Origin: a virus
Lineage: Duplodnaviria; Caudoviricetes
Direction: 5' to 3' (one strand)
Virus record (IMG/VR): IMGVR_UViG_3300010376_000117
Coordinates: 1 to 26,481 of that record
DNA length: 26,481 bases
Shown here: positions 1 through 26,481 of the stretch, in pieces
Layout of the letters: each line of letters begins with the position of its first letter
Numbering within the stretch: position 1 is the stretch's first letter
The notes under the pieces: generated by a model
Told to the model about the DNA's origin: nothing
The model's database searches: none
What the model saw: the letters and a program-made list of their open reading frames with translations, nothing else
Position numbers and translations under genes: made by a program

Positions 1-1
1 C

Positions 2-148
2 GGTGGCAGCTTCCGTTCCCGCAAGCACCTCCGGTGCGACGTCCGCGGCCGCTACAGCCCCGGCATCGGCCGCAGCACCAAGACCGAGATCGACCGCGCT
101 AAATCCGAAGAGGTCGGCAAGTCCAGCGGCGGCGAGATCAATACCCAC
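2..148 (-). CDS. Partial CDS (runs off window start), Ala/Gly-rich putative internal virion/ejection protein
   Basis: Not in the ORF track. Read manually: SD AGGAG overlaps the upstream gene's TAG, then GTG at 148 gives MGIDLAAAGLADLFGFSAVDLGLGAAADAGAVAAADVAPEVLAGTEAAT, open to the edge. Composition and position after the nozzle and GNAT genes fit podovirus ejection proteins (inference). Confidence 0.7.
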   Translation of the reverse strand, partial: MGIDLAAAGLADLFGFSAVDLGLGAAADAGAVAAADVAPEVLAGTEAAT

Positions 149-158
149 GAAAATGCTC

Positions 159-2261
159 CTAGGCGTTTGCCAGTGCGTCGGCTGCCGACAGCGGCTGGCT
201 CTGTTGGGAGAAGTAATAACTCAAGGGATCGCCCTCATAGCCATAGATGGGCTGCTGCAGCGTTTGCAAAACGGGAGTGGTCGGTAGTGGAGTTGCGCTG
301 GCCGTAACGCTCCCAGGAGGCGGGGCTGGAAGAGCATCGGAACCAAGGTTGCCTCCCCCTCCGTCCCCATGCGGTGCGCCGCCTTTATCTCCATCCAAGG
401 TACCGTCGAGCCCGGTGCTGTCCGGACTCACGTCTACGCCAGTCAGATTCGGGCTTAATCCGCCAAGGCCAATCTCTTCTGGCTTGGTGAGTGGCGACGG
501 TTCAGGAGATGGCCGGAATGGGTCCGGCTGCGGAGTTGGAGGTTCTGGCGCCGGCTGCGGCGGGGGCTGCTGTTGATCAAAGGTCTGGGAGGGAAAGAAA
601 TCAGGGTTAACCGTCATCCCGAACGGATAATCCATCACCCCCTGCATTCCGGTGTGGGTTTGATTCAGCACACTGGGATTTGCCAGAGGCTCGAAGCCCG
701 GCAGACCGGCCTGATTGATACCGGGAGGAAGGCCAGGAAAGTCGGCTTGCTGATCCAGTTGATTGTACTGAGACTGCCCGGTGCCAGAAACACCATAGGG
801 TAAGGCCACAGTTTGCCCGGTGTAGAACTGATCGGCCGGGACTTGCGTGCCTTCCGGCGCCAGGAGAGGGCCGCTGAACACCGAAGGATCATAGGGCTGA
901 TCGAAGCCCGGAAGTCCGGCCGTCGTGATGTTGCCGGGAGCGGCTTGCGGGCCTTGCGGTGCTGCAGCCTCGAAAAGACTTCCTGGAAGCGTCTCCGTCA
1001 GCTGCCCGAAAAGAGCGGCTTGCTGGTCAGTGCTTGGCGGCTGTCCCGAAATAGGTCCGGTCAAGGCGGTCGGGTCGATTGCCGTGTCAAAACCCGGCAT
1101 AGCCGAGGTATTGATGCCTCCTGGAACGCCAGTGGCGGGGGCTTGGCCTGGAGCTATTTCTCCAGCATTGGCCGGTCCCACGATGGCGTTGCCGATACCG
1201 CTGGCAATATTGCCCAGCGTGCCAAAGATGCTGTTTTGCTGATTGCTGCCCAGCTGGGTCGGGTCAGTGGAGGGAGGATGCCCTGGCATCGGCTCGCCGG
1301 GGACGGGAGACATGAACTCGTCGGGAGAGACGGGGCCACCGTAAGGCGCAAAGGTTGGATCGACGAAGTCGCCGTATCCCTCAAGCGGCGTTCCCTGCAT
1401 AGGTCCCTGATTTTCAGGGAGGCCGGTCATATTGTAGCCGCTGAAGGCAGCTGAGGGCACCGCCCCCGGCATCTGGCTCTGCGCTTGCGCCTGTTGCGCT
1501 TGTTGAAATGAGGGGTCAAAGGCGCTCTCAAGCGCTCCAGCGACCGGAGTGGAGCCAGAGAGTATTTCCTGGGCGGAAGTTACGCCACCAGGAAGCCCCG
1601 CCGCTGCAGCCGCGGCCGCCGGGGACGGAGAGGCAACCGCGTTTTCCAGCGCGGTCTGCGCATCAGAAGAGAGGGATGGCCCAGCTGGCGGTCCAGGAGT
1701 CTGGTCTCCAGCGGCAGGTCCAGGAGTCTGGTCTCCAGCGGCAGGCCCAGGAGTCTGGTCCCCGGCGGAAGGTCCAGGAGCCTGATCCCCGCCAGGGGCT
1801 TGGTCCCCGCCAGGGGCTTGGTCCCCGCCAGGGGCTTGGTCACCGCCAGGGGCTTGGTCCCCGCCAGGAGCCTGATCCCCGCCAGGGGCTTGGTCCCCGC
1901 CAGGGGCTTGGTCCCCGCCAGGAGCTTGGTCACCGGACCGGTCTCCGGTTTGATCCCCGCCCGGAGGTCCGCCATCGGTCGGCCCGCCGTCGAACGATCC
2001 GCCATCGGTCGGTCCGTCATCGGTTGCGCCGCCGCCCCCGCCGAAATTTTCATTTCCTCCGCCGCGGCCGTCCGTGCTGCCGTCAGTTGCTCCCCCGCCG
2101 TCTCGACTCTGGCTGCCGCCATCGTCATCGGTCGTCCCACCATCATCGTCCGCGGCGCGTCCACCGCCATCATCGTCGCCACCGCCTCCGCCGTCGTCAT
2201 CATCGCCCGAGCAGACGATAAAGCGGCCGTAATCCCACCACTCATCGTTAAGCCACTTCAT
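159..2261 (-). CDS. 700-aa acidic Gly/Pro/Asp/Gln-rich repetitive protein, probably disordered; putative internal virion protein
   Basis: Long ORF whose start overlaps the GNAT gene end. It contains GDQAPG tandem repeats and recurring LPGFD motifs. The function is inferred only from position. Confidence 0.7.
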   Translation of the reverse strand: MKWLNDEWWDYGRFIVCSGDDDDGGGGGDDDGGGRAADDDGGTTDDDGGSQSRDGGGATDGSTDGRGGGNENFGGGGGATDDGPTDGGSFDGGPTDGGPPGGDQTGDRSGDQAPGGDQAPGGDQAPGGDQAPGGDQAPGGDQAPGGDQAPGGDQAPGGDQAPGPSAGDQTPGPAAGDQTPGPAAGDQTPGPPAGPSLSSDAQTALENAVASPSPAAAAAAAGLPGGVTSAQEILSGSTPVAGALESAFDPSFQQAQQAQAQSQMPGAVPSAAFSGYNMTGLPENQGPMQGTPLEGYGDFVDPTFAPYGGPVSPDEFMSPVPGEPMPGHPPSTDPTQLGSNQQNSIFGTLGNIASGIGNAIVGPANAGEIAPGQAPATGVPGGINTSAMPGFDTAIDPTALTGPISGQPPSTDQQAALFGQLTETLPGSLFEAAAPQGPQAAPGNITTAGLPGFDQPYDPSVFSGPLLAPEGTQVPADQFYTGQTVALPYGVSGTGQSQYNQLDQQADFPGLPPGINQAGLPGFEPLANPSVLNQTHTGMQGVMDYPFGMTVNPDFFPSQTFDQQQPPPQPAPEPPTPQPDPFRPSPEPSPLTKPEEIGLGGLSPNLTGVDVSPDSTGLDGTLDGDKGGAPHGDGGGGNLGSDALPAPPPGSVTASATPLPTTPVLQTLQQPIYGYEGDPLSYYFSQQSQPLSAADALANA
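1690..1935. repeat. Coding tandem repeats: 3 x 27 nt (1690-1770) and 9 x 18 nt (1774-1935)
   Basis: The 18-nt unit ccaggRgcYtgRtcMccg encodes GDQAPG on the minus strand. The 27-nt unit ggtccaggagtctggtctccagcggca encodes AAGDQTPGP. Confidence 0.95.
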
Positions 2262-2733
2262 GGGTCAGGTCCTTGAGGTAGACGAGATCGCACAGGCTGT
2301 AGCCCATGCTCTCGAAAATGTGCCCGTGGTTGTGGCCCGCCTTACAGCGCATGGTCATCACGCGCGCGCCCATGTTGAAGGCTGCGGCTTCTGCAAACTT
2401 GATCATTTCCTTGCCTACACCCAGGCTTCGGTAGGCCGGCGCCAGATAATGAAGGTCGTCCACCGCAATCTTGACACCGCGGTAGTGCGGGTGCGGCCGA
2501 ATCACCATGGCAGCATAGCCGACAACTTCGTTGTCCTGATTGCGGGCGATCACCAGCACAAGCTCGCCGGCCGCCTGCCATTTGCGATACTGATCCCAGT
2601 CCGGGTCCAGCTTGAGAGCGGCCTTCAGCGGAGCCAGTTCTTCGTAGTGGGCGGTAAACATGGCTTTCGGAACGTTGCAGGAGGTAACCGATTCCAGCGA
2701 GAATCGGACGTGATGGTCGGACGCCTTTGTCAT
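2248..2733 (-). CDS. GNAT-family N-acetyltransferase (virion module)
   Basis: Acetyl-CoA motif A-like HYLAPAYRSLGVGKEMI, a VVGYA strand and C-terminal FESMGY. Start placed at ATG 2733, which gives an ATGA overlap with the upstream stop. Confidence 0.85.
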   Translation of the reverse strand: MTKASDHHVRFSLESVTSCNVPKAMFTAHYEELAPLKAALKLDPDWDQYRKWQAAGELVLVIARNQDNEVVGYAAMVIRPHPHYRGVKIAVDDLHYLAPAYRSLGVGKEMIKFAEAAAFNMGARVMTMRCKAGHNHGHIFESMGYSLCDLVYLKDLTHEVA

Positions 2734-3083
2734 GATGTGATCCCTAAAGCCGACCGGAGAAGCGAATGCTCGTCGGCGTGACTGTCCATCCAGGTGTACC
2801 ATTGGTCTTCCTGGGTCAAGTCAACATCCGCGAGATCGATCCCGCTGACGCCGGTTCGTAGCCGCAGCTGCTGGTGGGTCGCCTGATGCGACTCCAGCCA
2901 AGCGACCTGGATAGGTTTCTCGTCGCCCCAGAGCGCAAAGTTATAATCGGGAATGAAAACCGGCGGCGTGAAGGTCTGGAAGATACCGACGAATTGCTTG
3001 TGCTCAAGGAAGTGCTCCTGTAGCCAGATCGAGAAGCCGGCAGGGTCTTTCGGCATTACGATATCGTGGAAGAAGATCGGCAT
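2730..3083 (-). CDS. Hypothetical protein, 117 aa, His/Trp-rich
   Basis: Coupled to both neighbours. Repeated W-x3-H-x2/3-H motifs (WLQEHFLEH, WLESHQATH, WMDSHADEH). Confidence 0.8.
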   Translation of the reverse strand: MPIFFHDIVMPKDPAGFSIWLQEHFLEHKQFVGIFQTFTPPVFIPDYNFALWGDEKPIQVAWLESHQATHQQLRLRTGVSGIDLADVDLTQEDQWYTWMDSHADEHSLLRSALGITS

Positions 3084-4853
3084 TCATTGGCTCATCTTGG
3101 AGGCAAATACCTTGCTCTCCTGGTACTCGGCCGCCAGACCGTTGATTACCAGACCGACCGAGCCTGCGGCGGTCGAGCCGGAAAAAGCCCCGCTGAGAGT
3201 AATCCCCAGGTAGATGCCAGTCGCAGCTGCTTGGCTGCGCTGGTAGAGAAATCCGCTGGTCAGCCAGTTGAAGATGTTGCCGCTCTGGTCCAGCCACTGC
3301 ACGGTCTTGCCGGCATTGTTAATCCACTGGAAATTGATGCCGGTGGAAAACGGGAACAGAGTTCCGCCGTTCTCGCTCTCGGTCAGCAAATTCATGGTTC
3401 CGACGTTGCTGGAACCAAGTGACACCGAGCACTGTATCATGCGCTTGCCGATGTCAGTGCCGTTGTCGGCAAGCGCCGTCTGCAGCAGGATATTGACCGG
3501 CGTCGAACTTTGAAAAATCTGCGTGACGTCCGTCCCCGAACTGGCAAACGTCTCGGTCAGCCCGTTGATAGAGGCCGTGCAGATCGAGGTAAGGTTGTCG
3601 CCTTGGCTGGCGACGAACCAGCGGTTTTTGGTGAAGCAGAGAATAAGCGAGCGCTGCACGCCGCGCGCCGGGTCGTTGTAGCGGCACAGCAGCAGGAAGG
3701 TGTGCAGCGAACTGTGCAAATCCTGCACCGCCGCCTGCAGCGGCTGCGAGAAGTCCATCTTGGAGAAGATGCCGTCCATCTGATCGGACACCTTTTCCAC
3801 CGAGGCGCCGAGCACGGCATAGACGCCCACCTTGTTGCCGAACAGAATAAGGCGGTTGTAGGAGGCCACCGCGCGCGGGAATGGCATTCCCTGGTCGGAT
3901 GACAGCGTGACAATCGAAAAGTTGGTCGAGCTGCCCGACACCGTGATCGTACCGATCTGCTTGATCGATGCGTCTCCGCCAATATAGAGAAAGTTATTCA
4001 GCGCCCTGAGGACCGTGATCTGGTGGACCAAGTCGGCATCGTTGAGCGTTGTCGAACCCGCCGCATTTGCTGTGGCCGCATCGTCAAAGCCTTTCGTGCC
4101 CGTCCATTGGAGAAGTCTTCCGGCCGCAAGCCAGACCCGCCCGGAGTAAATGGCGAGAGTTGTGACCGCTCCGCCGACAAAAGGCCAAACATTAACCGTT
4201 GCAGTAGCTGACCCGCTGCCGAAGGTGACAGTGACGGTGTCGGAAGCGAGGTAGCCGAAGCCTGCTGTGTCGAGAACGACCGAAGTAACGACTCCTCCGG
4301 TGAGTACTGCGTGCGCTGTGGCGCCGGCACCAGAACCGCCGGAAAAGGATACGGTAGGAGCAGTGACATAGCCGGAACCTCCGTTGGTGACGACGATGTT
4401 GGGAGAAAGCCCACCCTGCTGAACGAACGCCACGCCGTCCCAGGTGCAATAGCCGGCAATCGGATCAGCAATGAGAATACGTTGCGAACTCCAGACCGTC
4501 ATGTCCGGCTGCGCCGAGAAGGTGCCCTTGGCAGCAAACTGAAAAACCGCCCCCGACGCTACGTCCACCTGATAGCCGGCCCCAGAGGCCGTAAAGTTGA
4601 TGATGAAGTCCTTGTTGGCATAGTTGGCGAAGAACTGCGCCGTGATATTGTCGCTGTTTATGGTTGCCAGCGTGGGGGCAGGACCCTCGCAGCACACCAG
4701 CTGGTTAGGGCCGACGATCTCCAGGTTTTCGCACCAAGCAAGCCGGGTAGGGTCTAGCGCCTCGCGCGCCGACTGGGTGTCCATGGTCTGAAAACCACGG
4801 AAGCGGATGTACTGCTTGGTAGATAGCTGGACCTGCGTTAGATTGCTGGGCAT
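3084..4853 (-). CDS. Putative tail nozzle / head-closure protein (P22 gp10/T7 gp12-like position) with inserted GSGY beta-module
   Basis: 589 aa and rich in beta-strand patterns (YSGRVWLA, LNNFLYIGG, YNRLILFG), as in propeller proteins. Lies directly after the adaptor-like gene. Insert TNGGSGYVTAPTVSFSGGSGAGATAHA. Confidence 0.65.
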   Translation of the reverse strand: MPSNLTQVQLSTKQYIRFRGFQTMDTQSAREALDPTRLAWCENLEIVGPNQLVCCEGPAPTLATINSDNITAQFFANYANKDFIINFTASGAGYQVDVASGAVFQFAAKGTFSAQPDMTVWSSQRILIADPIAGYCTWDGVAFVQQGGLSPNIVVTNGGSGYVTAPTVSFSGGSGAGATAHAVLTGGVVTSVVLDTAGFGYLASDTVTVTFGSGSATATVNVWPFVGGAVTTLAIYSGRVWLAAGRLLQWTGTKGFDDAATANAAGSTTLNDADLVHQITVLRALNNFLYIGGDASIKQIGTITVSGSSTNFSIVTLSSDQGMPFPRAVASYNRLILFGNKVGVYAVLGASVEKVSDQMDGIFSKMDFSQPLQAAVQDLHSSLHTFLLLCRYNDPARGVQRSLILCFTKNRWFVASQGDNLTSICTASINGLTETFASSGTDVTQIFQSSTPVNILLQTALADNGTDIGKRMIQCSVSLGSSNVGTMNLLTESENGGTLFPFSTGINFQWINNAGKTVQWLDQSGNIFNWLTSGFLYQRSQAAATGIYLGITLSGAFSGSTAAGSVGLVINGLAAEYQESKVFASKMSQ

Positions 4854-5740
4854 CAGAAGCCTCTTTGCAATCTACGCCATACGTTCTGATAGATGTTTGG
4901 AATTCTGGTGGTCTGTCGCGTCAGTTGGATTTCCTGCTGACGGGCCTTGTATTTTTTGTGCATGTACTCGGCTTGATCGAAGTTCTGCAGCTTGAGCAGG
5001 GCAAGATGGGCGGCGTAAAACTGTACACAATCCGCCATCGGATCAAGAATCTGCGTGTCCACATCTGCAACATGCACCAGGGGGCTGGGCGTGATCACGC
5101 CGTCGATCTCGATCGGATAGTTCTGATCAGGCTCCGGAGGGTAAAGGTAGAACAGGTTCTGTTCGGTGTAGTTTGACCAGCTGGCAGGCTGCCCAGCGCT
5201 CAAGCTCACATTGTTGCGCCAGATGGCCTGATGATAGGTGAACGGGTGCCAGAGCAGCATGGCGCGCTGAATGCCGTTGATCACCGAGATCGACTGAAAG
5301 TCCATCACATTGAGCATGGCAACGGCGGTCGCGGTCGCCGTGGAGACGCCGGCCGAGAAGGTCACGTTGGGCACCGAGCTGTAGCCGGCGCCCCATCTGG
5401 TCATGGCGATGCCGGTGACGGCGGTTCCGGTCATGACGGCCGTGGCCGTGGCCGTGATGCCGCCGGCAGGAGCCGCATCGAAGGTCACGGTCGGGGGCGC
5501 TGACGGGTAATTCCCGCCGCTCGTGATGATGGCGCCACCTACCCCGTTGGACATCGGGTAGGTTTCCTGACCCTGCACGACCTGCAATCCGACGAAGAGT
5601 TGACGCACGCAATGAAAGTCAATCCCAACACGCTTGCGCGCGTTGTTGACGTAGTTCGTCATCTCATTGGTGGTGTAGTCAATCGCCGAGACGTCGTGGA
5701 CCAGTTCTTGGACCTGGGTAATGTAATCGGAGAGTTGCAT
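4853..5740 (-). CDS. Putative head-tail adaptor protein with inserted GSGY beta-module
   Basis: N-terminal helix pair MQLSDYITQVQELVHD..EMTNYVNNA, central GQP...LYPPEPDQNY motif, and C-terminal helices CVQFYAAHLALLKLQNFDQAE. This pattern is typical of podovirus adaptors. Confidence 0.7.
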   Translation of the reverse strand: MQLSDYITQVQELVHDVSAIDYTTNEMTNYVNNARKRVGIDFHCVRQLFVGLQVVQGQETYPMSNGVGGAIITSGGNYPSAPPTVTFDAAPAGGITATATAVMTGTAVTGIAMTRWGAGYSSVPNVTFSAGVSTATATAVAMLNVMDFQSISVINGIQRAMLLWHPFTYHQAIWRNNVSLSAGQPASWSNYTEQNLFYLYPPEPDQNYPIEIDGVITPSPLVHVADVDTQILDPMADCVQFYAAHLALLKLQNFDQAEYMHKKYKARQQEIQLTRQTTRIPNIYQNVWRRLQRGF

Positions 5741-5753
5741 TCATGCTCCTCTC

Positions 5754-6182
5754 CTACGCCGCTCCGCCGCCTTCGAACCGCTCCAGCTTCTTGGGGCCCT
5801 CGAGTTCGGGCTTGGCCGTCATGCGGGCAGCAGTCTTGACCGGCTTCACTTCGTCGCCGTTCTCGTCCACTTCGATCGGAATCATGCGATAGGTGATCGG
5901 GGCGATGTCGATCGCATCAAAGAACTTGTCGTGCTGGTTGGACTTGACCATCTCAGGCGTGTTCCAGCCCATGCGCCGCTGGACATGCCTGCGCATTTCC
6001 TCGCGGTTCACTCCTGGATACCAGCCGAAGATGTGATTTGCGGCCTCGATCGGGACGGAAACCGCCTTGTTCTCCGGGAAAACGTAGGGAACGCCGTCGA
6101 AGCGGTCCATCACGGTAAACGTATTGCGGTTCACCACCTTGACGTTGATAACCTGCGGAGTGTCCATCGGTTCTTCGGCCAT
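5754..6182 (-). CDS. Hypothetical protein, 142 aa
   Basis: Fills the gap between structural genes. AAGGTGAG lies upstream of the ATG. Confidence 0.8.
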   Translation of the reverse strand: MAEEPMDTPQVINVKVVNRNTFTVMDRFDGVPYVFPENKAVSVPIEAANHIFGWYPGVNREEMRRHVQRRMGWNTPEMVKSNQHDKFFDAIDIAPITYRMIPIEVDENGDEVKPVKTAARMTAKPELEGPKKLERFEGGGAA

Positions 6183-6192
6183 TGTCTCACCT

Positions 6193-7443
6193 TTAGTCGT
6201 TGATGAAGGTCTGGATCAAGGAGGTGTCGTTCACGCCTCCCATGGAGATGGCCGAGAACACGATGGAGCCCGAGGCAATGGTCGTGCCCTGGCCGACACC
6301 GAAGTTGCCGGCGATCAATGCCTGCTCGAACCCGAAGCCGTTGTCCTCGATATTGAGGGCGCCGGCCGTCGAGGTCAGAACACCGCGGAACGAGCGCGGC
6401 GAGACGTGGTCGTTGTTGATGTAAGTCTGCGCCGTCGTTGACACAAACAGCTTACCGAGCGTGCTCTCGACCAAGTTGCCGACCGTATAACCGGTGCCAG
6501 ATCCGCCGGTGACCGCAGTAACGCCCCACGACATGACGGCCGTGGCCGCCGCAGACGTCGGGGCGTTCGTGAACGTGATCGTCGGCACCGAGGTGTAGCC
6601 AGAGCCGTAGTCGGTGACTACGATGCCGGTGGTGGTCCCGGAGCCGGCCAGCGCCGGACCGGTGATGAGGGCACCCGAGGTGATCGGCGCCGCGATCTGG
6701 AGGCCGCGCATGAAGTTCTGCGGCGGCATGATCCCGCCGGTCCCGCCGGTTCCCGCGCCGCCGGCAATGAGGCCGGGAGCAAAGTAAGGCGCTGGAAGAC
6801 CGGTCGCCGGAACCGTGTACGGGAGCGCGAGTTGTCCCGGATAGTCCAGAAATTGCGGGACGAGATAGAAATTAGGCACCGACGTGTAGCCAGCGCCGGG
6901 GTTCACCATGGTGACGGAATTAATCGCGCCGCCCGCGGTGATTGTCGATACCGCGGTCGCCTGGATACCGCCGATCGGAGGCGGGTCAATGAGCACCAGC
7001 GGCGGCACCACAAAGCCAGAACCCGCCTGGGTGACCGTGGCAGAGCCACCGGCAGACCCCACCGCGCCCCCGACGATAATATAGCCTTTGGCCGCCTGAC
7101 CGCCAGATGGCGCTGCGCCGAAGGAAATCGAGGCGCCGGTCTGGGTCGGGCCGATGCCGTTCGTGCCCGCGGTGCCGGCCGTGGTGATCAGCCCGCCGAC
7201 GACAACGCCGGACAGGTTGATGATCCGGTAGTTGTAGGCGTCGGCCCCCAACGCGAAGGTTGCGCACGGCGCCGGACCCAGGTTCCGCCAAAGCGAGTTG
7301 ACTGGGTCCCACCACTGGCAAATCGATTGCGGACCGAGCGTGATCAAGTGCTCGCCGGAAGGAATGTAGAAGTACTGACCGGGACCGAGAGCGACCGGGA
7401 ACGAGCCCGACTGATTGAAGGGAAACGAACCGCCGATTCTCAT
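6193..7443 (-). CDS. Gly/Thr/Ala-rich virion structural protein (putative capsid decoration/fibre) with GSGY modules
   Basis: Immediately downstream of the major capsid gene. Repeats TQAGSGF, NPGAGYTSVP, DYGSGYTSVPTITF and GSGTGY. Confidence 0.7.
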   Translation of the reverse strand: MRIGGSFPFNQSGSFPVALGPGQYFYIPSGEHLITLGPQSICQWWDPVNSLWRNLGPAPCATFALGADAYNYRIINLSGVVVGGLITTAGTAGTNGIGPTQTGASISFGAAPSGGQAAKGYIIVGGAVGSAGGSATVTQAGSGFVVPPLVLIDPPPIGGIQATAVSTITAGGAINSVTMVNPGAGYTSVPNFYLVPQFLDYPGQLALPYTVPATGLPAPYFAPGLIAGGAGTGGTGGIMPPQNFMRGLQIAAPITSGALITGPALAGSGTTTGIVVTDYGSGYTSVPTITFTNAPTSAAATAVMSWGVTAVTGGSGTGYTVGNLVESTLGKLFVSTTAQTYINNDHVSPRSFRGVLTSTAGALNIEDNGFGFEQALIAGNFGVGQGTTIASGSIVFSAISMGGVNDTSLIQTFIND

Positions 7444-7453
7444 GTTGCTGCTC

Positions 7454-8461
7454 TCAAATGTTCAGGAAGCTCAAGTTGTCGAACTTCCCATGTGCCTTGC
7501 ACTTGACGTCCACCATTTCGAGAAGCGTCAGCAGTGCGCCGATATAGCCAAACTGGCCGTTGGCCAGCGTGCTCTCGAACCCGGTGAAATAGAAGCTGGC
7601 GCGCTCGTGGACGTAAAGCGACAGATAGTCGGTATTGAGAAGATAGAGCGTTCCCTCCGGGCAGTAGGTGTCCGGGTAGAATGGCACGCCCGCGATATCT
7701 AGCGCCGAGAACAGCGCCTCGACCTTGCCGTCGGAGAAGCTGGACGATGGAGTTACGTTGTAGCGCTCGTTCGACGTGAAATCCTGCGCCAACTGGGTCC
7801 AGGTGCCGAAGCCCATCAGACCCATCTTTGGCTTCTCGCCGGTCACCTTGGTAACCTGCGAGATGTACTGCAGCATCAGGTTCCGGGTCGGGGTGGTGGC
7901 GCCGCCGTTATGAACGTAGGTGGACTTCCAGAACGTGTTGCTGGAGCGGTTGATGCCGCCGTAGGTCGCCGCAAACGTGCCGTCATCGACCGCCGCCGGC
8001 AGCCCGATCATCGACTGGGTGTTGGCAACGTTGTTGTAGAGATCGGTGGAGAAGCGATCGAGCGTAACGTTGGTCGCGTCGTTCATGCGCGCTTCGATCA
8101 GAGGAACTATCGAGTAGTCGAGTTGGACAAGGCCCTCCATTCCCAGGAAGGGAATGGCGGTAAGATAGCCCTTGAGGTTGAACTCGGCGTTCTGCAGCCC
8201 CGGAGTGACGCCAGGCTGATCAAACGAGCCGTCGTAGCCGACGTTCTCGATCGTCACCATGGGGTTGCCCTGCAATGGCACCGTGATCGGGGACAAGCCG
8301 CCAGAGGCCACCTGCGCATGGGACAGCAGCGCCGCCATCATCGGCGTTGACTTCCACAGCTGGATGAACACCTTCGGCAGGAAGGCGCGGCGGGTGACGG
8401 CGGCTAGCTCGGCGGCGATCGCACCTTGAGCCGGGATAATACCTTGTCCAAATTGAGGCAC
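7454..8461 (-). CDS. Major capsid protein (HK97 fold, inferred)
   Basis: 335 aa, downstream of a scaffold-like gene. Capsid-like motifs include QLWKSTPMMAALL, IGLPAAVDDG..TYGGINRS, IAGVPFYPDTYCPEGTLYLLNT and a terminal HGKFDNL. Confidence 0.85.
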   Translation of the reverse strand: MPQFGQGIIPAQGAIAAELAAVTRRAFLPKVFIQLWKSTPMMAALLSHAQVASGGLSPITVPLQGNPMVTIENVGYDGSFDQPGVTPGLQNAEFNLKGYLTAIPFLGMEGLVQLDYSIVPLIEARMNDATNVTLDRFSTDLYNNVANTQSMIGLPAAVDDGTFAATYGGINRSSNTFWKSTYVHNGGATTPTRNLMLQYISQVTKVTGEKPKMGLMGFGTWTQLAQDFTSNERYNVTPSSSFSDGKVEALFSALDIAGVPFYPDTYCPEGTLYLLNTDYLSLYVHERASFYFTGFESTLANGQFGYIGALLTLLEMVDVKCKAHGKFDNLSFLNI

Positions 8462-8471
8462 TTACGTTCTC

Positions 8472-8990
8472 CTAGCGCTTACCCGCGCGCAACTCGTCGA
8501 TGACGCTGTATGCGGCATCAAGTGCGGCCTTCTCGGGGTTTTGCATGAGCCCCGGAAGATCGGGAAACTCCCAGATTTTGCCGTGGCGATACTTCAGATC
8601 GCCCTCGCGAGGCTTCGCCGGGGCAGTGTCGGAGGCGTAGATTTTCGCAGCAGCCTCGTAATCGCCCAGGCCGTAGTGCTTCATCACCTTTTCCTCGATT
8701 TCCTTGACCTGCTGCTCGTCGTAGCGGCCGGACTCGATCAGGTGATTGCGCTGCTTGGCGCGGGCGTTGGCAAGTTGCTGCTTCTGCCAGTCGGCGCGTT
8801 CCTTCTCGCGCTCGATCCTGGTCTGCTCCTTGAACTCGGCCAGCTGCACGTCGGCCGGGGCTCGATAGTTCGGCTGCACCTCCTTGACCATCGAGAGAAG
8901 CCGCTGGCGGGTTTTCGGGTTGCCCGACAGCTTCATCATCAGGTCGGCGAGCTCGCCGGCAGTCTGCGGGTGGAGAGGCTGGTTGCTCAT
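8472..8990 (-). CDS. Putative capsid scaffolding protein
   Basis: Charged, coiled-coil-like 172-aa protein directly upstream of the capsid gene. No maturation protease is visible in the window. Confidence 0.6.
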   Translation of the reverse strand: MSNQPLHPQTAGELADLMMKLSGNPKTRQRLLSMVKEVQPNYRAPADVQLAEFKEQTRIEREKERADWQKQQLANARAKQRNHLIESGRYDEQQVKEIEEKVMKHYGLGDYEAAAKIYASDTAPAKPREGDLKYRHGKIWEFPDLPGLMQNPEKAALDAAYSVIDELRAGKR

Positions 8991-9229
8991 TTGAAGCCAG
9001 TGCCTTTCATCTGGCCTTCAAGCTCCATCTTGTGCTGGGTCTCGTGCGTGATGATGCGCTTTTCGGCCGGTCGGTTGAGTTGCAGTCCCGCGAGGCCAGG
9101 ATAGCCGCGCGGGTTGTCGTATTGCTCGGCGTTGATCATGTTCTTGAGGTTGCCAGGGGTCAGGCAGTCGCGGAAATTGCGCGGCTGCTCAACCGATTTG
9201 TCGGTCAGCCCAGGCCGGCGCTTTGCCAT
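8987..9229 (-). CDS. Hypothetical small basic protein, 80 aa
   Basis: Overlapping stop/start coupling with both neighbours. Confidence 0.7.
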   Translation of the reverse strand: MAKRRPGLTDKSVEQPRNFRDCLTPGNLKNMINAEQYDNPRGYPGLAGLQLNRPAEKRIITHETQHKMELEGQMKGTGFK

Positions 9230-9429
9230 CAGACCGGCTTTCCTTTGCGGGTCATGTCGGAACTTCTCTCAAGCGCCAGCGGACGGTCTGGTTTTCCGAG
9301 CTTCGAAGCGTCGGAGAAGCCCCCGAACTGCGGGTAGCTCGATACGTTCTGAAACATGCCGTTGATCTTCTTGCGGGTCCCCATGTCTCCGCTGGATACC
9401 TTCGGTCGAAGATAGTTGTACTCTGCCAT
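9229..9429 (-). CDS. Hypothetical small basic protein, 66 aa
   Basis: SD AGGAG upstream and a TGATG overlap with the next gene. Confidence 0.75.
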   Translation of the reverse strand: MAEYNYLRPKVSSGDMGTRKKINGMFQNVSSYPQFGGFSDASKLGKPDRPLALERSSDMTRKGKPV

Positions 9430-9439
9430 GGCGGTTCTC

Positions 9440-9811
9440 CTAGATGATCTCGTAGATGGTCAGCACGGCACCCTGGATTGCGCCGACGCCGTTCCAGGCG
9501 GTGGTGCAGGGCAGGTTGTCGATGATGAACTTGTCGTTCGGGTTGATCGTGATCGAGCCGGCGCCGCCGATGATAGCCACGCCGGTAATGAGCGCCGGCA
9601 GGACCGGAGAAGTGATCTGCCCAGCCTGCCAGGGAGCCTGCCCGACGGGAACGGTAGCCTGGGTGGCGGGGCAGATGGCGACCGCCGCACCGCCTGGGTT
9701 GACAAAGATGATGCCGGTTCGCGACGGATTGGGCGGAATGACCAGCTGGTTGCTGGTTCCGAGCGTGACGGCCCAGCCGATCTGCGAGGTGTTCGATGTC
9801 CCGACCGGCAT
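9440..9811 (-). CDS. Hypothetical beta-rich protein (123 aa), probably virion-associated
   Basis: Start reassigned to ATG 9811 (MPVGTSNTSQ), just after the upstream stop. Contains NPSRTGIIFVNPG. Confidence 0.7.
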   Translation of the reverse strand: MPVGTSNTSQIGWAVTLGTSNQLVIPPNPSRTGIIFVNPGGAAVAICPATQATVPVGQAPWQAGQITSPVLPALITGVAIIGGAGSITINPNDKFIIDNLPCTTAWNGVGAIQGAVLTIYEII

Positions 9812-9812
9812 G

Positions 9813-10478
9813 TCATATCGGCCATTCTGCCCAGGTGATCGAATGTGCCATCGCCTGCGACTGCGCAGCTTGCCCTGCAAGCGCCGCCAGCGTGCCGGGA
9901 CCGAGCAGCACCTCGCCGTTGAACTGATAACGGATCGGCTGCACGTTGTTGCTGGAGGTGGCTGCAAACGAAGTGATCACCGGCCCTCGCCACAGGTTTG
10001 ATCCGAGCGTGCCGGTGATGGTGGCGGCGCTGTAAACCGTGGCCTTGGACCCAGCTATCGGAGCAACCGACCCGCCTCCCCACAGAGTGGGCCGAGTTGC
10101 CAGAGCCGTCAGTGACGACGGCGCCGCGATGGAAGTTCCAACGCCCGATTGGAGGTAGAGCGAGACATCCGAGACCACCAGCGTGGTAGACAGGATGCCG
10201 AGCGACAGGCTCATCAACTCGACGTTGACCGACGACCCGGCCGGATTCCAGATCAGGAATGTCGCCGCAAAATTGTTGGCCGCCAGCGGGATGGTTACTC
10301 CCGAAGGGAGCGTGTTGGCCATGTAGGAGAGGCCGCGATAGGCCGACGTGTAGAAGGAGCCATGCAAGTCGCAGGTGACCAACTCCGCGGCCTTGCCGGC
10401 CAGGACCGGGTTCGAGGTCCCGTCTCCTAGCGAAACCGTAGAAGATGGTTGCACGGTCTGTCCGTAAATGACGGGCAT
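9813..10478 (-). CDS. Hypothetical beta-rich protein (221 aa), probably virion-associated
   Basis: Abuts the upstream stop. Ser/Thr/Ala/Gly-rich, contains IWNPAGSSVNVEL and ends in WAEWPI. Confidence 0.75.
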   Translation of the reverse strand: MPVIYGQTVQPSSTVSLGDGTSNPVLAGKAAELVTCDLHGSFYTSAYRGLSYMANTLPSGVTIPLAANNFAATFLIWNPAGSSVNVELMSLSLGILSTTLVVSDVSLYLQSGVGTSIAAPSSLTALATRPTLWGGGSVAPIAGSKATVYSAATITGTLGSNLWRGPVITSFAATSSNNVQPIRYQFNGEVLLGPGTLAALAGQAAQSQAMAHSITWAEWPI

Positions 10479-10676
10479 CTAGTTCCCCGGAACTATGGGC
10501 GGCACGATGCCGAACTCAAACGCTTGGTCGTTGCGCAGAACTGACAGCTCTTGCTGTTGCGCGTCCGCTGCCTGCGCCTGAAGCAGGTTGGAGATCACCC
10601 GCAGCTCTATCGCCGACAGCGTCTCGACCGGAAATCCGTTGGCTACAGCCGGACCACCGCTGACGAAGGTCGTCAT
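10479..10676 (-). CDS. Hypothetical protein, 65 aa
   Basis: ATGA overlap with the upstream gene; its stop abuts the downstream start. Confidence 0.7.
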   Translation of the reverse strand: MTTFVSGGPAVANGFPVETLSAIELRVISNLLQAQAADAQQQELSVLRNDQAFEFGIVPPIVPGN

Positions 10677-11092
10677 CCGCCGCCCCCCAGGTTCATCGGA
10701 GATGGACCACCAGGCGAGAGGCCCGGAGGCGGACCCATCTGGGCCATCGGACCCTTCGGCTGCGACGCCGCCATCATCGATTTCATGGCGCTGGGCACCA
10801 TGTTGTCGTTAGATTCCTTGCCGAACAGCGGCGCCAAGGCCCGGATCGCGTTGAGCACTGCCTGATACTGCTTGTCGCCCACCTGATAGACGTTGAGCGC
10901 GTCGTGCAGCGCCGGCAGAATGGCCTTGATCTTGGCGGCAGCGGCCGCCTGATTGCCCGATCCGTCCCCCGGAGCAAGCGCCGGGGACCCTCCAGGCCCC
11001 GCAGGGCCGCCCGCCGGGTTTCTCGGCAGCATCGGACGCGGCGGCATCTGGCCGCCGGAAGTCATTTGCGGGGGAACAAAAGGAGGTGCCAT
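10673..11092 (-). CDS. Hypothetical Pro/Gly/Met-rich protein with a central helical hairpin (139 aa)
   Basis: Start placed at ATG 11092. Core KIKAILPALHDAL...AVLNAIRALAPLFG is flanked by low-complexity arms. Confidence 0.75.
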   Translation of the reverse strand: MAPPFVPPQMTSGGQMPPRPMLPRNPAGGPAGPGGSPALAPGDGSGNQAAAAAKIKAILPALHDALNVYQVGDKQYQAVLNAIRALAPLFGKESNDNMVPSAMKSMMAASQPKGPMAQMGPPPGLSPGGPSPMNLGGGG

Positions 11093-11098
11093 CGCAGC

Positions 11099-11128
11099 GG
11101 GATAAGTCTCGCCAGCGGAAGGCGTCAA
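11099..11128 (-). promoter_or_regulatory. Candidate sigma70-type promoter for a possibly leaderless transcript
   Basis: TTGACG-N18-TATCCC lies just downstream of the terminator and ends 6 nt before ATG 11092, which has no SD. Confidence 0.4.
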
Positions 11129-11139
11129 ACCCAGGTCAG

Positions 11140-11160
11140 AAAAAGGCCCCCGAGGGGGCC
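11140..11160 (-). terminator. Intrinsic terminator
   Basis: GGCCCC-CTCG-GGGGCC-TTTTT on the minus strand. Confidence 0.85.
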
Positions 11161-11203
11161 AGTTTGGAACGACAGGAAGGAAATGCGTATGCAGTTCTTG
11201 GTA

Positions 11204-11245
11204 CTATCGCCGGCCGCGCCGGCCGCGACGATGACGCCGAGCCAT
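11204..11245 (-). CDS. 13-aa Arg-rich micropeptide MARRHRRGRRGRR
   Basis: Below the ORF-track cutoff. SD GGAGG (11251-11255) lies 5 nt before the ATG, 8 of 13 residues are Arg, and a TAG stop is followed by the terminator. Confidence 0.75.
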   Translation of the reverse strand: MARRHRRGRRGRR

Positions 11246-11483
11246 GATTGCCTCCAGGTTGCCCGTATTCTTTCGAATCGGGTGGGTTGAGCAATGATTC
11301 CTGCGTATCCGCGCGGCTCCCCTGGAGCAAATCCAGGTCAAAAGCTGATGTGAGGGACGACAGCCTTGGACGCTTGCAATGAAGCGGGCGGAGAAGCGAG
11401 AAGCCGCCCAGACGGCAAGTCAACGCAGGCTGTCTTTCTGACCGCCGATCCCCTCACTGACCGACGAAAGGCGACTTGCCGCC
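11246..11483 (-). ncRNA. Candidate structured RNA (unclassified) between the portal and micropeptide genes
   Basis: Several hand-found helices, including two crossing (pseudoknot-like) 7-bp pairings and a GAAA-capped hairpin. G-U pairs work only on the minus strand. See findings. Confidence 0.55.
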
Positions 11484-11506
11484 GTTCGAACTGCACATGA
11501 TTCGCA

Positions 11507-13225
11507 TCAGGCTGCCTTCCGCGCGTGGGCAGGCTTGGGTTGCTCTCCGCTCATCGCCTGCTGCTGCTTGAGAGCCGCTTCCGCCTTCACCCTCTCCCGC
11601 AGCGCGTGGATGATGGCGTCGGCATTGGGCGGATCGAGCATCCGCACCAGCATTTCGCGGTCGATGGCCTCGGCCTTGAACAATCCGGCCGCCTGCTCCT
11701 TGGCCTCATCCTGGAACAGCGGCGAGTGCGAGTGGCCAGCGACCGAAATCCGCAGGTTGGTTTCGGAAACGAGCGCCGGAACCAGCGTCTCGCCCGACTT
11801 GGTGGTGAACCGGTGATCCGAGTTCTTCTGCAGGAGCTTGATCGAGATGTCCGCCAGCTTGACCAGGGACGGCTCCAGCGCCACGGCGATCTTGCGGATA
11901 CGCCCGGAGCCGGTCAGCGCCAGCCGCTTGGCGTGCTTCTCTCCACGAACTCCCTGTTCCCCCTGTCCCATCACGGTCTCGGTAAGTCCGGACGCATCCA
12001 GGAAGATGTGACCGATCTCATTAAACTCGGTGAACAGGTTTTCCGGCATCTGCGGCGACAGCTGGTCGATCTTGGCGCCCGGAATCTGGTCGAGCACCCA
12101 GGCGCCGGGACCGCGCAGCGCGTTCATCTTCTCGTCCGCCAGCCCGGAGAAGCCGGAACCCACCAGCGGCGGGTCCACCTGCTTCTCCAGCATGTCGGAA
12201 ATCTGCTGCAGCCGCTCGTTGGTCCACACCTGCAGCTGAATCAGATTGTCGCAATGGGACTCGCCCCAGAAGAAATTATAGAGGCTGTATGGACGAACCT
12301 GGATGAACGGGTGTTCGCCGGGAAGGAAGATGTTCGACTTGCCCTCATAGCGGTGCCGGTTGGCCTCATCCGCCTCCGCCATGGCCGCGACCGTCTCCCG
12401 GCTGTCGGAGAGGCACCCGGTCACGCCGTCCATCATGGTAAAGAAGGCATAGTCCTCCGCGATGTCGTCCCACACCACGATCTCGTGGCAGCGCACCATC
12501 GGGTTGTCGGACTTGGACTCGTAGGTCGCGCGCGGCTCGTAATCGACCGAAGCCCGCCCGGTCATGGCGCCAGCGATGTTGGGGCCGCCGGTCGAGTTGA
12601 TCAGCAGGTTGGCCAGGATCGGCGGCATCTCGTCGGACTCGTTGCCCGGACGCGCCACCAGACTGTCAATCTGATCCTTCATTCCTGCTCGGAGCAGTCG
12701 AAGGACAGCATTATCCCAGTTGAGACTGTAAGAATGGACAAACGCTTCTTGCGAGTCGAGATCGGGTTCAGATTCGTCGTAGACAGAAAAATCCTGCGGA
12801 GCAAAGACGGTCCCAGTGAGGCAGTTGCGAGTGTCGTTCCACCCGATCTTGATGAACATTGAATCGAACACCAGAGACCAGAGGATGGCCTCGGAGAACT
12901 GATAAGCCAGTCCGGTGTCTTTGAAAAAGTCGTTCCATTCATCCTGCAGCCCCGTTGCCTGATCTACCGCGGAAGTATCGGCGTTGCGAGAAGCCGCCAC
13001 AGAAAATCGGCAATGATCCGGCGCATAGAGAAAGGACGATACCAGATCGAGATGTGATTTGAGCCTGTTATATTTGACCTCGACTCCGTAATCGGAAGTT
13101 CCAAATAGAAAGTACCGTTTCCGACGCAGATAGAGTGCGTCACGGTCTCCCCGTGACGCGAGACATGTGTCTTTGATCTGCTGAATCTTCTCATCCCGGT
13201 CAGCCGGGTCGCGCGGAATTATCAC
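11507..13225 (-). CDS. Portal protein
   Basis: About 572 aa from GTG 13225 (MIIPRDP). It lies between terminase and scaffold/capsid genes and shows portal-like segments YNRLKSHLD, HPFIQV..FFWGES, LEKQVDPP and ASGLTETVMGQGEQGVR. Confidence 0.85.
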   Translation of the reverse strand: MIIPRDPADRDEKIQQIKDTCLASRGDRDALYLRRKRYFLFGTSDYGVEVKYNRLKSHLDLVSSFLYAPDHCRFSVAASRNADTSAVDQATGLQDEWNDFFKDTGLAYQFSEAILWSLVFDSMFIKIGWNDTRNCLTGTVFAPQDFSVYDESEPDLDSQEAFVHSYSLNWDNAVLRLLRAGMKDQIDSLVARPGNESDEMPPILANLLINSTGGPNIAGAMTGRASVDYEPRATYESKSDNPMVRCHEIVVWDDIAEDYAFFTMMDGVTGCLSDSRETVAAMAEADEANRHRYEGKSNIFLPGEHPFIQVRPYSLYNFFWGESHCDNLIQLQVWTNERLQQISDMLEKQVDPPLVGSGFSGLADEKMNALRGPGAWVLDQIPGAKIDQLSPQMPENLFTEFNEIGHIFLDASGLTETVMGQGEQGVRGEKHAKRLALTGSGRIRKIAVALEPSLVKLADISIKLLQKNSDHRFTTKSGETLVPALVSETNLRISVAGHSHSPLFQDEAKEQAAGLFKAEAIDREMLVRMLDPPNADAIIHALRERVKAEAALKQQQAMSGEQPKPAHARKAA

Positions 13226-13526
13226 GTTGATACCCTGTTGCTGGCCGAACCGCACGTGGCTTGCGTACAATCTTGTAGCCGCTGTAATAGCCCCCGATGA
13301 TGCGGATGCCGGCGTCGGCGTCGGCAAACATATCGTTGATTTGATAGATATGGGCTCTGATGCACACCTGGGTGACGCCAAAGTGCTTTGCCAGCTTCGT
13401 GCTGGTCTGCATTGAGCCGTGCCTGATCTTGTCGTAGATTTCCGCCTTCTTCGGCGTCAGAAAGACGCCCTCACGCCGGAACTTCAAGGGTTGGTTGCAG
13501 TGCGGGCATCGCTCCTGATTCGACAT
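13200..13526 (-). CDS. Putative DNA-binding protein (CPHC knuckle + helix-turn-helix)
   Basis: From ATG 13526: CPHCNQP, then LTPKKAEIYDKI..STKLAKHFGVTQVCIRAHIYQIN (HTH-like) and a GYKIV wing. Confidence 0.65.
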   Translation of the reverse strand: MSNQERCPHCNQPLKFRREGVFLTPKKAEIYDKIRHGSMQTSTKLAKHFGVTQVCIRAHIYQINDMFADADAGIRIIGGYYSGYKIVRKPRAVRPATGYQRDNSARPG

Positions 13527-13531
13527 TTGGA

Positions 13532-13984
13532 TCAGCCTTTGTGTGTATGGACCACTCGCGGGGTGGGTCCGGGACCCGACGCACGAACTTTGCTCACTCG
13601 ATCTCCCACCTGTGTCGAAAGACGCGACGACACTCCTGTGGGTCCGCAGAAGGACACCGGGTAGCCGGCCCGGTCGGTGGGCACGTCGAGCGACCATCCC
13701 GGCTGCGGAGAAACCTTCATGGTGCCGCGGGGCGGCGCCGCTGCCACCTTCGGCGCCATCGACTCGCCGCGCACCGGGGACCGGTAGTTCTTCTCGCCCA
13801 GTGTTTTCGACACTTCCGCCACGGTGGCGTCAACCTTGCGGGTCGCCTCGCTCTTGATCGCAAACGGCTGCGGCAGCCACTTCACCCGGATGCCGCCGCA
13901 CTGCGGGCAGGGCGGGTAGTTGCCCTCCGTCGTGAACTCGTGGATGCAGTGCCGGTTGAGGCACGCCCAGGTCCGTCTAATCAC
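13532..13984 (-). CDS. Zinc-ribbon protein (FmdB-like N-terminus)
   Basis: CLNRHCIHEF...CPQCGG motif near the N-terminus. Confidence 0.7.
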   Translation of the reverse strand: MIRRTWACLNRHCIHEFTTEGNYPPCPQCGGIRVKWLPQPFAIKSEATRKVDATVAEVSKTLGEKNYRSPVRGESMAPKVAAAPPRGTMKVSPQPGWSLDVPTDRAGYPVSFCGPTGVSSRLSTQVGDRVSKVRASGPGPTPRVVHTHKG

Positions 13985-14342
13985 CGTAGACCATCCTCAC
14001 CGCCGGGTCCTCCGAATCATGCGGAGGGAATATCTTTACCGGCTTGTCGGCAAACGGTCCAATGACGACCCAGCGGCTGCTACCTCTTCCTTTGAAGTCC
14101 GCTGGCCTGATGCGCTTGAACCGCAGCCCTTTGCGCACGCATTCCACGGCATGGAGGATTTTCGCCACGGTCTTGGCGTTGGGCTCGAACTCGTCGTTCA
14201 GGAAGCGCTTCAGCGTGGTGTAGTCCAGGCCGACGTAACGGCACAGCGTCTTCATCGGAACCTGGCGCTGCAGCGCCAGATCGCGATATTCCGGGTCGTA
14301 CTTGAACCTCTGGAACCAGTGGCGGATTTCGTCGTGTGTCAT
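13977..14342 (-). CDS. Cro/XRE-like HTH protein (121 aa)
   Basis: ATG 14342 with ATGA overlap. PMKTLCRYVGLDYTTLKRFLNDEFEPNAKTVAKI is an HTH-like pattern. Confidence 0.7.
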   Translation of the reverse strand: MTHDEIRHWFQRFKYDPEYRDLALQRQVPMKTLCRYVGLDYTTLKRFLNDEFEPNAKTVAKILHAVECVRKGLRFKRIRPADFKGRGSSRWVVIGPFADKPVKIFPPHDSEDPAVRMVYGD

Positions 14343-14677
14343 CCCAGTGCCTTGCATGTGGGGCAATAGCTGCGCCACGGTTCGATGCGCCACCCGATCT
14401 TGGCAAACTCCTCGATCACGTCGTTGGTGACGTCCTTTTCCTTGCGCCGCTTGGCTACCGCAATGGCCGCCGGGTCGCCCATGCAGATGGCGCCGAACGG
14501 GACATGCACCACATCGCTGTCGCAGCGGCATCGAAAGCAGCGTGTCCGCATCGGGACGATCTGCTGAATCCACCGATTGTCCTTGTAGTCGTTGATGTCG
14601 GCCAGCTCATCCAGCCGACGTCTGGACATATCGTAGGCGTTGTACACTTCCTCTTGGCTGATCTTCTGTTCTTTCAT
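14339..14677 (-). CDS. Hypothetical zinc-binding protein (112 aa)
   Basis: ATG 14677 overlaps the terminase stop. Contains CFRC and CPTC pairs. Confidence 0.7.
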   Translation of the reverse strand: MKEQKISQEEVYNAYDMSRRRLDELADINDYKDNRWIQQIVPMRTRCFRCRCDSDVVHVPFGAICMGDPAAIAVAKRRKEKDVTNDVIEEFAKIGWRIEPWRSYCPTCKALG

Positions 14678-16482
14678 GGCTTCGCCTCCGTAATGATGCC
14701 CTGCTGATGCAGGTAGTTGAGCGCGATCGCCTGCACCTGGGACGGCTTGCCGTGCAATGCCTCCTCCGCCAGGGCGGCAAAAGAAATCCCCATGCCGCGC
14801 ATCTTCGGCTGCAGCCAGCGGCGCCACGCCTCATGCGCCAGCGCCGCCGCAATCACCCGGTCGTCCTTCTTCTTGCCCTCGCCCTCGATGATCCCGCCAT
14901 CGATGATGATGTGCTTCATCTCCTCCAGCAGCGGCATCGAATTGAGGATGAAGCGGCGCAACTCGAATGAATCCTTAAGTCCGGCCATCATCGGCGGTTT
15001 GTTGGAGGGCGAGGTGCGCCACTGATAGGCCAGACCGCCGCCGGCAACGGCGTCCTCGCGCCGGTACAAAAAATGCTGCATGTACATGAGCACGTTGCGC
15101 AGGTCGGCATTGCTGCCAGGCTGGATGATCGAATTGTCGGTCTTCAGCCGGTTCATCTCGTTGAAGACGGCGCCGCCAGGACCGTTGATTTCAAGATTGA
15201 CCTGAACTCGTTTGTAGTATCCAGCCAAGTGACAGAGTACCCAGGCGCATTGATAAGTCGAGAAAGAGGAAGATACAAATTCGGCCACCTGCACCAGCCG
15301 GTCGCTGAAACAGCGGGCGACGTGGATGACGGTGCGGTCGGCGTTCTCGGATGATCCGTAGGCCGGGTCGCAGCCGATGACGTAGTGTCCGGCGGGGTCG
15401 GCCTCTTCCCAGACTTTGAGTTCTCCACGTCGATCCCTCGTTTGCAGGCACTGCGTCTCGTGCCACTTGTCCGACATCAGATATTTGAACGGCATGTAAG
15501 CCTGCTGGCGCGCGCGCCGCATGGCATCGGTCAGCGTCTCATTGGTGAAGAAGTTGGCGCCGGTGGCGACGAAGGCATCCTCCTCAACCCATGGGAAATT
15601 CTCGTCCATCTTTGCCTGGTCGTCGCCCTGGTCGCCGGCCATCTTCCAGCGGTACCAGGCAATCTGATTGTGGGTTACCTCAATTCCGTATCGTTCGAGC
15701 ACGAGTTTCTTGCGCTTGCGTTCGAGTACATCGAGCCGCGTGTCATGGCCTTCAGGCATGAATTGAAGGAAGCGAGGGTCATCGTCGGCAAAAGTATAAT
15801 GGTCGTGCCGCCACCATCCGACGAAGATGCAATGTATGGACGCGTCATTCTTGGCGGCTTCCCACTTCTCGGACCAGAAGTTGAATCCATTGGCGGTAGT
15901 CTCCTCGACATAGAGACGGTGCGGGTGATGGGTGGACATGGTGGCACCGAGCTCCAGCAGATCGTCGGGCGATCCCCAGAACGACACCTCGGTGGCGTGC
16001 ACGAAGTTGTTGGCTCCGGATCGTCCGAGACCGCCCTTGGCCTTGTCCTTGATGCCGGCAACCAGATATTGAATGATCGATCCGTTCTTGAGGATCAGCA
16101 TGTCGCGGTTCTCGGCCCGCTGCGGTATCTTGAACCCCTTCGGCAGATTGGCGAACAGAACGCCGATCACGTTGCGAAACAGCTGCTTCGACATCTCGGT
16201 GTGAGTGGCGAACGAACCGGAGATGCCCTTGTACTCCATCGCCCAGAACAGATCGAGCACCACGAAGAAGGTGGTGGACCCGAGCTGGCGCGCTTTGAGG
16301 ATCATGATCTTGGCAATGCCGGCCGCGCGCGCCTTGCAAATCTCGTCCAGGATGTAGGTCTGGGTGCCGAGCAGCTCCATCGGGACCAGACCAAAGTCCT
16401 TGGTCTGAATCCGCACGCGCTTGCAGAACGCCTCAAAGCGCTCGCGCGGAAACGGGGTCAGCTGGCCGATGGGGGCGGACAT
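14674..16482 (-). CDS. terL: Terminase large subunit
   Basis: Walker A ILKARQLGSTT, Walker B variant FVHATEV, coupling motif ETTANG, nuclease motifs VIGCDPAYG, LEING and DDRVIA. Confidence 0.95.
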   Translation of the reverse strand: MSAPIGQLTPFPRERFEAFCKRVRIQTKDFGLVPMELLGTQTYILDEICKARAAGIAKIMILKARQLGSTTFFVVLDLFWAMEYKGISGSFATHTEMSKQLFRNVIGVLFANLPKGFKIPQRAENRDMLILKNGSIIQYLVAGIKDKAKGGLGRSGANNFVHATEVSFWGSPDDLLELGATMSTHHPHRLYVEETTANGFNFWSEKWEAAKNDASIHCIFVGWWRHDHYTFADDDPRFLQFMPEGHDTRLDVLERKRKKLVLERYGIEVTHNQIAWYRWKMAGDQGDDQAKMDENFPWVEEDAFVATGANFFTNETLTDAMRRARQQAYMPFKYLMSDKWHETQCLQTRDRRGELKVWEEADPAGHYVIGCDPAYGSSENADRTVIHVARCFSDRLVQVAEFVSSSFSTYQCAWVLCHLAGYYKRVQVNLEINGPGGAVFNEMNRLKTDNSIIQPGSNADLRNVLMYMQHFLYRREDAVAGGGLAYQWRTSPSNKPPMMAGLKDSFELRRFILNSMPLLEEMKHIIIDGGIIEGEGKKKDDRVIAAALAHEAWRRWLQPKMRGMGISFAALAEEALHGKPSQVQAIALNYLHQQGIITEAKP

Positions 16483-16634
16483 TTCCTGGTCTCATCGAAA
16501 ATTTCCTGGGATTTGATCACCCTGATGTCGAGGGTCCGCAGCGCGTACTTTATCAGACGTCGCAGCTGGTGGTAGGGATCGCGCCCCTCGCCGCGGACTC
16601 TGACCGTAAGACAAAAGACGTGATCAAGTCCCAT
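16458..16634 (-). CDS. Small hypothetical protein, 58 aa (not in ORF track)
   Basis: Read manually: MGLDHVFCLTVRVRGEGRDPYHQLRRLIKYALRTLDIRVIKSQEIFDETRKCPPPSAS. GGAGAAGGA lies upstream and the ORF fills the gap before terL. Confidence 0.65.
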   Translation of the reverse strand: MGLDHVFCLTVRVRGEGRDPYHQLRRLIKYALRTLDIRVIKSQEIFDETRKCPPPSAS

Positions 16635-16896
16635 GGTCCTTCTCCCGCATGGCCTGATAGACGAGTGCGAGAGTCGGCCCCAGGTGCCCTGGGTTTTTGA
16701 AGTCGAACGGCTGCAGCGCGAAGTCGTGGCGCTTGCCTACGCGCGTCGGCCATGTGCGGCCCGCCATGGTGAGGAAGGCCTTGATGCCGGCGTCGATCAC
16801 CTGCTGGGCAGGCAGCTGCATTTCTTCCGGCTGCAGCGCTTCGGGGGGAGGCGCCTCCGTGGTCTTGGAAATCCGAACCTTGACAGGTCCGCGCAT
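16624..16896 (-). CDS. Hypothetical protein, 90 aa
   Basis: Start abuts the upstream stop; tight operon packing. Confidence 0.65.
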   Translation of the reverse strand: MRGPVKVRISKTTEAPPPEALQPEEMQLPAQQVIDAGIKAFLTMAGRTWPTRVGKRHDFALQPFDFKNPGHLGPTLALVYQAMREKDHGT

Positions 16897-17265
16897 TCAA
16901 TTCGCCTTCTCGATCTTGTTTTCCAGCCGCCGGAACTGGGTATTGATCGACTCGGTCAGCTGCCGCTGGGTCTGGGTGATGTCGTTGACCACCATCTGGA
17001 AGCTGTCCCTGCGCATGTAATTGTCGCGCATGTAGAGTTCCACCTCACGTATCTTCTCGCGCACCGCCGAGTAGGTCTCCCCGACGTTGCGGATGGCAAG
17101 ATTGATCTTCTCCTCGTTCTCCAGCTTGTGGGTCGCGATTTCTTCGCGGATGGCAATCTCCATCCTGCCGAGTTGCCAGATGCCGGCGCCGATCAGGACG
17201 CCGGTCTGGAGTATCAAGGCCCCGAACTCGATCCAGGTCGAGAGCGGGAGCGTGGCATCAGACAC
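16897..17265 (-). CDS. Membrane-anchored coiled-coil protein (lysis-module associated)
   Basis: One N-terminal hydrophobic helix (FGALILQTGVLIGAGIW) followed by a coiled coil. Directly downstream of the endolysin. Confidence 0.7.
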   Translation of the reverse strand: MSDATLPLSTWIEFGALILQTGVLIGAGIWQLGRMEIAIREEIATHKLENEEKINLAIRNVGETYSAVREKIREVELYMRDNYMRRDSFQMVVNDITQTQRQLTESINTQFRRLENKIEKAN

Positions 17266-17290
17266 CCTTGGGCCCGCCGTGGTAGCGGAT

Positions 17291-18190
17291 TCAGGTCAGC
17301 GCCGGGGCGTTTGGCTGGCCCGGCGTAAGATGCTGGACAACAGCGGCGGTGGCCGAAGCCGGCGTCCCGCCGGTCGCCGCCTGCACGGTCTGCACCGCCT
17401 GGATCACGACCGGGATCAGCGAGAGAAACGGGATCGCGGCCTTGAGCGGCGGGAAGAAGATCGACAGCACGGAAAGCAGCTGCGGCAGCTCGGCTTGCGC
17501 CAGCTGAAGGTCGGCATTGATCTGATCGAAAACGTTCGATCCGGCGGTGGTGGTGGTGGTGGCGTCCATGGCGGGTTTTGGTCCTGTTTGCGGGGTGCCG
17601 GATGGTTTACCATCGAGCGCCGCCGCAACATCCGACAAATTATGCGCCAGCGCCATCATCAGGGCCGCAACACCCGGCTGGGTGTCCCATGCGGCCGAAT
17701 CAAACTTGCCGTCGGCGGTGAACTTCCCCGACTGCTGGAGATTTGTCCAGGACCAGACATAGGGGGAATTGACCCCCCGGTTCACGTAGCCGAGCCCGTT
17801 ATAGACCTCGGCCCCCCACAGGCAGCGCGGCGCGTCCCACGGGGATATGCCCAGGAAACCCTCATGCTTGAGGGCGTCGATGGCCGAATCCTCCCAGGTG
17901 GCGTAGGGACCCAACCCCTTGGGCACCAAGGTGGTCTTCCTCCCGGTCCCGATGATCTCCTCGCCGTTGGCTAGGCATCCCTTGAAGTTGAGATCGGCCT
18001 CCCGCATGTGGATGCAGCCGACGAAAAACCAGGGGACGCCGGTCGCCTTCTCGACCGTGCGATAGCGGTCCGCGTTGGACGAAATCCGCCCCGCCGCCAG
18101 ATTAGCCGCACTGATCTTCGAGTTTACGATCTGGGCCTTGGCCCACATGCTGGCGTAGCCGGCTTTCGTGCTCTCGAACGTGTACGCCAT
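17291..18190 (-). CDS. Endolysin, lysozyme-like (COG5526-type) with hydrophobic C-terminal extension
   Basis: Motifs TGVPWFFVGCIHMREA, VPKGLGPYATWEDSAIDAL, YNGLGY..GVNSPYVWS and GKFTADGKFD..DTQPGVA. Start at ATG 18190 behind GGAGAGG. Confidence 0.85.
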   Translation of the reverse strand: MAYTFESTKAGYASMWAKAQIVNSKISAANLAAGRISSNADRYRTVEKATGVPWFFVGCIHMREADLNFKGCLANGEEIIGTGRKTTLVPKGLGPYATWEDSAIDALKHEGFLGISPWDAPRCLWGAEVYNGLGYVNRGVNSPYVWSWTNLQQSGKFTADGKFDSAAWDTQPGVAALMMALAHNLSDVAAALDGKPSGTPQTGPKPAMDATTTTTAGSNVFDQINADLQLAQAELPQLLSVLSIFFPPLKAAIPFLSLIPVVIQAVQTVQAATGGTPASATAAVVQHLTPGQPNAPALT

Positions 18191-18236
18191 TTGTTCCTCT
18201 CCGTAGAACGGGCGGGACCACATCTCGTCCCAGGAT

Positions 18237-18401
18237 TCACTCAAGATATTGCAGCGTCATGAAGGCGGAAAAAATAATGCAGAAGACCGGCGCCAGCACC
18301 ACCGCCGCCAGCAGGTGGTGAAACCAGACGAAGGTCACCATCGCCACCAGCGTGACGAACATCAGCCAGACCATGACCACCAGCACGATCTCGCGGATCA
18401 T
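18237..18401 (-). CDS. 54-aa two-TM membrane protein, holin candidate
   Basis: ATG 18401 with ATGA overlap. Almost entirely hydrophobic and immediately upstream of the endolysin. Confidence 0.55.
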   Translation of the reverse strand: MIREIVLVVMVWLMFVTLVAMVTFVWFHHLLAAVVLAPVFCIIFSAFMTLQYLE

Positions 18402-18410
18402 CTGTAGCCC
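18394..18410. repeat. 17-bp direct repeat, copy 1 (cggatcatctgtagccc)
   Basis: Identical to 19540-19556. Confidence 0.95.
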
Positions 18411-18922
18411 GTGATGATTGCGGTCGATCGCCAGCCTGCAAAGACGATGGCGGCATAGACCTTGCCGAGTATCTGTCCGGAAATCAGATCGATCGAGCCG
18501 AAAGCCAGCCACAGGAAGATCGCGGAATCGACGACCGCGCCGGCAAGACAGCTGGCCAGGACGGCGGCGACAAGACGTTTGCGCCAGAGCGGCGTGAAGA
18601 CGGCGAAGTCGGTGACCTCGGAGAACAGGAAAGCGGTGCCCGAGGCGGTGGCAAGCGCAGCCGGCGCGATCATGAACGACAGCACGGTGCCGATGCCAAT
18701 GCAGACGATCGAGGCCTGGGCGCCCCAGCTGCGTTGGACGAGATCGCGCAGGACGAGTGCGATGCCGATCATCAGGACGCCGCTCGGCGCCATGACGCCC
18801 GGCGCGACCGGGATGAGACAAGGCCCGTCAGGAATGCATACGGTGCCGACGTGACCGATCAGATAGTTGGCCGCCGGAATGGTGCCGGCATAGCCGGCAA
18901 TGAGCAGTAGTTTACTAGACAT
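18398..18922 (-). CDS. VUT-family (YhhQ-like) putative queuosine-precursor transporter
   Basis: Multi-TM protein with AANYL, GVLMIGIALVLRDLVQ, ASGTAFLFSEVTDFAVF, VDSAIFLWLAFG and GQILGK, the characteristic Vut_1 pattern. Confidence 0.85.
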   Translation of the reverse strand: MSSKLLLIAGYAGTIPAANYLIGHVGTVCIPDGPCLIPVAPGVMAPSGVLMIGIALVLRDLVQRSWGAQASIVCIGIGTVLSFMIAPAALATASGTAFLFSEVTDFAVFTPLWRKRLVAAVLASCLAGAVVDSAIFLWLAFGSIDLISGQILGKVYAAIVFAGWRSTAIITGYR

Positions 18923-19547
18923 CGATCAGCATATCCGGTTGACGCAAAGCGTTATCGAGCTTCTGCAGGGTGACGGCGAAACGTGAGACCGAGGAGCCGT
19001 CGAAGCTATCGACCGCCGCGGCAGCGCACAGCGCAATGCGGCGTGCGCTGTTGACCCGACCAACATGGCAGTAGGCGTCGCGCGCGCGTGCTAGTTGACC
19101 CCAGTTCCGCATTGTTTGCTCCTTCCATTGGCTGGTGCCGCCGACGAAGATGCCAAGACGCGGCCCGATAAGAGAGGCGACTTCGTCGGAAGTCATGCCG
19201 TCCTGAACCGCCAGCAGTTGTGGACAAACAAACGGAAGACGCTGTCTCCAGGCGAGAGAAAACTCCAGCGAACCGTGTCCGCCCGCGACGATGTCGGGCA
19301 GCACGACAAAGTCGGAATTGGCGGCTAACAACTCATAGACCTTTAGAAAAGCCGCCTCGTCGAACTGCTGCCCTTGCGTGAACGATGTCCACGCGCCGTT
19401 GTCGATGCAGTAGCGATCAAAACCCTCGGTGCGGTGTACGCCCCTGGCAGATACCATCAAGCCCCAGCCGGCGGCTCTAAGAGCCGACAGATTTCGTCTG
19501 GTGCCGGTGCGCGAGGCATAGGCAAACATCAGGTTTTTTCGGATCAT
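18915..19547 (-). CDS. TGT-fold / DpdA-like putative 7-deazaguanine DNA transglycosylase
   Basis: TGT-barrel-like motifs in the expected order: IDNGAWT, VLPDIVAG, AVQDG, IFVGG, HVGRVN and DSFDGS. Coupled to a VUT transporter. Confidence 0.7.
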   Translation of the reverse strand: MIRKNLMFAYASRTGTRRNLSALRAAGWGLMVSARGVHRTEGFDRYCIDNGAWTSFTQGQQFDEAAFLKVYELLAANSDFVVLPDIVAGGHGSLEFSLAWRQRLPFVCPQLLAVQDGMTSDEVASLIGPRLGIFVGGTSQWKEQTMRNWGQLARARDAYCHVGRVNSARRIALCAAAAVDSFDGSSVSRFAVTLQKLDNALRQPDMLIDV

Positions 19548-19556
19548 CTGTAGCCC
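19540..19556. repeat. 17-bp direct repeat, copy 2
   Basis: Identical to 18394-18410. Confidence 0.95.
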
Positions 19557-20278
19557 AGCGCCGATAGCAGCGTCAGGTCCACTGCGCTGATCGGGTTGAT
19601 CTGACCGCCCGCAACAAAACCGTTGAAGGCGTCGGGGGTGTTGCCGAACCAGTCGCCGGCATCGAAGTTTGGGTTGGTGTCGAAAGTGTTGCCGATCGTG
19701 TTGCCGACGTCGGTCGAGAAGTAGCCGCCAATCGAGTTCGCCATCACGTTCGGTGCCGAATAGTGGAACAGGTCAAGCACCGTGGCAAAGCCGGAATTGT
19801 GGATCGAGCGGCCCATCACCTCGGTGATCTCGTGCGCGACCAGCCCGTAGAAATCGATCACGCCGGGAGCCGGCACCGTCCCGATCTGGGTGGAGACGTT
19901 GCCCTGAAAGCCTACATGCCCGTCCGATCCAATCTTCGGCGGCATCAGGCCAAGCGCCTTGGCCTGGGCCGGGACGATCCACATGGCGCGGTTGAGCGGA
20001 TCGGTCGGAGGCAGGGTGGTGGCCCCGACATTGCCGATCGCCAGCAGGGCTGTCCGGACCTGCGCATAGGTGAAGGTGGCGTGGCTGGTCAGCGACTCGC
20101 CTACAGCGCTCGATTGCATCGGCATGTTGCCGACAAACCCCCAGCCCACCGTGATGTGCAGCTGGATCGGCGCCAACGGATAGGTCTCGGCCAGGAAGCT
20201 GCACACTTCCTGCACCACCGCGGTGGCGCCGGTGGGAGCGTTGCTCCAGCTGGTGGTGAACCTGGGCTTGATGATCAT
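19544..20278 (-). CDS. NF038122-like zincin metalloprotease domain, stand-alone (244 aa)
   Basis: ATG 20278 with ATGA overlap. Motifs AQAKALGL, DGHVGF, DFYGLVAHEITEVMGR (HExxE), LDLFHYS, YFSTDVG, DAGDW and DAFN. Confidence 0.75.
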   Translation of the reverse strand: MIIKPRFTTSWSNAPTGATAVVQEVCSFLAETYPLAPIQLHITVGWGFVGNMPMQSSAVGESLTSHATFTYAQVRTALLAIGNVGATTLPPTDPLNRAMWIVPAQAKALGLMPPKIGSDGHVGFQGNVSTQIGTVPAPGVIDFYGLVAHEITEVMGRSIHNSGFATVLDLFHYSAPNVMANSIGGYFSTDVGNTIGNTFDTNPNFDAGDWFGNTPDAFNGFVAGGQINPISAVDLTLLSALGYR

Positions 20279-21297
20279 GGCGACTCCCATCGTTTCTGGA
20301 GGTATGGCCACTTGTCGAGCGAGTCCTGGTCGGCGAGGTTGGCCGCCTCGATCAGGCAAAGCTGTTCGAATACCTTGCTGGTAACCGGGACCTTCTGCGC
20401 GTGCCGCATGTCCAGAAACATGTGAGCATCGGCTGATACGGCGGTCTGCAGGCATTTTGGCCGGTCGATCGCGCCAAACAGCCACGCCAGCATCTCAGCC
20501 TCCTTGCCGAAGACGGTCGCAATCCGGCTGCGCTGGTCGGGAGTCGGCGCGAAAAGTTGTTGTTGGAAGGAATTTGTGCCGTAGATCGAGTGCAGCCCGC
20601 CGCCATAGCAGACCTCGAGCGGGCAGCCGCGATCCTTGAGCAGCTGAAACACCCGCACCAGATGATCGTGCAGCGAGCCCTTCTGATGCTTGATATGCCG
20701 TGCTCCAGCTCTCAACAGGAATTGCGACAGCTGCTCGAACTCGTCGGTGCGGCGCGCGCGCGCCTTGAACACCAGCACCGTGCGCATCACGTTGCACTTG
20801 CGCGACACGGCGCGGCCGGCATGCGCCAGCGTCGATGGGAATTTCACCAGCCGGTTCGGCCACGGCAGCACCGACTGGTGGAAATTGCCATGCGAAAACA
20901 CCGTCTCGCCGGCCCAGTCGCGATCCCACTTCGGCACCGCGTACAGCATGTAGGTCATCTCGTCGGAGCGCGACGAGTCGGTGTGGAAATAGCCGTCAGT
21001 GCCGTAGGTGTAGCCGTTGGCATAGACCCGGATCGGCACCGCCTGATGCGCGCGCACGACCTCCGAGGAGGAAATCGCCTGCCACACGATGTCGAACGCC
21101 GGAACGCCTTTGATGGGCAAAAGGTTGGAAAGATTGGCGCGGTCGTCGTGAAACGGCTTGTACGACCAGTGCCCGTGCGGGTCGGTCTCGCCATTCGACT
21201 TGGAGCCATAACTCCAGGGAAAGGTTTTCACCATCCGCAGGACGTCTTCCCACTTGTAAGCTGGCAGAAAGCCGTCGTGGATGTTCGCGTGCATCAC
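20275..21297 (-). CDS. 2OG-Fe(II) oxygenase fused to a DUF6817-like (HD-related) domain
   Basis: HxD (YFHTDS), WDRDWAGET, distal His (LAHAGR) and RTVLVFK. C-terminal domain HQKGSLHDHLVRV...GGLHSIYGT...FGKEAEMLAWLF. Confidence 0.85.
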   Translation of the reverse strand: MMHANIHDGFLPAYKWEDVLRMVKTFPWSYGSKSNGETDPHGHWSYKPFHDDRANLSNLLPIKGVPAFDIVWQAISSSEVVRAHQAVPIRVYANGYTYGTDGYFHTDSSRSDEMTYMLYAVPKWDRDWAGETVFSHGNFHQSVLPWPNRLVKFPSTLAHAGRAVSRKCNVMRTVLVFKARARRTDEFEQLSQFLLRAGARHIKHQKGSLHDHLVRVFQLLKDRGCPLEVCYGGGLHSIYGTNSFQQQLFAPTPDQRSRIATVFGKEAEMLAWLFGAIDRPKCLQTAVSADAHMFLDMRHAQKVPVTSKVFEQLCLIEAANLADQDSLDKWPYLQKRWESP

Positions 21298-21536
21298 GAT
21301 TGCGCTGCCTTCAACAACACGTCAAGAGAACTGGCGCACAGCTCGCAATGGCCATTCGGCGTTGCCGGGAACCATGTCATCCTCCAGCACTGGCCGGACG
21401 AGATCGCCTTTTGCTTTTCGTCCTCGCTTACCCAGTCGCGATATCTTCCTTCCTCAATGTAATTGGCCACCGACCTGTAGTAGATGAGGTGATCGTTGTG
21501 TTCCAGAATGAGGCTGATGTGACTGGGAAACATCAT
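21294..21536 (-). CDS. Hypothetical protein, 80 aa
   Basis: 4-nt overlaps with both neighbours; SD AAGGAG. Confidence 0.7.
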   Translation of the reverse strand: MMFPSHISLILEHNDHLIYYRSVANYIEEGRYRDWVSEDEKQKAISSGQCWRMTWFPATPNGHCELCASSLDVLLKAAQS

Positions 21537-21700
21537 TGCTCCTTCAATTTGTCCGCAACAGCAGGCTGGGCCGCCGGATGATTGTGCCCGTGCAGGGCAA
21601 AATGCAGCTCGGCCAGCAGCTTCGAGCGCTCCACCGGATCAGTCAGCTTGCAGACTTCCGCAATCGCCATGGCAATCGCGCCGCGCGGGTCTTCAATCAT
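21533..21700 (-). CDS. Hypothetical protein, about 55 aa
   Basis: ATG 21700 overlaps the upstream stop and follows GAGGAAG. Confidence 0.6.
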   Translation of the reverse strand: MIEDPRGAIAMAIAEVCKLTDPVERSKLLAELHFALHGHNHPAAQPAVADKLKEQ

Positions 21701-21972
21701 ATCGTCTTCCTCTTTCCGCAATAGGAGAACTCGGCCTCATAGTCCTTGTCGGGAACCGGCCAGATCAACATGGTCTGGTCGTCAATGACCGTGAAGAAGC
21801 TCGGAGTGCCCGGATCGGGATATCTGACAAACAGATTCTCCTGGTATTCCTCCGACGCGTTGAGCACCGAGTAGGTGATGTTCTTTTCCGGGTCGGTGAC
21901 CTCAATCTTGACGGTCGATAGCTGAACCGGCTCCGGAAGCTGGTATAACCTCTGTCCCATGAATAATCTCAC
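21697..21972 (-). CDS. Hypothetical protein resembling the beta-domain of phage adaptor proteins
   Basis: GTPSFF...LIWPVPDKDYEAE resembles GQPASW...YLYPPEPDQNYPIE of the adaptor at 4853-5740. The start could be GTG 21972 or ATG 21960. Confidence 0.6.
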   Translation of the reverse strand: MRLFMGQRLYQLPEPVQLSTVKIEVTDPEKNITYSVLNASEEYQENLFVRYPDPGTPSFFTVIDDQTMLIWPVPDKDYEAEFSYCGKRKTI

Positions 21973-22204
21973 CGGAAGCCTCCTTGTAGTACTTGCAGGA
22001 ACGGGTAGTGGGCGGGATGTCGTAGACCACCGGATGCTTGATCCCGGTCTTCATCATAAGATCGACGTACTTGCCGCACTGGCGCTTGTTGACAAGCCGC
22101 CGGCCGGCAATCTTGGCGTCGTAGAACGCACAGGTGCGGCAGGTCGTGAAATCAGGTCCGGAGCCGGCAAAGTACGCCTGACCGGGCAAAAACTCTCTGT
22201 CCAT
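21902..22204 (-). CDS. Cys-rich hypothetical protein, 100 aa
   Basis: CRTCAFY...C...SCKYY pattern suggests metal binding. Confidence 0.65.
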   Translation of the reverse strand: MDREFLPGQAYFAGSGPDFTTCRTCAFYDAKIAGRRLVNKRQCGKYVDLMMKTGIKHPVVYDIPPTTRSCKYYKEASGEIIHGTEVIPASGAGSAIDRQD

Positions 22205-22366
22205 CGGGGGGTCCTGATTGCCACCCCCCCCGGCGGACTCTCAATACGCCGGGAGGGGTCTCTCACGAACCCTTTGGCATGTCGGGGGGCTGAGGGATGC
22301 CGGTCGGGTCCGCTGGTGGACGTGATCGCCGCGCCGTGCGGCAAAAATAAGGCGCTCTGACCAGAA

Positions 22367-23464
22367 TCATGGGGGCGGAGTCTGCGTGAACACCGCCGCC
22401 AACGACTGCAGCAGCGACAGCGGATAGTTTATAAAGCTGTCGCCGCCCTGAATGTCGTGAATCTCAATCGAATCCGCCGAGTAGTTGAACACCCCGAGCT
22501 GTATGGCCGGCGTCAGATTGTCCACAATCGGTGGCCCAGGCTGGTAAAGCCCAAGGCCAACCTGAAAACTCGTCGGCGGGCCGTTCGCCGCAATGGTCGG
22601 GTAAAACCGGTTCTCCGGAGATGTCACCGTCTGCTTCAATGCGTGATTCGCAACGTCGCCCAGAAACCCCAGCGACGATCGCCACGTGTTGATGCACTGA
22701 TTCGTGAAGCTCGCCAGCTGCCGCGCCGTCCCCGAATCCAGCTGGTTGAACGTCGCAAACGAATATTCCCCCTGCGTGTCACGCCACGGATAGTTGCCAA
22801 TCGAGTTCCCCAGCAACGCCGACTGCATCAGCGCATCAGTGCGCCCCGCCGCAATGAGATTGGCAATCGAAGGGGTGTCCAAACTCTCGTTGAAAGGGTC
22901 AGTCGTGTTCGAACCCGTGTGCGATATCGTCACCGACCGGATCAATGGCTCGTTCGCATCATAGCGCGCCGCCAACGCAGATTGCATCGCCCAGTACGCC
23001 GCCAGATAATTCGTCTCGTCCCAGTAGTTGCCAACAACTACCGGCGTCCCCAGCGGAAACTGGTTGGTCACAGGCTTCTGGTAAATCGTAACCGGACCAG
23101 ACCCAAACGCCAGCGCCCACGCCGGTGCATGTACCCCAGTGTAAATCCGAAGCCGAACCCCCAAAGGAAATTGCGGATTGGCCGAATTGTAGCCCCGAAC
23201 CAAAGTCAGAAAGTTGTCAATCACCGAATAATCATACGTCCCCTGAACCGCCTCCAGCTGATTCCAGTTCACATTGCAGACGACCCCCCCAAATATCCCA
23301 GGCGGAAACATCTGGATGTTCGTCAGCGTGTTGATCGGCTGACTCGTCGAGCTCGAGTTCGACTGCCGCGTCAGCGTCCCCTGCGAGACCAGCCCCTGTA
23401 ACGGCGCCTTCGCCGGCAACGGTCCAATGAACCGCGTCTGTCCTCGCGCCGAAAACCCGCCCAT
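22367..23464 (-). CDS. Putative glycoside hydrolase-like TIM-barrel protein (GH-A/beta-galactosidase-like N-terminus)
   Basis: VNWNQLEAVQGTYDYSVID, LRIYTGVHAPAWA and YW...ALAARYD are typical of this fold. The start is uncertain (ATG 23464 versus 23548). Confidence 0.65.
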   Translation of the reverse strand: MGGFSARGQTRFIGPLPAKAPLQGLVSQGTLTRQSNSSSTSQPINTLTNIQMFPPGIFGGVVCNVNWNQLEAVQGTYDYSVIDNFLTLVRGYNSANPQFPLGVRLRIYTGVHAPAWALAFGSGPVTIYQKPVTNQFPLGTPVVVGNYWDETNYLAAYWAMQSALAARYDANEPLIRSVTISHTGSNTTDPFNESLDTPSIANLIAAGRTDALMQSALLGNSIGNYPWRDTQGEYSFATFNQLDSGTARQLASFTNQCINTWRSSLGFLGDVANHALKQTVTSPENRFYPTIAANGPPTSFQVGLGLYQPGPPIVDNLTPAIQLGVFNYSADSIEIHDIQGGDSFINYPLSLLQSLAAVFTQTPPP

Positions 23465-23534
23465 TGATTTTTCCAGCCTGTGGTTGTGTGATGTAGACGA
23501 CACTGCAAACCCACGAATCAAAGGAACCACAACG

Positions 23535-23900
23535 TTGATAAAACTCACCCTCGCCCTCGTCTACCTCTCCCTCGCCGCAGACTTCCTCCCATGGTCCAAC
23601 GATCCCGCAACCAGAGACCCCCAAATCCGCCAGTGGCTCTCATCCCTCATGCAGCCAGATAACCCATACATGTCTTGCTGCGCCGAAGCAGATGCCTTCG
23701 AAGCCGACCTCTTCCAGGCCAAAAATGACCAGTACCTCGCAACCATCACAAACGGAAAAGGGCTCATCAAAGAAGGAACCACAATCCTGGTCCCTAACCA
23801 AAAAATAAAATGGAACTCCGGTAACCCTTCAGGCCACGGCGTCATCTTCATCGGACAAAACGCCCAAATCTACTGCTACGTCCCTCCAGCCGGCGTCTGA
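23535..23900 (+). CDS. Putative exported Cys-containing protein (121 aa)
   Basis: TTG start after AAGGA and a hydrophobic N-terminus. Motifs QWLSSLMQPD..SCCAEADA and GNPSGHGVIF..IYCYVPP. Confidence 0.7.
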   Translation: MIKLTLALVYLSLAADFLPWSNDPATRDPQIRQWLSSLMQPDNPYMSCCAEADAFEADLFQAKNDQYLATITNGKGLIKEGTTILVPNQKIKWNSGNPSGHGVIFIGQNAQIYCYVPPAGV

Positions 23901-24070
23901 AAACATCCCGCGCCAGACCGCAAGTCCGCCAAAGCTTCCTCTTCGCTCGCGCAAAAATCCAGGACGCGCTCCCCAGGTCGCGACCCCGCGTAAATCAACG
24001 ACCAGGATAACTCCGAACCAACGCGATCCTCCAGCTCCACGAAAGCCTCGATACCTAATACCTCACTCAT
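23876..24070 (-). CDS. Hypothetical protein, 64 aa
   Basis: GGGAGAG upstream; overlaps the upstream gene end. Confidence 0.45.
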   Translation of the reverse strand: MSEVLGIEAFVELEDRVGSELSWSLIYAGSRPGERVLDFCASEEEALADLRSGAGCFQTPAGGT

Positions 24071-24272
24071 GAATGCTCTCCCGCTTCAGCCGAACCTTGT
24101 GCCGGCACCGGTACTCCCCCCTCAACCTCAACCGGTCCCCCCTCCGGTCAAACTCAAACCCGCATACACACCGACAACGCCAAACCGCGTTCTTCCCCCC
24201 ACCAACACAAAATAACGCCACAACGTCCCCAAACCTCTCCCCACTGTGGTCCTTCAAATTGCTCCCGCGCAT
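24063..24272 (-). CDS. Small protein resembling the N-terminal Cys module of phage HNH/AP2 endonuclease-like proteins
   Basis: From ATG 24272: KDHSGERFGDVVAL...AVWRCRCVCG matches the DLTGxRFG..WxCxCDCG pattern. No nuclease domain follows. Confidence 0.6.
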   Translation of the reverse strand: MRGSNLKDHSGERFGDVVALFCVGGGKNAVWRCRCVCGFEFDRRGDRLRLRGEYRCRHKVRLKRESIHE

Positions 24273-24915
24273 CCTAAACCATCCCATAAAGTGGGGGATC
24301 ACCAAAATGCTTTTTTGGGGGGGAGGGGTGGGGCCGCCGCATCTGCCGCCTGGAACCCCAACGCCCCCGCGCACGCGCGCGCGCCACACGGCCGCCAGGG
24401 CTCCCACCAGCCTGTTCTCATACTACAGGTTGTACCAGGAGGCCGGGTTGCATTTCCGCTCTGTGGCCAGCAGCAAAAAAAAAGCGGAAAATCCAGCGAT
24501 TTCAACAGGACAGCGAGGACAACTTCATGATTGGGAAGCGTATGGGAAGGGAGCTCGAGCGGAGCGAGCGACCAAAAAATTTGAGCTCGAAATTTTCGCC
24601 AAAAAAAAACCGATTCGCTGAGTGATTCGACTCTCTCTGCCCTTCCAACCGACGGGCCGAATCTTCTTGTCTCCCTGCTGCGGGGTGGAGAAGTTGTCTT
24701 CCCCCTGTCTTGCTTCCCGTCTTGGTGGTCTGCTTTGTGGCAGCGGCTCTCTTTGCCGCTGCGGTGCATTCTCTCGTCTTGCCTATGTGTGGATGGCTGG
24801 TTCGTCTGAGCCGCGCGCGAGGGTAGGTATGCAAAATTGCCTTGTCAACTAGCTGGTGGTTGTTGTGGGGTTTAGGGTGCAACCTAGAGGTTGTATTTTG
24901 GGGCGGTTTTGGGAG

Positions 24916-24924
24916 TTATCCACA
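24916..24924 (+). promoter_or_regulatory. Consensus DnaA box TTATCCACA
   Basis: Perfect 9/9 match within the large intergenic region. Only a single perfect copy was seen. Confidence 0.45.
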
Positions 24925-24933
24925 GGAAAGTTT

Positions 24934-25058
24934 GATCACGAATTGTTACAGAGTGTTACAGGCTGTGAGGAGGTTGGCATGCTTCATTGCATAGCTCTTT
25001 TTGCTGCACTGCGGTGCAGATCTACCGCGGCGCAGCGTAAATGTAACATTTTGTGATC
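24934..25058. repeat. 17-bp inverted repeat pair (15/17 match), candidate operator sites
   Basis: gatcacgaattgttaca (24934-24950) and tgtaacattttgtgatc (25042-25058). tgttacag also occurs at 24944 and 24954. Confidence 0.65.
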
Positions 25059-25081
25059 GGCTCAAATGATTTTTTTCAACT

Positions 25082-25119
25082 CTCCCCAATTGACTCCCTC
25101 TTAGTTGGGGAGCAATCCT
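25082..25119 (+). promoter_or_regulatory. Candidate rightward promoter overlapped by an inverted repeat
   Basis: TTGACT (25090-25095) with a weak -10 region (CAATCCT), bracketed by ctccccaa (25082-25089) and ttggggag (25105-25112). Confidence 0.45.
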
Positions 25120-25264
25120 CTGGTCAAGTTAACCGGGATGGAGATGAGACACGGATGGACGAGCGGTCGGGGAGTGAGGCACCAGCCCTCCCTGTCTTGG
25201 AGTTCCGGACAGCGAAGCGAGGACGCCTAGCACCGGAGCGAGGAGAGAGAGAAAAGCTCCCCAC

Positions 25265-25324
25265 CCTTTCGTATGGCGTAGAGGACGCCACTGACGAGTG
25301 CCCCGGACGGGCCGAAACGAGAGG
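25265..25324 (+). ncRNA. Hammerhead ribozyme, type III
   Basis: Stem III CCUUUCGU/ACGAGAGG, cleavage triplet GUA (cut after 25273), stem I UGGCGU-AGAGG-ACGCCA, core CUGACGA, stem II G(U)GCCC-CGGAC-GGGCC, then GAAA. Confidence 0.9.
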
Positions 25325-25332
25325 ACTCTCAC

Positions 25333-25575
25333 ATGACCGAGCGACCGACTGCAAAACACCTTGCCGTCTCTATGACGGCCGAAGCATGGAACGACTTGTT
25401 GTGTATTCTGTACATGTACATTCATCGGACGGACGGCGTAGTTTTGTCGGCCGATGCGGAGACGCTCGCGGAGTGCATTCGCGAGCAAGTTGGCACTCGC
25501 ATACGCGCCTTGTTTCAGGCTGACGCTATTGCAGCCGCGGAAGATCTTAGGAGCATTTATGACTTTCACCTTTGA
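25333..25575 (+). CDS. Hypothetical protein, 80 aa
   Basis: SD GAGAGGA 7 nt upstream of the ATG. Confidence 0.7.
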   Translation: MTERPTAKHLAVSMTAEAWNDLLCILYMYIHRTDGVVLSADAETLAECIREQVGTRIRALFQADAIAAAEDLRSIYDFHL

Positions 25576-25747
25576 GCGTCGAATGAACGACAACCGGGTG
25601 GTATCCAGCCGCCGGCGATCGACCTACGTGTTTGCGGCGGACTGTGGATGCCGTAGGACAATGGCCTTTTTCCCAATGGAGGTTCCTCCCTCCATTGAGG
25701 ATACCTGCAAGCATGAGGAACCGAGTAGTGAAACGCGCTCTAAGTGA
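25559..25747 (+). CDS. Hypothetical protein, 62 aa
   Basis: SD AGGAG (25549-25553) before ATG 25559. MTFTFERRMNDN...CGC...CKH. Confidence 0.6.
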   Translation: MTFTFERRMNDNRVVSSRRRSTYVFAADCGCRRTMAFFPMEVPPSIEDTCKHEEPSSETRSK

Positions 25748-25791
25748 GCGCGTCTGCATGGGTGGCCACCATGCACTGATGATCAGGCCAC
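25728..25791 (+). ncRNA. Hammerhead ribozyme, type II with pseudoknot
   Basis: GAAA (25730-25733), stem III CGCGCUC-UAAGU-GAGCGCG, GUC site (cut after 25754), stem I UGCAUGG-GUGGCCA-CCAUGCA and core CUGAUGA. Stem II is minimal. Loop GUGGCC pairs with the 3' tail GGCCAC (25786-25791). Confidence 0.8.
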
Positions 25792-25804
25792 AGGAGACTC
25801 TCAA

Positions 25805-26479
25805 ATGTCCGCAAATATCGATACTTCTACCGGAAAGCCGGCTTTCGCTTTTGTCGGCGCCCGTGAGGCTATTTGGCACCGCGTGGGCTCGCAGATGCGA
25901 GCCGGGCAGTCCATGGATGACTGGCAGTCCGCTACCGGGCTGATGTGGGAGGCGATCAAGGCGCCGGTCCACACGTGGATCGACGGCACCCTGGTGGAGG
26001 TGAACAACCTCCACACGATCTACCGGTCTGACACGCATGCCTTTCTTGGCCACGGGTCGGACCAGTACACGCTGGATGGTGTGCAGCCGCGTGACAGCCT
26101 TGATTTTTTCTCTAGCTACATTGGTCATGATGACCGCTTCCGCGTTGACACGGCTGGCGCCCTCAAGGGCGGTGCCGTGATTTTTGCGACGGCGGTCTAT
26201 GACGGCGAGGTTACGATCGGCGGCGATGCGCACACCTCGCATCTGCTCTTTTCTACGAGCTATGACCAGTCCTTGGCGACGACGGTGGCCATGACGGCCG
26301 TGCGGGTAGTGTGCGCCAATACACTGTCGGCGGCGGTAGCCGATAGCGGTCGTGGAAAATCACTCATCAAGGTGCGGCACAGCACGACGTTTGACGCGAA
26401 TCGCGTGGGCAAGCAGCTAGCGGAGCTCGCGCAATCGATCGAGCGCTACAAGGCTGTCGGGGACAAGATGGCCGCGACC
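25805..26479 (+). CDS. DUF932/DUF945 (TIGR03299-like) phage/plasmid protein, partial (runs off window end)
   Basis: Not in the ORF track because there is no stop in the window. SD AGGAG, then MSANID..WHRVG..GLMW..TAGALKGG..LLFSTSYD..VRVVCANTL..KVRHS. Confidence 0.85.
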   Translation, partial: MSANIDTSTGKPAFAFVGAREAIWHRVGSQMRAGQSMDDWQSATGLMWEAIKAPVHTWIDGTLVEVNNLHTIYRSDTHAFLGHGSDQYTLDGVQPRDSLDFFSSYIGHDDRFRVDTAGALKGGAVIFATAVYDGEVTIGGDAHTSHLLFSTSYDQSLATTVAMTAVRVVCANTLSAAVADSGRGKSLIKVRHSTTFDANRVGKQLAELAQSIERYKAVGDKMAAT

Positions 26480-26481
26480 TA

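Follow-up and report, generated by a model that had tools for sequence, protein, structure and literature searches.

The adenovirus core polypeptide Mu is a peptide of about 19 aa, rich in Arg and His, that occurs with proteins VII and V and is bound to the packaged genome. Protein J of the Microviridae (phiX174 J) is about 20–38 aa long and highly basic, and enters the capsid with the genome, neutralising its charge. Lambda N, which is about 100 aa long, includes regions that bind NusA and RNAP, and the corresponding boxB RNA has a conserved GNRA-like loop. In leader attenuators of the trpL and hisL type, a mini-ORF with a run of a single type of codon is followed by an intrinsic terminator. 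Free-standing genes for Arg/Lys-rich, RNA-binding peptides of 24–33 aa are also known, i.e., those encoding eL41, bTHX and the mycobacterial bS22/bL37.

The stretch of DNA analysed here (the window; 26,481 nt) comes from an uncultured soil phage, IMGVR_UViG_3300010376_000117. On its minus strand, in a cassette between the portal gene and the next gene, is a micro-gene of 13 aa (MARRHRRGRRGRR, net charge +8; nt 11245–11204, stop codon included), the ORF of which is conserved in relatives. Its product would resemble Mu in being a basic peptide of very small size, rich in Arg and His and encoded by a dsDNA virus. However, Mu is cut by the viral protease from a precursor and belongs to a eukaryotic, non-tailed virus, whereas the phage peptide would be translated directly from its own 13-codon gene in a tailed phage; the two show no homology. 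The likeness to phiX174 J is that of a small basic phage protein encoded among morphogenesis genes, but J comes from a phage with an ssDNA genome and is anchored to the coat through its hydrophobic C-terminal end, while the peptides described here contain no hydrophobic residue and are encoded by dsDNA genomes of the SU10/P22-like podophage type. The tiny basic ribosomal proteins are cellular and ribosomal, and nothing ties the phage peptide to ribosomes.

Upstream of the cassette is the portal gene (572 aa; nt 11507–13225, minus strand). Homologues of its product match SU10_portal with 31.6 bits against a cut-off of 30, with P22_portal near threshold, and GenBank relatives carry the annotation “portal” for this gene. 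A profile built from the portal homologues gave no match to PDB sequences. The next gene (nt 10673–11092, minus strand), examined by tblastn and alignment, encodes a Pro/Gly-rich protein of 139 aa with a central helical core. It is without a Pfam or PHROG match, and forms a conserved pair with the micro-gene, of which it is the downstream member. The gap between the two genes is, as an earlier note on this DNA had stated, the largest in the structural operon, and is single-copy within its own record. In relatives, the gap is a hot spot for insertions, with genes for an HNH_3/AP2 endonuclease, a TylF methyltransferase and an Amidase_3 protein found inserted there. A blastn search of INPHARED phages with nt 10600–13400 gave no match, and a search for tRNA and tmRNA genes found none. 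Among listed sequencing runs, one DNA run, possibly the source of the record, contained the locus, and no RNA run did.

Only nt 11269–11205 of the entire gap, comprising the Shine–Dalgarno (SD) sequence and the ORF, match relatives. All 36 distinct portal-downstream gaps of relatives contain an ORF that fits MARR(R)(R)HRRGRR(R), with a reading frame of 10–16 codons; 30 of these gaps were recognised by a first scan and six were added later, two having ATA at the start position and four overlapping the 3′ end of the portal gene in another frame. Among the portal relatives there are 35 distinct nucleotide versions of the micro-ORF, of which 11 encode the identical peptide MARRRRHRRGRR, with synonymous swaps between CGN and AGR codons. 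Pairwise differences at codon positions 1, 2 and 3 number 938, 529 and 2188, respectively, a clear three-base periodicity, and codon differences comprise 1736 synonymous versus 775 nonsynonymous changes. An SD core (GGAG, GAGG or AGGA) lies at positions −16 to −4 in every one of 52 micro-ORF copies, with a 5-mer in 44. The 29 distinct peptides are 10–16 aa long with net charges of +6 to +12, and are composed only of M, A, R, K, H, G and S (plus I at ATA starts), hydrophobic residues being absent. The only exchanges tolerated are between R and K, so it is charge that is kept; low-GC relatives show Lys in place of Arg, and the His and Gly positions of the HRRG motif are invariant. A degenerate-pattern search of IMG/VR returned 60 matches, 47 of which are micro-ORFs of this kind. 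With a start codon, SD spacing, frame and stop all in place, and a substitution pattern of the translated type, the micro-ORF is by these measures a real gene under purifying selection at the peptide level. Its conservation exceeds that of the portal, and it persists where the portal is only 24–29% identical.

On the minus strand the order of elements is a hairpin, an unstructured CA-rich stretch, the SD sequence, the 13-codon ORF and an intrinsic terminator. The SD sequence GGAGG (nt 11251–11255) is placed 5 nt before the AUG. The 5′ hairpin, CCCGAUUC-GAAA-GAAUACGGG (nt 11262–11282), appears in MFE folds and has its 3′ end 17 nt ahead of the AUG. A hairpin ending at −22 to −17 is found in 40 of 48 distinct relatives, built from many different stems, and the mean z of the hairpin window is −1.25, whereas three control windows gave about −0.3 and the ribosome binding site (RBS) gave +0.25. 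The loops range from 5 to 19 nt and are unrelated in sequence among relatives, while the peptide is nearly constant. Alignment of 26 upstream regions with MAFFT followed by RNAalifold gave 0 pairs and did not recover the hairpin, because its arms were misaligned, and per-sequence folds and a CM were therefore used. In the CM alignment, which is fitted to the structure and places the hairpin in only about 17–20 of its 47 rows, 69 of 69 cells were paired, double changes occurred in three of the four pairs, and the covariation score was reached in 0 of 500 shuffles. By these folds, a small hairpin directly 5′ of the RBS is conserved in structure.

The terminator (nt 11138–11160, minus strand), as predicted from its sequence, consists of a GC-rich stem-loop (nt 11160–11145; GGCCCCCUCGGGGGCC) with six G-C pairs and a 4-nt loop, followed by the U-tract UUUUUCU (nt 11144–11138). 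Under a strict test, a terminator-like hairpin with a T-run follows the last micro-ORF at 34 of 50 loci, the stem sequences differing between loci, and at six further loci a GC hairpin is present but the T-run is weaker. Terminators follow the micro-gene in the clade to which the present phage belongs, and are absent in a distant clade.

A promoter-like motif occurs twice on the minus strand. The first copy (TTTTGACCTGGATTTG, nt 11328–11343) is about 98 nt upstream of the start of the micro-ORF and is a direct repeat (D2) of nt 11126–11141. The second (TTCTGACCTGGGTTTG, nt 11099–11141) carries TTGACG (nt 11128–11123) and TATCCC (nt 11104–11099) separated by an 18-nt spacer, and the ATG of the next gene is 6 nt past TATCCC, suggesting a promoter with a near-leaderless start. 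In relatives, too, the cassette lies between repeats of this kind, which are specific to the locus and reach p ≤ 0.05 individually at 10 of 50 loci. Both motifs are putative and their assignment as promoters is tentative, because a stricter sigma-70 scan of nt 10600–11900 found 0 promoter-like sites. A looser regex recovered TTGACG-18-TATCCC here, a TTGAnn-16-19-TAnnnn site after the terminator at only 10 of 50 loci, and a site upstream of the micro-ORF in 12 of 52 copies.

The earlier note had described a post-portal module made up of a pseudoknot-like structured RNA, a 13-aa Arg-rich peptide and a terminator. The peptide ORF, one of its listed hairpins (CCCGAUUC-GAAA-GAAUACGGG, read on the minus strand from 11282 to 11262) and the terminator were all found as it had described them, and are conserved in relatives; a place for the pseudoknot RNA in the module is not supported. 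The latter (nt 11483–11344) would lie within the window-specific region between the portal gene and the first promoter-like copy (nt 11344–11506, minus strand). All of the pairings proposed for it were located. The 12-bp helix (nt 11483–11472 with 11422–11411) has 10 Watson–Crick and 2 G-U pairs and a perfect core of 9 nt, and two crossing 7-mers pair as described, i.e., GUGAGGG (nt 11457–11451) with CCCUCAC (nt 11356–11350), and GACAGCC (nt 11434–11428) with GGCUGUC (nt 11365–11359). The G-U pairs had been taken to favour the minus strand, but this preference is small. The fold of nt 11290–11506 gave z values of −1.25 (minus strand) and −0.53 (plus strand) against shuffles.

Of 300 dinucleotide shuffles, 54 contained a helix of 12 bp or more with G-U pairs permitted, 32 a Watson–Crick helix of 9 bp or more, and 25 four or more Watson–Crick helices of at least 7 bp, so that both the stability and the helices of the spacer fall within the shuffle range. 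No significant blastn or tblastx match to the spacer was found in about 115 related loci, leaving it without a counterpart there, and Rfam searches of nt 10900–11700, at gathering thresholds and at E ≤ 10, gave nothing above noise. In basal relatives the portal stop is only 77–136 nt from the micro-ORF, and the spacer segment is therefore absent from them. That nt 11344–11506 form a functional structured RNA, whether as a packaging RNA similar to pRNA, as a riboswitch or ribozyme, or as an element ending the portal transcript (a terminator lacking the U-tract, or a 3′ stabiliser), is a reading with some points in its favour: the helices are real, the local MFE fold uses the 12-bp helix, and a small hairpin is found right after the portal stop in some relatives (weak, with a mean z of −0.73 over 33 distinct loci). 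Set against the z values, the shuffles, the Rfam result and the lack of homologues, it is largely refuted and extremely improbable. The suggestion of a phi29 pRNA analogue meets neither an Rfam match nor a homologue in relatives, and that of a riboswitch or ribozyme finds no Rfam match, conservation or covariation, with a fold z of −1.25. By these comparisons, the 165 nt from the portal stop to the cassette are a non-conserved spacer at an insertion hot spot, and nt 11344–11506 are probably a non-functional remnant or the 3′ UTR of the portal mRNA.

The spacer could conceivably have arisen as a tandem duplicate of the cassette that has since decayed, nt 11516–11328 then being a pseudo-copy without the Arg-rich ORF or terminator. 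Three colinear repeats are consistent with such an origin, i.e., GGCAGCCTGATGCGAATCATG and GGCAACCTGGAGGCAATCATG (D1), CTGTCGTCCC and CTGTCGTTCC (D5), and TTTTGACCTGGATTTG and TTCTGACCTGGGTTTG (D2), as are the intact tandem copies found in relatives. The colinear similarity to the cassette is weak; its score was met in 5 of 300 shuffles in a permissive local alignment, but in 14 of 300 under strict scoring. In addition, the first repeat overlaps the coding 3′ end of the portal gene, the 14-aa ORF at the corresponding position has no Arg, and D2 may be merely a repeated promoter motif. Decay of a duplicate is an unlikely origin for this segment.

The micro-gene is kept in about fifty related phages, a group of uncultured soil and freshwater phages. 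It lies between the portal and MCP homologues in 15 of 16 newly found loci, in which portal identity falls as low as 23.6% and MCP identity is 36–88%. At one locus (L094) the portal gene is inverted and the micro-ORF is still upstream of the MCP gene; between these two lies a stretch that matches the next gene weakly (27%). By gene order, the cassette travels with the downstream capsid-gene block and not with the portal. Seven distant loci keep the peptide without a terminator, the next ORF starting within 75 nt (4–75 nt from the micro-ORF stop). Some phages have 2–4 tandem copies, and extra tandem or chained copies were seen at L046, L047/L048, L073, L093 and L094. Two GenBank phages, MW202753 and MW202825, have two unannotated K/R-rich ORFs of 13 aa, the spot being annotated instead with hypothetical ORFs on the opposite strand. 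In two distant relatives that are in culture, Mx8 and Bradyrhizobium phage ppBjS10J-1, the interval from portal to MCP lacks an ORF of this kind, a point against the reading preferred below. No fused forms were seen, in that none of 11 homologues of the next gene has an Arg-rich N-terminal extension. In a metagenome-wide pattern scan, 3 of 120 examined stretches were micro-ORFs of this family and the remainder were chance matches in high-GC DNA; with this yield, the estimate of ~1200 metagenome stretches is uninformative on abundance. Full-text searching of the literature turned up no description of a phage peptide of this kind, and no paper containing the strings RRHRRGRR, RHRRGRRR or RKHRRGRR.

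The peptide could act as an ARM ligand of its own 5′ hairpin or of another phage RNA, autoregulating translation or aiding read-through of the terminator into the scaffold/capsid genes. Its composition resembles that of known ARMs, and hairpin, ARM-like peptide and terminator are conserved together, in the same order, in its own clade. The arrangement recalls lambda N or P22 N and boxB, with an Arg-rich N-terminal sequence, a nearby RNA hairpin and a downstream terminator, and an N/boxB-like antitermination device had been among the roles first proposed. However, the peptide is the whole protein, the ORF of the present phage ending at 13 codons and those of relatives at 10–16; such antitermination is unsupported because this length has no room for Nus- or RNAP-binding parts, and nothing is left over to contact NusA or RNAP. 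The hairpin loops (5–19 nt) and stems vary while the peptide is near-invariant, no shared boxA-like motif was found in sequence listings of the relatives' loci, and the seven distant loci have hairpin and peptide but no terminator. A promoter-like motif is also present downstream of the terminator, so that read-through would not be needed. An ARM ligand of this kind is highly improbable, although some interaction of the peptide with RNA is conceivable. A very unlikely alternative, in which the peptide itself has no function, is that the ORF is a cis-acting leader or uORF, and that its run of Arg codons, or stalling by the polybasic nascent chain, sets termination or translation of the next gene. 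As in trpL and hisL, a mini-ORF with a codon run (6–12 Arg codons) has an intrinsic terminator within about 45 nt in the same clade, and in the distant clade the short distance of 4–75 nt from its stop to the next start would permit coupling. In contrast to those attenuators, no antiterminator alternative appears in the MFE and centroid folds of nt 11305–11130, which show only the terminator and independent local hairpins. Conservation extends over the entire peptide, including His and Gly, beyond the Arg codons, and the change from Arg to Lys in low-GC relatives would alter the amino acid being sensed. The same peptide is kept with and without a terminator, it occurs in tandem copies and arrays, and the genes downstream are head genes rather than genes of arginine metabolism.

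A target in the host, such as the ribosome or rRNA, the nucleoid, polyphosphate or membranes, through which the peptide would favour late phage expression or lysis, would be in keeping with its extreme charge and small size and with the strong expression signals, and conservation of the His and Gly residues points to a binding site of defined shape. Precedents are provided by tiny basic ribosomal proteins and by Arg-rich antimicrobial peptides. Such a role is nevertheless quite unlikely, as the gene keeps its place among the head genes, immediately before the one for the Pro/Gly-rich protein, and does so even at the locus with the inverted portal.

The reading preferred here, with a probability of roughly 0.45, is that the minus-strand micro-gene cassette is real and that its 13-residue polyarginine product is a trans-acting, nucleic-acid-binding polycation that takes part in head assembly or DNA packaging. 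Action in trans is predicted from the tandem copies, the ORFs of MW202753 and MW202825, the distant loci that have no terminator, and the restriction of changes to R and K, while the function itself is predicted from composition and gene neighbourhood only. In its own clade, the cassette would be a small transcription unit of about 170 nt, since a promoter-like repeat lies upstream and it has its own terminator, and the hairpin and open RBS would give high, constitutive translation. Removal of Met would yield the peptide ARRHRRGRRGRR, with a charge of about +8, which would bind DNA or RNA non-specifically and, acting as a counter-ion, most likely offset the charge of DNA undergoing packaging or of acidic assembly partners. 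The spacer may, possibly, be a decayed tandem copy of the same cassette.

Some points count against this reading. The invariant His and Gly of HRRG are left unexplained by a pure counter-ion, and would fit better with a specific partner. It is also not obvious why a genome of T=7 size, about 40–45 kb, should need an additional condensing agent, and we know of no route into the capsid for such a peptide.

A more specific proposal, possible but on the whole doubtful, is that of a free ‘phage protamine’. The peptide of 9–15 residues after Met removal, almost pure Arg, would be made in large amounts from a separate mRNA of ~170 nt that has a promoter copy, 5′ hairpin and terminator to itself, and would be a co-packaged counter-ion or would discharge an acidic assembly partner. 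Among conserved genes in the head modules of tailed phages, its gene would then be the smallest.

A polyarginine gene of 13 codons is missed by gene callers, by libraries of the Pfam and PHROG style, and by tryptic proteomics. The comparisons also remove a false lead, in that the conspicuous ‘pseudoknot’ is an unconserved spacer at an insertion hot spot. Should its target instead be RNA or the host, the peptide would be among the shortest functional phage proteins known. Should it serve as a counter-ion that is packaged, or as a cofactor of assembly, it would offer a simple, synthesisable reagent for studying the effect of charge neutralisation on packaging, and would represent a new kind of head component in tailed phages.

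The structural genes of the window lie on the minus strand, and include the large terminase (14674–16482; phrog_2, E 7e-11), a 572 aa portal (11507–13225) whose homologues reach the SU10_portal and P22_portal models, and the major capsid protein (MCP, 7454–8461; phrog_9953, E 7e-29, and a weak SU10_MCP match). The IMG/VR completeness estimate for the record (26,481 bases) is 59%. The next conserved gene after the portal starts at 11092 (minus strand) and encodes a 139 aa, Pro/Gly-rich protein with a helical core and no family match. The intervening gap of 414 nt is the largest in the operon, as the earlier note had stated, and all of the elements it listed there are present at the positions it gave. 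Among them is a 13-codon, Arg-rich ORF (11245–11204, minus strand), here called the micro-ORF. A gene for a GNAT acetyltransferase (2248–2802, minus strand; Acetyltransf_1, E 1e-10; phrog_1249) is located amid the tail and virion structural genes.

Relatives were collected through the portal, for which 197 homologues were found at E ≤ 0.001 among the candidates scored (best non-self identity, 70%). A 40-sequence portal alignment was used to fetch 51 IMG/VR loci and two MAG contigs. In the 48 fetched loci holding both genes, the portal stop is 228–2672 nt from the next-gene match, and these gave 36 distinct gap sequences, that of the window included. When the window gap was compared with the distinct gaps by blastn, only 11269–11205, comprising the Shine-Dalgarno (SD) sequence and the micro-ORF, found matches. 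The two MAG contigs (L054 and L055) are of phage-genome size (42.6 and 40.1 kb) and of the same phage group, and L055 and L049, a 40.1 kb IMG/VR contig, have identical portal gaps. The MAG labels, Acidobacteriaceae and Pseudolabrys, are unreliable as host calls for contigs of this size, and are weak hints at best.

All 36 distinct gaps contain an ORF with the pattern M-A-R-R-(R)-(R)-H-R-R-G-R-R-(R); 30 were found by a simple scan, two have ATA at the start position, and four (L042, L051, L052 and L053) overlap the 3′ end of the portal gene in a different reading frame and carry an SD of their own. In the two ATA cases (L009:4588–4623 and L024:5338–5376) the SD and the remaining ORF are intact and inserted DNA lies upstream; these copies either start at a non-canonical codon or have recently been inactivated. 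The micro-ORF occurs in 35 distinct nucleotide versions, 11 of which encode the same peptide, MARRRRHRRGRR, with recurrent CGN/AGR exchanges. Within equal-length classes, pairwise differences at codon positions 1, 2 and 3 number 938, 529 and 2188, and there are 1736 synonymous versus 775 nonsynonymous codon differences. An SD core is found at −16 to −4 in all 52 micro-ORF copies (AGGAG or GGAGG in 44). The 29 distinct peptides are 10–16 aa long with net charges of +6 to +12; their composition is limited to M, A, R, K, H, G and S, with I added where the start is ATA (two cases). The micro-ORF is very probably a real peptide gene, and forms a strongly conserved, translated-type micro-gene of the head module.

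A degenerate ORF pattern matched 60 stretches of IMG/VR, of which 47 were micro-ORFs and 13 were chance matches or longer ORFs. The 47 included 16 new loci, and in 15 of these the ORF is flanked by portal and MCP homologues. Portal identity falls as low as 23.6–29% in the new loci (MCP, 36–88%), so that the peptide is better conserved than the portal. In locus L094 the portal is inverted and the micro-ORF nevertheless precedes the MCP, a weak (27%) next-gene match lying between them, indicating that it belongs with the downstream head genes. Copy number also varies, with two copies in L047 and L048, and three in L046, the middle one starting MP instead of MA; a 24 aa Arg-rich ORF neighbours the micro-ORF of L094. 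Chained arrays of Arg-rich mini-ORFs (16–34 aa) adjoin the micro-ORF in L073 (~2415–2585, reverse), L093 (downstream of 2536) and L094 (downstream of 2545); no portal or MCP homologue was found within 2.5 kb in L073.

Related GenBank records are limited to two phages assembled from metagenomic data from a spring, MW202753 and MW202825 (MCP 54%, portal 32% identical). Both carry a pair of unannotated 13 aa K/R-rich ORFs with strong SDs in the equivalent place between portal and capsid genes (MW202753.1, 4758–4799 and 4878–4919; MW202825.1, reverse strand). The 'hypothetical protein' CDSs annotated over these on the opposite strand of MW202753 (4740–4877 and 4874–5038) are probably spurious. Two distant MCP relatives, Myxococcus phage Mx8 and one Bradyrhizobium phage, lack such an ORF. 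Pattern matches in bulk metagenome contigs were largely chance, with 3 of the 120 stretches examined being of the family type.

In 40 of 48 distinct loci a short hairpin ends 17–22 nt ahead of the start codon, the window's being CCCGAUUC-GAAA-GAAUACGGG (11282–11262, minus strand), which the earlier note had picked out. Stems vary (CCCG/CGGG, CCGG/CCGG, CCAGC/GCUGG, CUGG/CCAG, UUGUCC/GGACAA, GGCCC/GGGCC; longer in the distant clade), as do loops (5–19 nt). Fold z averages −1.25 over the −52 to −14 segment, against −0.29 to −0.37 for three upstream control windows, and the +0.25 of the ribosome-binding site (RBS) window shows this site to be kept open. The hairpin was not recovered when RNAalifold was run on a MAFFT alignment. 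With a covariance model based on ten loci that aligned well, 69/69 cells were paired, with double changes in three of four pairs and a covariation score reached in 0/500 shuffles, in an alignment that was itself fitted to the structure and has the hairpin aligned in ~17–20 of 47 rows. By a strict test, 34/50 loci have an intrinsic terminator after the last micro-ORF, with differing stems, and in six further loci a GC hairpin is followed by a weaker T-run; in the distant clade, seven loci have no terminator and the next ORF starts 4–75 nt past the stop. The micro-gene is equipped with a structure-conserved 5′ hairpin, a strong, open RBS and, in the window's clade, its own terminator.

A locus-specific motif ~80–110 nt upstream of the micro-ORF is repeated right after the terminator (in the window, TTTTGACCTGGATTTG at 11343–11328 and TTCTGACCTGGGTTTG at 11141–11126, minus strand). 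The repeat is individually significant (p ≤ 0.05) in 10/50 loci, and many others have a like placement. The motifs frequently hold a TTGAC-like hexamer, in the window TTGACG-18-TATCCC with the ATG of the next gene 6 nt on; a stricter sigma-70 scan gave no site in the motif region. Judged by sequence, they may be the same promoter in two copies, and the cassette of hairpin, SD, micro-ORF and terminator would then be a separate unit of ~170 nt. In the window (11092–11128, minus strand), L051, L077, L046 and L047, the next-gene ATG lies 6–10 nt past the −10-like element and has no SD, suggesting that the mRNA of the first gene in the head operon is leaderless or nearly so.

The spacer between portal and cassette (11344–11506) had been described as a pseudoknot-like structured RNA, a description that did not hold up. 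The fold of 11290–11506 (−86.4 kcal/mol; shuffle mean −80.5, z −1.25) was equalled in 22/200 shuffles, and the plus strand gave z −0.53; the entire gap has z ~ −2 on either strand. Among 300 dinucleotide shuffles, helices of at least 12 bp (G-U allowed) arose in 54, Watson–Crick helices of at least 9 bp in 32, and four or more Watson–Crick helices of at least 7 bp in 25. An Rfam scan of the gap found no match at gathering thresholds, and noise only at E ≤ 10. The pseudoknot part had no blastn match in the distinct gaps of the relatives, and no counterpart by blastn or tblastx in all ~115 collected loci. That the upstream RNA is functional is very improbable. Elsewhere in the window, a region with ORFs on both strands and far from the portal gap holds a type II hammerhead ribozyme match (25726–25792, plus strand; full model 1–66, E 7.7e-6; 43 bits versus a gathering score of 37).

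The portal stop is 77–136 nt from the micro-ORF in basal relatives versus 261 nt in the window, and in relatives the micro-ORF has a hot spot for insertions on either side. Inserts include opposite-strand HNH_3/AP2 homing-endonuclease-type genes (L007:4937–5455; L009:3935–4480 and 4696–5217; all minus strand), a TylF-type methyltransferase (L045:5693–6451), an Amidase_3 gene (L044:1598–2137), and large ORFs of 633–676 aa with no Pfam match (L003:3239–5140, L020:5088–7118). The additional 165 nt of the window may be a scar of this traffic. The spacer also has weak colinear similarity to the cassette (reached in 5/300 shuffles with permissive scoring, 14/300 with strict), and so is possibly a decayed tandem copy of it.

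The product of the micro-ORF is proposed to act in trans as a polycation, since charge is conserved with R/K exchange, hydrophobic and acidic residues are absent from the peptides, tandem copies have arisen, and the peptide is retained whether or not a terminator follows. Its fixed position before the Pro/Gly-rich and capsid genes points to a function in assembling the head or in neutralising the DNA packaged there. We tentatively put the probability of such a head/DNA counter-ion at about one in three; it leaves unexplained the invariant His and Gly, which may mark a specific partner. Aiming of the peptide at a host target is less likely. It is somewhat more doubtful that the micro-ORF is a cis-acting leader; the locus does not show the defining features tested for a leader-peptide attenuator. 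Regulation through binding of the Arg-rich peptide to RNA is slightly less probable again. Antitermination of the lambda N/boxB kind and a phi29 pRNA analogue, both raised in the earlier note, found no support in the defining features tested, and the riboswitch or ribozyme it also suggested lacks the defining features of any Rfam family.

No account of a phage peptide of this kind turned up in a full-text literature search. The J protein of phiX174 is an analogue, being a small basic genome-associated viral peptide. Adenovirus Mu (PMC4189039) is another. By analogy, the peptide of these phages would work most like such small basic genome-associated peptides of other viruses, with no homology to them.

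Follow-up and report, generated by a model that had tools for sequence, protein, structure and literature searches.

Two hammerhead ribozyme motifs, HH1 (type III) and HH2 (type II), lie on the plus strand at gene starts in a tailed phage and, going by their sequence, likely cut the transcript of its rightward operon into linear pieces without host RNases (Table 1). Judged by motif, HH1 and HH2 are a real, well-formed hammerhead pair. The first-pass annotation of this DNA had given the coordinates, types, strand and cut sites of both motifs, together with a 481-nt spacing between the cuts, and all of these were reproduced. It had also read the locus as a polycistronic transcript that processes itself, which remains the best reading but is not new, having been published for clustered phage hammerheads (Perreault 2011, PMC3088659). 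Layouts of this kind have been described in phages since 2011 and occur often.

Table 1. Features of the hammerhead locus and of the surrounding phage DNA; cut sites and the cleavage product are predicted.
Feature	Position	Strand	Details
Terminase large subunit	14674-16482	minus	
Major head protein	7454-8461	minus	
Head-tail adaptor	11507-13381	minus	
HH1, type III hammerhead	25265-25324	+	Rfam RF00008 below gathering, MFE fold, descriptor
HH1 stem III	25265-72/25317-24	+	8 bp
HH1 cleavage site GUA	cut after A25273	+	
HH1 stem I	25274-79/25285-90	+	6 bp
HH1 core CUGACGA	25291-97	+	
HH1 stem II	25298-25313	+	1+4 bp, bulged U25299
HH1 GAAA	25314-17	+	
SD of ORF1 (GAGG)	25321-25324	+	also the outer 3' strand of stem III in HH1; ATG 8 nt downstream
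ORF1	25333-25575	+	80-aa orphan; starts 59 nt after cut 1
ORF2	25559-25747	+	62-aa orphan, gene-called P0123; 17-nt overlap with ORF1
HH2, type II hammerhead	25728-25791	+	Rfam RF02276, descriptor, pseudoknot
HH2 GAAA	25730-33	+	
HH2 stem III	25733-40/25746-53	+	8 bp
HH2 cleavage site GUC	cut after C25754	+	
HH2 stem I	25755-61/25769-75	+	7 bp
HH2 core CUGAUGA	25776-82	+	
HH2 stem II			U10.1-U11.1 mismatch and one G-C pair
HH2 pseudoknot	loop I 25762-67 with 3' tail 25786-91	+	6 Watson-Crick bp
Two-gene cleavage product	25274-25754	+	481 nt, inferred from the two predicted cut sites
SD of DUF932 gene (AGGAG)	25792-25796	+	directly after HH2 pseudoknot strand, outside ribozyme helices
DUF932/TIGR03299-type phage protein, P0001	25805-26481	+	cut by window end; starts 50 nt after cut 2

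The window, that is, the whole stretch of DNA analysed here, is a linear partial contig of 26,481 nt with a CheckV completeness of 59%, and a soil metagenome DNA run was the only run containing its sequence. Genes for the terminase large subunit, the major head protein and a head-tail adaptor identify a tailed phage. The nearest terminase relative was 42% identical and the DUF932 relatives at most 45%; no relatives giving covariation at the locus were found, phage records yielding only chance matches of 29-32 nt. A Logan contig of one run, possibly the source sample itself, showed no differences within HH1 or HH2. The hammerheads lie where a rightward operon begins; this operon and the structural one point away from each other across ~1.4 kb without a convincing gene. 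Judging from its position as the first genes of the diverging operon, the rightward operon is plausibly an early one. A search with the sigma-70 consensus returned 0 promoter sites. The long gene-poor gap between the operons holds TTATCCACA at 24916-24924 (+), present in a single copy in the window, which matches the DnaA-box consensus. Two strong hairpins were also found in the leader upstream of HH1 (25003-25128, +; fold z -4.1, with 0 of 200 shuffles equally stable); they had no Rfam match and could be a promoter-linked or 5'-end element. In the late operon, an accessory block (18398-21297, minus) encodes a Vut_1-like transporter, a 2OG-Fe(II) oxygenase/DUF6817 fusion and members of unknown PHROG families, and may be related to base modification.

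The Rfam hammerhead scan suggested in the first-pass annotation succeeded at the curated threshold for one motif and fell short of it for the other. Hammerhead_II (RF02276) matched HH2 at 25726-25792 with 43 bits (gathering score, 37), the sole Rfam match in the window to reach gathering level. Hammerhead_3 (RF00008) matched HH1 at 25266-25323 with 29.6 bits (E 0.0014) and did not reach the gathering score of 48.5; HH1 is accordingly filed as a type III hammerhead by its core and topology, not as a curated member of RF00008. Beyond both hammerheads, Rfam returned for 23500-26481 only a gappy, weak Xoo8 match (21.7 vs 90 bits), which was treated as chance. With a strict structure descriptor only HH2 was recovered, the bulge in stem II keeping HH1 out; applied to 100 dinucleotide shuffles of the window, the descriptor gave one hit in 4 of them, two hits in 0 and a strong hit in 0. 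A relaxed descriptor, loosened after HH1 had been seen, returned exactly HH1 and HH2 in the window, both on the plus strand. It had no match in 1.05 Mb of loci used as reversed and complemented controls.

The core and the NUH site of HH1 are intact, and stems I and II are closed with stem III open, the topology of type III. In stem II of HH1 a bulge directly follows the 10.1-11.1 pair, a feature seen once in 59 type III comparisons. Loops I and II are joined by no more than two Watson-Crick pairs, the commonest value among the 59 comparisons when only canonical pairs are counted. The native fold cost 0.8-2.1 kcal/mol across 5 contexts, and in the widest folding context stem III was paired only ~13% of the time. 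Cleavage by HH1 may be slow, because the motif lies below the Rfam cut-off, its stem II is bulged and its loop-loop pairing amounts to at most 2 bp. Loop I (25280-25286) repeats a 7-nt word of 25320-25326 (+) that contains the Shine-Dalgarno sequence (SD), and the HH1-derived leader thus presents another SD-like word in a loop.

HH2 has stems I and III closed and stem II open, with the CUGANGA core, GAAA and NUH site all in place. Its 10.1-11.1 position is a U-U mismatch, which recurs in L317 and in the phage contig pair L318/L330 (3 of 30 loci); U10.1-U11.1 and a 1-bp stem II are both natural hammerhead variants (Perreault 2011, PMC3088659). The 6-bp pseudoknot is among the longest, 6 bp or more being seen in 3 of 150 type II comparisons. 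L318/L330 share the same subtype of U-U mismatch, 1-bp stem II and 6-bp pseudoknot, and their pseudoknot strands differ from those of HH2 and are still complementary. The active shape of HH2 costs 6.3-8.9 kcal/mol before the pseudoknot is counted, and the pseudoknot helix contributes -10.2; in one folding context, computed without the pseudoknot, stem I was paired only ~11%.

That the ribozymes bracket two small ORFs, each motif standing at a ribosome-binding site, was borne out as well: both ORFs are gene-called, the start of ORF2 was refined to 25559, GAGG lies inside stem III of HH1 and AGGAG follows directly on HH2. ORF1 is present in the protein collection; a homologue search returned ORF1 alone, and Pfam and PHROG gave no match. 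By codon use it is the best-scoring frame, but a weak one. The SD of ORF2 (AGGAG) is placed within the last codons of ORF1, and its stop (TGA, 25745-47) falls inside HH2, 7 nt before cut 2. Codon use gives ORF2 no support, the score over its last 54 codons being slightly negative. Starts of ORF2 at 25583 (ATG) or 25454 were replaced by 25559 on the strength of the gene call and the SD, and the other 3 phmmer matches of ORF2 (P0124-P0126) were rejected as repeats in unrelated proteins. Two long overlapping frames across the ribozymes (25155-25523 and 25632-25943) were rejected on codon score, the former being also missing from the protein collection. The DUF932 protein (378 aa in full) matched Pfam PF06067 (E 1.9e-25) and phrog_1221. 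Neither predicted cut falls within a called gene. The two starts at 25324-25335 and 25796-25807 (+) have in common an 8-nt word and one variable base directly before ATG; the word occurs nowhere else in the window and hints at a duplicated start module.

To assess how common this layout is, we searched stored viral contigs with one strict type II pattern. About 940 stretches matched, and 122 of the 129 sampled loci passed the structure descriptor, so that as a discovery the locus is ordinary. The sample held 161 distinct hammerheads, although these and the following counts overstate the number of independent cases, because the comparison loci, which partly overlap on one contig, were not dereplicated by contig. 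An SD-led start lay within 40 nt downstream of 117 of the 161 hammerheads (random positions, 17.5%), upstream of 6 and on the other strand in 11; the cut fell inside an SD-led ORF in 18 of 125 hammerheads, as against 70% of random positions. Among 80 loci with 2-kb flanks, 33 carried at least two hammerheads, on the same strand in all 33. Spacings in the comparison loci ranged from 68 to 1409 nt, and the 481 nt seen here are therefore ordinary. In a second comparison set, 92 of 121 loci had a hammerhead and 30 of 80 at least two. Mixed types occurred in 6 of 80 loci of the first set and 12 of 80 of the second, and the III-then-II order of HH1 and HH2 in 3 of 106 consecutive pairs.

A conserved link between hammerheads and DUF932 was considered and rejected. 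Among 163 DUF932 loci, the descriptor recovered a hammerhead at only 4, each time in sense orientation, and the ribozyme is thus not tied to the gene. The motif stands directly before DUF932 in L031 and directly after it in L016, and two of the four loci (L037 and L113) are near-identical. Rfam, run on 3 and on 20 of the DUF932 loci, returned no hammerhead, including at L016, where the descriptor had found one.

The reading of HH1 and HH2 as processing elements is supported because the Rfam and descriptor matches exceed chance, the cores are intact, the cuts lie outside genes and SDs are adjacent. Against it stand the negative promoter search, the unusual bulge of HH1 and its want of a clear tertiary contact, and the competing folds seen in some contexts. 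Cleavage at both sites would yield three pieces: a leader that is discarded, the 481-nt message of ORF1 and ORF2, and a message led by DUF932. Hammerhead cleavage leaves 5'-OH and 2',3'-cyclic phosphate ends, and constitutive processing would leave linear, hairpin-capped mRNAs with 5'-OH ends. Because the motifs are of types II and III, each downstream piece would retain most of its ribozyme: a fixed leader, 59 nt for ORF1 and 50 nt for DUF932, with a hairpin at its beginning. In folding, the 5' hairpin of the 481-nt piece is stem I of HH1 and its 3' hairpin is stem III of HH2. Such a leader would make the translation of each gene independent of upstream sequence, and the hairpin at the 5' end would likely slow 5'-end-dependent decay. 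A benefit in stability and insulation may be expected by analogy with RiboJ-type insulators and from RNase E/RppH chemistry. With RiboJ, transcript levels roughly doubled and protein rose two- to tenfold (PMC6206723). The best reading of HH1 and HH2 is that each is a gene-start module of its own and that the two do not form a matched pair.

Phage T7 processes its early polycistronic transcript by RNase III cuts between genes. That processing needs a host enzyme and leaves 5'-phosphate and 3'-OH ends; the intergenic placement of the cuts is alike in the two systems, whereas the host enzyme and the end chemistry are unlike hammerhead processing. The closest known arrangement is that of the clustered hammerheads flanking prophage genes in Agrobacterium tumefaciens, Clostridium scindens and Azorhizobium caulinodans, for which transcript processing was put forward as a hypothesis; three clusters cleaved in vitro and one in E. 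coli, and 14 of 18 consensus hammerheads were active (Perreault 2011, PMC3088659). HH1 and HH2 have the defining arrangement of such clusters, both lying on the plus strand and flanking ORF1-ORF2 in a phage contig. Common to the present locus and the published clusters are two or more sense-strand hammerheads around one gene or a short gene block in a phage, the pseudoknotted type II form with U10.1-U11.1 and 1-bp stem II variants, and the proposed role in processing, the idea of a circle having been raised there too. The present locus differs in that its genes are other ones, and orphans, the pair is III-then-II, an SD lies inside stem III and a stop 7 nt before a cut; it is known from sequence. 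Similarly, HHphage of the haloviruses HF1/HF2 directly precedes the first ORF of a polycistronic early transcript, with a mapped 5' end within 3 nt of the cut site (PMC3088659, Discussion), but it is a single, core-variant ribozyme of an archaeal virus, whereas the locus described here has two canonical cores. RiboJ-type insulators likewise self-cleave just upstream of the RBS and leave a fixed, hairpin-bearing 5' end; being engineered from the sTRSV ribozyme with an added hairpin, they offer an analogy of working, not of family (PMC6206723).

Cleavage might instead be coupled to translation, HH1 serving as an ON switch or timer and ribosomes finishing ORF2 melting the 5' half of HH2 and so delaying cut 2, a possibility that we regard as rather unlikely. 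On the HH1 side, the SD of ORF1 would be masked in stem III until the cut strand leaves. Folding gave an SD ~98% paired in the precursor, with an opening cost of 4.7-5.9 kcal/mol in the precursor vs 1.5-3.0 in the product; in each of the 12 contexts, cutting followed by strand release lowered the cost by 2.3-4.4 kcal/mol. However, the 8-bp helix (-12.2 kcal/mol) keeps the cut strand bound, and the gain therefore needs strand release; the SD next to HH2 showed no consistent gain from cutting. The last codons of ORF2 do cross the GAAA and stem III of HH2, and while its stop lies only 7 nt before cut 2, the upstream stop was at least 20 nt before the cut in all 95 comparison hammerheads having one. 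A targeted pattern applied to 23 loci recovered one further full case of an SD in stem III (L178), plus partial overlaps. Among type III motifs sampled irrespective of their SD, however, the overlap was none in 40 of 42, 2 nt in one and 4 nt in one, and the opening gain reached 2 kcal/mol in only 6 of 42; masking is thus unusual, not a general design. If cleavage is fast and constitutive, masking would have no regulatory effect and would be just compact packing. From the sequence, the masked SD and the placement of the ORF2 stop could reflect regulation or mere compaction.

Taken one step further, the two halves would form a ribozyme relay, in which HH1 cleavage and strand release unlock ORF1 and the coupled translation of ORF2 into HH2 times the release of the DUF932 message. 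We consider this quite improbable; if true, it would amount to protein-free timing of the first genes of the phage. In the mainly open-access literature searched, nothing was found on SD masking by phage hammerheads, and the terms 'ribosome binding' and 'translation' gave 0 hits in the portion of Perreault 2011 searched (PMC3088659). The further case noted above, L178:1978, is a type III hammerhead in which 4 nt of the SD (AGGAG) preceding a 278-aa gene form part of the 9-bp stem III, and its sequence makes it another candidate for cleavage-gated translation.

Alternatively, one or both motifs could be relics that cleave slowly or not at all, or selfish passengers, without effect on gene expression, and several features fit such a reading: the bulged stem II of HH1 with no clear tertiary contact, the U-U mismatch and 1-bp stem II of HH2, and competing folds of both in some contexts. 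Furthermore, Perreault 2011 saw no activity in 4 of the 18 consensus hammerheads (PMC3088659), and 159 of the 163 DUF932 loci lack a hammerhead. Against this, the core bases of HH1 and HH2 are all intact, the stems are long and nearly perfect, the pseudoknot of HH2 has a length matched or exceeded in few type II comparisons (3/150), and the same U-U/1-bp/6-bp subtype recurs in L318/L330. We consider relic or passenger status improbable.

The first-pass annotation had further proposed that the 25274-25754 piece, with ends that RtcB-type ligases join, could become a circular two-gene mRNA. Such a circle, whether closed by RtcB of the host or by a ribozyme, we judge very improbable. RtcB joins ends of the chemistry left by hammerhead cleavage, it is encoded in 10 of 14 control genomes, and the 481-nt piece contains both ORFs with their SDs and stops. 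However, the 5' end of the piece is held in a 6-bp hairpin and its 3' end is a 1-nt overhang on an 8-bp hairpin, the first 25 and last 25 nt pair with a probability of at most 0.01, and a hybrid hammerhead at the junction would cost 6.5 (type II) or 13.6 (type III) kcal/mol. The 481-nt piece thus has neither the ends brought together nor the like ribozyme re-formed at the junction that mark viroid-like circular RNAs. By a rough measure applied to the 106 pairs of neighbouring hammerheads, the longest helix joining the two ends reached 5 bp at most and was mostly 2-4 bp, with no frame bias. RtcB was found neither in the phage's own contig (0 of 1) nor in multi-hammerhead contigs (0 of 5), these contigs being 12-84% complete. 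Spliced or circular products were not detected, according to a data-not-shown statement in Perreault 2011 (PMC3088659). In these models, a circle would be allowed by chemistry and not favoured by anatomy, and the claim is unsupported.

As to function, a 2019 review called for more work on phage hammerheads (PMC6765202), and their roles are elusive in most cases according to a 2026 paper (PMC13725137). The locus offers a compact 600-nt test piece in which one ribozyme masks an SD and the other does not, so that stability, insulation and gating would be separable in one reporter. In L317 (IMGVR_UViG_3300032278_000067), one of the comparison loci, a 3-kb stretch contains five type II hammerheads, each followed by a GGAG start, and their 10.1-11.1 pairs (G-U, U-U, A-U and G-C) make up a natural series for that pair. 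L195 and L203 carry six and five type II hammerheads, respectively, within 4 kb, two of those in L195 standing back to back 68 nt apart.

Follow-up and report, generated by a model that had tools for sequence, protein, structure and literature searches.

The window analysed here, i.e. the whole stretch of DNA under study, is an entire virus record of 26,481 bases from soil and represents an uncultured phage. Its minus strand carries terminase, head-tail, major head and tail genes. A mostly non-coding stretch begins at ~24,410 and is followed by a plus-strand block that reaches the window end and contains, in this order, a type III hammerhead, an orphan ORF of 80 aa, a type II hammerhead and a DUF932 gene. 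Two hammerheads on one strand thus bracket a short gene in a phage genome, which is the hallmark of the known gene-flanking hammerhead clusters. As no sigma-70 promoter was found in 24300-26481, the transcript start and the "early" status are deduced from the layout, and on this ground the plus-strand block appears to be an early operon.

The first hammerhead is directly preceded by a structured non-coding leader (25160..25264, plus strand), which abuts stem III and is weakly more stable than shuffled sequences (z -1.98 for 25160-25273; z -1.77 for 25060-25273). An Rfam scan of this leader (plus strand) gave no match, and no riboswitch family was detected with Rfam in 25000-25900. A 122-codon frame starting at 25155 passes through the ribozyme and lacks the GC pattern of coding DNA. 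Translational coupling from an upstream gene was considered and rejected, since in the window no ORF of at least 45 codons has its end 80 nt or less from stem III. Several other features were noted in this region: the sequence TTATCCACA at 24916-24924, in the non-coding DNA that separates the two gene blocks, which we take to be a match to the DnaA box; a 25-codon ORF in the leader (24979-25056, plus strand) with a very strong Shine-Dalgarno (SD) sequence GAGGAGG (-12.9 kcal/mol), possibly encoding a small peptide; and a 12-bp leader hairpin with the loop CUCCCUC (25082-25112, plus strand).

Judged by its bases, the segment 25265-25324 qualifies as a type III hammerhead, its core being intact, and both the motif and its overlap with the SD of the following ORF are real. 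Positions 25265-25335 read CCUUUCGU A UGGCGU AGAGG ACGCCA CUGACGA GUGCCC CGGAC GGGCC GAA ACGAGAGG ACUCUCAC AUG. On the plus strand, the predicted ribozyme comprises the 5' strand of stem III (CCUUUCGU, 25265..25272), i.e. the anti-SD strand that remains on the 5' cleavage product; the GUA triplet (25271..25273, aligned to our model R1 and to RF00008), with a predicted cut 3' of A25273 that is placed by the hammerhead consensus; stem-loop I (25274..25290), with 6 bp and a loop, AGAGG, that repeats the SD strand of stem III; the catalytic core CUGACGA (25291..25297); stem-loop II (25298..25313), with a closing G-C pair, a U25299 bulging directly after this first pair, 4 bp and the loop CGGAC; the core GAA (25314..25316); and the 3' strand of stem III (ACGAGAGG, 25317..25324), with the SD core GAGG at 25321-25324. 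The stem III pairing proposed in the first-pass annotation was thus confirmed: ACGAGAGG at 25317-25324 and CCTTTCGT at 25265-25272 form eight contiguous pairs (in order C-G, C-G, U-A, U.G, U-A, C-G, G-C, U-A). All core positions (C3 U4 G5 A6 N7 G8 A9, G12 A13 A14, A15.1-U16.1 and H17) are present, the core-adjacent pairs 1.1-2.1, 10.1-11.1 and 15.1-16.1 are U-A, G-C and A-U, and stem III is open. None of the stems of this hammerhead carries an inserted domain, and the loops are 5 nt long. Inspection by eye revealed no clear pseudoknot between loops I and II (a U is possible as the first base of loop I, and the last base of loop II is C); loop II does not have the 3' A that is common in the set on which R1 was built. 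The heptamer AGAGGAC is present twice in the window, in loop I (25280-25286) and in the SD strand (25320-25326), so that the anti-SD strand has two possible partners.

Model R1, made from 59 phage type III ribozymes with the window excluded (59 of 82 size-matched candidates, near-duplicates being removed by hand), recognizes the site with 42.6 bits (E 9e-11), the next best site reaching 10.6. When applied to 23 other loci, R1 gave 22 matches of 28-66 bits; the score of the window lies inside this range but below its median. The Rfam model RF00008 gave 18.2 bits (E 0.72) and did not reach its gathering cut-off of 48.5. Indeed, only one of the 16 RF00008 matches in 20 phage loci exceeded the cut-off, i.e. 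phage type III ribozymes are mostly under-scored by this model. Among 150 shuffled windows searched on both strands with a structural filter there was not a single type III or type II motif, and the core-plus-GAGG pattern is expected by chance 0.01 times.

The SD of the first gene, GAGAGGA (25319-25325), lies with six of its seven bases inside stem III and ends 7 nt before the ATG at 25333. Only the four nucleotides GAGG pair with the 16S tail (in the sequence that we assume for this tail), and all four are inside the stem. The pairing of this SD with 16S rRNA (-5.8 kcal/mol) is weaker than that of the DUF932 gene (-7.4 kcal/mol). The 80-aa ORF itself (25333..25575, plus strand) belongs to no family and has no relative. 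Searches in viral contigs revealed no relatives, a protein search returned the ORF itself alone, the 1.84-billion representative set contained itself and one match without a significant stretch, and the best hit in the ESM Atlas (0.82) was at lead level only; the DNA of 25100-25850 had only matches of 29-32 bases, inside the ORF, in 50,697 phage records. Its GC contents by codon position are 0.59/0.42/0.60, with the dip at position 2 typical for coding DNA, and the GC3 of 0.60 compares with 0.75-0.81 in known genes. Gene callers disagree about the start: one call has 80 aa from 25333 (P0002), and the other has 67 aa from the second ATG (P0001) and comes from a contig covering the whole region. 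A DNA run, possibly the source of the record, shows the stretch on a single contig. The second ATG has no SD (+1.2 kcal/mol). The spacer CUCUCA-AUG behind the SD is common to both plus-strand genes (25326-25335, 25798-25807); in its fuller form the shared sequence is ACUCUCA-AUG.

The second ribozyme is a type II hammerhead (25726..25792, plus strand; 43 bits with RF02276, cut-off 37) with a predicted cut after C25754. As read from the sequence, its loop I GUGGCC (25762-25767) can pair with GGCCAC (25786-25791); a U.U stands at the closing position of stem II. Directly after this putative pseudoknot follows the SD of the DUF932 gene, AGGAG (25792..25796, plus strand), which is free and is not unmasked by cleavage: its predicted opening cost is 3.2 kcal/mol before and 3.4 kcal/mol after the cut. 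The DUF932 gene (PF06067, phrog_1221; 25805..26481, plus strand) is cut by the contig end; its best relative shares 45%. No type III hammerhead was found at DUF932 loci, neither in three loci nor in a further set (0/80), and a type I hammerhead was present in 2 of the 80. Cuts at both hammerheads of the window would free an RNA of ~480 nt (25274-25754) carrying the 80-aa ORF alone. Relatives of the window's own locus, with kin sought through loci, were not found.

The energetics of the lock were predicted with ViennaRNA. Stem III has a pair probability of 0.74-1.0 in four of five folding windows and of 0.14-0.17 in the fifth (25050-25500). In growing transcripts its predicted probability is 0.03 when the 3' end is at 25322 and 0.91-0.99 at 25325, i.e. 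the ribozyme needs the GG of the SD for closing, and stem III closes before the AUG is made. As the stem can form only once this GG has been transcribed, folding and ribosome loading would be mutually exclusive. Upon release of the 5' product, the predicted cost of opening the SD decreases from 5.0-5.3 to 3.0 kcal/mol, and that of the footprint from 8.3-9.3 to 5.7 kcal/mol; a second model gave 4.7 and 2.0 kcal/mol for the SD, and a third one, with the core held open, 7.7 and 2.7 kcal/mol. The SD opening cost hence drops in all three models, with a predicted gain of 2-5 kcal/mol. The RBS calculator uses a slope of 0.45 per kcal/mol, which converts this gain arithmetically to an estimated ~2.5- to 10-fold increase in initiation. 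After release, a weak 4-bp GAGA/UCUC hairpin (25319..25330, plus strand; -3.3 kcal/mol, P 0.26-0.30) is predicted to partly re-mask the SD. The lock is stronger at 20 °C (6.9-7.3 versus 4.3 kcal/mol).

The predicted stability of the 8-bp product complex is about -9 to -13 kcal/mol. Association of such strands proceeds at 1e7-1e8 per M per min, from which half-lives of seconds to ~4 min can be estimated at -9.7 to -11 kcal/mol and of hours to weeks at -14.6 to -17.5 kcal/mol. The stem of the window (8 bp, -9.7 kcal/mol) is longer and more stable than the median of 55 unbiased stems without a nearby SD (5 bp, -5.2 kcal/mol); five of these 55 reach 8 bp, and five are stronger than -9.7 kcal/mol. 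The window's flank did better than shuffled flanks by a marginal difference only (p about 0.05), and the window had been chosen for this very feature.

How common is such masking? Two scans blind to the SD (243 loci, each scan from 7/64 parts of the viral collection) provided 62 distinct type III ribozymes. An SD-led ORF follows within 45 nt in 27 of them, compared to 7.8% of random positions, and the placement ahead of a gene is therefore real. However, 24 of these 27 SD-led ribozymes have no SD base in stem III; contiguous stem III includes at least two SD bases in 3/27 and at least three in 1/27 of the unbiased cases. If bulged pairing is counted, 7/27 gain at least 2.5 kcal/mol on release. 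Three SD-directed scans (92, 120 and 127 loci) added 37 further type III ribozymes, and a scan of bacterial-genome contigs, in which 5/120 loci passed the filter and mostly looked spurious, was dropped from the statistics altogether. Among the clusters with a nearby SD, 5/21 cover it, versus 3.2-4.0 expected from ordinary stem lengths (P 0.17-0.35). Phage type III hammerheads thus do not generally mask the SD, nor is masking enriched in them; the usual design is a hairpin, a short stem III and a free SD. Two further ideas did not hold. Over 46 clusters, there was no support for the lock as a mark of the ribozyme that comes first in a transcript (p 0.61; 0.82 for those with a nearby SD). That C-rich 5' flanks generally extend stem III over the SD was rejected: most of these flanks form the 3' side of a separate hairpin, and the real sequences did better than shuffled flanks in only 26/46 clusters.

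The scans also revealed other arrangements. On the minus strands of L123 (two copies), L212, L435 and L436, stem III of a type III ribozyme is directly followed by ATG; in L435 and one L436 copy an upstream stop codon ends at the 5' strand, so that the ribozyme fits exactly between stop and start, and L123 and L212 have a G-rich, SD-like run on the 5' side of the ribozyme, so that cleavage would separate this run from the ATG (a layout of the OFF type). L053, L068 and L165 share the motif TTTGACAT(C/T)GTGAA immediately 5' of stem III, which we take to resemble the boxA antitermination element. A conserved hairpin with an internal loop of the AGGCGG/AGUAGG type is located 5' of stem III in L380, L381, L581 and L681, with no Rfam match for the three of these loci that were searched. 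In AT-rich phages (L014, L032, L038, L050, L023), type I hammerheads are arranged in tandem with a common stem I (GGTTAA/TTAACC), and each is followed after 12-20 nt by a start codon without SD.

One family of arrays keeps the lock on its first gene (L044/L709, L498, L503, L521, L539, L542, L546, L652/L707 and L711-L714; these 12 loci represent about three sequence clusters and are not independent events). Here, the first ribozyme is of type III, and its stem III of 8-10 bp (-12 to -17.5 kcal/mol) holds a perfect SD. In those family loci for which enough DNA was available (9/12), type II ribozymes (up to six, in L711) are located ahead of the later genes, which have the same ribosome-binding site as the first gene, left free. 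The median predicted SD opening cost changes from 10.6 to 1.7 kcal/mol upon cleavage for the 12 type III-led first genes and from 2.2 to 2.4 kcal/mol for the 27 type II-led later genes. The window exhibits this pattern weakly (4.7/2.0 for gene 1 and 3.2/3.4 for the DUF932 gene), with a gain on release of 2.7 versus about 9 kcal/mol in the family. It has the same layout, i.e. a type III ribozyme first, with the SD in stem III, and then a type II ribozyme with a free SD. In contrast to the family arrays, which have a perfect SD and a shared leader before each gene, its two leaders differ and its stem is weaker.

In an alignment of 11 family loci and the window, the eight core-proximal pairs of stem III are paired in 12/12 rows. 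The variation within the family consists of C/U changes opposite G, and the sole changes on both sides (two) come from the window; they count as covariation only if the window is kin of the family. Stem III of the window aligns with that of the family, whereas stems I and II, leader and genes reveal no clear kinship. A register slipped by 3 nt in the 10-bp family was also considered; it is 90% paired, but its covariation is not above that of shuffles, and we discarded it. Two smaller groups with other sequences (L053/L068 and L380/L581/L681) keep the lock as well. L347 is a III-then-II array with a free SD.

Further features are shared by many of these arrays (L044, L503, L521, L546, L652/L707, L711-L714). 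A hammerhead stands before nearly every gene, and a stem II of 3 bp is common to all type II units; a ribozyme could re-form from the two ends of a single-gene fragment, and the fragment could circularise; and all genes have a common ribosome-binding site, to which the first ribozyme is complementary in its 5' strand. In L542, L652/L707, L711, L712 and L714 a near-identical non-coding leader is present 60 nt 5' of stem III, the arrays being otherwise different; it is possibly a structured RNA with a ribozyme-made 3' end.

What, then, could stem III do for the first gene? The hammerheads of the array would cut the presumed early transcript into single-gene mRNAs. Stem III would close as soon as the polymerase has released the GG of the SD, when no AUG has yet been made, so that folding would beat the ribosome. 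The cut after A25273 would leave the leader held by 8 bp that would melt in seconds to minutes, and the released product would start with stem-loop I as a 5'-OH hairpin and end at the type II cut. As stem III holds the SD of the first gene, efficient translation of the 80-aa gene is predicted to require that the leader is first cut off and released. We give about an even chance to the reading that the type III hammerhead is a modest, constitutive gate coupling translation of the first gene to RNA processing. Such a gate would change initiation few-fold to about ten-fold and would make translation follow processing without sensing a signal. The first-pass annotation had proposed that self-cleavage and loss of the 5' fragment would unmask the ribosome-binding site. 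This follows from the geometry, and engineered analogues work; however, the predicted gain is small, and the hairpin re-masks the SD (P about 0.3). Its further proposals, a switch and a timer, are unsupported. For a natural ON-switch, the predicted structure does place the SD in a cleavable stem, but there is no sensing domain, and for a timer the estimated product release within seconds to minutes would permit a brief delay at most. The small gain, the re-masking hairpin, the lack of an aptamer or other input and the fast release together point to a constitutive gate or a brief delay.

The gate is favoured by the strength of the motif, the second hammerhead closing the gene, the dependence of folding on the SD bases, the longer and stronger stem III and the existence of a family with a locked first gene. 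Furthermore, the modelled opening cost falls upon release in all three models and stays unchanged for the type II-led SD, and by analogy engineered SD-masking ribozymes give 5- to about 100-fold effects in the available text of PMC5052635. Counted against it are the rarity of masking in unbiased samples (1/27), the free SD of L347, a lock much weaker than that of the family, the residual hairpin, the one long fold in which stem III is lost, the low RF00008 score, the loop II without 3' A, the disputed start and the absence of type III hammerheads at DUF932 loci (0/80). A plain processing cassette with an incidental overlap, in which the ribozyme trims the leader and protects the 5' end of the mRNA, is a possible but rather less probable explanation; the SD would be in stem III because the leader is compact, and output would hardly depend on cleavage, given rapid cutting and release and a weak lock. 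The survey suits this explanation, as type III ribozymes often precede SD-led starts (27/62) with no SD base in the stem (24/27) and full SD cover is not enriched, and so do the gain of only 2.0-2.3 kcal/mol in one model and the processing reading published in the main text of PMC3088659. It fits less well that stem III depends on the GG of the SD for its formation, which gives the overlap a physical cost either way, that the stem of the window is in the top tenth for length and stability and that the lock persists in families despite C/U changes opposite G and despite bulged variants.

A slow or conditional ribozyme, by which Mg2+, temperature or a phage factor would time the first gene, seems unlikely to us. 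The idea is based on the atypical loops, the bulged stem II and the second AGAGG in loop I competing for the anti-SD strand. The low RF00008 and below-median R1 scores, the duplication of AGAGGAC in loop I and SD, the stronger lock at 20 °C and the suggestion in the main text of PMC3088659 that slower phage variants are regulated are consistent with it, but the core matches the consensus, no stem contains an inserted domain and the estimated release takes seconds to minutes. A similarly low probability is assigned to the overlap being meaningless, either because translation starts at the second ATG (67 aa), because the ORF is not expressed or because the RNA misfolds or the ribozyme is crippled. 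The 67-aa call from the contig covering the whole region, the orphan nature and low GC3 of the ORF and the stem III probability of 0.14-0.17 in the 25050-25500 fold speak for this, whereas the second ATG without SD, the ACUCUCA-AUG spacer common to both genes, the coding-like GC dip at codon position 2 and the intactness of all core bases and of the three stems speak against it.

The constitutive gate may be one case of a natural cleavage-gated ribosome-binding site in hammerhead arrays, where silencing affects the first gene alone and ends once the leader has been cut off and has dissociated; in the family with the strong lock, the tail of the leader thus freed is complementary to the ribosome-binding site common to all array genes and could repress the entire early operon as an antisense RNA. 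The window would then be a weaker member. This broader view is tentative, and we consider it doubtful at present. The purpose of phage hammerheads has been open since they were catalogued, single-gene mRNA processing being a proposal only, and an SD inside stem III gives them a directly testable job. The arrays offer a built-in control, as gene 1 and the later genes have one ribosome-binding site in common, which is locked only in the former. The window locus is a weak example with an orphan gene, and the 10-bp family is the better test case.

Gene-flanking hammerhead clusters have been published before. According to the main text of Perreault et al. 2011 (PMC3088659), hammerheads flank single prophage genes, for which single-gene mRNA processing was proposed, a hammerhead of the haloviruses HF1/HF2 is located 13 nt before an early gene, and slower phage variants were suggested to be regulated. 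The words "translation" and "ribosome" are absent from this main text, and SD masking by stem III is not described there. A full-text search of the literature available without subscription found no natural SD-masking hammerhead, and the available text of PMC12192606 and PMC10353319 contains nothing on natural SD masking. The window resembles the Perreault clusters, as represented in that main text, in the mixed-type hammerheads bracketing a short phage gene on the presumed early strand and in the type II member with a loop I pseudoknot. Like RF00008 (clan CL00010), its first ribozyme has the core CUGANGA/GAAA/NUH, loop-closed stems I and II and an open stem III; unlike the type III members of RF00008, it scores only 18.2 bits, has a bulged U in stem II and uses stem III a second time as ribosome-binding site. 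If the gate is real, it is a natural counterpart of an engineered ribozyme design. In the accessible text on such designs, an engineered type I hammerhead of E. coli has its SD masked in an extended stem I (PMC7445771), and twister ribozymes in P1/P3 formats mask the SD and yield 5- to about 100-fold more expression when active than when inactive, cleavage being without effect when the SD is free (PMC5052635). The window shares with these constructs, as described there, an SD that is paired in a stem whose partner strand is cut off (PMC7445771, PMC5052635); it differs from them in being natural, in using stem III of a type III ribozyme, in having no aptamer and in its weaker predicted lock.
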